From Penicillus capitatus (Eukaryota; Plantae; Chlorophyta): a stretch of DNA of 64,000 bases. Where the stretch lies: assembly GCA_965649825.1 (NCBI GenBank), contig OZ287697.1, positions 519,535 through 583,534 on the forward strand, written 5' to 3'. Of this stretch, positions 1 through 64,000 are shown piece by piece. The translations under genes and the position numbers were made by a program. The notes below the pieces were generated by a model. That model was not told the origin of the DNA. It saw only the letters and a list, made by a program, of their open reading frames with translations, and ran no database searches. The stretch's first letter is position 1, and every line of letters begins with the position of its first letter.

Positions 1-1244
1 TAGGTCTTCGTTTCCGGCCTATCCGATTCCAAGACGGTCAGCAGCGCGTCCAAGATGCCGTTCCTGACCAGCGTTTCCGCCGTGGAGACAGAATGGACGA
101 TCAGCCCTATCACTCTTGCCGTCTGTTCCTGTACGACGCTCTGAGGACTGAGCACCATGAGAATGAGTTGCTGCAGCGGAGCACCCGGCTGTTCCAGAAT
201 CGCATCACAGTTGATTCGGAACTCAGCCAATCGACCAAGAGCGCCAACCATGAGTGGATGCTGACTGGAGCTGCGACTGAAGAGAACAGAGAAGAGTGGA
301 TTGAGCTTTGTACCGCAGGCCAATGCCGTTGTCCCTTCAATCGTCACTTCAAACTGTGAGTAGGAGCTGTCCGACCACACACGCAGATTCATAAGCGACA
401 GCGACCGCAGCTCGTGGCAGACAGAGAGCTCCGGAATGTACTTCAGCGGATTTCCATACAGCTGAAGCGAATGCAGTTTGGGAAACTTTCGCAGATCCAA
501 GACCACCGTCGAGATGCAATTGAACTCCAAATTGAGATCTTGAAGATGACAGCAATCACACAAATCCGCTGCAAGGCCATGCGTATGCTTCTCTCTTCAC
601 AGGAGCGTTGTTTTCTTACTTGGAATGGCAACGAGTTGATTATGATCGGCCACAAAGACTTCCAGATGTTTCAGGTCGCCCAGTTCACGTGGGAGTACCG
701 TGAGGCGATTGTGTGAGAGTCTCAGTTCACGCAGCAGTGCGTAATTGCCCAGAGAGGAAGGTAATGCCACGATTCCAGCATTGACGAGATGCAGCTGCTC
801 TAGGGACTGCCATTGCTGCAGAGGGACAACGGCAGGGAGGAAGAACGGAAATCCTTCGTAGCACTGTACACGCGTCACTGTCGTGAGATCCAAATGGCCG
901 AGCGCCTTCAGAATGTAACGTTCATCGCATGGACTGTTGCCATGGACTCTGGAAAAGGTGAGGCTCTGTAGAATGGGCTGTTCTGTGTGGACGTCAATTT
1001 CGACGGCCACTTGTTGAGGTGTCGTTATCTGTAGACGCACTTCGCATCGTTCGCAGAAGGACGATGCATGGAAATCGCGAAACGACGCTTCGAGTTTTTC
1101 GCGCAGGGCGTTCCATGGCTCCGCTCCATCCCAAGCCACTTCCACCGCAGCGCATTTCTCGCCGTCTTCTTTCGCCTGAAACTCAAGGTCGAGGCGAAAA
1201 GTCGACGGCGGTCCGGTGAGGAAGAGCGAAAAAGAAGATGTCAT
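1..1244 (-). CDS. Phospholipase A I-like protein (LRR + ARM-like region; patatin domain expected beyond the left edge); partial, intron-containing
   Basis: LRRs (LEQLHLVNAGIVALPSSLG, LRELRLSHNRLTVLP, LQDLNLEFNCI, LHSLQLYGNPLKYIPELS) followed by LFSVLFSRSSSQHPLMVGALGRL...QLILMV...VQEQTAR, which resembles plant PLA I. Runs off the window edge. Confidence 0.75.
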
Positions 1245-1376
1245 GTTTTGGAGATGACGTTGCGTTTCCGCAGCTGAACATCGTTTTCGCAGCTTTTCCC
1301 ATTGGAGGCGATTCCGAGCCCAGTGATCCTTCCATTCATGTGGCGGCTGTTCTTTTCTCCGCCGCGTCGTGTCTCT

Positions 1377-1970
1377 ATGGCTCTGAACACAATTGAGCCC
1401 ACGCTGGAGACGGGAGACGTGATGCTGTTCGCAACAACTGGCCCCGACGATTACTTGGCGAGATTAGGATCGTGGCATGCGTCATCTCAAAGCGGTTTTC
1501 TCATACGTCAGCGTCCTGGACTTGAAGGACTACAGCTATGCCACACTTGTCTCAATCAAGGACCGCAGATGGGAACGACACAGCTCATCTCGCTTTCTCA
1601 GTTTTTTAACGAGTCTATGTTCGATACCGTCATCATAAGAAAGCTCCGCGTTCCGCTCAGTAATGACCAGAAACGTCAAGTCGCAGATTTTGCTCAAGAA
1701 AGTGTGGGAACAGAGTCGAGTCACAAAGTCACACTTCTCATGCAACGGATAGATATGCCACTACTCTGTGGATGTTGTCTTTTCTCATCACGATCGATCG
1801 AGCGATTCATTTGCTCCGAGCTCGTCGCCAAGATGCTGTTGAATCTGGAATTGGTTCGTGGGAAAAATAACGAGTATACACCTGTCACATCATCGCGAGA
1901 TGGTCGAAGGATTTGTGATTCAACACTTTACGAATCGTCCATTATTGTGCAGAGGGCCCAAAATGTGTGA
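1377..1970 (+). CDS. Permuted papain-like (NlpC/P60, YiiX/YebB-type) protein
   Basis: N-terminal LETGDVMLF and C-terminal FICSELVAK motifs in permuted order. Single exon. The expected catalytic His position reads SSQSG. Confidence 0.6.
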   Translation: MALNTIEPTLETGDVMLFATTGPDDYLARLGSWHASSQSGFLIRQRPGLEGLQLCHTCLNQGPQMGTTQLISLSQFFNESMFDTVIIRKLRVPLSNDQKRQVADFAQESVGTESSHKVTLLMQRIDMPLLCGCCLFSSRSIERFICSELVAKMLLNLELVRGKNNEYTPVTSSRDGRRICDSTLYESSIIVQRAQNV

Positions 1971-2058
1971 GCCATATATAATCAAAATCCCTTTCCCCCT
2001 CACTCAGGAATTATTTGCACATTGAGACAACATCTGTTGTGTAAAGGTCTGCCTGTCT

Positions 2059-2343
2059 CTATTTGATCCAGGACAACTTCATGTCGTCTTCGTCGAAATC
2101 GTCTGGAAATTCGTTGAAGAAATCGTGGTCGACGAGAAGCTCCTTCTGAAGTTCTTTGGGGTCGTCGGCACCGCCAACACCGACGCTACGTCCTCCGAAA
2201 TGCGATTTCTCTTGACCGGCTAAGAAATGGTCGATTTCGAATTTCGAGCCGCCGCCACTTCCGCCGCCATTCCATGCACGATGGTCCATTCCATCGTCTT
2301 CGTCCGAATGAACGTGTGCGCTCGTTCCAGGCGTTCGTGACAT
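2059..2343 (-). CDS. CSN9: COP9 signalosome subunit 9 (CSNAP/MYEOV2)-like small acidic protein
   Basis: 94-aa ORF ending KELLVDHDFFNEFPDDFDEDDMK, matching the CSNAP F/D-rich C-terminal motif (DFFNDFEDLFDDDD). Confidence 0.65.
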   Translation of the reverse strand: MSRTPGTSAHVHSDEDDGMDHRAWNGGGSGGGSKFEIDHFLAGQEKSHFGGRSVGVGGADDPKELQKELLVDHDFFNEFPDDFDEDDMKLSWIK

Positions 2344-2403
2344 TGTTAAACAAAATGCGTCGAATGAATAGACGGACGGTCTGCTAAACAATCGATAAGA
2401 TAT

Positions 2404-3514
2404 TCATTGTTGGTGATGTTGAATGAACTGGACGACTTGATCACGCACCATCCAGACGATCGCCTGTCCAGGAGGAATACGCATCAGACGCGGAATCAGG
2501 CCTTTCCACAATGCCCGAAGGCCTTCCTCTCGTGGAATGGTCACAAGAGCATGGATCAGTCCACGATAACGATGTGTCCCTGCCTTCTCTTGTGCCATCA
2601 GACGGGTCTTGACCACGTCGAAGGGACCGGTGAGCACCGGACCGAGGCATCCGGCGAACAGACCCGAAACGAGAGACTGCCAGGAAGCGAGTTTTTTCCC
2701 ATCCCCTTCTCGGATGTCCCACAGATAATGATCCCATAACGGTTTGGTGAAGAAGAGGGACATCTGATTCGTTCCATTGCGGAGAACGGTTGGCGATGCA
2801 CCCTTCCATAAACCAAATACCCCTTCTTCTTTCACAATCAGACGAGCCGCATGGACAGGGCCCTAAACAAGGCATCGATCAGCGCCGCCACAAAACGAGT
2901 ACTCCCGATGCACTTTGTATTTGAGCATCTCCTTCTGGAGGCCCTTTTGTTTTTGAAGAGCGATTTTGATAACTTCAAATGGCGTCACGATGGCCAAAGC
3001 TTCGACAACACCAGCTCCCATCCCAGCCCCCAATCGACCAAAATGCGAAAGAGATCCATCTCGGGATCGAAACATGTCTTCGAACATGGCGTTCGATCCA
3101 AATCGAATGGCATATTTACAGAACAGATGTGTGGCAAACGGCGTCAGGCCTTTCCATAGAGCACGTATCCCTTCTTCGTGCGCCACTGTCTGGAAACAAT
3201 GCCGAATTCCTTAACAGAGACGCGTCGTCTCGCGGTCCCTCTCGAGTTCTGATGTGACCTTTGTATTTTCCTGTATGATCCAATTGTATTCGGGTTTTAA
3301 CCACGTCAATAGGTTGTAGGCAACATGCCTCGACGGCTCCACCAATGGAACCTATGTGGGAGGGAGGGTCACATGCTATGAGGTTGTTGGTGTCATGATG
3401 ACCTCCGAGGGCTTTGGCAACGGTGGACGGAATACGGGACCATATCCAATGCTTATGGGCAATGAGAGACGCAGGTGTCGCGTCTGATGTCTTCTGCGTG
3501 AAGGTCGTCGTCAT
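2404..3514 (-). CDS. SFC1: Mitochondrial succinate/fumarate carrier
   Basis: GSIGGAVEACCLQPIDVVKTRIQLD, LWKGLTPFATHL, IVTPFEVIKI, TGPFDVVKTRLMAQ and RLMRIPPGQAI closely match plant SFC1. Short introns. Confidence 0.92.
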
Positions 3515-4004
3515 GCAACGCCCGTCGAGACGTCACGTTGTTCAATATTCTGTCAAGCGAGAAACTGCCGGAATCGCGACGGAAACGACCTCCGAAATCG
3601 CTCGCGACAGAGGAATGCGTTCACAGCGACAACGACAGAAATAATGATCAAGAATACACGATGATGCGACAGACACTGTTTGTTTTCCATGTGGCAAAAC
3701 ACCCAAGACTTACACAGCATCTTACAGCTCAGCAGAGATCTTGTCTCCTGCGCTCTGCCACATAAGAATCTGTCTGGGCTAAGAAAATGCATCAGATAAT
3801 GGCGCCATTCTCCACCAGCTGATGTACCCTGGTGAAAATTCCTCATGCTCTCTCCACGCAAGGGCAGTTGCGAAGAGTTCTATACAAGATTCGCAACAAT
3901 GTGCTGTTCGAGTTGAGCTCAGATGCTCGTTGCAAGAAGGGTAACGGTGTTCCTTGTGAAGAAGAGAAGTGTCGTGCTGAATAGAGTCGATATGTGTGTG
4001 CAGC

Positions 4005-5643
4005 ATGACGACGCCATCGATGATGGATCTATCCACGGCATCCTCCATTTCTGTTCGATTGATCATAACCAGCAGCTCAGATGATTCGTCTGCAAGAATA
4101 TGCACGGCAGCGGATTGTGAAAGATGCCACCCAGATCCGTCAGTGCCTCTCGAATTCGATGACTCTTTGACGTCTCCTATCGTCGTATCGAACATGCAAA
4201 CACCGAATTCACCTTCGATCGTTCTGACGCCGATAAGTGAAGAATCCGAAAAAGTCGTGATCTATTTGCGTGTCCCTTGGCCTCGCCCCTTCCTTCGACA
4301 CTCGATCAAGGGCGGTGTGTGGCAACAAGTCCCCTTCCAGCAAGTAACCAACCCTGTTCCGCTGTCGAGAAGGCGTCGGGAGCGTTCTCCAGATACGCGA
4401 CAGCGGTTGGCATGTACTGACGGTCGACATAGACGGCGAAGAAAACACCCAATCCAAAACGATCCCCCTTCTGGCATTCGCCATCACAGACCAAAATGGT
4501 TCATGGCAAAGACCCATGAGCGGTGCAGCCTCCGTTTCCAAGTGTGGTCGCGCCGTCTATATTCTCTTTGTGGCAGGGGGCAATTACACCATCAACTCCT
4601 CTGGATCCTATTCGATTGAAGGAGGCATGATAATATCCCTTCATTTGAAGCCATTGATGCTGGTCAGCGATTTGGATGGCACCATGGTCGGTGATGATGT
4701 CGCAACGATGGCATTCCGACGCTTCTGGAGGAGACACAAAGCAGTAACGGATTCCGTTCTTGTTTACAACACTGGCAGGTTATGCACTGTCTCTATGCGT
4801 TGCAGCTTCTTGAGTGCTGCTGTCACTTCAGGAGCTTAGCGTCCTTTCTTCGACTACTTGACAAGAAAATGAACTGCCTTGACATTCCAGATGCTCTTGT
4901 CTGTGCTGTTGGAACCAAGATTTATTCGTATCGTCTTGGAGAATGGTTGGAGGATAAGGCTTGGACACAGCAGCTCACCGAGGCATGGGATCTCAAAACG
5001 GTTCAAGATGCAACGCGGAACGTCCTCGAGTCAGCAGGATCTGAAAACCTGTGCTTTAGGTATGACGGTACCATCTCTGTGTGATCTTTTAGGCAATACT
5101 CCGTTCTGTAGGTCGACAGCAGAGCAGAATGAACACAAAGTCACCTGCAACGTCAAGAAGACGATATTGAACAGTGTGGTGCAACACATACGGGAGAACT
5201 TGGATGCGCTTCATGTTCAAGCAAATTTCATTTCCAGTGGCGTCGGGGAATGGAGGTGTGCACAGATAGATGGCGATGTTTCACTGTAATTGGCTGAGTT
5301 TATGTCAACAGGGTTCTTGACATTGTTTCCAAGAACGCTGGCAAGCTCGAAGCCCTGGAACATATCCGAAGGAAGTACAACTTCGAACATGGACAGACGG
5401 TGGCATGTGGAGACTCTGGAAACGACATTCTGATGCTCTCAGGTCGTATAAGAGGACTAGTTGTACACCTAATCCTTCGGTTCTTTAGGGCAGAATCTGG
5501 CCATCGTCGTTGGCAACGCCCAGTCTGATTTGTTGGAGTGGGTGAAAGCGGAACAGCAAGATGCCGACGAACGGCTGTATCTCACTAAGCGACATAAGGC
5601 CTACGGAATTCTGGAAGGATTGAAGAGATTTGGATTCTATTGA
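4005..5643 (+). CDS. SPP: Sucrose-phosphatase-like HAD IIB hydrolase with N-terminal CBM25/26-like module
   Basis: HAD motifs LVSDLDGTMVG, VYNTGR, GKLEAL, CGDSGNDILML, IVVGNA. Upstream exons give VIYLRVPWPRPFLRHSIKGGVW and LAFAITDQNGSWQRPMSGGNYTINSSGSYSIEGG. Start codon uncertain. Confidence 0.8.
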
Positions 5644-6704
5644 GAGAATTGAAGCAATGTCGTTCTCGTGATTCAGAAGGTCACTCCGAAGACAGTGCAG
5701 AGGAAGTACATCGTTTTGTTTTCCCAACGCACTGTCTGGTTACCGTCTGTCGAATTATCTAAACAGCAAGACATTCCACTTTGTAGAGAGACATGCTCTG
5801 CTTCCACATTACCACACTTGCCTCTCTCGCCACTGAAGAAACCTGCGTGGCAAATCAATTAAGGCGCCGAAGCCATCGAAAATTATAAATGCAGCAGAAT
5901 TTTGGTCGGAGATGGATCTTTGATAGCTTCTTCGATCGATTGTATTTCGAGGTTCGCTTCGTAACGAAAGTCGTGACACAATTCATCGACTCTTAAACAA
6001 CACAACGGATCTTCTTTTGCTGTACTTTTGGCCTTTTATAAACTGATCTTCATCATTTTCTACTGACGGCCGCATCTCCTCGCCTCTTTGTGCAAGGCAG
6101 GTAGCATGTGATTCTACTGAAGGGATGAAAGGATGTTACACTGCTATATTCAAAGTGAGCAGCTGTAGGGATCTCCGTTTCAGATCGAAGACACTTTGAC
6201 GGTGTGTATATTCTATCCAGTCGTTGTTTCTAGTCTCCTTTTCGCTCGTAGACTTCTCCATGGCGCACGATTTCGGTGGACTATCGGAAAATACCATGCG
6301 GATAAGGATGAATAAGGACTGACTGGTACACTCACCCCCGCGATTCTGTCCATACATCTTCGTTTCCTCTCACGTCGAACGCCACGATCACTGTCTGTCT
6401 TCTCCGCGTAATCCAATAGCACAGAATCCGTTTTGTCTTCCTTTGATTCCTTATGCGATGTACAGAGGCGCGCTTTCGAGACTCACACACAGGACGGCAT
6501 CGCCCTCCACCTTGTCGCCGTCCCGATCTCCTTTCTTTCTATCCTCGTTGTTTATCATCATAGCCTTCGGATGGTCTGGTGGCGGGGATTGGGAGTCTGA
6601 AGGTGACATGAAGCCAAAACGGGCGATTTTGCACCTTATGCTGGTGTCGACATGACGCGCTGAATGGCATTGCGGTTAATGGTCCTGATGACGAGCCAAG
6701 GGTG

Positions 6705-8681
6705 ATGACTTCTCGCAGCGGCATCTCTTCCACGCGTTATAAACGTCACTCGGCCGACAGTGACGCTCTTCTGACAAAAAGACTACGTTTTACGATGGCA
6801 GAAAATGGCAGTACCTCTGCCCAACCGCACTTGGACGTATCGGACCCGGACTTCGACCCTCCCCGACTTGGCGAACGCAACTGGATTGACCGGGCGGAAT
6901 ATCTCCGTCTCATCACCCAGTCATTGAATGACTTGGGCTACGCGCGACTCGCGACGGAACTCGAGATGGAGTCCAACGTTCGACACGAAGAACAAAATGT
7001 TGTCGAACTGCGTTTGGCTGTCTTCCATGGTGACTGGGACAAAGCTCTGGACCTGCTTGAGAACGTTCAGCTCGATTGTGACGTTGATAGACGACGTGCT
7101 CGGTTCCTTTTGCTTGAAGAGAAGTTTTTAGAAGTGCATCTCCACGATGCATCCGTCCATGCCACGAGATGTTTGCCTTCTTAGTCCGTGGAAAAGAGAG
7201 AATGGAAAACGGCATTGAGCTATCTGCGATTGGAAATGGCTCCATTGAACGTCAATACAGAGCGTCTGCATGTGCTAGCTTCTTGTCTCCTGTGCCCGAC
7301 TGTTGAAGATTTAAAAGGCGTGGCTCAGTGGGATGGCCCGACAGAAGCGACAAGAGACAAAGTGCTGCAACGTCTGCAGGTAAGGAGACGTTGAAGAAAG
7401 GCATGACCTCACGAGTGCCGATCTCAATGCAGGGCATCGTGCCAGCTCATGTGATGCTGCCTCAGAGACGTTTACTAGGATTACTGGAGCAGGCCATACA
7501 GGCACAAATGGAGAACTGTGTATTTCATAACTCCGCTCACGCAACGCCTTCGCTCTTTGTGGACTACGCTGTGGGAATGGAACAGATACCGACGGAAGTG
7601 ATCCATGAGTTATGTGATCACATGGACGAAGTGTGGCACGTTCAGTTCAGCCATGATGGCAAATCCTTGGCCTCATGTTCACAAGACGGTGTGAGCATCA
7701 TCTGGGAAGTCAGAATATCACCCAGAACCCTTGCATCTCTCAATCTCTCTTTCAGGTGCGGAGTCGCGAAGTGATTACGAAGAAACTGGAGCTGAGTGGC
7801 CACGAAGGAGCGGTGATGTATTTAGCATGGAGTCCAGATGACAAATACTTGGCGACGACCAGTGAGAAACACATCGTCTGTAAAACAAAAACGTGTGAGG
7901 GTTCTCAGGCCAGGATTCCACTTTGAGAGTATGGGATACCAACACGGGTGAGTGTTTTCGGATCATCTCGGATCATGCGGATCACGTGACATCCATGGGT
8001 TGGATGCCGGACAGCAAGCGGTTTATCAGCGGATCCAGAGATCAGACACTGGTGTGCCATTTCATGTGAAGAACAAACAAACCCTGAGAGAGTGATGTGC
8101 AGCATATGTGGAATCTGGAGGGCAAGAAGTTGAGAACTTGGACAATGTCTCGAGTTCAAGATCTCGTTGTATCGAAGGCTGGCGATCGATTGATTGCCGT
8201 GGGGAGCGACAAGAAGATCAAGATGTTTGATTTGGGAGGTTCAGAGAAGACAGCCTCTATTGACTGCGACACGTCTGTCAGTGCTATCACGCTATCGAAC
8301 GATGGACTTAAGCTCTTGGCCAGTACCCAGAGTCGCGAGATTCATCTGTGGGAACTCAATCCTGATCTGAATGGTCCTCAGCCAGAACAACCGAAGAAAC
8401 GTTACAAGCTTCCGTACCTTGTCACTGAAGATCAGAAATACATCATTCGGACGTGTTTCGGTGGACACAATGAAGCCTTTGTGTTGAGCGGATCAGAAGA
8501 GTGCAAAGTTTATATGTGGCACAGACGATCTGAGAAACTGGTTGCGTCATTGGAGGGGCATTCAGGACTGGTGAATTCCGTGAGCTGGAATCCGGTTGAC
8601 CCTTTCATGTTTGCCTCAGCAAGCGATGACAAATCCGTTCAGATTTGGATGACGAAAGCTAAAACGAATACTCAGTGGTGA
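6705..8681 (+). CDS. WDR26: WD repeat protein 26 (LisH/CTLH + WD40; GID/CTLH complex)
   Basis: EYLRLITQSLNDLGY (LisH), RFLLLEEKFLE (CTLH), PQRRLLGLLEQA, HMDEVWHVQFSHDG, YIIRTCFGG, LEGHSGLVNSVSWNP. Confidence 0.9.
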
Positions 8682-9847
8682 CCCATAAGGCTACTATACA
8701 TTGTGTAGCTTCTCTTGTGCTCTACATTCCATGTTTGAGAAAAACACATGCTGATACTATCGTCCGTTCAAAAGTTACGTGTTTGAGGATGGTGCTGTGA
8801 TATGGCGAAGCGAGATTTATAATCGCGAGCGCTATTCTTCGATACTCTGTTCTTCGGAACATTTCTGCTGCTTGAAATCTCTGTGGTGGATCGGCAGATT
8901 GGTCTTCAGAAGATAAAATCGATATACAGTGATGATTCTATGGTGCAATGACGATGGTGAACCGATCGCGCGTGAAGTCGAAATCCGTTGGACCTGCATC
9001 TAATAACGCAATCTACGTGGATATGCGCTATGCCGGGCAAGTGAACTGGTGCAGCGAACAACGGAGCTATCTCCGGCCGTGCTTATCAAGTCGATCCTAT
9101 AATTAGGTCGAAGTTGGTGCAATCCCTGGCCATCGGAGAAATGGCAATAGCAACATCAACCTTGTGGCGCCGCCTTGAATTTTGAAAACGAGGATTCCGA
9201 TCACTTTTGCGAGAAAGAAGTAGCGGTGCACAGAAAAAAAAAACTTCGACGACCCGCCATCATGCGACTCGAGATATACTGTCCTTTACCTCACGTATAG
9301 TTGAAGCTGGTAACCAAAGGATTCACTTGAACACTTCATGAGCAGGACGGGCGCTCTTAGAAATACAGATCGCTATACGAGCGCGTACACTAGCTCAAAT
9401 GTAGTCGAGAACGACTTGGGAACAAAGCAAGACGTAAGGTGGATTCAATAAAAGATTCAACATACCAACTTTGAGATTTCTCAACTTACGTCGCGTTTTT
9501 ACTCAGTTTTCGTCGGCTTAAGGGGTCAAAGGTGAAAAGGACAAAAGTTTTTGTCCGGGTGGTGATGACCCTATCGTCGGCCCCCGAACTCAGCGCGACG
9601 TTGTCCTTTCCCCGCCGTAACCCATCCAACTCGGCGCGGGCTCGCCAGACTCAACCGGGTCAACTCTGATGGGACACCCTCCTCTGAGTCCGGCGCAGGA
9701 ATCGAACCCCCGCGGTCGTACTTCTCGAACTGGTCCAACTGCACCATCCGCATTCGGGTCGATCCCCACAGTCGAGAAGACGCCGTCGCCAACTTATGCG
9801 CACCCCTGACGACTCTCCCGAGCACTTCCTGACGACTTTGCGGCCGT

Positions 9848-9979
9848 TGTCGTGTTCGTTGACGGACAACGGGTTGACGACGAAGGCGTATAGCTTACAA
9901 AGACTATTTGTACAATGATTGTAAGAATTTATATAATCCTTTGGACAGCTGCACGAAGGTGGACAGCTGTCCACTGACA
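9848..9979 (-). repeat. TRIM 3' LTR (132 bp)
   Basis: Identical to 10529-10660. TGTC...GACA termini. On the minus strand it carries TATATAA and a TGTAA motif. Confidence 0.95.
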
Positions 9980-10292
9980 TGTGCCCACCCCCTTTCCGTT
10001 GTGCAGACTCCGAATAATGCGAACGGAACACATTTCACGATAGTCGGGATGTCATCAGGCTGGCCAGGAGTCGAACCAGGGCCATCGTCACGTGGCTTCT
10101 CCCTCTGCGGCCCATTCGCCGCAGCTTTGTAGCTCTTACGTCTCTGAGACTTCAGCGCCGACTCTGGAAATTCGAACCGTACTTCACAGCGACAACACGT
10201 CCGTGGTGACCCAAATAGAAAACGTAAACACGGACAAAGTAACAACGAACGTAAACACAACAATGCGCAACAGCACGCTTATCGCAGCGTGA

Positions 10293-10411
10293 AACTGAAA
10301 CGCAGCAACTCGGACGGTGGAACTGAAACACAACAACTCGGACGGTGGAACTGAAACTTAGCAGCTCGGACGGTGGAAGGTGGAACTGAAACACAGCAGC
10401 TCGGACGATGG
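10293..10411. repeat. 28-bp tandem repeat x4 inside the TRIM
   Basis: Unit AACTGAAACRCARCARCTCGGACGGTGG at 10293, 10321, 10349 and 10384. Confidence 0.9.
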
Positions 10412-10528
10412 AACGAACTACAGACTGCAGGTGGTAGGTAAAACGCTGTCACAACGGTCGTGTCTTGGAAAGTCTTCAGTCTTCGATGACGGGATTCTAT
10501 CGCCGGAATCTTTGTCGCTCCGAAACCA

Positions 10529-10660
10529 TGTCGTGTTCGTTGACGGACAACGGGTTGACGACGAAGGCGTATAGCTTACAAAGACTATTTGTACAATGAT
10601 TGTAAGAATTTATATAATCCTTTGGACAGCTGCACGAAGGTGGACAGCTGTCCACTGACA
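10529..10660 (-). repeat. TRIM 5' LTR (132 bp)
   Basis: Identical to 9848-9979. Directly followed by the PBS on the minus strand. Confidence 0.95.
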
Positions 10661-11285
10661 CCGTCCACCGTGTGCCCGTGACGACTTCACCGACGACTCC
10701 CTGACGACTTTGTCCACCGGTCTACTGTGTGCCCGTGACGACTCTCCCGACCACTTCGCCGACGACTTTGTCGGCCGCCCACCGCGCGCCCGTGACGACT
10801 TCGCCGACGACTACTTTACGACCTTTGTGACAACACGAAAGGCGTAGAGATTGTGAGGAAAGCTATAATGAGACCCTTCTCATTGTTACTCTGCATTGGT
10901 ATTTTTTACAATTAGCATTCTTGTCATTTCTATGTCGATCTATGTGTGTGCATGATGCTCTGGATGCAAAAGAAAATCATCCACTGTAAGTGAAGAGCAG
11001 CGATGTCCATGACTCATTCTTTCTTCGCTTAACCTGCGAAGTTCCTTCTTGCGGAAGAGGGGTCATGCGAAGGAGGTTCAAACCAAGTACGATTTCCGTC
11101 TACGATCGATAGATCAAAAAAAGTCCTCGAGATAAACTCATTTGATCAAGATTTTCCCGGAAAACCATTAACCGCTACTTCTAACGATGTATCTATGCTC
11201 ACATCCGACGACGTCTTAGGCACGTTAAAGAGATAGATCTCTGCGAAAAAGATTCGACATCGCAAAAATCATTTTCTTGCACTGT

Positions 11286-12167
11286 TCACAGTTCCACCAT
11301 TTTGCTGCGATTCTTATCGACCGCAGCTTTGCGGCCAGCGTCATCTTCCACCATTTCCTGCTCATTACATTGTCTCTTCGGATGTACAACTGACAGACAA
11401 TGATAGGTACCTTCCTCATAGCGCCTTCAGGAACATCGATGCCTTTCCGCGTTGCCTCTCTTGCGTAGATGCGTTTCATCCAGTCCTGCGCATTGACAGA
11501 TGGCCACGTCAATGACAATCTCCTCTCACAACGGTCACTTTGATTGAGGGAAACTCGTCGACGTCGATGGCAGCGTGATCGGCATACAGCACCCAGCAGA
11601 AATTGGCGATATCTGCTAGAGTAAATTGATCTCCTGCCAAATACTCGTGATCTTTCAAGCGGCTCTCCAGTACGCCCAAGAGACGTTTGCTCTCATCGTG
11701 AAAGCGCTTCTGTCCGTATGGCACCGGTTCGGGTGCTGCGTGTATGAAGTGGTTTGTTTGTCCCATCATGGGACCCACTCCTCCCATCTGAAACATCAGC
11801 CACTGGATCACTTCGTATCGCGCATTTCCCTCTTTGGGCAGTAGAGATCCGTCACCGTAGCGTTCTGCCAAATACATCATAATGGCACCGCTTTCGAAGA
11901 CAGACAGATTTCCATTGCTATGGTCCACTGCGGCAACATGGTTTGGAAGGAAGTAGACACGAACCGACTCGCACCTATGGCAGGAATGCGGCCGTTGGGG
12001 TTGATTTTGAGAAACCAGTCCTGCTTCTGCTCCTTCTCGCCGAGTTTCATATTGTACACGTCGTACTTGATCCCGAGTTCTTCAAGAGTGACGGAGGCTT
12101 TAAAACCATTCGGCCTGGGTGCGCTGTAGAGAGTGATAGGCGCCGCATGTGCTGTAGGCAAGATCAT
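11286..12167 (-). CDS. Glutathione S-transferase, YfcG/Ure2p (nu-class)-like
   Basis: ITLYSAPRPNGFKASVTLEELG, INPNGRIPAI, FESGAIMMYLAERY, QWLMFQMGGVGPMMGQ, YLAGDQFTLADIA. Three short introns. Confidence 0.9.
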
Positions 12168-12725
12168 CAGTTTTACGGTGTTGGCAATCGGTCGTGGCAA
12201 GAGGCTATGAGACTTGATGCGACGCCTTAAACGAGAACGAGAATGACTAGCTCTAAGGAACTCACCTCGACATACCGACGCGTTTCTCAAAAAAAAAAAA
12301 AACGCATCGTAGGTTGAGAATCGTACGGAGCTGAGGGAATAACCTGCAGCACGTGCAGCGGAAAGTCTCTGCATCGAATTGGATTGGATGTGCATTGGTT
12401 AAACATGTGCGCCGTGTTCAATCGTTCAAATCGTTTTCTTATCGTTAGAACGTCACCATCTGCTCAAGAAGACTAAGTCCTGCGCTCAAATCATGTTAAG
12501 TGAATCGCCAATGCTTCAAAAAAATCGAAGCATTTTTGGCTTCGATCATCGTTTGTATACGGACCAGAGGGAATTCCACTCGGCTGAGATGTGTTTGTTT
12601 TAGTGCCAGAACTGAAGAATACACGCAATCGTCCATCGAAACGGAGCCGTCAGTTGGGATTGCGGATTTAGGGCGTGAAATGTGCGAAATGCGAGCCCCG
12701 TATGTTTGTACAGGTAGTAAGAGGA

Positions 12726-14470
12726 ATGTCATACCGAAGTGCCGTTTCCACATCGAAGGTTTCTGTTAGGGGTCTGCAAAGCGGCCCCGCGGTAAATCCT
12801 GAACGCGTCGTCCGATGGAAGGGGCCCTCGGCAAACACGAACAAACCCGTTCTCTATTGGTCTGTCTCCTGAAACACTTCCCAATACTAGACAGTCAGTC
12901 ACCGAAACAGGATGTCAAGAGACATACGCGTCTCAGATAACTGGGCCCTGCTGCATGCCGTGGATGAGGCGCAGCGCACCAATTCTCCTCTCGCCACCGT
13001 CTTTACTCTGGTCACCATTTGGTGCCTCGTTCATTCGTGGATGATTCGTTTCTGCAGGTCGACGATTTTTTGGACCGAGGCGCACGACAGGCGTGCTTTA
13101 TGCTGCGAGGGCTGCAGTTAGTGGAGAGGAAGCTGAAGGAGAAAAACATTCCGTTCTTCTTGTTGCGGGGAGATCCCGGACAGACGCTGCCTGAGTTTGC
13201 GCTTCGATGCAAGGCACGTCTCATAACCATGGACTACTCTCCGTTGCGTGAGGCACGGAAATGGAAGCATGCTGTAAGCAGAGATATCTCTTCTATGTCG
13301 GAATGAGAGCTCCTTCAGGTTATGGACAACACCGGCTGCGCCTTGGAGGAAGTAGATGCTCACAATGTTGTACCCGTCTGGCTAACGAGCTCAGTACGCG
13401 AAAAGGCGGCTTTCACCATCCGTCCGAAGATTCACTCGAGACTCGGTCAGTTTCTAACCAACTTCCCTCCGATGAAGCCTCTTCCCACAAACGCCTGGCC
13501 TGCAAGCTGCACGGCAGATCCAATCGACTGGGACGCCTTGCAGGAGGAGGCGCGGCACCGCGGGGCGGATATTCCCGAAGTGTCATGGTTGGTGCCAGGG
13601 GAAGATGCAGGGAAAGACGCTCTGGCCGCCTTTCTGCAGAGGAGAAGACTTTCATTATATGCTCCGAAGCGCAACGATCCAACTGTCCCAGAGGCACTGT
13701 CAGGATTGTCCCCCTATCTCCACTTCGGATTCTTGTCACCGCAGCGAGCGGCATTCGAGGCACAGAAGCAGCGCCAACACCTTAAGTCTGACTATTCTCT
13801 TGACCGAGCCAAAAGAGTTGCGAGCGCTGTAGGGAGAGTGTCGACAAATTTTTGGACGAACTCATCATTTGGAGAGAGCTCTCGGAGAACCTCTGTCACT
13901 ACGAGCCTCGCTACGATTCCCTGGAAGCAGCGGCTCCTTGGGCCAGGCAGACGCTGCAGGAGCACCTTGCAGACAAACGAGAGTACATGTACACGAGGTA
14001 GGACACCGCCCTTTGTCTACTCAATGCAGAAACGAGCGAAGGGAGGAGTTCGAAAAAGCGAGGACGCACGATAATCTGTGGAATGCGTGCCAAAAAGAGC
14101 TGCTCTATGCGGGAAAGCTTCATGGCTACATGCGCATGTACTGGGCCAAGAAGATCTTGGAGTGGAGCGCCACAGCTGAGGAAGCTCTAGATACGTCGAT
14201 CTATATGAACGACAAGTATTCGCTTGATGGGACGGATCCTAACGGATACGCCGGATGTCAATGGTCCATCACCGGCATTCACGATCGAGTAGTCCCCGCA
14301 TTCGCTGTTGCCATACAACGTCCATTGCTGCTTAGGAATTTCACGAACGCCCAGTAACTGGCAAGATCCGTCCGATGACGTTCCGCGGATGCAAGAATAA
14401 GTTTAACGTCGATGCGTACATCGCCCGCGTTGACCGCCTCGAGAAGGAATACAAAAAACCGCTAATCTGA
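12726..14470 (+). CDS. PHR: Class II CPD photolyase
   Basis: [74 protein letters not shown]. Multiple short introns. Confidence 0.93.
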
Positions 14471-14922
14471 TTGGTTTCCAAAGGTCGATTTTTTTTTTCT
14501 AGTCTCCGCTGTAGATCAAAGATGATTTATTCTTTAAAGTATTCTTTGCTTGTATGTTCTTGTTTCTGCTTCACACAGTGAGCAAATCGGATTGGATACG
14601 GTGTGGCGCAGCCGAGGCCGCGAAGGCCCTGGCATGTAGACCACGACTTTAAGCTCTTCGGCAAAGGCGTGACAATCCGAGTGTTTTCCAATCAATACTC
14701 CGAAAAGGAGACAGCAGCGAAGAGAAAAAGTAAGAATGTAGAATAGGAGCCAATGCAAATGACTAGTGTCTTATTTACAAGAAATTTGTAAACACAAAAC
14801 AGAGTCCGACTGTTTTGGCTAGTTCTGCTTATCGCATCGCGTAACGTCGGACAAGTTCGGACGGAAACGAAAGCAGTTTTTACAGCCCTGTTTTTAGAAT
14901 GCAAAAAGAATGAAAGGGAAAG

Positions 14923-15340
14923 AGGACAAAAGTTTTTGTCCGGGTGGTGATGACCCTATCGTCGGCCCCCGAACTCAGCGCGACGTTGTCCTTTCCCCGC
15001 CGTAACCCATCCAACTCGGCGCGGGCTCGCCAGACTCAACCGGGTCAACTCTGATGGGACACCCTCCTCTGAGTCCGGCGCAGGAATCGAACCCCCGCGG
15101 TCGTACTTCTCGAACTGGTCCAACTGCACCATCCGCATTCGGGTCGATCCCCACAGTCGAGAAGACGCCGTCACCAACTTATGCGCACCCCTGACGACTC
15201 TCCCGAGCACTTCCTGACGACTTTGCGGCCGTCCACCGTGTGCCCGTGACGACTTCACCGACGACTACCTGAAGACTCTCCCGACCACTTCCTGACGACT
15301 TTGTCCACAGGTCCACCGTGTGCCCATGACGACTTCTGAT
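14923..15340 (-). mobile_element. Dispersed Pol III-type (SINE-like) element, copy 2, uninterrupted
   Basis: Direct repeat of 9538-9847 (offset 5385 bp) that continues without the TRIM into the CCACCGTGTGCCCGTGACGAC tandem repeats. Confidence 0.7.
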
Positions 15341-15699
15341 GATTTTTGAGAAACGCAATTTCTCCTTCGTCAGTTTTGAACGATACTCTCGCAACTTTTT
15401 GGAAGCCTTGCTTAACCGAAACAGGACAACTGCTGAACTTTCTCTGTGCAAAGTGAAACTCTGCTAGTCTTTTGATATTCGATATGCAAATTTGTTATGC
15501 ATCAAATTCGAGACTTAAATCTGAGGAACTCAAACGGAGACCTTCGATTGTAGTACCACTGCGCGCATTTTAGATTTTTCTTTCGATCTCGTTATGTAAA
15601 AGAATACAGCAAAGTTTGTTTCACTTCGGTTCTTGAACAATCCAATCCTTTGGAACTGGGGCGTTTAAGTTCATTGTGAATCACCCTTCGACGCTCAGG

Positions 15700-17050
15700 G
15701 CTCTTATGATGTACATGGAAAATGTTCTGGAGTGGTTGAAGCTGAATGTACAACTTCCCGACAGCCTTTCAGGCAGCGAAGACGGATCGTTGTAGAAGCT
15801 GGATGTCTGCGTCGAGGCATTCAAATCCTGAAGAAGTTAAAAAAGGCTGGCATCGTGTCGAGAACTTTACAGAGAAATCCTGCGATCTGCTTGGAAAGAA
15901 GAATGCCAAGCGGTTGTTTTTCCTAATCGATGCTTTTGTGGATGTTGAAATCGTACTGGGTTTGATTGAGACAGACAGAGAAGGCATGTTCAGTTGAAGT
16001 GGACGGATACACGCGGTTCTAGAAATGGCCGGAGGGCGAGACATCACGCGGCGAATATTGACAGGTGCATTGAACCTTACACGATTCTGAAGAGAAGCGA
16101 TGTTTATCTCAGACACCAAGTGATTTCTTGCTAATGGGTACAAAACAGATGAAGCGTTCGAAATCCTTATCTACGAGATCGAAGCATGCCAATGAAAAGA
16201 CGAGGTGAAAGAGAGACATCCGTGGATATGGGAAAAGGAGATGATTACTCTCATCAGAGAATGCATCAAATGGTCACTTAACACAGTGATCATCCGCACG
16301 ATCTTAACAACAGGAAAAGCATAGTACCATTAGAGACGAAGGGACTTGCAATGGGATACAGTCTTGGTCCCTGCGCTGCATGTGTGACTCCGTAGGCATT
16401 GTATGAGAAACCGGCAAAGAAGCACTTTATGAGAGCATGTGGATACATGGACGTTATATAGATGTTGTGATACTCATCACACGCCAGGAAAGTACTCTTA
16501 ATTGGAAAGAAGAAGTGGCTGTATGGCTGAAGGTCACATATACCGACAGATTGGAGACCATCAAACTCACAGCGACCCATGGAATGAACTCCGACAGCGT
16601 GCCTTTCCTCTTTCTAGATATAGAAACGGACATTTAGAAACGGACATTGAAGGGAGCATCAGCAACAAGGTAGATACATCTTGTTTTAGTAAACCACCAG
16701 TACGTTTTAGTATATCGAGCAATCCAGAATACATCCGTTCAAGATGTTTAAGGCCATTGTGCAACAAGAAACCAGATGCATGATAGGCGACAACATTAAG
16801 AATGAAAATGTTGTTTAAACTGCTGAAAGAAGAGGCAATTCGTTACATCAGAAGAGACTACCATGTTAAAGAATTGTGGCAATAGATACATTATGCAGTG
16901 AAAACAAATGCAAAAGGGAAGGTTTGTCAGAAGCAACGCAAGGGATTACGACAGTTTGAAAGAAGATAGCTGGAGCGTCGCAGAAAGCCCTTTGATCAGA
17001 GCAGTCGGATATGAAGATCCCGTCAAACACATTCAACAAAAAAACCAACA
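15700..17050 (+). pseudogene. Decayed Penelope-like element reverse transcriptase
   Basis: KGLAMGYSLGP (16342), WIHGRYIDVVILI (RYID at 16452), IKLT...SVPFLFLDI (~16560-16622), FSKP, MFKAIVQQETR. Many stops and frameshifts, plus a 14-bp tandem duplication at 16621-16648. Boundaries approximate. Confidence 0.75.
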
Positions 17051-17129
17051 AGATTAAAAACCGGGATCAGTTTCTGCCGTTAAGAATACATTTTTCTCAT
17101 CAACTACGAGCCTGGAGCCCGGAAACAAG

Positions 17130-18730
17130 TTGCACGAAGCACACGAAGTAGCTTGTAGAAACTTGTCAATCAGTAGAAATCTTGATCAATAGCAAACTGA
17201 CAGGCTTTAAGTGGTGATCTTTATTTTGAGTTAGAGTGGTTTCGAGCTCGCCAAACTAACTACTTTTGGAGGTAGACCTTGAATCGGGTTATTCAAATCT
17301 TCCGATCGATGTTAATTTGCAACCTGTTCGTTTTTCACACATGAGAAGACCTATACCTGCGAGATCTTGCCTCAGGGCTGGCCAGGCTCTACAGGACTTT
17401 TTGACAGTGGAATGAGCGACATGTTCGTGATCTTGATGTAGTGTCGTACATAGACATTTGATTGTCGGGGAGGCGAGATCCGCCATATTGCTTTCTCCAT
17501 ACGGATAAACCGTCGTTCTGTTGTAGCGGACCCGGTCATCGCACACGAGGAGAATGCTAGAACGTCAAACCAAGCACCCTAGTTACTCCACGCTGAATAA
17601 ACCATGTAGGCATTTTCATTGAATGCACGCTCGTTCAACAAGAGTAGTAAAGCTTTAAAAGACATTCATTTACAGATACTCTCCCATTTCCCACTAGGAA
17701 TTATCCCAACTTTCAAGACGCATGTACTAGGAGGCGACGAACGTTTGTTTAAAGGAGGAGTTTGTTTGGTCAATCGCCTCCAATATCCTCCTGGTCCGGC
17801 GGAACGACTATGCGAGCGCGATCGATTGCCACAGAGTCCAACATGAAAACGTCATGAACGGTAAACTGGTATCAGTTACAATATGATTCCGAAAGGAAGC
17901 AGGTCAGCGCCAACACCGTTCAAGGCATGTCAAGTTTATGAACGCTCTTGCCTGATCTGTGATCTACGGACTGACGACTTGTTGTTTAGAAGCGAGGACG
18001 TGTACAGTAAGTAGGTGGATTGCAGTGGTAGATAAAAGTAGTTGGAACTTGTTTGTGATTCCATGTGCGATGAGACCTCAGACATACATAAAGCAGCATC
18101 GTTTCCTTGCTACACAGACCTGTTAAGTCGAAATAAAGCGCGTTAAGTTTTATCAGAGTGCTCTGCATTAAAACACCGCAAGTACAGTGCCGTCATCGAA
18201 AAGCGGTAGCTTTAGTAGAGTCGAAAGCTAAAGCTTCCTTGTTTAAAGCGCGAGTTAGATGAACAGGAGAGAGAGAGTAGTGAAGTTGCTAACAGGACAG
18301 AAGAAGATAATAGTAACACTAGCATCGAGGACAGTACTTTTAAGCAGTGTGCTGTCGACGGATCGATGATTTGCTGAAGGCGAATGCGTCAGGCACACAC
18401 GAACTGTTGAAACATTGCGCAGAATAAAGCACATTCCAAAAATCGTTGTTCCTTAACCAGGTAGACGGCCAACGTCGTTTTCTAGCTGCCATAGATTCTC
18501 GACTGTCGTCGACGAAGGCACTGCATGCTTTTAACCACCTTTTCCTGAGTGGCAGAGCAACCTCGAGTACCTAAAGCACTCATTATCCCACGTGGACCAG
18601 AATGGCCGTTTTCAGATATCGGCGATAAACAAGTCATACAAGTGCGTGACTGGTCACCACTGAGCGAACACATGTTATTTATTGTTCAGAAATCTCGATC
18701 TGCGCGTCGTCTTACTGCATGCAGATTATG
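17130..18730 (+). pseudogene. Decayed Ty3/Gypsy-like pol (RT, possible RNase H, integrase start)
   Basis: DLESGY (17275), LPQG (17367) and SYID (17447) in three different frames. LKEEFVW (~17750). LIIPRGPEWPFSDIGD (~18580) resembles the PxPxxPWxxIxxD integrase entry. Boundaries approximate. Confidence 0.65.
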
Positions 18731-19473
18731 ATTAATCACCGCAACTGTCACAGACTGCACACTCTTCACACCTTGCAAAATTCGCACGAGCGGAAAAGTA
18801 GCCTAGCCGATGATGATTCGTCGGTTGCTCTGATCTCTTCACATGGTGCTTGCTTCCCATTTCCTAAAGTACGGACTTTCAATCTTCGAAGGGCTTTTTG
18901 CTAAAGTCTCATGGACAGCAATGATCGTCAATCAATAGGTGTGGTATTCGTGTATGTTACCTGTTGAGAATGACAGCTGCTCTGCAAACGACAGACGGAT
19001 GATGGAGTTGCATCTCTTACTCTTCGTCACACTGAAGCATTGGGCGGAGGTGCAGTGAAACAGACTGAGTGATGAGGTCGAGCTGAGTTCGATCCGAAAC
19101 GCGTGTCAACTCCCAAAGTTTCCAATATCTAATGCGTCCTTTGTTGGGAATTCTCTTCGGTCGAAGTCGGAAATGAGGTGATGATGCGTGAAGAGACATG
19201 CATCTTACAGATGCGAATGGTTATTCCTCAATCGCTGTCAGCTCCCTCACTCAAAATCACGGCAACGTTTTGTCGACTGCTCGGTGCGACAACGAAGCCG
19301 AAGAATTTAAAGAACGGACAGAAACGGAAAAGACAGGACCGACAGTGAGCCGCGGTACCTGTTTTGGCAGACGTGCTATGTGGTTGTTAGGCTTCTTTCG
19401 TGGAAAGACTCGTCGTATACCTGTCGTTAGCGATTGAACTAACTCCTAAGGCGGTTCCATTGACCTAGGCGAC

Positions 19474-22400
19474 ATGAGCTCAGAGGCGATACCAAATGCA
19501 GAACCCCGCGAACAGCCGCTAGGGGGAAATGCTAGTGAAACGGTTAACGTCGATTTGTCCGAACACTCTGACAATCCGCACGAAGCCCCTAACTCTTCCG
19601 ACACTCTTGCGATGATCGAACTACACTTGTACAGGCGACATGACCATGACTATGAGAACGAAACGACGCTCTGCTGCCCTAAATCAGTATAGACAGATCT
19701 TTAAGTGAGAGATCGTCGAGAAACTCTGTTTGTGGATTTCAGATCACCATGAATGATATACTGCAGACCGCTATGGATGACATAATGCAATATATTCCGT
19801 GCGAGATTGATCACTACATTTTCGATCCTGTTGGGAAAAGGGTCTTCCGGGAACAAGACCAAAGAACGCTCGGCGAATTGCAGATCGAGAACAATGCTGT
19901 ATTCTTTCTCATTCCTATCAAGGTTCGTTGGCGTCCATCAGCTGTTGCGAGACAGATAAGGTGTGAACGGTAGACAAAGAGCGGGGAATATTCTGGCAGA
20001 GTGGGACTAAATAACATCGGAAACACATGCTACATGAATGCGAGTCTGCAGTGTTTGCTGCACTCGCCGGAGTTGATGCATTACTTCCTCACTGAGAAAT
20101 ACAAAGAAGAAACTTTAGAAGACGACTTAGATGAAGATGCGTTGAGACTCGTAGATGCTTTCTGCGATCTCATGCAAAACGTCTGGCTGGTAAGACGGAC
20201 GGCGAAGGACAGTCATGAGGGTGTGATTGCCAGACGAACCAGAGAACATATCATCCTGAGTATTTTTGGCATGAACTTAAAGCGTACAATGAGGAATTTG
20301 ACAACCACTATCAGCATGATACAACAGAATTGGCCGAGACAGTGCTGGAGGGCCTGATGGAAGGCTGCAAGAGAGCCACGATGTTTGAAGCCTGCTCTTC
20401 GGAGGTTGTGCCATCCTTGTGTTCTGCTGTTTTTTATTTCTTTAGCAGGTGAAGAATGACAGCGAAACGTCCGACGAACAGATGGCCGCCGAGTGTTGGA
20501 GACAACACAGGTGAGGAAATGAGTTGTTGATCTGAGCGAGAATCTGTGCGATTCAGGAATAGGTCGAATTCCTTCATAATGGACAAGTTTCATGGGCAAT
20601 ATTGTGTGCTGACACAGTGTCCAGACTGTCCCTTCAAATCGAGTATGTTTTGTTCTTTCGCTGTGCTCCACGTAGGCATTCCCCCTCCCAGTGTGCGCAC
20701 CATCGTCTTTACGCTGATCGAAGTCTGTGGGAATCAGCCGCCAAAGAAGTATACCTTGGAGTTATCTTCAAACATATCGGTGGAAGACCTCTATCACGAA
20801 GCAGCGAAGCTCATTGATTGCAGGGAAGACAGGCCTTGGGAGCATCTCTGCTTCGTCCTAAAACGAGAGGAATTCATATTTCTTCAGCTTTCGGATGTGC
20901 TGGAGCGTATAAGGTACAGCAGGATAAGTACAGACGCGTTTTGTGCCCACAGATGCCTGGTTGTTTAGTGTGCACGACAAGTTGTTGCTATATTCCTACA
21001 CAGGATGTGAGTATGGGCCAGCATCAGGCGGCCAGAAGACGTGTTTCATACATATGAAGGATTTTTATGTTCCATACTACAACTCCCACCACTCCACTCT
21101 TTGCTACCGGGAGAAACGGGAATTTGGATATCCTCTTGTCCTGTGGCTACCTCACGACGACACAGACGATTGGTCATTCTCCACAAAGAAGCGCACATTC
21201 CAAGGTAACCTAGGTGTGTCACCTGGCCTGCCTGCCATTTGCTTTGGATATTTACACGAAACGGATGTGTTCTAGATATCTTGGAGAACTCTTTACGTCC
21301 CTTCAAGCGTCCACATATGGCTGCTCTGCAAGAAGGAGAGGAACAGAAAGACCACAAACGAGAGTCTCTGTACTTGTCCATCGAGCAGGATGCCATGGAA
21401 TGTGAGGAATCTGGAAATGATCAGATGCCTGGACAAGCAACGTCTTCAGTGTCTGCCCACGGCTCCACCTCCAACGACCGAATGGATGGCATTGGTAGAA
21501 ATAATTCTATGAACGATCAGGTCGGGGAAGGCTCTCATCGCGAAGAATCAGTTGCCTCTACGAGATTCAAACTTTACGATTTGTGCGATATCGACCGCAC
21601 CGATGAGAGAGGCGAGACAAAGACCGTTCTCGTCGATTGGACTACAAATGCAGAACAGCATTACAATCTCGAAGCACTGAGGCAGTCATTGAACAAAACA
21701 GCCAAAGGCATTAAAAATCGCAAAATGCTGAAGTGCTGTGCACTCTATGCTTGCTTGAATCACGAATTCGATCCTCATGGTTGCGCTCCTGACGCAGACA
21801 GTTTATGGAATTGTCGTGGGTGCAACGAGAAGGTTAATGCAACCACTTCTTTGCGTCTCTGGAGACTGCCTGATACACTGTTGATTGGACTGAAACGCTT
21901 TACGTACTGTCCAGTGAGCAGACGCTTGATTAAGACGTGTCAGTGGGTGAAATTTCCTCTCGAAGGTTTGGATTTGAGTAAATATTGTACATCCAAGGAA
22001 GGAGATGATCCTATTTACGACCTGTATGGTGTCTGTTATAATTCCGGAAGCACTCCTGAGTCAGGACACTGCACAAGCAGTGTGAAATGTCATGATGGAA
22101 AATGGCGTTCTTTTAATGATAGCTGGGTGAAGGTTATTGATGAAGGAGACGTTGTCGCTGACGGAGCATGTCTGCTCTTCTACAGAAAGAGAAACTTGCA
22201 GAGTCCAAGCCAAAGAGAGATTTTGGAGCTCATGTTGCGAGACTTGAAACAAGAAGAACAAGCTGTTAAGTATTGCGATTCTATATTGAAGGCTGCAACA
22301 CCCTCTGGAGACGCTATTGACGAGACTATACGCAGAGACGTTCATGAAAGCCATCAACTTGACGGTCACGGCAGTCATGAATACTTTAGAGAGCAAAGAT

Positions 22401-22675
22401 ATGAATCAGTGGAGGCAGGAAACGTGCATAGATCTGACGTTTTTTATGCAACCGAGAAGGGAGAAGTGGTTATGACAACTTCCTGGGCAAAGCAGAACGA
22501 CGAACACCAAGTCAATGCTTGGTATCAAGAGTCAGATCCAATGCTTGAATCAGCTGTCGGCCTTTCACTCGATTCAGAGAGAACGGGCATCCCGGCAACG
22601 GATACGGTGCAGATGCATGCGCCGTTTGAACGAGACATGTATGACTCCTTCCAACATGACAGTCGCACCTCGTGA
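19474..22675 (+). CDS. Ubiquitin carboxyl-terminal hydrolase (USP, peptidase C19)
   Basis: Cys box GLNNIGNTCYMNASLQCL, LWRLPDTLLIGLKRF, VKFPLEGLDLSKY, YDLYGV, GHC...WRSFNDS. Start codon uncertain. Confidence 0.88.
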
Positions 22676-22783
22676 GGCCTTTTCAGATTTTGAGTCACTC
22701 TGTTCATTTGTTCGGGAAAGCGTTCTTTCATTCTTTTGGATCCATTCTGGCTGTTAAACAGTGCCACGAGACTATCTCCTTTG

Positions 22784-24417
22784 TCAAACATGCTCGCTCT
22801 CTAAGAAAGAACGTTCTCTTCGTCCTCCCTCGCTGCTAACGAGACTCGCATCACGATGACGACTCCCTCTGCTCCTCTGCCTCCGAGCTCCTCCTAAACA
22901 GCAGAGAAGAGTGAAAAAGGGAAAGGTGCGCTGAGCAGTCCTTCTCGGTTCCCCCACCGGGTGGCCCCTTTCGGTGCTTACTTTTCGTCCTCGTCGTTGA
23001 GCCTAGACACATCACGGCTCGATCGAGCACCGGCAGCAAGGGAATCTGTACTTTGCCTTCTTGGCCGGAGGCGACGCTCGGTCGTCGGACGGATTCTGGC
23101 CTCCTATCTCCTGCTGGATTTCGTCGTTCAGTTCACTGACCGGCTGAAAGGCCATGTCCTCATCGTCTAGAACGCATTCTCTTACGATCACGGGGCTGAG
23201 GGTCCCTGCGTTTCCCACCTTCTAGACCGGACGCTGCCTCCTTGTCCGCCACGTGGATGGTCGATTTGACGGCGGGCTGATCCGATTCGGCATCCTCGAG
23301 CGGCTCTCCGCTCTCGATCCGTTGCCTTTCTTTTTCGAAGTTCTGCTCCTGTGTCTCCTGACAGGCGGCAAATGTCACCCATCAAAGAGCCAGCAAGAAA
23401 CGACCGCACCCGCCAGGAAGCGTGATCTGATGCATGGGAGTCCATCATGGCCTGAGTTGTCGTGCTGTGCTTTGCAGGGAGCCAGTAGATCGCTGGATGC
23501 GTGGAGGTTGACAAGAAGTGCAGCAGCAGTTCTCTGTGCTTAAGTCTCTTGGCGTATATCAACTGCAGTCCCTTTACTTTTCGCATCATGTCCAGCTCCT
23601 TCAGTTTCTCCGTCTCCTGCTGCCTGCCAGTCACATCATCCAGCCGTTCTGTCACATCACTGCATCTGCAGCGCCGATCCTCACTTCTGTTCTTCCCACT
23701 CCTTCTTCTGTTTCTCCCGCAAGCGGACGGATTCCTCAGCCGTCTTCTGTTGGGCGCGTCTTGCAATCTCTTCTCGCTTTTTCCACTTTTCTGATTTCTC
23801 CACATTATCATTCTCTTCCCTTATTCCAAAGATATGTCCAGATATCTCGATCGAGGCCATAACGTACCTGAATTTCTCGAGGGTACTGAGCAGGGATGAG
23901 AACATTCGCCTATTGCGATTCTTCATCTTTGGATCATCATCCATTCCGTGCGTCGCAGGACGTTTCAGAATCACTGGGGGTATAAAATCTCTCTACATTC
24001 ACCACCATATGCCTCGGCATCTTTCTATTCCCCTCACCTGAGCATCATCTCTATACGGTCCAGCAATGGATGAGGCCACACGTGGCTCCGGAACATTCCT
24101 TTCAGTCTACAGTTCTCGTCTGTCGACTATCCTTAGTTTGTTGTCCGATACGCACCGTCGGCACTCCAGTGTCATTCCAGCGTCCTCCGTCTGGCGGCTG
24201 GAAGCTTCTTCCAAAGAATCGCCCGCGACCGCGTCCACGAAAACGTCCTCTCCCACGACCACGTCCCCTTCCATATACCTCGAAGAGACGGTCGTTGGTC
24301 TGGATAGTGTCAGCCATCAGAGTATCGGAAGCACGACAGGAGACAGGAAAGTACCTGTCGGTATTCGTGATCGATCTGGCGGATTTCGGCCGAGAGCTCC
24401 TGCACGTTGAAGTCCAT
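22784..24417 (-). CDS. PNN: Pinin/SDK-like splicing-associated protein
   Basis: Spliced N-terminus MDFNVQELSAEIRQIDHEYRQTNDRL, an RG-rich stretch, KNRNRRMFSSLLSTLEKF, and FLSTSTHPAIYWLPAKH. 3' end approximate. Confidence 0.75.
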
Positions 24418-24444
24418 GGCGCGAAAGGGCGGAATGAGACGGTG

Positions 24445-25894
24445 ATGTTTTCATTGATGCAAGAATGCGGATGTGCACGACTGGGACGCCTAGCGACGCA
24501 GCGTGGCACCCTAACCACGCCAGCGATGCTCCTGTCGGTTCGAAAGGGCGATCTTCATGGTCTGACGCCGGAGGAGATCCACTCTCTTGGCCATCTGCCA
24601 GGAATCATCCTCAATCCTTTCGACTTGTGTGAAGAAGGCTGAAAAACGATCAGAGAGAAAAGTGTGATGTAGTGTGACAGAAGCTGTTCAGAAGAACTTG
24701 GATGGAGATGGCCGACAAACAGGATCCGAGCTTTTCAATTTGAACTCTCCTTTGACCATCGCAGTGCCCAAAGATGAGATGCAGAATGAATTTCTACCGT
24801 CGAACAATGACAAGGGCGTCTCCGTCATGCTCAGAACGGGAAAGAGACAGGTAAGACGCATGTTAAAGAGTGAGAACCAAAGGATCCATGGTTACATGTC
24901 AAAAAGATCACACCCGCTATGTACAGCACTCTGATCCGAAAGATACAGCCAGATATCAGTACCTGCCTTTGGGATGAGGCAATGCACTGGAATCGTTTGT
25001 CGTGATCTGAAAAGCGTGTGTGTATTCCGAAGGTTCCTGCCAATGCCAGCGACAAGAGAGTACAAGGTGCCGTTTTTCGCACGGCGAAGGTCCAAGGATG
25101 GAAAGTGTGTCGGATAAGGAGGTCACTTTTTCGCTGTAGTGGCTGGAGGACGCGATGAAATCGGAAAGGAATGAGGATCGGTTGACATGGGCCAATATTG
25201 TGGGTGGACCTTCGCCTGATCTCCGTCGCCTGTCTGCACAGAAGGTCAACGATTTGAAGCCGGATGGTTATGTACTCGGTGGTTTTGGCGGCGGCGGCGG
25301 CGGAGTCACCTCACCGTATAGCGATGCTGCACTGGAAATCACCCTTTCGCATCTCGATCCTCAGAAACCGAGACTGATGACAGGCATTGTACGTCAAGCC
25401 GTGTGCATCCACACCATAGCGGACTTTTATGCTGTGATGGCAGCTGTCTCCGATCGACATGTGGAAGGTCATTGGATTGGGAGTGGACCTCGTTGACAGC
25501 AGCTTCATCTGGGACATCTGTTCTAAGGGACAAGCTCTGGTACAAGAGCCCACAGAACAGGACAACGCATTTCGTTATCGGTTGCTCAATATGTACGACA
25601 CGGCTTTGCAGTGGGTCGCCTGCACATTCTGAACGCTGCTGTCCACGTGTGTGTCTGCACAGAGGAGATGCACGTCCATTGGCACCGGATTGTCAGTGTC
25701 CCTGCTGTCAACGCCATTCGAGAGCCTATGTCCATCATTTGCTGACCGAGAACGAAATCTTGGGCACCGTGCTACTGCAAATGCACAATCTATTTTGGAT
25801 CTTTGCATTCTTTCGCCAAATTCAATTGTACATGCAACGAGAACAGCGGCTACAAGAGTTTGTTGTCGAAGGCCCTCGTACTTTATGCCCTTGA
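24445..25894 (+). CDS. QTRT2: Queuine tRNA-ribosyltransferase accessory subunit
   Basis: ARLGRL...TTPAMLLSVRKG, IVGGPSPDLRRLSA, GYVLGGF, KPRLMTG, PLAPDCQCPCCQRHSRAYVHHLL...LLQMHN. Confidence 0.85.
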
Positions 25895-26364
25895 CAGTTC
25901 AGTATCAAGTGAAAAGAATATTCCAAGTAAAGCAACAATTGAAGGTAAACACACACAGGCTTATGCACGTCCGTTCACCTTGTGAGTTCATTATGCTTGG
26001 TTCAATCCCATTATGAGATTAAGAGATCAAATATATCAAATGGTATCGCACATAAGATCCGACAAAAGTGTGCAACAGACAACTCCGTGCCGATTTATTA
26101 TTGGACAAGGACGGAGTGCGATGCTTTATTCTGAGTCTTACTGGTCGTCTGAGAATTCGGCCCAGAGAGCGACCAGCTCATCTTATTCATGAAATACTGA
26201 ATGTCCGTGTTAGTGGGGACTTCAGTTTCTTGAAAGTTGAAAAAAGCGACTAGTGAAATGCATTTCCAAGTCTAATCTAAAAACCTTTTGCACAAAGCGA
26301 GTCATCATCATAGATGGAAACAAGATTGCAGTCGCGCTTTTATTCAGTTCCGTACAGGAATGTG

Positions 26365-28037
26365 TTATGAAGTGCCAAAAACAAAATGAGCGTACTTATG
26401 CGTATTGAGAGGAGATGACGAGCCATCTGAATCTGTGGCAGTCGAATCAAATAGCGGAGGATAAACGTTTCTTGGAAGGCTACTGGTTTTGCAGAAATTG
26501 TTGTTGTTGTTACTGCTGCTGTTACTGCTGTTGTTTATGAAGTGAGGTTGAGAACATGCCAAAGATTCGATGAATGTAAAGTGCTTTGGAATCTTGGTGC
26601 CGCTTCCCACGTCCAAAAATAGTTGAGCACTTTGATTCGCCATGACCCAAGAGCATAGACTGCGTCTCTTCAGATCCAAGGCGTCGATGAGGTAGTGCTC
26701 GATATACGCACCCTGACACGATATCTCTTTGACCGACAGCACGAAGCTCCCAGGCTCAGAACTGATCCGAACGAGAAAAGTTCCGGGGACCTCTTGTTCA
26801 AGGATTTCCTCGCTTTTTGTGCGATCGACCCAGAAGGGACAGATCCTGACCATGTCATCAGAACACCACAGGAAGTTCTCCCTCTTCAGAGAGACAAGGC
26901 AAGCCAAGTACCACTTTGCAAACTTATCGAAAAGCCGACGATGGTCTTCGACGCTGCTCAAATACCACGGCTCACTCACTAGATAGAACACGCACACGCA
27001 TACGATGCCATTTGGCATTGGCCAGCGATTGACTACTTTGTGTAGTGAGCCCCTTTATTCCAAGCTTCACGCCAAGGAATCCCAGATCATAGAGCGTCAG
27101 GCCTCGATTGAAGTGGCACTGGTTGTATGCAGCGAGGATCCATTCCCTGACATCTTGCGGAATAGACTGTTGCTGCGAGCCTCCAGCAGGGTCCTTATTA
27201 CATGAAGAGGAAGACTGAGGTATCTAATCACAGCAACACACCACAGCACAGCACAGCACGAAGTCAGCACACACACGATGGTGGACGGAATCAGAGCGCA
27301 CCGTCTGAGACGTTGTCAGCGAGGATCTGTCAGTTATTTCCAAGAACGGATGGTCATTAGCCAGTATGCAGCAAGCTTTGCAGTACTGGTCCGTTTTTCT
27401 GCAAAGCAGCCAAGAGAACATCATCTAGAGGATGGATGGCTGTGTCCTGTGCCGTGTTTACCTCGAAAGGACGATCGTAGGACGTTTATAGATAATACAG
27501 AGGATATCATCTCGAACACGAGCAACAAACAGCAGCCACCTCAACGCCATCCTTGACGAAGTCTTGAAGTGCATGTCTACAAATTCGAAAGTCTCTTGGA
27601 CGCTCGTATACGGTTCGTCCTTATTCGTTTGGCGATTCTGTGCCAAACACACCGTCATTCATCTCAAGCCTCGGCATAAAGCATTCAGAGCAGAGATGTC
27701 ATACCTCCAGGCACTTGTAAATGGAGGCATTGGCTAAACCGCTATCGGATGGGAGGGTGGCGAAGCTGTTTTGCGATGCTTGTTTCAGAAACGACGCCAG
27801 AGAGTCTTTCGTGAGAGAGTACACATTCACCTTGATCGGCACCTGAGAACAATGCTTCCCAAAACACGCTGAAATTTGAACCTGTCAGCATCCACCGACC
27901 CATCCATGGTCCATCCCATTTTTAATGTATCTCCAGACCTTAAACGGCGGCGAGCAAGCTTTCTTTTGAGTGACTGGCTTTCGGAAAGAAGGCGGAGCTT
28001 GAGAAATGGACATATCGACCGTGAGCAAGTCGTCCAT
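26365..28037 (-). CDS. STAT-like protein (putative DNA-binding domain, linker, SH2)
   Basis: Linker NRGLTLYDLGFLGVKLG, KFAKWY, SH2 core VPGTFLVRISSEPGSFVLSV. N-terminal exons QAPPSF...PFKVQI and FEFVDMHFKTSSR...PTIVLSR. Start codon uncertain. Confidence 0.72.
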
Positions 28038-28559
28038 CTTCACAGCCGATGCCCGAGTGCACGCCTTTTCTTGACAGTTCCATTGCCGTGACTCGACAAC
28101 TGCACACACAGACCCAACAACATTCGTCTCAATTCTGCCGTCACTTATCAGCCGAAGGCAATTACTTTTTTGCTCAGGAAGATAGCAGACGAGGCTGAGC
28201 TGCTCCTGAAGTATACAGCCAACGTGAGACACGTCTCAAGGATCCCTGCGGTACGGTTACTTCGCGGGTTGGCATTATGTCTGCTTTTTGCATAGAGCTC
28301 ATGATTTGTTGATGGCAAAAGAGCGCGAGAGCGTCGTAAACAATATGCGGCAGTCAATGGGTAAGAACGATCACTGGACAAAGGCGTGTGCTGAAATGAG
28401 CGCGTCCTGTTTTCAATTGGATACCCAACCGAAGCTAAACACGCGCTTTAGAGAATTGAGACCAATCAAGATTGCTTGCTCGTCAACCGCCGTCTACATT
28501 AAGCGGGACTGAACGGAATAGACGGATTCATCCGACAAAGCTACGCTTGCGGCGCGATC

Positions 28560-30053
28560 ATGTTGCGCGCCGTCACTCGGAAACGTTGTCTGTGGACGCC
28601 AACGTATCGTCTACTATCGGGAACGCCATTCGAAAACGCGTCGCCGTCGACGGACCTTAAGGACGTCTTGAAAGAGAAGATCCCTGAGAAGCAGGCAGAA
28701 GTCAAACAGGTCAGAACAGAACATGGCGAGAAGACACTGGGAAACGTGACGGTCAACATGTGCCTTCGCGGGATGCGTGGCATTCCGGGTCTCCTATGGG
28801 AGACGTCTCTTCTCGATCCCGAAGAGGGCATACGTTTTCGGTAATGTCATCATAGAGGAGGATGTCGCGATGTATGGCAGTGCGTGATAGGGGCTACAGC
28901 ATTCCGGAGCTGCAGGAAACGTTGCCCGCCGCCGTGCCAAAGGGAGAGCCGTTGCCCGAGGGCCTATTGTGGCTTCTGTTGACCGGCGACGTTCCTTCTA
29001 AAGAACAGGTCAAAGGAGTGACAGAAGAGCTGCGGACACGAGAGAAACTCCCCGGACACATTCACGGCGTTCTGGATGCAATGCCTCCGAACACGCATCC
29101 GATGACGTACTTCGCCCAAGCCATTCTCGCATTGCAGCCAGCCAGCCATTTCGCCAAAGCGTATGAAAGCGGCGTGCACAAATCGGAGCTCTGGCAGCAT
29201 TGCTACGAGGATTCCATGGATATCATCGCAAAGCTTCCGCAGATTGCTGCTCTGATTTATCGAAAGCTCTACAAAAACGGAAACCTCATTCCTCCGGATG
29301 GATCTCTCGATTGGGCAGGGAATCTGTCGCATATGATGGGATACGATCGCGAAGATGCACAGGAACTGATGCGTCTGTATCAGACAATCCACAGTGATCA
29401 CGAGGGCGGTAATGTCAGTGCCCATACCTGTCATCTGGTTGGCAGTGCTCTGTCCGATCCCTATCTTGCCTTTTCGTCCTGTCTCAATGGCCTGGCTGGT
29501 CCATTGCATGGACTGGCCAATCAAGAAGTCCTCAGATGGCTCAATACTGTCACCAAACAGGTATACCCACCTGTCGATCACGTTTCTCACATATGCTCAC
29601 TCTTTTGTGGTGTAGTTAGGAGAGCGTCCTTCTCAGGAGCAATTGACAGCGTTTATATGGGATACGCTGAAATCGGGTAAAGTGGTGCCTGGATTCGGCC
29701 ATGCAGTTTTGCGCAAGACGGATCCACGTTATACCTGTCAACGTGCCTTTGCTCTTAAGCATCTTCCCGATGATCCCATGTTCAAGCTGGTCTCCGATCT
29801 CTACGAAGTGGCGCCGAAAGTGCTGAGCGAGACAGGCAAAGTGCAGAATCCCTGGCCAAATGTCGATGCCCATTCCGGCGTCCTACTACAGTACTATGGC
29901 ATCACAGAAGAGAATTTCTACACCGTCCTCTTTGGCGTTTCCCGTGCTCTGGGCGTCATGTCTCAAGGCATCTGGTCCAGAGCTCTCGGTCTGCCCATCG
30001 AACGACCCAAGAGTCTCACTCTCGCTGCCCTCAAACAACGCATCGCTAAATGA
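28560..30053 (+). CDS. CS: Citrate synthase, mitochondrial type
   Basis: [78 protein letters not shown]. Confidence 0.95.
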
Positions 30054-30143
30054 AATGCATCATCATGAACTGAACGATCGTAGATGTCATGGGAATGAAT
30101 GTACGACGGGTAGATGGATTGACACATCTGCTGGCGTTTTGCG

Positions 30144-30715
30144 ATGCTCCTGAACGCCGCTTCTCGTTTCCCGAACGTCGCGCGCCTCGAAGGCACACGC
30201 GTCGCTGCACGGTCCCGACGCACGCCACGCCGGGCGTCTCTCCGACCCCGAGCAACGGCAGGTTCTTTACGAATGGCACCCACTCGCCCTCCCACACACA
30301 TGCGTTCGTGGCAGAGTCGGAGACGCAAGTCCAACAGTCGACGCTAGAACTCATGCGTCATTTCTCCGAGACCTACTGCAAACGGTGCGTCGCCATTCTG
30401 CCTCGGGCAATCACCGACAGATGTCCGATGATCAGGAGTGATACCTATTTCTGCGCGGATAAGTCGGTGACAGCGACGGTGATCCATGGTCTGGCTGAGC
30501 ATAAGGAACGTGTGGGTGCACCCCTGTGTCCTTGTCGTCACTATGACGATAAAGTAGCCGAAGTGAAGAACGGTTACTGGAACTGTCCCTGTGTGCCCAT
30601 GAGGGAACGCAAAGAATGTCATTGTATGCTGTTCTTGACGAAAGACAACGCTTTTGTCGGCGAAGATCAGGATATCTCGATGGAGGAGATTCTTGACGCA
30701 CGTGGCGCTAAGTAG
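30144..30715 (+). CDS. FTRB: Ferredoxin-thioredoxin reductase catalytic (beta) subunit, plastid-targeted
   Basis: GAPLCPCRHY, YWNCPCVPMRERKECHCMLFL. Arg/Ala-rich transit peptide. Two introns. Confidence 0.93.
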
Positions 30716-30793
30716 CTCGTTTTTGTGAAGCGGTGTCAACTGCGTCGTCGTCGTCGTCGATCGAATGGTGTGCGCCAAGTGATGTGACGTCTC

Positions 30794-32462
30794 ATGGCCT
30801 CCAGGCATCCTGGCATCGCATGCGTTGGCGCGATGCGTTCTGTGCTGTCGTCCCCTCGGTCTTGCGCACAAGTGTCTCCCGCAAGGTCGGTGGCGATCCC
30901 TTTCGCGCGACGGTTGGAAAAACGACGGTGTCGACGACGCGCTCGCCTTCACAGCACCGACGCCATGAATAGCTCCTCGCACTCGACACCCAATAGCGCG
31001 TCTGCCAGCGCAGCTGAATCATGACCGAGGCCTAAGTGTTGTCTAGGCGTGCTGTCGAACGCGACATATCTATACGAACATGTATGGGAGAGTTCTCAGC
31101 CTTCGAGTGCCAGGTCTGACAATATTTCCCGCAGCAAACCGCGTCTCGTTGTCTTCAGCGGTGGAACGGCCTTCAACAGCGTGGCAGGTATCGACGCCTT
31201 GTTCAGCACCGGCCCCAAGGCATCATCTCATGATGTGATGCATCAGAGAGGTTGACCAAATGGACAACCGATGTGGCATACGTCCTGCCCGTTTCTGATG
31301 ACGGCGGCAGTACAGCAGAAATCGTACGTGTGGTCGGCGGTCCTGCCGTTGGAGACATTCGCTCACGTTGCCTCCGTCTCGCCGACAAATCCGACACAGA
31401 GGTCTCTATGGATGACATCCGTCGATGATGTGACAGCCCGCTCGTGTGTAGAGCCGTGCTGTCCGGATGCTATTGGGACATCGTCTGTCATCTCAGAACG
31501 GTGATGAGGCAAAGTGTGAGTGGATGGAGATCGTGGAAGGAAGACACATGATGTGGAATGATGTGACAGAGCCATACAAACACACCATTCGTGCCTTTCT
31601 CATCTTCTTCCAGAACGAAATCCTGCGCAACTGCCGCACGCATTTTGACTTCCGGAACGGATCGGTGGGAAATTTCTTCTTTGCTGGAGCCCGTCTCTTT
31701 TTCCATTCCTTAGAAGCGGCGATCTTTCTCTTTTCGAGAGTGACCCGTATTCCTGAGGGATCCAAAGTTCTGCCTGCCATTCAGACAGAGGAGCGCATTA
31801 CACTTGGGGCACAGCTAAAGAACGGACTGTTTATCAGAGGCCAGAGTCAAATCTCACATCCGCAAGGGAGCAATATTCATATCGTGGATAAGCAGTGCGA
31901 TGGCGGACCGTTGCCGGCTGCGATTCACAGAGTGTTCTATCTAGCCAGCGAAGGGACAGGTGTGGAGCACGAAGTGCAGTTCGAGGCAAATCGCTCCGTG
32001 ATCACCGCTTTGGAACAGGCCGATATGATCGTCTACGGAATGGGCTCACTCTATACGAGCATTTGCTCCACACTGATCCTCAGAGGTATTGGAGAAGTGA
32101 TTTCGGAGAAGTCTTGTCCAAAAGTGCTGCTTTTGAATGGGGGTCACGATCGAGAGACATACCTATGTCGCTCGTCTGTGAAATCGGGCCCCATGTCGGC
32201 GAAGGACGTGTTGGAAGCGGTCGTCGATGCGCTGAACAGAATCAGTTGCGAGGGACTGGAGAATCCAGTGGAAAGATACGTCACGACGATTCTCTTTCCC
32301 CGAAACGGACGGATCGATATCAATCGGACGGAGTTGGAAGTCATGGGCGTCCGATCGATCATCGAAGTGGATTCGGTCACCGATCACAAATCCGCTGTGC
32401 GTTATCGGCCAGATGCCCTTGTCCAGATACTAACAGAAATCTCCGAGAGTCCCTGGACGTAG
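30794..32462 (+). CDS. CofD/UPF0052 family protein (MEE18/YNL011C-like)
   Basis: LVVFSGGTAFN, VLPVSDDGGSTAEIVRVVGGPAVGDIRSR, FRNGSVGNFFFAGARLFF, IVYGMGSLYTSI, KVLLLNGGHDRET. 5' exons uncertain. Confidence 0.82.
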
Positions 32463-32683
32463 TGGATCCGCGCAAAACGGATCGAAACGCGATCACTGTC
32501 GAGTGGGTGGTGGTTGAACAGATGGGAGAAATTGGGAGAGAACGGATGATGATATCTCCTTGTCTGATAACAATTCATGACCTCCATGCGTAACAAAGTG
32601 TCACACAGCACCGATCGTCGAAAAGAGATTTCGAGTCATCGAGTCGATAGAATCGTGGGACAGTCGTAGATACACCTGTCCCA

Positions 32684-33113
32684 TCAGTTACACGGATGGT
32701 CATCCGACGCACGGCGCTTGTGTCTTGTCTCCTGACAACGGACGACATCTGCATTTCCAACGGTAAACGCTCCGCACCCTCCTCTCAAAGCCAACACCTG
32801 TCATCGCCGTCACATCATGGCGGCCGTTGTGATGTCGCGCGTACCAAGTGTAGAACGGACCCGCCCTCGATGTTGTACTCTCGGGCGATTTTGTCATCGT
32901 TCATCTGCTTTCCAGCAAATATCAGACTGCGATCGAAACAGGACAGCAGTGAAGAGGGAGGGATGCTGTCGACGGACAGATGCTTTACCGTTGCTGGACG
33001 GGAGGAATCCCTTCCTTCTCTTCCACACGTTCTTTGATTCGATAGATGGTATCTGTGGGATCGATGTCAATCTCAATCTCTTTTCCTGTCAGTGTCTTCA
33101 CTTTTATCATCAT
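32684..33113 (-). CDS. RUB1: NEDD8/RUB ubiquitin-like modifier (not in the supplied ORF track; 3 exons)
   Basis: [42 protein letters not shown] / [27 protein letters not shown] / VLALRGG, followed by a 31-aa extension. Confidence 0.92.
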
Positions 33114-33374
33114 TCCGCCACTGAATCCACGAAGCGAGATGTCAAGCGAGCGGCAAAGGATTTGTGGTCACCGCAAACCAAGGTCGCAAATCTCCCAGGA
33201 GGATGTCGACTGCCGGTACTTTGCCGAGGTTCGTGGCGAGAGAATCTGCCGGACGGCGCTGTGGCGACGTGAATGCTCTTCCGTAGACGGTCGTTGCATC
33301 GAACTGCCGAAGCAAACGACGATAGAGCGATTTCGAATGACGGTGCGTTTACGGCGCAATGGCTCATCATTCTC

Positions 33375-34434
33375 ATGGCTGCGCTTCACATGGACGATTT
33401 CGCAGCGCATGGCCTTAGACTGTCGACAGAGAAAAAAGTATGCCAGCCGCGACGCCCTACGTCAAACATCCAGACGCATCCAAAGGTTGCCATCGCCATG
33501 TCGCTCAAGGCGGAAGAGCGACGCGGCAAGTATTCGCGTTTGGCATTTTGGGGCGTCATTCAGACGGAGAACGGCCAGGCATTCATGCGCTGCGTCCTCC
33601 TCAAGGGCAATCGGAATGTGTGGTCGTGTGTAGGACTACTATCTTCTGAGAGCCGAAGTGCCGACACTCGGATCGGACGATCTCTATCACTCCGAAAATC
33701 GCTACCTCGCCAGTCAGGATGGCACGACGTGGTTCTTGCTACCGACAGTCGACGCATCCGTTGCGTCCTTTGCCCTCTCACTGACGTCTCGCTTCTCGGG
33801 TCGACGCGTATCGGAACGATCGCGATTTCAGCCGTTTGCCGTTTGACAGGCGACATCTCGAAAACCTATACCGTTTCGGAAGATCGGGGAACGGAAGACG
33901 GCAACGATGCGAAGCGATTGGAGATCACAGAGCAACAGCGATTGCGTGCCGTCGTCGATGCCATAACGCGTGATACCGATATCGCCCCGCAGGTTTACAC
34001 GTGCGCACTCAGGCAATCGATCGTTGGCGTATCCGATTCGACAGGGCAGCGAAGTGCGTGCACCGGATGGTCGACGCTACGCCAATCCACATTTCCATGG
34101 ACTGTCATATCCAGACCATCTCTCTTCCTATATCTACCGAACCACCGGTGTGGATCCTCCCTTTGAGGTGCTTCATGAAATAACGCGGACTGGCAGGTCA
34201 TGTTCTCTCTGAAGTCCACAAGGAACGATGGCATCTGGCCTACGATGGCCTTCACGTGCGTGTGCATCTGTCTGCCCATGCTCGATCGATATGTATTTTC
34301 AGGGCGGCGCTGTTTTGAAGCATCTCTACTGGCTTGGGTATGCGTTCTGTTTCGCCGGTGATACATGTATCACGTGGAATGGCGTTTATATTGGAAATGG
34401 ATCTCCGAACTCTTACATTTCCTTCATGCTCTAA
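33375..34434 (+). CDS. RSP9: Flagellar radial spoke head protein 9-like
   Basis: GLRLSTEKK, LAFWGVI, DYYLL, EITEQQRLRAVVDAI, and C-terminal LYWLGY...GVYIGNGSPNSYISFML. Confidence 0.75.
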
Positions 34435-34674
34435 CCGACGGCGTAAATGTTTCTTCACGGCTAACCAGAACGCGCAAAGTACATAGGATTGGTGGTTACC
34501 GAAGACGTTCAAAAGGGCAGCAGCAGCTGTTGTTTCTTGAATCATTTCATCGTTGTCCTGAGCGTCATTCTTCTGTCATAGTCGGGGACGGTGTCTTTTC
34601 ACGTGTGCTAAGTACAGCCCTATAGAAAGTTGACCCGCCATTATCTCCGGCTGTCGATTTTCAGGCCGACCTGT

Positions 34675-35286
34675 ATGATGAACTGCGGTATATGCCGCGA
34701 GCGGTTTCGCTTGACTGAGGACCGCGTTCCAAGAGTGTTCCCTTGCGGCCATTGCTACTGCCACAAATGCATTGACTTGCTTCTGAAGTTCTGTCCTTCA
34801 CGTCAGCGTTGTCCAGAATGTCGAAAGATGATCGGCGGCACACGTCCAGAAGCGTTCCCCAAAAACTTCAAGCTCCTCGACATCATAAGCAAGAAGAAAC
34901 CGAAATCAAAACAGACAGAACTAGCCAAGGCTTCTGAAGCAGTAAGGCATCGTCAACATATCAAATTCTGGGTGTGGTTCAGTCAGTCGCTGTAGTAGAG
35001 TCCAAGTTTGGTTGGGCATTGGAAGACATTCTACGAAAAAGCTGCTATGTTCTGCAATAAATCCCAGCTTTTAGTAGACTCTTTTTTCCGCAAGGATGCA
35101 ATCGTGGGGCAGTGCAACAGTGAGGCGGTGTTGGTTCTGGAGCAATTAAAGCGCCTTTCCCGCAAGCTTAATGATCTCCAGCCCACACTGGCTGTATCGA
35201 CAGCGCATCAGGAGGTGCTTATGCCCAAACGACACTCTCAAAGACGATCTCAACCACCACAGCCGAGACAGCGCTGGCGCTACTGA
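34675..35286 (+). CDS. RING-HC finger protein
   Basis: CGIC...PRVFPCGHCYCHKC...CPECR, followed by FPKNFKLLDI. One intron. Confidence 0.75.
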
Positions 35287-35804
35287 TCTTGAATGCCGTG
35301 CATTTTGCCTGTCAACAAACAATATGGCCTTCTCTCCTAAGAGACGTCTGACGCGCACCGCCAACCACGAGTCATGTCTCCTGCACTTGATATCAAGAGA
35401 TCTCAAAGGGATCGGAATTTGCTGTTGTTCCTTCGATGCGTGTGTGTGTTTGTTAGATGTCAAAAAAATACCAAAAAAAGCCTATCGATTGCTCAATTGT
35501 AAAGCTCCTTTAGTTTGTATTAGGATCTTTTTCGTGAAACCGTATATTACTGGTGACAGGCAGCCTGTTATCCAATCTGAGATCCGGTTTAAAGAATGGC
35601 CACTACTTACTCTTTCATGTAAGAAAGCAAGAAGAGAGGAGCACTTACGAGTGGTGACTGAATGGACAGACACCCTTAGCACCTTACCTGCCTTTAAATG
35701 ACAGCATTGTCAAGCAACACTGGGTGGTACATGTAGGAGGGCCAACCACAACACGCCTGTACGATCGATCGATCGCATACGACAATGTCGTGCAGCCGTT
35801 GCAT

Positions 35805-37454
35805 ATGATGAAGGTCGTTATCATCGGAGGTGGCATTGCTGGTGTCTGTTGCGCCGAGGAGCTCGCTGCGATTCTGACCCAACCGACTGATGTCGTTATT
35901 CTCGTCTCTGCTTCGAACGTCCTGAAAGTGCGGTTTCGATCCGATGCGGTCACTTTTGTAACGTCGGCGGTCAGGGAGTCGGCAATGTCCAGAGACTCAC
36001 ACCACACATCGAGCAATTTGATGTGATCGAGAAATCGGTGGCATCGCTAGAAGCCACGCCCCGTCTGTCGATAGTAAAAGGAGCCGTTATGGACATTCGT
36101 CTGCAGAAGAAGGTTGCTTGAACATGGAGACATGCATGGATGAATGGTATCTGTGTGTTCTGGACGTACAGGAGGTCGTCCTTTCCAGTAACGTTGTCCT
36201 TGGATTCGATAAACTCTGCATTTGCACCGGGGCCAAGCCCAAAGTCGTATCGAAGCCTGTCATGTGTGTTGGGTGTGGAAAGTGCAATTACGTGTAGGTC
36301 TTGTCCTCGAGTCCCCATGTCTTGACCCTCCGAGACATGTACAGTGTGCATCGTCTTCAGGAGAGACTGACAACGGCACAGTGCGTCATGGTTGTTGGCA
36401 ATGGTGGCATTGCATTGGATCTCATGTCAGTTCTCGGATGCCCAATGGCGATGAACTCAATCGTGGCTTGTGGTGTCAGGTCTGGTCTGACGGGATTCGA
36501 GTTGATTTGGGTATTGAAGCATGGACACATCGGCGAGGCGTTCTTCGATCGCCATACAGCAGGCTTTCTACTCGAAGGGTTGTCCAAGAGGCCATCTGGC
36601 GTACCGACACCCTCTGCGAAGCCGACCTCAACCCCGGATCCCAGTACAGAAGACTGTCTGGGCGAAGCGGTCGGTCCAAATTGGATTCAGAAGATCTCCA
36701 TGTCTTCTTCCCGCCGAGAAACGCACGTCACACTCGAAACGGAATGCCAAGTGGCATCCATTGAAGATCTGCCAGAGGATGCCGAGCACCGTGTCCGAGT
36801 TGTCTTGACAAACGGACAGGTGTATGAGGTGGATGTCGTGATCGCTGCTATTGGCGTCGATCCCTTCCTTCGATGGGTTCCCACCGAGGTGCAACGCGGA
36901 GAGGATGGTGGACTGCTCGTCGATCAGAACATGCAAACGAACCGTGAAGATATCTACGCTGCTGGAGACTGCTGCACTGTCGATTGGGGCTCCGATGCAT
37001 CACCTCACTGGTTTCAAATGCGCTTATGGACACAGGTCGTCCTCCCGACATGCATACCGTGACTGTTTATGATGATATGAGAGCGATACAGGCGAAGATC
37101 ATGGGCATCCATGCTGCTCAATGCATGGCAGGTATGGCCGACGGCCCCGGGATTGCTTTTGAGCTGTTCACGCACGTCACACGTCTTTTGCAGCAAAAAG
37201 TGATTCTGTTGGGGCAGTATGCTCTTGACAGAGATCCAGATGCACGCGTCGTTTGCCACCATCGGATCTGGGAAACTGAGAGTGGGCGTTGCTATGCTCG
37301 TGTGCTGCTGGTGGATGGCAAAGTACAGGGAGCTATCCTGATTGGAGATACGGAGCTCGAAGAGACCATGGAGAATCTTATTCTGGACAGATTGGACGTC
37401 TCTCGTTACGGTGAACATCTGTTGGACCCAGACATCGATCATGTCTTCGATTAA
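35805..37454 (+). CDS. PYROXD1: Pyridine nucleotide-disulfide oxidoreductase domain-containing protein 1
   Basis: VVIIGGGIAGVCCAEEL, VVGNGGIALD, YAAGDCC, HWFQMRLWTQ, FELFTHVT...KVILLGQY, GAILIGDTELEETMENLIL. Confidence 0.9.
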
Positions 37455-37479
37455 ACATACAACGACACAGCGTTCCTGG

Positions 37480-39220
37480 TCACACAAAACGCAACACGGG
37501 TGAACGCGCGAACAGGCGATGGTGAATTGTCCTCGGGACGTGCCGTCTTCTCGGAGCAGCTATTCTGAGAGAGCCTCTCGTGGGAATGTGGCCATTGGAG
37601 CGATGGGGTGGTGATGGATGGTGTGGTTTTGCCTTGCCATCGCCGATCAGTTTCTGCAGTTTGGGTTTGAGGTCCGTCATGCGATAGTTGTAGGGAATAG
37701 AGATGAAGCCAGATTCCCATGCTTGGTAACTACTGTCGATGGCAATACCGGCATCTGATAGATCCACCGACTGACGGATACTCTCTGCATTCTCTATGAG
37801 CCTCTCGGCTGCCTTGATAGCCTAAAACACGAGATGCCTGTGGCGTCTACGCTTTAAGAATGCATTTCCCTTACCTGCTGTCGTTCGTAAACGGAGCAGA
37901 TGCGGATAACATTTTTGGCTCCCAATGCTTTTCTGGCCTTTTCCAGAATCCTCTGCTCTTCCAAGTCATCCGTCAGCATCTCACGTGCTTCGTCTTTTGC
38001 ATTGAGACATCGATCGGATTGCACGTAGTTCAGTAGATGCATGTGGGAGCAATCGGTTCGTACGTGCAGTGTAGAAGACGCGGCAGAGTAATCGACCATT
38101 GGGGCACTGTCATCCGAATGCACCAACAGCATCAGAGGTAATGGCCGCCCTGCCAGCTGTTTCCCCACTTCCTCTCGGTTGACAAGAATCGACCCGGCCC
38201 ACAACACAAACTGCTGAGCATTGGATCCAGTGGAGATATCGCAGAGAACGTCTTCCACTTGAAACAGATCCTTCATCGAATTGCGCAGTTCATCTGCTCG
38301 CCGTTCCCAGAAGGAATGCAATCGAGTGAGAAGTCCTGCACGATCCAAGTCCAATCCCTGTAGCGTTCGGGAGATCTTGTCCGGTTTCACCACCAAATGC
38401 AGACAGCCATCATCTGAGATCCAAGATGATAGAGGGTCTCTTTGGGTGGTGAGAGGCATAGGAGTGCTCTCGGGCTGATGCACGCAGAGACTCAAATTTG
38501 CAAAGAGTTGAGGCACCTCATAGGTGAGCTGCTTCATGGCGTCGTCCAAGAGCCCCAGCAACTCCAGCTGCGTCTTCAAGTCCTGCACTCCGATATCAAA
38601 CTCGGAACCCATCTACCAATATGGCAGAGATCATTGGGAGGCCACATTGAGATGCGCTTGCTTTACATGGAGGCTTTTGAGGCGATAAGCAGTTTCCATT
38701 TCGGCTTTTGTGTGGATGAGTTTTGTCTTGAGGGCAGCGTGCCGTTCTCCATCCTCGACGACTTTGCCGACAAAACCCTTGAGCCAGTCCAAGAGATCAT
38801 CATCCATGACATGATCCGGCGCATCTGTATGTCATGATGCTCATTTCTGTGATCTTAATTGACGATGACACCGTACCTGCAGTCCATTGGAGGTACTCCT
38901 GATGCGAAATAAGCCCCAATGCATGATAGAGCGGTGCCAAGAGGCCATCGCTTTCTAGCCTTGTCGCGATTTCTTCCAAAGTACTCTCTTTCTTGATCCA
39001 GAATCGCAGTGAGATGGGTTCCGGTCGTGTATGGAGTGCCAGTTCATCCAAGTAGTGATTGAGCTTCTGTTGATAGTTCCGTGAGAGTGGATGAAGCATG
39101 GAACAGGAAGTGTACTTTCAGAGCAGAGGCGTTGATCTCTTGCTCGGTGGGATAGGCAGAAAAGAGATCTGGATGCAAGAGACGCATGACTGAGCGAAGC
39201 AGCGCTTTCTCCTCCTTCAT
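37480..39220 (-). CDS. DUF4460/DUF4461 (TCAIM-like) protein
   Basis: LRSVMRLLHPDLFSAYPTEQEINASALK / KLNHYLDEL, and C-terminal GFISIPYNY. Start may lie further upstream. Confidence 0.6.
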
Positions 39221-41129
39221 GTCGCTTCAGCTTCCTGCAATGATGAATGATGTGACGCACGAAGATCGAAAGGGTGCCCGGATCTCGGCCATATCGCTGA
39301 TGGCTGTGGGGATAGCCAGATAGAGATACGTAAGATAAGACGCGTCAAGGGGCATCTATTCCTGAACGCTCGTTTGTGAAAACTCTTAAGACGCATCCGT
39401 CGTTTCGATTGAACGCGTCTCGATTTGTGCTTTACGAGGTTTTCTGAGAAAATCGGAGAGCGATGAAGATTCGTGAATGCTGGCCAGTCACACTTCTAAA
39501 AGTGTGATGTATTGGTTTTTCGCCTAAAGGAGAATCCCTTGTTGGATGCCCTTCAAGCGCGTCAGTAGATAAAGAGTGAGAACTACATGACTGTCCATCT
39601 GCCTAAGCATAGGACAATATATTGACCCATTGTCATTGCCGAATCGCCCAGCCCTAGAGGCCGATTTCCTTTGAGGTTGGTCCACAGCAATTGTAGATAC
39701 CGACGTGGTTGACGAGAAGATGAGTGTTGTGGCCGTGTTCGTGCAAAACGAAGAGAGCTCCAGGAAGGTTCACCGTCACAGGACTTGTTTTTGGTCGCCA
39801 TCGTTTTTGCCTTCTGCTAAAGTGTGTTTTGTGGATGCGTCGTGTGATCTGTGATGTTTACATGTGGACGGATGGTTCTGTTTTAACAGATCTACGGTTG
39901 AGCTTTTCAGACTGTTTTGTTGACCCCATCATTGCTGAATGCCAACCGATGCGAAGCATGGAAGCGTGATTAACGTATCTTTAGATGTAAAGAATCCACA
40001 ACGAAGTGAGACACAGTGCGGCCACTATAAAGCAGAACAGGCAGACAATGGAGACCATGTGATGAGGGACTCGTGAGTTTCCGGATGTAACGCAAACGGA
40101 CGCTTCAAGAGAGCCAAAGGCTCAATCAGTAGCTGTAAGATGAAGAAGTCAGAAGGGCGGAGCATCATGTGGTCAAGGACGGAAGCTTGTCGCTCGCTCT
40201 GGCTACTTACCACCTATCAGTAACTTCTTAACGAAGCACAGACATAACTAAACCCATCTAGATGCGAATCGCCCATAGCTTTTCGTTATACCCGTCCAGA
40301 GAGCGACCACTCCACTCTGAATGAATGTTGTGGCATCTCTTTTGTAGAAATGAAACGTTTCCATTGCCGGTTGACACGTTTACCGCATTAAGGTCGCCGT
40401 CGTCTCTACGACGACGGCATTCTTTGAAGTGCTAAGAAGGAACGATCGTTTAGATGGACATGAAAGAGAGAGGCTCAAATCGGCATCGAAGGGCGCAGAA
40501 ATCAAGTGCGGCAGTGGTTGGTGTCTGTGCATCCGTTTGATGTGACGGGTGGATATAGGAGGGAACCTGAAACGACACCTGTCACCTTTCCCGTTCTGTT
40601 GACTGGCGACGAAGGACGCGACAGCAGCTAAATATTCACTCCAATTCAGACACTCGGAAGAGCCACCGTTTACATGTCACCACCGTCTCGGTTCTCCACA
40701 CTTCACCGGCATAGAGTACGTGGCTATCGCCCAAGTGTTCGTGCTTGCTAGGAGTGGCCGAATCACGGCCATTCGACATCGGATCTACCCACTCTCGTCA
40801 CATCGCCAAATACTCTCGACGATAAGACGACGCTGTAGACTCCCGATCGCGATGGATTTGCGATTTGAGGACGAGCGACGACGAAGTTTATTGCCAATAC
40901 GTTATATAAAAAAGTGTCATGCGTCCACCTTACGTAAGACTTGGTGAATGCATCATCTTCGATGACAAAGCGACATTTCTTCGGTACACATCAGTAAAGC
41001 AGATCTGCTCTTGTCGTCCTCGTAAATTCCATTCGCCGCGTCACAACGCGAAAAAAATCTCGCAAAAGACTTTCGCTGAGAAATCTCAAACGCCACGAAT
41101 CGCTGTGCTGCCCATCATCGACAGCAACG

Positions 41130-44100
41130 ATGAAGCGACGAGGAGGCATCATTTGCGCGTTGCTTGTGTTTGTCAGTCTACTAGACACGGGAGAGACCAT
41201 CGAAAGCGTGAAGCGTGATAATGGCGACTCTGGAATTACGTCTGCTGTCACTTACGAGTATGCAACCTACAGCTGCGATGCGGAGGAGTCATCGGCACTT
41301 TTCACGGTGATGGCGAATGGCGACCAAGCAACGCAACCGGTGTTGTCGCTGACGTCCGTTTTGGATCTCTCTGGGTCAATGGCCGGCGCCGATAGGATAT
41401 CGCTCATGCAGGACACAAACGTCTTCCTTTTGAAGGAACTCGCTGAGTTGGATAATCCTCACAGATTTGGTACAGTGACTTTTTCGACCGGGACTCGAGA
41501 ACTGGTCCCTCTGGACGTCATCAGATTGAGTTCAGTGCAGGGCATCAGTAACACGATCAAGGGCACCAGAGCAGGGGGCAGTACAAACTTGCTCGCGGGC
41601 ATCGAGGAGGGATTCAAACAGCAGACACAGGACCGTGCGAGTGGCCACTTTGTGCGAGTGATCTTCGTTTTTACTGATGGAAGACCAAACGGTTCGCCAG
41701 AAGGAATCGTTGCCAAAGCCAAAGCTCTCGTGGCACAGCGACCAGATGTTGCCATCTACACATTTGGCTATGGCTCCAATCTGGATTACACTTTGTTGCA
41801 TCGTCTGGCTGAAGTTGGCAGAGGCACGGCATCGATCATCAAGAAACCGGAAGACATGGCAACCGCATTCGGAGCTGCTTTGGCAGGTAAATGTCACATC
41901 ATCACTCAACTCGCGTTACGGGGTGTGTATTCTGTCGCAGGTCTGTTGAGTCAGGTGGCCGACAGTATCAAGTACACCGTCACTCCGGCGAACGGAGCTC
42001 AGGTCAAGAGCGTGAAAGCTGGTGGCACGATCCGTCCGGTCGGAAATGGATTTGAAGTGGATTTGGGCGATATGCAGCAGGGGGAACTTCGAACGGCCAT
42101 CATCAATTTTGTGACGGCAAAGAGTTGCACAGCAGCGGAACCTGTGGCCATTAATGGAGAGAATACGAACTCCGGCACGGGTCAAGGTACCGAAGACAAA
42201 CCCGACAGCCCCACGTTCGATCGAAATCCAAAGCCACCTCCTCAAGAACCCGAGGTCGTTGTTGTCGCGGAGAGACTGCGTCGCAGTGTATTCGACGAAC
42301 GATTCAGCCAGGCGACAAATGCACTGACCCAGGGCAACGAGGCTGGAGCGATCCAAGCACTGGAGTCCCTTGTGAAAGATCTTGAGGCCACCGGCATGCA
42401 AAAGAAAGTCGTCTGGATCAAGAGGGGACTGGAAGACGTTAAGATTGTCTTAGGACAGCTGAAATCAACGTCCTCCACTAACGCACTTACTTTCTTGATT
42501 GCTGACCTGTACAGCATCTGGGATGCGATTACAAAGCAGAGGACAGGATCGACGAACCAGAACCTGCAAAGCGTTAAGTATATCACGACGACTGCCAAGG
42601 AGGAGTTGAGCACCAAAGCCAAGAGGGAAGTGCTGGACATCATACCGCCGGCGCCTTTTACCTTGTCGATAAATTCGGCCGTTTCTCAGACGAGAAAGGA
42701 GAAAGGCGACAACATCATCGACGTTCTCTATGCTCTCGAAGCACTGCCGTCGAAGAAGAAGCGGCCGCCGCTGTCTTTGACCGTCGTGGTCGACACATCG
42801 CAGTCCATGAACGGAGACGCCATGAAGAAGCTGATCACCACACTGAAGCGCCTGGTTGACTGGCTGGATGCAAAGGAGGATGCGAATGTCCTTCTCGGTG
42901 TCATCACCTATTCAGATGCCGTTCATGAATTGCTCCCCCTGACGAAACTCAGTGGCATCGATGTTCCAAAAGTCAAAGCATCGTTTGAGGCCATTCAGGC
43001 CGGCGGACAGGCGAAGATCGATGCGGCTCTGACGAAAGGCGTCAATCAGCAGCTCAGCTTTGCGCGCTGCTCTGGGTCTCGCGTGGTCTTCCTCCTGTCG
43101 AGCAGCGGATCGGCGTCTTCTAGTGATGCCATCGTCAGATCGCTTCAATCGCAAATCGGCTCGAAGAAATCGCTGCTCTCTGTGTACACGTTTGCTATGG
43201 GAAACGCCGATGTTAAGCAAATGGAGAAGATCGCTGTGGCCGGGAACGGACAACGGTATATTCTGTCATCGCCAGACGACATTCCGACGAGCTTCGGCGA
43301 TGCCATTGGTGGATTACTTGGCATCTCTGCCAAGAACATTAAGATCATGTTTGCCCCCGCCGATCCAGCTGTCGAGATCATCAGTACTTTCCCCGGAGGC
43401 GTATCCCAAGGTGGCGGCGCCTTTAATGTCTCCGAAGAAAACATATTCGAGTCAGAGAGACGCGAATTCATGGTCACCGTTCGTTTCCCTGAGTCCAGTG
43501 ATCCAGCTCTGATACTGAGCATCGCGGTGTGTTACGTCGACGCCGATACCTGTGGAGTCGCCGAGAGCACCGTTGCCTCCATTGGGCCTGGTGAGAGATC
43601 GCCAAAGAGCATGAAGCAGCGACGCATGGAGCGAGATGTTGCCGTAAAACTGAAACAAGCTTCGGACATCTGCATGACGACGACAAACCTCGAAGAGGCC
43701 ATCGGTTTTGTCCGTGACGCGAACTATGTCGTCGCCACGAGTGCCACTGGCGACTACAGATGGGCGCTGATTGTCGACCTCATGCATCTTCGAGGCAAAC
43801 TGAGATGCGCCAGGGATGGCACCGAAACAAGAGACAGTGCCTGTGCACAAGTGAAGGCATTGACGGAACTCTTCGAGACAAAGAGATACAAGTGCATGGA
43901 CTCTAACCATTTCCTCGTCTCTAAGTACTATGACTCGGACACACGAAAGAAGAGCAGAAAAGCGATGACTCAGAGAAGCATATCACAAACTGTATGCCAG
44001 AAAAGCAATTCGGCAGTAGCAGAGCTTCGATCTCAGATCAGTAACTGGATGAGGGATACAAGCTCTGCCAATTTCGACGATCTCTATGTCCAGACGACAG

Positions 44101-44528
44101 AGCACCAGAGCAGGGCATCGATGCAGGATGTGACTGATGATGTGACGTCCGGCAATGCTTTCGAAGAACACGATGCATTGACGGAGGAAGTCGCGATGTC
44201 ATTCATGCGCCTGGATGACGCCCTGGCTCATGGGGACATCACAACAGCCCTGACTGAAGCGTCGATCGCCCTTCGACGTCTTCAGGAATCTCCGCGTCAC
44301 GACGACGATGTCGTGTACGCAATGGCCGACCATTTACTGGAAAGATGCCAGCAACTTCTCGAATCTGTCGACAGTGCATGCTATGCATGGTATGGGTCGG
44401 ATCGTAACACACCCTTGGCGGGAGGACTTGGACGCGTCGTCGACAAAGAGACGACGGAAGAAGAGACGAAGCCATATGGGGAGACACACGACTCCTTCTT
44501 CTGGGAGTCAAATTTTGTCGCTCAGTAA
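41130..44528 (+). CDS. Secreted protein with two vWA domains (~1100 aa)
   Basis: Signal peptide. vWA1: VLDLSGSM / GGSTNL / VFTDG. vWA2: VVDTSQSM / LLSSSG. A probable in-frame 54-nt intron near 41887-41940. Confidence 0.8.
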   Translation: MKRRGGIICALLVFVSLLDTGETIESVKRDNGDSGITSAVTYEYATYSCDAEESSALFTVMANGDQATQPVLSLTSVLDLSGSMAGADRISLMQDTNVFLLKELAELDNPHRFGTVTFSTGTRELVPLDVIRLSSVQGISNTIKGTRAGGSTNLLAGIEEGFKQQTQDRASGHFVRVIFVFTDGRPNGSPEGIVAKAKALVAQRPDVAIYTFGYGSNLDYTLLHRLAEVGRGTASIIKKPEDMATAFGAALAGKCHIITQLALRGVYSVAGLLSQVADSIKYTVTPANGAQVKSVKAGGTIRPVGNGFEVDLGDMQQGELRTAIINFVTAKSCTAAEPVAINGENTNSGTGQGTEDKPDSPTFDRNPKPPPQEPEVVVVAERLRRSVFDERFSQATNALTQGNEAGAIQALESLVKDLEATGMQKKVVWIKRGLEDVKIVLGQLKSTSSTNALTFLIADLYSIWDAITKQRTGSTNQNLQSVKYITTTAKEELSTKAKREVLDIIPPAPFTLSINSAVSQTRKEKGDNIIDVLYALEALPSKKKRPPLSLTVVVDTSQSMNGDAMKKLITTLKRLVDWLDAKEDANVLLGVITYSDAVHELLPLTKLSGIDVPKVKASFEAIQAGGQAKIDAALTKGVNQQLSFARCSGSRVVFLLSSSGSASSSDAIVRSLQSQIGSKKSLLSVYTFAMGNADVKQMEKIAVAGNGQRYILSSPDDIPTSFGDAIGGLLGISAKNIKIMFAPADPAVEIISTFPGGVSQGGGAFNVSEENIFESERREFMVTVRFPESSDPALILSIAVCYVDADTCGVAESTVASIGPGERSPKSMKQRRMERDVAVKLKQASDICMTTTNLEEAIGFVRDANYVVATSATGDYRWALIVDLMHLRGKLRCARDGTETRDSACAQVKALTELFETKRYKCMDSNHFLVSKYYDSDTRKKSRKAMTQRSISQTVCQKSNSAVAELRSQISNWMRDTSSANFDDLYVQTTEHQSRASMQDVTDDVTSGNAFEEHDALTEEVAMSFMRLDDALAHGDITTALTEASIALRRLQESPRHDDDVVYAMADHLLERCQQLLESVDSACYAWYGSDRNTPLAGGLGRVVDKETTEEETKPYGETHDSFFWESNFVAQ

Positions 44529-47160
44529 AGATGACGTTGAGCACATTCAAGTGCGCCTGGCACAAGCCTAGGCGATTAAACGCACTTTTTTGCTTTTTTA
44601 GACGCAAAGGCATGCTTGTTCCTTTGCGGATCTGCCAGCTAACCAAATGTGTCTGGCTCATTTCGGCTGAGTCTTCAGCACGAAATGAAATGGATCGTTG
44701 GTGTTGTCGGACTCATAGCTTTGAATATTAGACATTTTTGATCATAATCGTACGGCTAAATGACCGTCTGCAAACGCAAATCTCTTATCGTTTGGACGAA
44801 ACGGACAGATTTGTGACATCTAGGTTCGACAACAGCGAAATGCATCAGCATGATCGCACCGCTTCTTCTTGATCTTATCTATCTCACCTCAGCGTGCATG
44901 CAGAACGCCATTCCAAAGCTGCCGTATGTCTAGGGATCACTGCATCGAACGCTCTCTCTTTTCGATCTCTCTTTCGGATGTCGCATAGTTATCCGAAACA
45001 CATGGTCGAAAGAGATAACAGTTCTGCCAAGAAAAGCGAATTATTCGATCTGGAGACGACGTGTCTTCAGAAGAGAAGAATGAATCCTGACAAAGGAGTT
45101 CACAGAAACGTGATCACCTCAACCACGTGCTGCTCGTTTTTGCCTCCCAATCTGTTATGTGCTCGTTGAGATGTCGCCCTAGTGCAAGGATGTTTCACTT
45201 GTTGACGAACTCAGCCAAATCGAGAACAACGAAAAAGATGCCCGCCTCTATTACACCAAGTAAGAGTCTGTAAGAACAGCCACGTCAAACTCGTTTTTAA
45301 TGTACATCGTGCAACGCGCATACGATGTCGTCATTCACGTGAGACCTTAAGGTGCATCCGTCATTGCCGTTTTGGCGGGCACATCCAGTTTACATCGACC
45401 TGAGCCAACCTTCTGCTTTTTCGGTCGAGTGCGTGTGGACGAAGAAACGGCAGTGATAGTTGTTATCTGCGAAGTGAAGATCCCACGCCGCGCAATCCTC
45501 TACAACAGGACCATTGCCACGCGTCGTGGAATCGTGGACTAACGGGCGGTCTCCAAACAGTGGCCGTAGCACATTAGGACGGAGCCAACGACGCAGACCG
45601 TTGGCTCACTGTCGCAAATAATTTGGGCAGCCTGGATTTGAAGTCCCGAGTATTTTTCACCAACATAAACGTCGATGCCTGTACGCCAGTAGAGTCAACA
45701 GAGCCACGACAAACAGAAGAGCGTACCAAGGTTCGCCGCCTCCACTGAGTCCAAGTCAACAGAGGCGTTTATGTCGAAAACAAGGTCGGGTTTGGTTGGA
45801 ACCAGAATGCGAGCTGCCTCCTGACGACAAAGGGAGATCTGTTTAACCCTGTCGACGAGAAAGAAAACGAAAGGGAACCGCGTAAAGGCAGAAAACGGCC
45901 AAGATGATAGCCAGTGGCGGCGCTCTTGTAAACATCTTTCTTGGCGAGTGAGTGTCTCAGAAAAGATCTTGGCGGAAAGAAAAGCCCGACGACGATTCAA
46001 CTGCAAAAGCGAAATGGCAGCGTCATGTAGCCATTGTTGGAATTTATGTCCATCTAATGGTCGCACGTAAACGTATGGTCACCATCTGTCCATTAATGTC
46101 AATTTGCGAATCGATCCGTGCATGAGAGCTATGTAAAGATGACCTGACCCTGTAGGACAGTCATCCAATCATGAAAGTCCCTTCGATGCTGCCACGAAAT
46201 ACTTGCTATTGACGCCCGTCTCCAGAATCACAGCAATGCGCATGTCACATCTTCATGCCGGCCTTCCTTTCATCCAGCTATCCCGGGTCAGATCAATTCA
46301 GGTGACCCAACACTGTCCTAGAGTCCGTCCATCATAAAGGAGATTGACGTGTTGTCCTTCTTTGAAAAAGTCCTGTGAGAATGTCCTTCAGCAACGAGGT
46401 CGTCAAATTACATACACATCGAACGGAGCTGTTTAGAGATTCTGCTTAGTGATTTGAAAGCAAAATGACTTCAACAACGACAGGTGCGGCAACTCCTGGC
46501 CAAGAGGAGCTGACAAGGAAACTCCTGGATGGATATAAAAGGTCCGTGGAGAGGCCGAAGCTTCTCTGTGATGCCAAAGACTGATAATTTCAACGTCTAG
46601 AGCTGCTGTGCTATCTTTAGAACGTTCTCTGCCTGCCGTTCATTTCAGCGCGTTTTTCCTTTAGACCTCTTTGTATTCGTTTTGGGTCTATCGCAGCAGC
46701 AGTTGCCGTTGACGCCGTCTGTAGATTTCTCTGTTTTCGGTCCAAAAGATGAGGCACTCGGTTTTCCATCTGTGTCTTTTGCTTTTCCTTCAAGCGCCGT
46801 ACCCGACATCATGCGCTCGGGAAGCACCACAAGAACACGTCCGTCAAAGCAGATACAGTACGCCTACCGACATAGCGACACGCTTGACATCATCAACAGC
46901 TTCTTACGTTCTGCCGTCATGGCATGCTCCGCCGCCAACTGCGAATAAGCGATCGGTCGTTTTATCTTACCTCAGGCAGAGGGAGGATTTGAAAAAGGAA
47001 ACCTCGAAAGAGTGCTGCTGTCAGTTCGATACCACTTCTCGTTTCACAGACAGCGACAAAGTCGATGTCCCGTCCGACCAAGATGATCATAACGTAGTAC
47101 GATGACCAAGACAGCCTTCATGTATGAGGTATCGCAACACAGGCATCCATTTGTGCTAGG

Positions 47161-49605
47161 ATGCGAGCAGTTGCCAAGAAACCAAGCACGATACACCATG
47201 GGCACGACAAGAGTGCGATGTTGACCAGATTAATGCAAAACGCCTGTTCAGAAAGATTACAAAACGACGCTGATGTGCGTGAGGTACTAGACACACTCAA
47301 AAGTTTGTGCGGCTGCCATACCTTATCCACCACAAAAAGATCGTTTCCAAAAAGACATGTCGATCCAGTCATCGAAAGTAAAAATACAGATCGCTTCGGA
47401 CGGACGCCACTTCACCGTGCAGCAAGAGATAGAAAGATGAAAGATGTGAAGGTAAATGGCCTTCCCTTGGTCTGCTCTCTGGCAATCTCGGCAGTATTTC
47501 CGCAGAGACAGATCAGACAAGGGGCAGACATCAATGCTCGAGACAAAGATGGATGGACGCCACTTCATATGGCCGCAGCTGGAGGGCACACCGGAATCGT
47601 CAAGGTCCACTCCTGTTCATCATGGCTCTTCTCACTTTCCGAAACACATGCCTAGCTTCTCTTGGCTCACAGGGCTCGTGTCAACGTTGCCGATGACAAC
47701 GGATCGTCGCCGCTTCACGAGGCAGCGCGTCATGGACATACCGACGTCGCAAAGGCGAATCCTGCATCATCGCCTGTCTTCGTTATCGAGTCACAGACGC
47801 CCGCAGGTTCTTCTGCGTTACGGCGCTCGGGTCAACGTCAAGACCGAAGAGAGATGGACGCCACTCCACTTGGCAGTGAGTACGGGAAACGTCGAGATTA
47901 TCAAAGTACACACCGTCTGTATCCATTCCTGTCCAAGCAACGAAGTTAACAGAGACTTCTGCGTCACAATGCCTCGGTCAACGTCGAGACAGACGATAAA
48001 TGGACGCCACTCCACGAAGCTGCGCGTTCTGGAAATACTGAGATCGTCAACGTAACATCTCCGAGGTGACTGGCCTTCTGTGTTAGGGAAATGCAATGTT
48101 AGATTCTTATGGATCACGGCGCCCGTGTCAATGTCTTCGATGAAGACGCATGGGCGCCCCTTCATCTTTCGGCACGTGATGGATATCCCGATATCGTGAC
48201 AGTAAATGCCACATCTACGATGGGTCGCCTTTCCGAGACAGACAATCGTAGGCTCTTTTGGATCACGGCGCTCTGATCGATGTCCTGACGGATGACAAAC
48301 GCACGCCGCTTCATCTTTCGGCGCGTAATGGATACACCACGATTGCGATGGTGCATTGTATGTATGCGTTTTCTCTTTTCGACTGTTTTTGCAGGCTCTT
48401 GTCGATCGCAACGCTTCGATCAACATCTTTGACGAAGACAGATTGACGCCACTTCATGAATCGGTGCATGCCGGGGACGCCGAACTCACTCAGGTGGAGT
48501 CCTTGTGCATGCTCATTCACTCCACTGACCCACCTATGCAGGTCCTCCTGGATCACGGCGCGCTGCCTGACGTGTTTGATATCACTGCTACGGCCCCGCT
48601 ACATGTGGCAACGCTTTTTGGACGCGAAGACATCGCGAAAGTAAACGGACATCTGCGACACCGCCTCGCGCGTAGAGGACGCGTCTTTGCAGATTCTTTT
48701 GGAAAGCGGCGCGTCCGTCAATGTCGCCGATGTGCATGGATGGACGCCACTCTATCTGTCGGCACTCGTCGGCAGCCATTCTGTCGCCGAGGTGAACGCC
48801 AGATTCCGAGCTAACCGAATCCGATCGTCATCCTCAGGCTTTGTTGGATGGCGGTGCATCAGTCGACGTGCAGAATGATGATGGACGGACGCCGCTTCAC
48901 GAAGCAGCGCGATTAGGGAGCACTGAGATCGTCGAGGTGCATTCCTGCTGGAATCCATCCCCCCTGCACAGAGAAATTTGCAGGGGCTCTTGAATCGCAG
49001 TGCAGAGGTGAATATTGTTGACAAAGACGGATTGGCGCCGTTACACGGAGCAGCGTGTTATGGGCGGGCCAAGATTACAAAGGTGCGTTGTGTATTCACG
49101 ACAACGACGGACTCCCCCTTTGCCGACTGGACCATTCCTAGGCTCTTTTGCGCCGCCACGCGTGGGTCAATGTTCAATCGGAGAATGGAACGACGCCACT
49201 GCATCTCTCAGCGCGCCACGGCCGCGACTGGATCGTAAAGGTGCGTTGTGTGTCTGCGTCGTCGATTGGACACGAGACTGGCATTCATAGATGCTCCTGC
49301 GTCGGGGAGCTCGGATCAACGTCGCTTTAGAGGACGGATGGACGCCGCTTCATCTTGCGTCGTACGGTGGACATCTCCACGTCGCAAGGGTGTGTGTCGT
49401 GCGTCACAAGCAAGGAGTGATTGATGACTGGTTCTTGTAGATCCTTGTTGCTGCCGGAGCGAACACGACGAGCAAAGAAGATGATGGAAAGATCTCTTTG
49501 GATGTGGTTTGCACCGCAACTGACGCCACGTGTTCAGACGAAGAGCGAGAAGCGCTCATTAGACTACTGACGCCTCGACGCAGAAACTTCCGCATTAGTC
49601 TTTAG
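47161..49605 (+). CDS. Ankyrin repeat protein, 15 exons, 13 internal exons of exactly 99 bp
   Basis: Repeated (L)L..GA.VN..D..G.TPLH.AA..G...IVK units, each bounded by phase-0 introns of ~44-59 nt. Start codon uncertain. Confidence 0.85.
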
Positions 49606-50303
49606 TGTTTGCAAAGGAGTTTGCGACATTTGTTGTTAATGTTGATCGATGGTGGAATCGTCGAGAGAGGCAAGGCATTCATGCCGTTTCGTTTGAGTGA
49701 ATCATTGTGTTAAAACGTTTGAACAGGGGAGAACATTTTTGGACATTATCTTTAAACACACCTCTCTCCTTGCTATGTCTGTGCGCGTGTGCGTTCGATA
49801 CTTTGACAGCACCATGCTATCACAGAAGAAAAGCGAAACTTGATGAATGTAACCTGAAAGCGACAACGTTCGTTCTCATCTTCTGCCTGCAATTCAAAAG
49901 AGATATATGAAATGTCTTTTCGCACAGGAGAACAGAAAACCTGTCATTTCCCGACGCCATCTTAACGTCTGGATTCTTCCGTCAGATCCGATCAGTGAGC
50001 TCCCAAAGCCGCCGACGTCAGAATCTTGTCCGAAACAATATGATAGAAGAAGTCTGTTCACAAAGGAAGATATATACTGTTCAGCGCTCTTATTAAATTC
50101 CGGATTCCTTCGTAAAGTGACAACAGATAATCACCTCAAGAAAACTACTAGAACGCATGGTGAGCGAAATGACCGATCTTCGCTTTGGAGCTCCAGCACC
50201 GGACAACCTCTTCATGTTTGAACGATGCGTATTGCCTGTAATGCAATGGGATGTGCATTCGATCGTTCGATGGCGAACCGACAATAAAACAGAAGAATTT
50301 ACA

Positions 50304-50934
50304 TCAGCTCTTAGAAATGACAGATCTCTTGTCACAGGTCTTGGCCACTTCTGCCACCTCTCGCATTCTTGCCAGTTGTCGATTTCCTCGCCAAGGCCAG
50401 ATTGCATCGATACCGTTTCTTCTCGCGTTCATAGTCTTGAGTGACCCAGTCGGGATCCGTTCCATAGTAGGCCGGTGCTCTATATCCATCTTCTCGCCAC
50501 TCAATTTCCCTGCAGCGCTTTTTCCACTTCTCTGCGGCGCGCCCTTTTTCTGACGGTTCGACGTGGTGCTCTTACTTTCGAGGAAGTACTCGAGCAGTGT
50601 TTTTCTAGGAAGAGGCGTGACATCGCCACTCTCTGTCTCACTCTCTGCCACGTTCTCTTCGTCGGTCAATGATTTCGCATCGTCAGACGAGTGAATAAAG
50701 GTTTGGTGCTCGAGGAAATCGCCATTACGGTTAGAAACAAACAACACGTCGCTATTCTTTTCACCCTCAAGAAAAGCGAAGGTGAAGCCGTCTTGCAGAG
50801 AGAACACCAACTGAACGCCCCTTTTCTTCGCCGCCTGTCCACCAGCGGCACACGTCTTTGCAGAAGAAATGCGTTTCGACTACGGCATGGTTTTCTTCGG
50901 CGATGGCAAGTATCTTCTCCATATCGAGATCCAT
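50304..50934 (-). CDS. Hypothetical protein
   Basis: A plausible 43-nt GT-AG intron joins MDLDMEKILAIAEENHAVVETHFFCKD to the 168-aa ORF. No family recognised. Confidence 0.3.
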
Positions 50935-51372
50935 AAAACAGCGTGTATGTAAACAGCGTTTTATTCGATTGTGATGAAATAGCATTAGATGTCACATCAT
51001 CACCATCAAGACCATTCTCTCCTCTGTGCGTTGGATGTGACAGCAACGTGCATCAGCATAGTCTGCAGAGAGAACGTCAAGCTTGTCGTGGACACTGTTC
51101 GACCGGAATGCTGTCAATTTCCAGATAGGCTCTATCGAAGGGCACCACTGGCTATGTAGAATCACGTGCCAGGAATGGGAGTTCCACTCGAAAGCGAAGC
51201 TGCGTCTAGAGAGCAGAGGGAATAAAGTTGATGATCGAGTCTGTGGTTGTTTTCTGCCTTTTCATTACTCGATACCAAGTCTGAGCTTTTTTCGTCTGAT
51301 CTCAGATAAAGCAATGTGACAAAAGACCGGGGTGCTTTACAACAGACAATAATCTATATGTTGCAAAGGGCC

Positions 51373-53207
51373 TCAGAAGCACCCATCGATCCCACAGACT
51401 TCATCCAGATTGTCACGCGTGACAGGAATGGCCCAACGGCCAAGATGTGCTGAGTAATTTGAGCAACGCAGAATGCCGTTGGTTTTCGTTGGCGTTTCAG
51501 GAAAATCGATAATTGTCACTCCTCCGCCCACATGTCTAGACACATACAAGCATGGTTTTCGCACAGCTCTGCATAGCGATATCACGCACCTGAACAGCGA
51601 GAGCGCTCCCATGCCAACATCGAGGCAGTGTCCAAGCAGAGCTGCAATGACGGTCGAGTGAGTCGAGACCACAATGTTTCGTCCATTCGCTAAGTCAACA
51701 AGCCGTTCCCAGGCTTCTCCACACCGTGTCCAGAAATCTTCTCGCCCCTCGGCCGTGGAAGGAATCTCTTGAGAACGAACCTGATGCATTCAGCCTTAGA
51801 GTTACGGTGCAGATGGGTCTCGATGAGGAGACATTCACCTCCTGAATGAGTCTGAGTTCCCATTCTCCTGCGTCCCAGTCCACCAACTCCTTCCATTCAA
51901 CAACCGGCGGCGGATCTTCTCCGTTCAGTGCTTTGAGATCTGCAATCTTTTGAGCTGTAGATTTTGATCGTGCCAGTGGACTGGTGATCACCGTATCAAA
52001 CTGGAAACACAAGACGTTATGGCAGAAACGGCAATACTTGGTGCGTGAGATAGAACATCAAAGTCGAGGAGAAGTTCAGCTGTTTTCTGGCTCTGTACAT
52101 CTCCGAGAAGGCTGATGGGTTCATCTCTCCGTCCAACAATTCGATCTGATGTGCACTGCTCAGAATCTCCATGTCGTACCAAGACAATGCGAGATAGCGC
52201 CTTTCTTCCTGCCCCATCTGTTCCAAAAGGGGAACTGGGAGACTGGAAAGAGTATCAGATACAAAAGCTTGTCCCGTTCATAGAATGACCACCGACCTGA
52301 TTGAGTCGGTCGATCGTGACTCTTGGCGCATCGAAGAGTGACGGCTGAATATCAATCACTGTTGTTGCTGCATTGCTCTGGAGGAATCTTCTGAAGTACG
52401 TCGGTGCCAAACTCGCCGCGCTGAAAATCAAAGCCTAGAGTGGCAGCGATGATCGCCCCGAAATCTTCAGTCCATCCGCATCTACTTGATTCACTGCATT
52501 GTGCGCCACAACAAGGATGCACGATGCATTGGAATGGCTCTGTCCCAGAATCGTTTGCCAGGCCAACGACGCACGATACCACAATTCTCTAGAGTACAAC
52601 GCCATCCACATCCACTCAGCGAAGACAGACGCATCTGATACACGCACCGGACGGGTGCATGCCCATCAATCTCTAGTTCATGTGGACAATTCTGCCAGTC
52701 TTTGTAAATTTCTCCAAATCTCTCTTTGCCTTCGTGTTTGAGAAGACCTTGCAACGAGTAGAGGTCGATCTCTCTGAGCTGCGGCACTTCGATAGAGGGA
52801 TTCTTTCGATCGGACCATATGATCTCAGCCGTTCGTTTCGAACGCGCCAATGGACTGTACATCATCATGTCGAAATTCTCGCCCATGAGCATCTCTCGTG
52901 TGGTATCTGCTTGGGACGAGCCCAACTCCGTCAGCACGGCATGATTGGAGCTTCCTTGAATTCTGCCCTCTGCATTCCACGTGCTTTGACCGTGACGTAC
53001 CAACACGACTCGTTTGGATGAGGTCACACTCGGGAGAGGCAGAGGCTGAATGTCCCGACGGTCTTCGCAATAAGTGAAATCATCGACCCACTTTTCGACT
53101 TCGACGCCTGCAGAAGTACAACGCATACGACTCAGTCGCGAGGGACGGTCTCGTCGAGGACGACAGGTCGGCAGAGCCGTAATGACTCGCCGAATCACCG
53201 AGTCCAT
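51373..53207 (-). CDS. 2-carboxy-D-arabinitol-1-phosphatase-like protein (two phosphoglycerate mutase domains), plastid
   Basis: KRVVLVRHGQSTWNAEGRIQGSS, LREIDLYSLQGLLKHEG, LVVAHNAVNQ. The second domain has MVRHG and VVSTHSTVI. Confidence 0.85.
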
Positions 53208-53235
53208 ACGAGACCTCGTACGACGCTAATGCGCG

Positions 53236-54399
53236 ATGCGGTTGTCGCGACCAAGTGTGCAGCCATCTCTGGCCTGCGGTGTTTCCATAAGACGCCATAG
53301 CCGATCGAGGCATCCCGGCTTCTTTTCCTCTCACTCCACGCACAACGGGGTGGAGATCGACAAAAGGCGATCGTGCCGAATCCTGGCCAGCGACGAAGAA
53401 CTGTCTGTGGCTGAACCTCCGAGAGATGACGACGTAATGCATGAGCTCGGGTGAAAATAGCGTGTAGCTGCTTGGCACGAAGGTGTTGCCAGACAACTTG
53501 GCCGATTCCTTGTTTCAGGCGAGTGAAGCGGCAGTCCTGGCAATAAACAGAGGATCCACCAGATGCATTGTAACACTCGTTGTCTTCATATCTGTCTTCA
53601 TTGTGTGAAGAAATAGGTCGAATTGCTGCTGCCAGAATTCTGGGACCCTGTATCTGGACCGGTGTTCAGTGACGAAGGAGACAACGTGCGTTTTTGGAAG
53701 CTGAGTCGTCGATTTTTGGACAATTTGGCAGAGCAGCTTTCAACGAAACGAATCAAAGCCGTATATCATCGACACTCTTTCATCTCACTCTTTCTGAATT
53801 CCTTTCTGTCTGTCGAACAGCTCTTTCCAGACATGGGAGTGACAGTGATGCTCAAGAATTTGTGGAGAGATGCCAATTTCGAAATCGGATGCCTCAATTC
53901 GAAAGCCATCGTCTTTGAGGACAACGATGTGATGGTTATGGTAGCTCCCGATCCTCCAGGATTTGAAGACTGTCGCAGAATTGTTGCCGAGATGTCAGAA
54001 GACGGATACGTTGTCCTATTCAATCCCAGATTCTTAAGGTCTCCCTCACTGGGATTGCTCTCCAGAGACCGACAGATGCCGGTTGTAGTGGAGATGTCGG
54101 TGTTGGATTGAATGTCCGTCGCATGAGAGACATGTTCTCGCGTGAATTCTTGACAGTCTACTCTTTGAGACCCATCGGCGATTTTGGATCAGTGTTTCGT
54201 AAGTTTCCGGACCCGTGGTTCGTCTTTATTGCCGATGAAGCTTCTCCGGGAAGATACAAAAAGATTGCAGAACGATCTTCGCGCCTATCAGGTCCCTTGG
54301 CGATTCGATGAGCTCTGCGGATGTCTGGTTTTCAGGAGATGTGTTGGACGGCATTCTCCAAAAGCACATGCAGCAGGAGAAGGACGAAGAAAAAAGTGA
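53236..54399 (+). CDS. DUF1995 domain plastid protein
   Basis: Transit-like N-terminus, VLPDNLADSLFQASEA, ELLLPEFWDPVSG, FPDMG, VVLFNPR, YSLRP...VFRKFPDPWFVF. Confidence 0.75.
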
Positions 54400-54699
54400 G
54401 CCAGGATTAGTCGAATCCATCACGCTGCCCATTCGATCATTTCAACGATTTATGAGATCTCTGATGTAATACTGTGATTTCTTTCACGTCGACTTCTCGA
54501 ACTTGGAGAAAGGGTCACCGGAGTTACCGGTGTTCCGACGGGGGTTTCGATGATGCCTCGTGGCGTGGCAGCACAAGTGTGGAAAGAGGTGGTTAAGTGA
54601 ATCAAGGCTCTCGAGCCGTCCGCTGTGCCGCTTACGCCTGTCGAGGAGTTGGATCGCCTCCTTCCCGAATGCCGCACGCTGATAAATTCCAGAAAATTG

Positions 54700-55175
54700 A
54701 ACGCACTAGGCTTTTATCAGATTTTTTGGCGAAACCATGACAGCCGAGCGGGTCTTGGAAGTTGTTCTTCCGCATCTGACCCGAGAGTTTGTCCTGATGT
54801 CTCTGGCTGGCTGTATTTTGGAGGATGCGTCAATCGACGACCTCGCCGAACGATCAAAAGACTCGAAAGGCTATTGAAAATCGCCGGCTCTTCGGCGAAT
54901 GCTTCGGAATACCCGCCCGTGGGCGGGTCACGCGGCAAAGAGTCGATGACGTGCGAGATATGTGGAAGGACGGGGCATGCTGCCTCTCATGTTGGAACAA
55001 ATCGAACAAGCCGAGTGGATTTATATCTGTTGCACCCAAGGCCAATCGTGTTTCGTCGGATGGGGATAGACTGCCGCTTATCTGGGTTGTAGCAACGACT
55101 ACCGATGGAAAGCGGCTGCCCGCGATTATAGACTGCGGTGCACCGATCAGTCCAATGAGAGTTTATATGTGAATT
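54700..55175 (+). pseudogene. LTR retrotransposon gag-protease relic
   Basis: Zinc knuckle CEICGRTGHAA-SC (54952-54992) broken by a 1-nt frameshift. It leads into aspartic protease motif AIIDCGA (GAC at 55131). Boundaries approximate. Confidence 0.6.
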
Positions 55176-55275
55176 GATATTTAAAGCCTTCACTCGGGAG
55201 TCTTAGGGATGTGTATAGGTGACGTTTAGGAATCATTGTGTTTGTGTTAGAAATGGTCCTTCGCAAAAAATGTAA

Positions 55276-55320
55276 ACCTCGCCGGAGGCCGACCTCGTCG
55301 GAGGCCAACCTCGTCGGATG
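55276..55320. repeat. 16-bp tandem repeat x~2.8
   Basis: ACCTCGCCGGAGGCCG / ACCTCGTCGGAGGCCA / ACCTCGTCGGATG. Confidence 0.8.
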
Positions 55321-55720
55321 CGAGTCGAACAAGAAACTACGTGGCAAATAATAACTGACTAACTAAAGACGCATACAACAGAACAGTCCGGTTTAAATAC
55401 CCAGAAATCCCCATGTATCACCTCATCTGTCGTCATTACGTCAGACACGACGACAGCCTTTCGACCGCTCGTCCCCTTGCTGACATCGTGCTATGTTCGA
55501 GGCACGAATCTGGTCCTCGATGGCCCAAAATACTGTTAACATGCTCAAGTGGAACCAAGTTCACAGGAAATTTGTTTGTGCAGATCGCACTCAAATACGG
55601 ACTTATCTTCGAGTGTCGCTGATTGGTATTTGTTGCATTCGCACACTCACGTCGGCGGCGGAAAATCGGTCGAACGAATGCGGATGCCGAACCTTAAACA
55701 CAGATACGATCATCCGGTCC

Positions 55721-55918
55721 TGTCACGCACTCGACGAACGAACGCACGCAGACGCAGGCGACGACGAAGGCGTATTCTACACGAGGACTGACTAACAATG
55801 AATGGTCTGGATTGTATAGGCTGGAGAACGAACCAACAAGTCACATCAAACGACCAAACGCTGTTCTCAGCCTCTCCTTGGTCAGCTGCGCGAAGCTGAG
55901 CACGATGTGACTGTGACA
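55721..55918 (-). mobile_element. Solo LTR (198 bp) related to the TRIM LTR
   Basis: TGTCAC...GTGACA termini and 5-bp TSD GGTCC (55716-55720 and 55919-55923). Shares GACGACGAAGGCGTAT, ACAATGA and CAGCTGCNCGAAG with the TRIM LTR in the same order. Strand inferred from the TRIM. Confidence 0.85.
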
Positions 55919-56330
55919 GGTCCACAGATCTATAATATCCATAATCGAAATCATCTTTAAGCCGACAGTGCTGCTGTATGTGAAAGGAATCCAGGCTTGT
56001 GCGCTAGACAGCACCGCGTCAACAAAGACGACGCATAGTATTTGTTGTGCGCGGCGCGTGGTGGATCGGACGCAGCCGGCGCACATGCGCATTTCGAGAC
56101 AGTGGAGAAAACGGGACGCGTATCAATTAAATTCTGATTGCCGATCTGCAGACTCGTCTCTGATCTACAGTCGCTTCATTCCGTCAGTCTTGTCTACGGT
56201 GTGCACAGAACTCACCTGACGAACACCTTTGTCGGACGTTTCGGAGACGGAAGTTATTTGCAGAAAAAGGAGGCGAAGTGGACGTAGCAACGGAAATGAC
56301 AATGTCAAATTAAAATGGCACTTCTCGTCT

Positions 56331-57544
56331 ATGATCATTCAGCCTGCACATTTGCATCGCATCGTAATGATTCGCCTTTCATTTCTGGCCAAGCTTTCGC
56401 GGTTACGTTTTGGCTGTAATCTCACGCAAGACTTGCAGCGGTGTTCTGCACCCTATGTCGTCCCTCGTCTCTTAAGCACGTCGCCCTGCGGCATTCCGCA
56501 ACTGTCCCAACGGTGCCCGTCAGTCGATCGAACCAGACGTACGTCTATTTATCCTTTCCCTTCTCGTAAAGAAACGTTCAGTAATTCCTTCAGCCAAGGG
56601 AAATGAACGAAACGGTTTGGAGATGCACAGAGTGAATGCAACGAGTGAGAATCTAACGAAACACGCGGAATCAGAAGAAAAAAGTGAGAAGACGGTGAGC
56701 GTCATTTTCGATAACGTACAGATTTGCAAAACTTCGGTCCTAGATATTGACATTGCCAACAGTGCTAACGATCGGTCGAGTTTGTGCCATCCCCCTCCTG
56801 GTTACAAGTCAGATAGATACCTTTGCGTCGAAGCTTAATGAAATGCACCCTCATGTCCATCAGGTTTCTACATAGAGCATACGTGGTCACCTGTGGCATG
56901 CACAACCCTGTTCATCACGGCGTCCATTACGGATTGGCTAGATGGCTATCTAGCAAGAAAAACAGTGAGGCGCAGATCAGTTCAGGAGTTGCTGTTAAGA
57001 AGAAACCATTCTGCAGAATACATTCTCAAGTTTTGGCGCTTTTCTGGATCCTGTGGCCGACAAACTCATGGTCGCAGCTGCTCTGATTCTGCTTAGCAGT
57101 TCTCCTGTACCGTATGGATCGCTCGAGGCAAACAGATGGATTCTTCCAGTGCTCTCATTAAGTACTTAGCCTCCATCTCGCTTTCGTGAATGATCTCGCT
57201 GGTTTCATCTAGTTATCATTGGCCGAGAAATCACAATGTCATCTTTGCGTGAATGGGCCGCCAGTGTGAGCAAAGAAGCATACAAAGCTGTCGCCGTCAG
57301 TTCATGGGGAAAAGTGAAAACGGCATCGCAAGTATGTCTCTTGTCCTCTACCTTGTCGCTGAGGGTCTCTGTTTGTTCGATTGCTCAGATGTCGTCTATC
57401 ATCCTCTTGCTGATGGCATCTGATGGCCGGATACCTCACATTGGTTGGCTGACCGACGTAGGTCTGCTGTTGTTATCCGTTGCCGCATACTTGTCGTTGC
57501 ATTCCCTTGCACTGTACTTTAAGGGAATCTGGAAACACCTGTAA
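56331..57544 (+). CDS. PGP1: CDP-diacylglycerol--glycerol-3-phosphate 3-phosphatidyltransferase (PGP synthase)
   Basis: LPTVLTIGRVCAIP, ASITDWLDGYLARK, FGAFLDPVADKLMV, IIGREITMSSLREWAA, VSSWGKVKTASQ. Start uncertain. Confidence 0.9.
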
Positions 57545-57598
57545 TCCAAGACTATTAATCCAACTCACTTTTGTGCGTACAGCATCAAAAAATGTCAT

Positions 57599-58529
57599 TC
57601 AACCAACGACCAGAGTGGAGTCGTCCAGGAACTTGTATTCAGGGACTTCTAGATTATAGGGAGCAGGTCCTTTACGGATACGTCCCGAAGTGTCGTAATG
57701 ACTTCCGTGGCAGGGACAGAACCATCCACCGTAATCTCCTGCATTTGCGATGGGCACACATCCTAGATGTGTACAAACCCCAATAACCACCAGCCACTAA
57801 GTACAGAGAAATCTCGCTCCTCTGTCTGTTAAATTGAAGAATTCGCACTTCGGGATTGGCTGCACGCTCCGAATCGTGCTCTGGGTCTCTTAGCAGTGAA
57901 ACAGTGACATTCTTGGCTTCATTAATCTCTGCTTCGCTCCTTCGACGGATAAAAACAGGCTTTCCTCGCCACTTCAGCGTCACAGCTTGGCCCACTTCGA
58001 TCGCCGAAATGTCCACTTCAAGTGACGACATTGCCAAGACATCTTTCGATGCCTGCATTTTAGAGGTGAAGCGACAGGATCGCCACTGAATACGGTGTCT
58101 ACGGTCATGGAGAGGATGAACTTCAAGACAGCGAGACGGATGGCCGCCGCGTACAGAAAACGGCCGCCAGTCAGCACAAAGTAAGTAAAGGCACGTCGAC
58201 TTGGATCTCCAGGCGTGAAACGCTCGTGGTGATGATCATCGTAACTGCACACCGCGACGAGCCTCGAGTGAGAAGTATTGACGAGGCTTTCTTACGTGAT
58301 GTCGTTTCTTGGGTTCTTTAGCGCCTCGACTGTCGGCGGTGGACCTGTCGACGTCGGCGTGAGCGACGCACAGCCTATCACAACGTCAACAGCGAATGCG
58401 ATGACCAGTGCCTTCTTGACCTTTGGACCAGAGGGAACGAGGATCGAATAGAGTCCACCCCACGGAGGAGGCGGTGTCGGTCGTTACCAAACGAGGAATC
58501 GTCGATTGAAGGCAGCGACGCAGAGCCAT
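57599..58529 (-). CDS. RIP1: Cytochrome bc1 Rieske iron-sulfur subunit, mitochondrial
   Basis: [55 protein letters not shown]. Confidence 0.96.
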
Positions 58530-58585
58530 GAGAATCGCGATGTGGAGATGTGCGTTCGTTCGTCGTCGTTCGTTTGTATCGCACG

Positions 58586-60515
58586 ATGCACGTTTCGTCG
58601 ACGATCGAGGTTTTCAACCGGCAGCGACTGTATCGTTTCGTCGGAAGGCATTCGACGTCGTCACCGTCGCGTCTGCGCATATGGCGGCGTTCACGATTCC
58701 TCTGTTCGACTTCAAATTCCGATGAGAATGGTGGAAGTCCAATCGTCCAAAAGGAAGCGACGGGTATCAAGAAAACAATGGCGGATCTTGATGCCATTCT
58801 CGGAATCGAAGAAGAAGAAGGCGACCTCGAACCCGATGCTGCACCCAAAGAGAAAGGATCGGTCGGTGCCATATATTTTTTATACATCACCCGAAAAACA
58901 TAGGGATTCCCGTAGGCACTGTCGCCAGAAACGGAGGAAGAAATTCGATCGTTGGCGAAAGAAGTCACAGAAAAACTGACAGAAGATGAGGCACCCTTTG
59001 ATAAAAATAAGGAAAAGGAATTTGCTGAGAAAATGGTAATGACACTAGCTGCAGTAAATTGTTGTTTCCTTGGCTATCTTCTGTTTTCATTTTCAAGGCT
59101 GATGTTATGAAGAAGGCGACGATGTCCGCTGAAGGTCTGGATAATGGCCAAGAACTCCTGGACAGCTTAGAAAAGCTGCTGGAGTCAGGCATCAGTGCCA
59201 AAGACAAGAAGAACGAAGATTTCAAAGTCATGAAGGATCGCGTTTTTGGGGCTGATACTTTTTGGGTGACGGAGGTCATTCCTGCAAACGATGGGTACGG
59301 AGGACAACGGTTTCGAGGCAATATGAGAGGAAAGAATGAGAACGACTCCTTTCTCGAAATCGAATCGCGGATGAAAGAGCTCTTCGGCGACAAGTATACG
59401 GTGCTGATGTTTGAAGAGGCTGATGAGTCCAATTCCTTCTCCGAGACAAATCCCACGCCTAAAGTGTGTTTCCAAGTGGCGCCGGCCGAAGCAGCCCGTC
59501 CTCCAAAGTCACCCAGTTGGCGACCCGTCGCCGGAGGAGTTTTGTTTCTCTTCACATTGGCGACGTCGTATGTGTTGGGTGTCTCGTCGAATGTCGGTAA
59601 CATTCCACGGCCTGTCGTGGAGTATCTTTCACAGCCAAATCATTTGAATACAGACCAGTGGCCGGACTACGTAAAAAACTGGAATCCATCAATGTTCCTA
59701 TTTTCCTCTGCAACAGTTGCATTGGGCGTCATGTTCCTTCAGTTAATGCACGAGGCTGGACATCGTGTCGTCGGATTTCTGAAGAAGATCAAACTAAAGG
59801 GCTCCCTTCTTCTACCAAACACTCAGATCGGCACACTGGGATCGGCAACACAGCTGGATTCCTTGGTCAAGACGCGACAGGACTTATGGGACTTCGCCTT
59901 CGCAGGCATCGCCGCTGGAGGGATCTCTTCCATGGCTCTGATCATTGCCGGCCTCATTATGTCACAGGTCCATCTCTTTTTCGAAATCATTACGGCTCAT
60001 GACCTGCGATACAGGATGCTTCTGTTCCAAGAGAAGCCCTCGTTCCCGTGCCTTCTGTCCTACTGCAAGGAAGCACGCTCATCGGCGGACTCCTCCAAAC
60101 GGTTCTCGGAGACGCAGCATCGGCCCGGACGATCTTCCTGCATCCATTGACCATTGCTGGGTGGTGTGGACTGACCACCACTGCGCTGAATGCGCTCCCT
60201 GTCGGTAATCTGGACGGCGGTCGAATGATGCTGTCAGCATACGGACTGCGATCTCTCAACGTTTCGTCGGTCTTCACATACGCGGGTCTGGCGTTGGGAA
60301 TCATTGGAAGCTCGCTGGCCTTGCCATTTGGACTGTACATATTGATCTGTGATCGAGAGCCCGAGGTCTACATTCAGAATCAGGTCACACCAACGGAGCG
60401 CACACGGCAATGGATCACTGCAATCTCCATTGTTCTCGCTATTCTCGTGTTGCTTCCGATGGGACTGTTTGATACGAACGACGCGGGTCTGGGTCCGGGA
60501 GGACCTATGATCTAG
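58586..60515 (+). CDS. EGY-type M50 intramembrane zinc metalloprotease, plastid
   Basis: VFGADTFWVTE, FRGNMRG, HEAGH, LNALPVGNLDGGR, LHPLTIAGWCGL. Start uncertain. Confidence 0.85.
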
Positions 60516-60586
60516 CCGACAGAAAACCTTTCGTAACATTTTTGCGATTCCTTGAAAAAGAACGCGACCCTATTAAAAACGTATCT

Positions 60587-60915
60587 TTACGCCATCGACA
60601 TTCCACCGTCAGTGACGATAGTTTGACCCGTTATGTAAGCCGCAGCAGGATCCATCGCCAGAAATCTCACCAAACCGGCCACCTCCTCTGGAGTTCCATA
60701 CCTCCCTACACACAACATTCCTCAGCGCCAGTCAGGAGATGGAACAGAATGACTCAGAGCAATCCTGCGACATATTTCTTCCTGCTGCTCCTTGCTAAGA
60801 AGATGCGTCATGTCGGTTACAATGAACCCAGGTGCCACGGCGTTGACGGTGATGTTCCACCTTCCCCACTCTTTAGCGCAGGCTTTGGTCAGACCATTAC
60901 TCTTCCTTCTCGCGA
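60587..60915 (-). pseudogene. Truncated 3-oxoacyl-ACP reductase (FabG-like SDR) fragment
   Basis: GLTKACAKEWGRWNITVNAVAPGFIVTDMT / [35 protein letters not shown], then stop. An apparent 1-nt deletion just upstream and no N-terminal SDR sequence. Confidence 0.75.
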
Positions 60916-61590
60916 AAACCTAAAGTCTATCCGTCATGAACACTGAATGCAGCATGCAATTAGTTCTACTTTTGCTCATTGAAGAACAATGGCAAAACTG
61001 CCATAGTTGTTAGCACAAGACAACTGTCTTGTTAGGAAAGGGAAGAGAGAAGCACATTTGAAACTCAAGAGCCTGTCTACATCTCAAAAATGTCTACCGA
61101 GTCATGTATCCTCGTTTTGCTGAAGTCGGATTAATCTCCATAAGACACCTAGGACGGGGAATGGTGGAAGAGAGTCGTGCGAGTCGTAGTCTCAACTATG
61201 TTTCGAGCAAAGACTTGCCAGAAGCTCGCACTAGTTTCTCAACGAACAATACTGTACCATCGACGCTGGGGGACAGGCTGTCGTCTGCCTCGATTTTTCG
61301 CACACAAAGCAGTACGCACAGCGGGAATGATGAAGATGAGGCGCGGGCGTCGTCTTCTGTCAACGGTTCGATACAAGACACTAAGATCGCGCCATCGTCG
61401 TTCATTGTAAGCTCATCGGTTAGACTGATCCGCGGATTCACAAGACTGATGCACAACAGGGCCGCGATGAACGCTCTGAAGCCGAAAAGTATACTATATA
61501 AACCAAGTGCACGAGCAAGAAGAGCAGAATTCGCCGTGCTTTTGTACTGAACGATTAAGCGCGACGTGTTTTTTCTGACGTGCTTGACGC

Positions 61591-64000
61591 ATGATACGCT
61601 TTCACCTTCTACCTATTACCGTGCTTTGGCTGACAGTTTTCGCAGCCGCTCAAGAATTCCATAGCTACGGCAACAGCACAGGCTTGTTCGTCGGAGAACT
61701 TCATAACGCTGAAACAAATGGGACTCCTCCGCAACACACGGTAGAAAAGCAGGCTCACCAGCCCAAGCAGAGTGCCTCGGCGAGCAGCGCATCCGACGTT
61801 GCAAAACCTAAAAGCCAATTTTCCTCTGGACGACGGGCGCAGTTACCAGAACAGAGTGCCTCGGCGAGCAGCGCATCCTACGTTACAAGACCTCCTAGGC
61901 AGTTTTCTCCAGGACGACGGGTGCAGTTACCAGAACAGAGTGCCTCGGGGAGCAGCGCGTCGTACTTTGCAGGACCTCCTAGGCAGTCGCAATCACAAGG
62001 TTCGCATGTCGTACGTTGTGCAGACGTCAGTTGTGTTTGCAGGATCGGATTGCAAGAGTTCTCCGGATGCCGGGCCTTGCGGTCTTATTGAGAAAAGATG
62101 GTTCTACAATACGAACACGGCGCAGTGCGAGGAGTTCAGCTACGGCGGCTGTAACGGGAACAGAAACAACTACAAAACGTACAAGACTTGCCAGGACATT
62201 TGTCTGAATGGTCGGCCGTGTGTTGCTTATCTAAGCAACTTTGCATAACTATGTGTACACAGGTTGCAAAGGGGATAGATGTGGGGCATCGTCGGGTAAA
62301 ACGATTGACAGCAGACTGCAAAGAGAATCATCAGTGCCGTCGGAAACTATCGTTCCCGGAGAGACAGCGCTATCATCAGGAGCGACGACAGACGTCGCGG
62401 TTGGCACCCCGACGAAAGGCTTCCCATCATTAAAACTCGGGACGGCAGTGATACCTAAATCGCCAAAAGCAGCAGATTTTTCATTTCCATCGGACATTAA
62501 GCCAGTAACAGCGCCGTCGACGGGAGAAAGTTTGAAGCCATCCGCGCCACAAGCGATATTTGAAACCGTCCGAAAGCCGAGCCTCTCAATCCCGTCCGCA
62601 GTGCCCTCACCGCCGATCTTTCCAGTACCGTCGACTCCAGCAAAGCCGTCCGCAGTGCCCTCACCGCCGATCTTTCCAGTACCGTCGACTCCAGCAAAGC
62701 CGTCGACAGTGCCCTCGCCGCCGATCTTTCCAGTGCCGTCGACTCCAGCAAAGCCGTCCACAGTGCCCTCGCCGCCGATCTTTCCAGTGCCGTCGACTCC
62801 AGCAAAGCCGTCCGCAGTGCCCTCACCGCCGATCTTTCCAGTGCCGTCGACTCCAGCAAAGCCGTCCGCAGTGCCCTCACCGCCGATCTTTCCAGTGCCG
62901 TCCGTAGTGCCCCCGTTGCCTAGCCTCTCAATCCCATCTACTCCAGCTGAGCCCAGCGAAACGGCGTCCGACTCGGCGCCCGCAGAGCCCAGTGCCGAAT
63001 CTTCAGCGTCGGCGCCAGCTGAGCCCAGTGCCGAATCTTCAGCGTCGGCGCCAGCAGAGCCCAGTGCAACGGCGTCCGACTCGGCACCCGCAGAGCCAAG
63101 TGCCGAATCTTCGGCGTCGGCGCCAGCAGAGCCCAGTGCAACGGCGTCCGACTCGGCACCCGCAGAGCCAAGTGCCGAATCTTCAGCGTCGGCGCCAGCT
63201 GAGCCCAGTGCTGAGTCTTCGGCGTCGGCGCCGGCAGAGCCCAGTGCAACGGCGTCCGACTCGGCACCCGCAGAGCCAAGTGCCGAGTCTTCGGCGTCGG
63301 CGCCCGCAGAGCCCAGTGCCGAATCTTCAGCGTCGGCGCCAGCTGAGCCCAGTGCTGAGTCTTCGGCGTCGGCGCCGGCAGAGCCCAGTGCAACGGCGTC
63401 CGACTCGGCACCCGCAGAGCCAAGTGCCGAGTCTTCGGCGTCGGCGCCCGCAGAGCCCAGTGCCGAGTCTTCGGCGTCGGCGCCCGCAGAGCCCAGTGTC
63501 GAATCTTCAGCGTCGGCGCCAGCAGAGCCCAGTGCAACGGCGTCCGACTCGGCACCCGCAGAGCCAAGTGCCGAGTCTTCGGCGTCGGCGCCCGCAGAGC
63601 CCAGTGCCGAGTCTTCGGCGTCGGCGCCCGCAGAGCCCAGTGCCGAATCTTCAGCGTCGGCGCCAGCTGAGCCCAGTGCTGAGTCTTCGGCGTCGGCGCC
63701 GGCAGAGCCCAGTGCAACGGCGTCCGACTCGGCACCCGCAGAGCCAAGTGCCGAATCTTCGGCGTCGGCGCCAGCAGAGCCCAGTGCAACGGCGTCCGAC
63801 TCGGCACCCGCAGAGCCAAGTGCCGAATCTTCAGCGTCGGCGCCAGCTGAGCCCAGTGCTGAGTCTTCGGCGTCGGCGCCGGCAGAGCCCAGTGCAACGG
63901 CGTCCGACTCGGCACCCGCAGAGCCAAGTGCCGAGTCTTCGGCGTCGGCGCCCGCAGAGCCCAGTGCCGAATCTTCAGCGTCGGCGCCAGCTGAGCCCAG
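61591..64000 (+). CDS. Secreted Kunitz/BPTI-domain protein with a Pro/Ser/Ala/Glu-rich repeat stalk; partial at the right edge
   Basis: Signal peptide MIRFHLLPITVLWLTVFAAA. Exon 2 reads DCKSSPDAGPCGLIEKRWFYNTNTAQCEEFSYGGCNGNRNNYKTYKTCQDIC (6 Cys). Exon 3 stays open to the window end. Confidence 0.85.
62592..62903 (+). repeat. 54-bp coding tandem repeat x~5.8 (PSAVPSPPIFPVPSTPAK)
   Basis: Read directly from the sequence. Synonymous and A/T variants between units. Confidence 0.92.
62943..64000 (+). repeat. 36-bp coding tandem repeat x29+ (PAEPSAESSASA / PAEPSATASDSA)
   Basis: Exact 36-bp periodicity from 62943 to the window end. Two unit types are interspersed. Confidence 0.95.

Follow-up and report, generated by a model that had tools for sequence, protein, structure and literature searches.

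Organization of the locus

The window analysed here, a 64-kb stretch of Penicillus capitatus DNA, contains two copies of a 310-bp element, spaced by 5.4 kb and both located on the minus strand. We refer to them as copies 1 and 2 (w1 and w2), and the other loci are numbered L001–L010. The original prediction described the two copies as nearly identical, and this was borne out: positions 9538–9847 and 14923–15232 differ in one base (9788, G vs. A), and self-BLAST of 9528–9847 against 14913–15232 yielded 99.07% identity over 321 bp. Host genes for a GST and a photolyase occupy ~4 kb between the copies. The nhmmer match spanning copy 1 covers 9507–9816.

The conserved core of copy 1 is a putative transcribed region of 240 nt (9539–9778, minus strand), running from TTCTCGACTGTGGGG to CTTTTGTCC (11-copy alignments A1 and A2). 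Its A-box-like motif, TGGTGCAGTTGG (9746→9735), is identical in nine of the 11 copies, and the remaining two have the variant TGGTGCAGCTGG. The B box, GGTTCGATTCC (9708→9698), matches the consensus exactly and is intact in 9/11 copies; the consensus GGTTCGANTCC occurs three times in the 64-kb window, as compared with an expected 0.16. Then follows a 10-bp helix between CGCCGGACTC and GAGTCTGGCG (9695–9686 with 9652–9643), which encloses 33 nt. The conserved block is closed by a terminal palindrome, GGACAAAAACTTTTGTCC (9539–9556), with the arms GGACAAAA-AC-TTTTGTCC, which holds a T4 run (9543–9546) proposed as the Pol III terminator. The A box, B box, helix, and palindrome are all present on the minus strand, as had been claimed. 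A TATA-like box, CATAAGTT (9791–9798, minus strand), is situated ~25–30 nt upstream of the strong conservation, and a proximal upstream region with AGTCGTCA motifs (9799–9847, minus strand) reaches the insertion point of a TRIM. On the downstream side, a weakly conserved segment (9490–9538, minus strand) of the type CCTTTGAyyCTTTTnGnCGCCnAAAACnGAG is common to nine of the 11 copies, with a similarity of ~65–75%.

Copy 2 has the same layout on the minus strand. Its 240-nt core (14924–15163) contains the A box at 15131→15120, the B box at 15093→15083, and the T4 run at 14928–14931. The upstream region (15164–15336) comprises the TATA-like box (15183→15176) and the AGTCGTCA-motif repeats. A downstream extension of the B type (14658–14923) is homologous to the downstream flanks of L007a and L008, at 62–80% identity.

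Copy 1 is split by the recent insertion of an 813-bp TRIM-like LTR retrotransposon (9848–10660, minus strand), which sits inside its upstream region and stands outside the Pol III-type family. The 132-bp LTRs (9848–9979 and 10529–10660) are identical and have the ends TGTCAG...CGACA. We located a PBS-like sequence, TGGTTTCGGAGCGACA (10528→10513), a polypurine tract, GGAAAGGGGGTGGG (9997→9984), and a 4-bp TSD, ACGG (10664→10661 and 9847→9844); the empty site, GGTGGACGGCCGCAAAG, is visible in copy 2. The insertion separates the distal upstream region (10661–10828, minus strand) from the rest of copy 1. Tandem repeats of 57 nt make up this region and are rich in AGTCGTCA motifs (plus strand, GACGACT); TRF returned a period of 57 and 3.0 copies over 10659–10828, and the region matches 15229–15336 of copy 2 in the self-BLAST. 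The GACGAC-rich upstream repeats of the original prediction are real, but the array of copy 1 lies mostly beyond the insertion, which had been missed. Another recent LTR element of this genome, a gypsy with identical 205-bp LTRs, was found in L008.

Family size and dispersal

A spurious ORF across the element served as the seed of the family search and retrieved 13 clusters of ORFs from other large contigs. The eight loci that were looked up, all from the ENA assembly ERZ25074695 (metagenome), each carry a copy, and two of them carry an additional one. The 270 kb read (the window and L001–L010) contain 12 copies on seven contigs, 11 of them full-length; ten lie beyond the window, on six other contigs. 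Taken together, the ORF-cluster look-up and direct reading gave ~24 loci on 13 contigs totalling ~7.1 Mb. The density is at least 3 copies per Mb, often with pairs within 5–10 kb. The unit is short (~400–650 bp, below 1 kb), interspersed, and non-tandem. Public protein collections currently contain some 20 or more spurious ORFs that run across these elements, which is of concern for annotation.

These sequences place the two 310-bp copies in an old family that is dispersed over at least ~20 loci. A private local duplication, or chance motifs with no family behind them, would agree with the window itself, which holds just two copies, but is refuted by the ten others and by those reached via the ORF clusters; we attach practically no weight to it. 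The notion of a young family also had to be given up. The cores of the other copies are only 85–94% identical, and copies occupy collinear sites in old paralogous segments, the spacers of which have diverged to ~55%.

Scanning of JGI metagenomes with a 28-mer gave no matches. An invariant 20-mer gave 33, with no copy of the element among them; nearly all of these were on high-GC (61–72%) contigs, presumably bacterial. An empty-site comparison was carried out between L002 and L009, a locus of a related organism (ERZ26696514); the two are collinear and 88.7% identical. Their synteny ends ~300 nt before the L002 copy, and neither a clean empty site nor a filled site could be read. As for placement of the host, its PPDK gene was most similar to chlorophyte sequences (67%), a weak pointer to the green lineage, and RME-8 had no close match among named organisms.

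Promoter and terminator motifs

An A box (TRGYNNARNNGG) and a B box (GGTTCGANTCC) at tRNA-like spacing, as in Pol III type-2 promoters, were found with 38 nt from start to start, both boxes being intact in nine of the 11 full copies. The conservation extends further upstream: 100–200 nt before the A box are common to all 11. At the same alignment columns, every full copy has an A/T-rich block (CATAAGTT, CATACGAT, TATATGTT, or GTATGTT), and each contains two to seven AGTCGTC motifs within ~150 nt upstream, against a background of ~1 per 5 kb. The 20 nt directly before the putative start are near-invariant. A T4-5 run occurs at the same column, or within ~12 nt of it, in 10/11 copies. The exception is L010, in which the B box and the palindrome 3′ arm are missing along with the T run; in its paralogue L006, the B box and a T5 run persist, while the 3′ arm is likewise gone. 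As judged from these alignments, the putative promoter and terminator motifs are generally kept and, where they decay, do so together.

Such upstream sequence, present in all 11 copies, would be missing from a retroposed Pol III transcript. The TATA box and the TGACG-type motifs would fit a Pol II promoter equally well.

Relationship to tRNA and 5S rRNA

The original prediction described a tRNA head joined to a 5S-like body. As a statement of homology, this was not supported. ARAGORN found no tRNA in the 64-kb window, and the element had no match in Rfam at gathering thresholds, where 4227 models were searched. With the cutoff relaxed to E ≤ 10, neither 1.5 kb nor 256 nt of sequence produced a covariance-model hit to tRNA, 5S, SRP, RNase P, or MRP; a true tRNA-Gln in L002, taken as the positive control, scored 68 bits. 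Compared with this one true tRNA available, the element matched only over the 10 nt of the A box.

The 5S-like motifs CCCATCAGA, GTTGAG, GGATGGGTTAC, and GGGAA are present in the element. When the element was aligned locally with a plant 5S rRNA, 45 of 73 columns were identical (62%), with a score matched or beaten by 213/1000 dinucleotide shuffles. An exact 10-mer with a collinear 8-mer was reproduced by 5/20,000 shuffles in a test devised post hoc. The GGAUGGG word is located in a predicted hairpin loop and not in a helix IV-like stem. Partial 5S ancestry is an unproven lead.

Other RNA classes were considered as well. 7SK and snoRNA were rejected, as Rfam gave no match and the snoRNA and riboswitch scores (E 0.26–8.5) were at the level of chance. 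A hammerhead or C/D-box assignment was discarded, the plus-strand words CUGAUGG and GUGAUGA not being conserved across copies.

Predicted RNA structure

RNAalifold on 11 members predicted the 10-bp helix that the original prediction had singled out (alignment positions 86–95 paired with 129–138). It is the only helix with a compensatory change, U:A↔A:U (three vs. eight sequences), which may be a single event, and it shows two G·U→G:C changes. Over the whole fold, the count came to a single compensatory pair plus six changes compatible with wobble pairing; 54 of the 67 predicted pairs are invariant, and seven cells break pairs. Variable columns made up 12% of the paired and 27% of the unpaired positions (Fisher p = 0.005), a contrast that is partly circular because RNAalifold favours conserved columns. 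The stability of the fold did not exceed that of shuffled sequences (z = −1.1; 21/200 shuffles fold as well), and the thermodynamic stability was not significant on either strand.

The predicted RNA of ~235–240 nt would consist of four parts. A 75-nt 5′ hairpin, in which a 14-bp stem would pair the B-box sequence with GUGGGGAUCGACCC, is followed in this model by a central domain that the covarying 10-bp helix closes off, a hairpin with GGAUGGGUUA in the loop, and a GC-rich 3′ hairpin.

Core conservation and gene conversion

Between paralogous segments, identity amounts to 88–100% in the 240-nt core, as against 55–85% in homologous spacers and ~80% in the neighbouring GST coding sequence. The clearest comparison is provided by w1 and L007a, which both follow paralogous GST genes at a distance of 574–617 nt: the coding sequences are ~80% identical, the spacer ~55%, and the core 88–98%. 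For L006 vs. L010, the values are 92–100% in the core and 78–90% in the flanks. The cores of w2 and L005, and of w2 and L007a, are ~95% identical, vs. 55–74% for their homologous flanks.

The copies that lie closest together are also the most alike (w1–w2, 5.4 kb apart, 99%; L007a–L007b, 9 kb apart, 97.5%), and the similarity in both pairs is sharp-edged. The core of copy 2 is of type 1, and its flanks are common to L005, L007a, and L008, the cores of which are of type 2. This occurrence of a copy-1-type core within flanks normally paired with the other core type indicates local gene conversion, which best explains the 99.7% identity of the window copies. Furthermore, the upstream and the downstream flanks each come in two types, and all four combinations are found (w1, L007a, w2, and L005); this mosaicism points to exchange within the core. 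Core conservation could arise from gene conversion alone, with no need for a function.

Discussion

We favour, with about an even chance of being right, the interpretation that the two copies belong to a lineage-specific family of ~240-nt Pol III-type ncRNA genes, some of which are pseudogenes. The original prediction had offered an ncRNA gene family as a fallback, and the evidence has moved it to the front. In the proposed arrangement, degenerate 57-nt repeats with AGTCGTCA motifs (core CGTCA, the complement of TGACG), differing in number between copies, would form the upstream part, followed by the TATA-like box (CATAAGTT and variants). Strong conservation, and with it presumably the transcript, would start near GTGGGG (~9769 in copy 1, ~15154 in copy 2), ~25–30 nt past this box. 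The A-box-like motif would lie ~20 nt into the block and the perfect B box 38 nt after it, and the putative transcription unit would terminate ~240 nt on, at the T4 run within the palindrome. The family would have multiplied through DNA-level duplication of copies together with their flanks; the sameness of the core would reflect purifying selection or gene conversion, alone or combined, and some copies would be pseudogenes in decay. What the sequences themselves show is the family, the contrast in conservation, the kept motifs, one covarying pair, and the discordance attributed to gene conversion, whereas transcription, the polymerase, the ends of the RNA, and any function are inferred. The copy density and the decayed members are also compatible with a repeat family.

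A more far-reaching form of the proposal is that the family constitutes an abundant, functional, and hitherto undescribed class of ~240-nt Pol III RNAs, under purifying selection at many loci of a eukaryotic lineage that has been little sampled. Its members would have arisen by fusion of a tRNA-type promoter with a degenerate module of 5S origin, as domesticated chimeric small RNAs and not selfish SINEs. We consider this rather doubtful.

The original prediction had placed the element among the SINEs, with a tRNA head, a 5S-like body, and an internal Pol III promoter, to be copied by a LINE/PLE reverse transcriptase. The conserved A and B boxes, the typical length, and the short interspersed repeats at ≥ ~20 loci, with some decayed copies, would suit such an element, as would the rarity of the collinear plant-5S-like words in the post-hoc shuffles. 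SINEBase asks for at least 60% identity to tRNA, 5S rRNA, or 7SL RNA over at least 60 nt (PMC3531059), a threshold that the 62% over 73 columns nominally reaches. However, the head is not 5′-terminal, the TATA-like box and CGTCA-motif repeats preceding it in 11/11 copies. An A-rich or simple-repeat tail is absent, and no TSD was present at any consistent end pair, in line with the missing TSD reported originally; around the family copies, the search for TSDs and TG..CA termini returned scattered chance matches only. The collinear old paralogous sites, where the core is conserved far above the spacer and the neighbouring coding sequence, speak against a SINE too, together with the silent tRNA and 5S covariance models, the 5S local alignment at the level of shuffles, and the A-box-only match to the true tRNA. 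A SINE is unlikely on this balance. The suggestion of a rolling-circle-type element was rejected: the 5′ TC/3′ CTRR ends of a Helitron are absent, no CTRR being found, and the bases past the terminal palindrome vary between copies.

The upstream region in every copy, with its own tandem repeats and TATA-like box, is LTR-like, and could be the U3 of solo LTRs left by an LTR element with a Pol III promoter. TRIMs with small-RNA-derived sequence in the LTR have been described as TRIMp3, namely Cassandra (5S), Helenus (tRNA-like), and Ajax (partial 5S) (Kojima 2024, PMC10886601). The ~400–650-bp unit and the recently active LTR elements of this genome (the nested TRIM and the gypsy of L008) would be in keeping with this. 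Yet no two of the 12 copies lie close together in direct orientation with a PBS and PPT between them, TG..CA termini with a 4–6-bp TSD are missing at consistent positions, and the homology edges are gradual and differ between pairs. Solo LTRs should decay evenly, whereas the core is far above its homologous flanks. The GST and photolyase host genes between the window copies are a further objection; with these genes in between and no gag or pol, the two copies were also rejected as the LTRs of one retrotransposon. Solo LTRs rank below the SINE in our estimate. Lower still, and improbable, is a DNA-level element with no stable RNA, whose uniformity would be due to ectopic gene conversion; extra-TFIIIC sites, insulators, and recombination hotspots are examples. 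Such an element would agree with the four flank combinations, the homogenised neighbouring copies, and the fold that is not unusually stable. Against it stand the compensatory and G·U-compatible changes, which are strand-specific signals of the RNA type, and the TATA-like box, fixed A/B spacing, and end T run, which make up a complete putative transcription unit.

If transcribed, the preferred ncRNA gene family would amount to a new and highly repeated set of small RNAs to which nothing in Rfam is related. Should the 5S-like words be of genuine 5S origin, the family would provide a non-mobile counterpart to the reuse of 5S promoter modules in Cassandra, Ajax, and SINE3. The dispersed non-coding copies clearly illustrate conservation confined to the core, together with gene conversion, and they show how A and B boxes, when near-identical copies lie close by, may be mistaken for a young SINE.

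Among known systems, SINE2 and SINE3 elements share with the family the short interspersed form, the Pol III boxes, the decayed copies, and collinear 5S-like words, but the upstream promoter in every copy, the absence of a tail and TSD, the lack of covariance-model similarity, and the core conserved above its flanks set the family apart (PMC3531059). TRIMp3 elements likewise hold small-RNA-promoter-like sequence within a repeat of a few hundred bp that has an upstream part, and TRIMs are active in this host; the family differs in having no paired LTRs, PBS, PPT, or TSD (PMC10886601). The TRIM nested in copy 1 is canonical and unrelated, its sole B-box-like word being internal and none lying in its LTRs. 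Hybrid Pol III promoters that combine internal boxes with upstream elements are found in vault, 7SL, EBER, and tRNA-Sec genes. Like these, the family has an A-box-like motif and a perfect B box inside the block, a TATA-like box ~30 nt before it, upstream CGTCA/TGACG-type motifs, a T run at the end, and a B box within a non-tRNA helix. In contrast to them, it is a family of putative RNA genes of ~240 nt, with at least ~20 dispersed copies, that matches none of them in sequence or structure. The tRNA, 5S, and snRNA gene families are dispersed RNA genes that evolve in concert. The present family is unrelated to them by covariance-model search, but resembles them in its dispersed and locally paired copies, homogenised cores, diverging flanks, and pseudogenes.

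Results

Two copies in the window and a nested retrotransposon

Read on the minus strand, copy 1 (9847 to 9538) and copy 2 (15232 to 14923) differ by a single base (9788, G versus A), and self-BLAST yielded a longer match of 99.07% over 321 bp (9528–9847 versus 14913–15232). All motifs named in the original prediction were found. Direct reading of copy 1 (minus strand) gave an A-box-like motif TGGTGCAGTTGG (9746 to 9735), a B box GGTTCGATTCC (9708 to 9698), a 10-bp helix with the arms CGCCGGACTC and GAGTCTGGCG, the words CCCATCAGA, GTTGAG, GGATGGGTTAC, and GGGAA, and a terminal palindrome GGACAAAAACTTTTGTCC. Three matches to the B-box consensus lie in the window (0.16 expected), the third inside an unrelated nested element.

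Copy 1 is split at 9847/9848 by an 813-bp TRIM-like LTR retrotransposon (9848–10660, minus strand), which the original prediction had not recognised. This element has two identical 132-bp LTRs with the ends TGTCAG...CGACA, a PBS-like TGGTTTCGGAGCGACA immediately 3' of the 5' LTR, a polypurine tract GGAAAGGGGGTGGG ahead of the 3' LTR, and a 4-bp target-site duplication (ACGG). The empty site is preserved in copy 2. The internal region carries 28/35-nt tandem repeats (10289–10413) and a B-box-like GGTTCGACTCC (10067–10077); no second copy of the TRIM was found in the 270 kb read. Past the insertion, homology to copy 2 (15229–15336) resumes at 10661–10828, a AGTCGTCA-rich 57-nt tandem array. This brings the repeated unit to at least 420–490 bp in place of 310 bp. 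The two copies were also considered as the LTRs of one element; this was rejected, as the sequence between them encodes a GST (minus strand) and a photolyase-family protein (plus strand). No retroelement protein was found in this interval.

A dispersed family

The DNA of the window is also represented in the ENA metagenome assembly ERZ25074695. Using the 100-aa ORF of copy 2 as the query, we obtained 13 ORF clusters, which all came from ENA assemblies and lay on large contigs other than that of the window. Approximately 20 'proteins' in public protein collections are spurious ORFs across this non-coding repeat, with frames that shift between copies. Eight of the ORF-cluster loci were fetched (L002–L008 and L010); every one contained a family copy, and L007 and L008 each had a second. 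With cluster membership added, the family amounts to about 24 loci on 13 contigs (about 7.1 Mb in total). Two scans of JGI metagenomes revealed no true copy. A family copy was also absent from a 21.5-kb orthologous stretch of a related organism (ERZ26696514, 88.7% identical), where synteny ends shortly ahead of the L002 copy; this stretch accordingly provides no empty-site evidence. The stretch (L009) is collinear with L002 over 9.5 kb at 88.7% nucleotide identity, with a 97% identical PPDK protein, and collinearity stops about 300 nt short of the family copy.

Anatomy and predicted structure

The alignment of 11 full copies showed a strongly conserved 240-nt block, the core, running from TTCTCGACTGTGGGG to CTTTTGTC (42 variable columns out of 231). 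Upstream, a TATA-like A/T-rich box occupies the same columns in all 11 copies. Farther upstream, each copy has two to seven AGTCGTC motifs, in a region where the promoter-proximal segment is repeated a variable number of times as degenerate 57-nt units. Downstream, 45 weakly conserved nucleotides are common to nine of the 11 copies, and approximately 200 nt of additional homology is shared by copy 2, L007a (one of the two L007 copies), and L008. Nine of the 11 copies have intact A and B boxes, and a T4–5 run closes the block in 10/11. The L010 copy has lost the T run, the B box, and the palindrome's 3' arm. This arm is also missing from its paralogue L006, in which the B box and a T5 run are retained.

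RNAalifold predicted 67 pairs, 54 of them invariant. The sole compensatory change falls in the 10-bp helix (U:A in three copies, A:U in eight), where two copies also have G.U replaced by G:C. The other changes in predicted pairs comprised six wobble-compatible ones and seven cells that break pairs. Variable columns made up 12% of the paired and 27% of the unpaired positions (p = 0.005), a contrast that is partly circular. The folding energy was unexceptional (z = −1.1 for the sense and −0.7 for the antisense strand). The predicted fold would thus lend modest structural support to an RNA.

tRNA and 5S comparisons

The element had been described as a tRNA head joined to a 5S-like body, which the searches did not bear out. 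ARAGORN detected no tRNA in the window, and Rfam at gathering thresholds gave zero matches over the whole 64 kb. Permissive Rfam searches (E ≤ 10) with 1.5 kb and with the 256-nt core alone returned no tRNA, 5S, SRP, RNase P, or MRP. A real tRNA-Gln in the sister locus L002 served as the positive control (68 bits); its similarity to the element is confined to the 10-nt A box. The best local alignment to plant 5S, with a query not taken from a database record, matched 45/73 columns, a score that 213 of 1000 dinucleotide shuffles equalled or exceeded. An exact 10-mer and a collinear exact 8-mer are shared with this 5S query, which only 5 of 20,000 shuffles reached, by a statistic devised post hoc. 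The GGAUGGGUUA word lies within a hairpin loop in the consensus fold, unlike in 5S. We regard 5S ancestry of the body as doubtful, a lead and not a finding.

Age and probable gene conversion

Copy 1 and L007a lie downstream of paralogous GST genes (window 11225–12500, minus strand, and L007 8300–9554; about 80% nucleotide identity), at 617 and 574 nt, respectively, with the TRIM removed. Between these loci, identity is about 80% in the GST coding sequence, about 55% in the spacer (near saturation), and 88–98% in the core. The arrangement goes back to an old segmental duplication, which took the element along. The paralogous segments of L006 and L010 have flanks of 78–90% and cores of 92–100% identity. 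Over the whole loci, paralogy is extensive (75–91%), including trypsin and ankyrin genes, with the family copy in the same place. Old segmental duplicates appear to be abundant in the genome. Copy 2 shares 300 nt of upstream flank with L005 (55–72%) and 250 nt of downstream flank with L007a (62–74%), with core identity of about 95% in both cases.

The highest similarity, with sharp edges, was seen between physically close copies (copies 1 and 2, 99%; L007a and L007b, 97.5%). Copy 2 has a type-1 core (GGACCAG, GCGCTGAG, and the U:A helix variant) within flanks that elsewhere accompany type-2 cores, a discordance that would be expected if copy 1 had been the donor in a gene conversion. Among copy 1, L007a, copy 2, and L005, the two types of upstream flank are combined with the two downstream types in all four ways, which suggests exchanges inside the core. 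Core conservation in decayed paralogous segments, together with this local discordance, indicates that the family is not young. The young age originally proposed is wrong, given core identities of 85–94% between contigs and the decayed spacer; the near-identity of the window copies is best read as local homogenisation within an old family.

Host genome and neighbouring features

The nearest named sequences to the L002 PPDK gene are from chlorophyte algae (67%), with land plants at about 65%; an RME-8 fragment had no close named relative. A green alga is a plausible host. Trypsin, Kazal, MACPF, VWA, and ankyrin genes are abundant at the loci. L008 contains a Ty3/gypsy-type LTR retrotransposon (4407–9364; ORFs with RVT_1, rve, and aspartic protease domains) about 550 nt from a family copy; its identical 205-bp LTRs point to recent LTR-element activity in this genome. 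L003 (4451–8930) and L004 (3465–7938) share a 4.5-kb block (90–94% identical), 1–2 kb upstream of the family copy and in opposite orientation relative to it, which reflects either an inversion or a mobile or duplicated segment common to both loci.

In the window, four ankyrin-repeat-like segments of 99 nt (47810–48353) are spaced by 146–150 nt, suggesting one short (about 48-nt) intron per repeat. An 84-nt tandem repeat lies at 61768–61987 (2.6 copies, 86% matches). A GC-rich (63%) tandem-repeat block at 62533–64000 has a 54-nt period at 62592–62902 (97% matches) and 36/72/108/180-nt periods from 62973 to the window end. The block overlaps a 329-aa open minus-strand frame and could represent either repetitive coding sequence or a minisatellite.

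Discussion

The original observation was largely confirmed; its interpretation as a young tRNA-plus-5S SINE was unsupported, and the ncRNA gene family offered as its alternative is the reading we favour. A lineage-specific family of Pol III-type small-RNA genes is the most economical explanation, at roughly an even chance; we infer its transcription, polymerase, RNA ends, and function. A hybrid promoter would combine upstream CGTCA-motif repeats and a TATA-like box with internal A and B boxes, and transcription would yield an RNA of about 240 nt with an oligo-U end. Copies may have spread through DNA-level duplication, with core uniformity maintained by selection, gene conversion, or both, and part of the family may be pseudogenes.

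SINEBase itself warns that A and B boxes give no more than an indication of a SINE (PMC3531059). Retroposition of a Pol III transcript necessarily leaves the upstream promoter behind, yet every copy has this region, including near-invariant bases directly before the putative start. The tail is absent, there are no consistent target-site duplications, and homology edges are gradual and differ pair by pair, which also argues against a solo LTR. We therefore consider a SINE unlikely. Homogenisation of a DNA-level element that yields no RNA product is also unlikely.

A TRIMp3-like solo LTR is quite unlikely. A systematic search for TG..CA ends with 4–6 bp target-site duplications gave only scattered chance matches. 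The Cassandra, Helenus, and Ajax TRIMp3 elements are defined by a close direct pair with a PBS and a PPT (PMC10886601). The present family differs from them in that none of its 12 copies has this paired arrangement; what is new here is a repeat resembling Pol III-type small-RNA genes, without known relatives.
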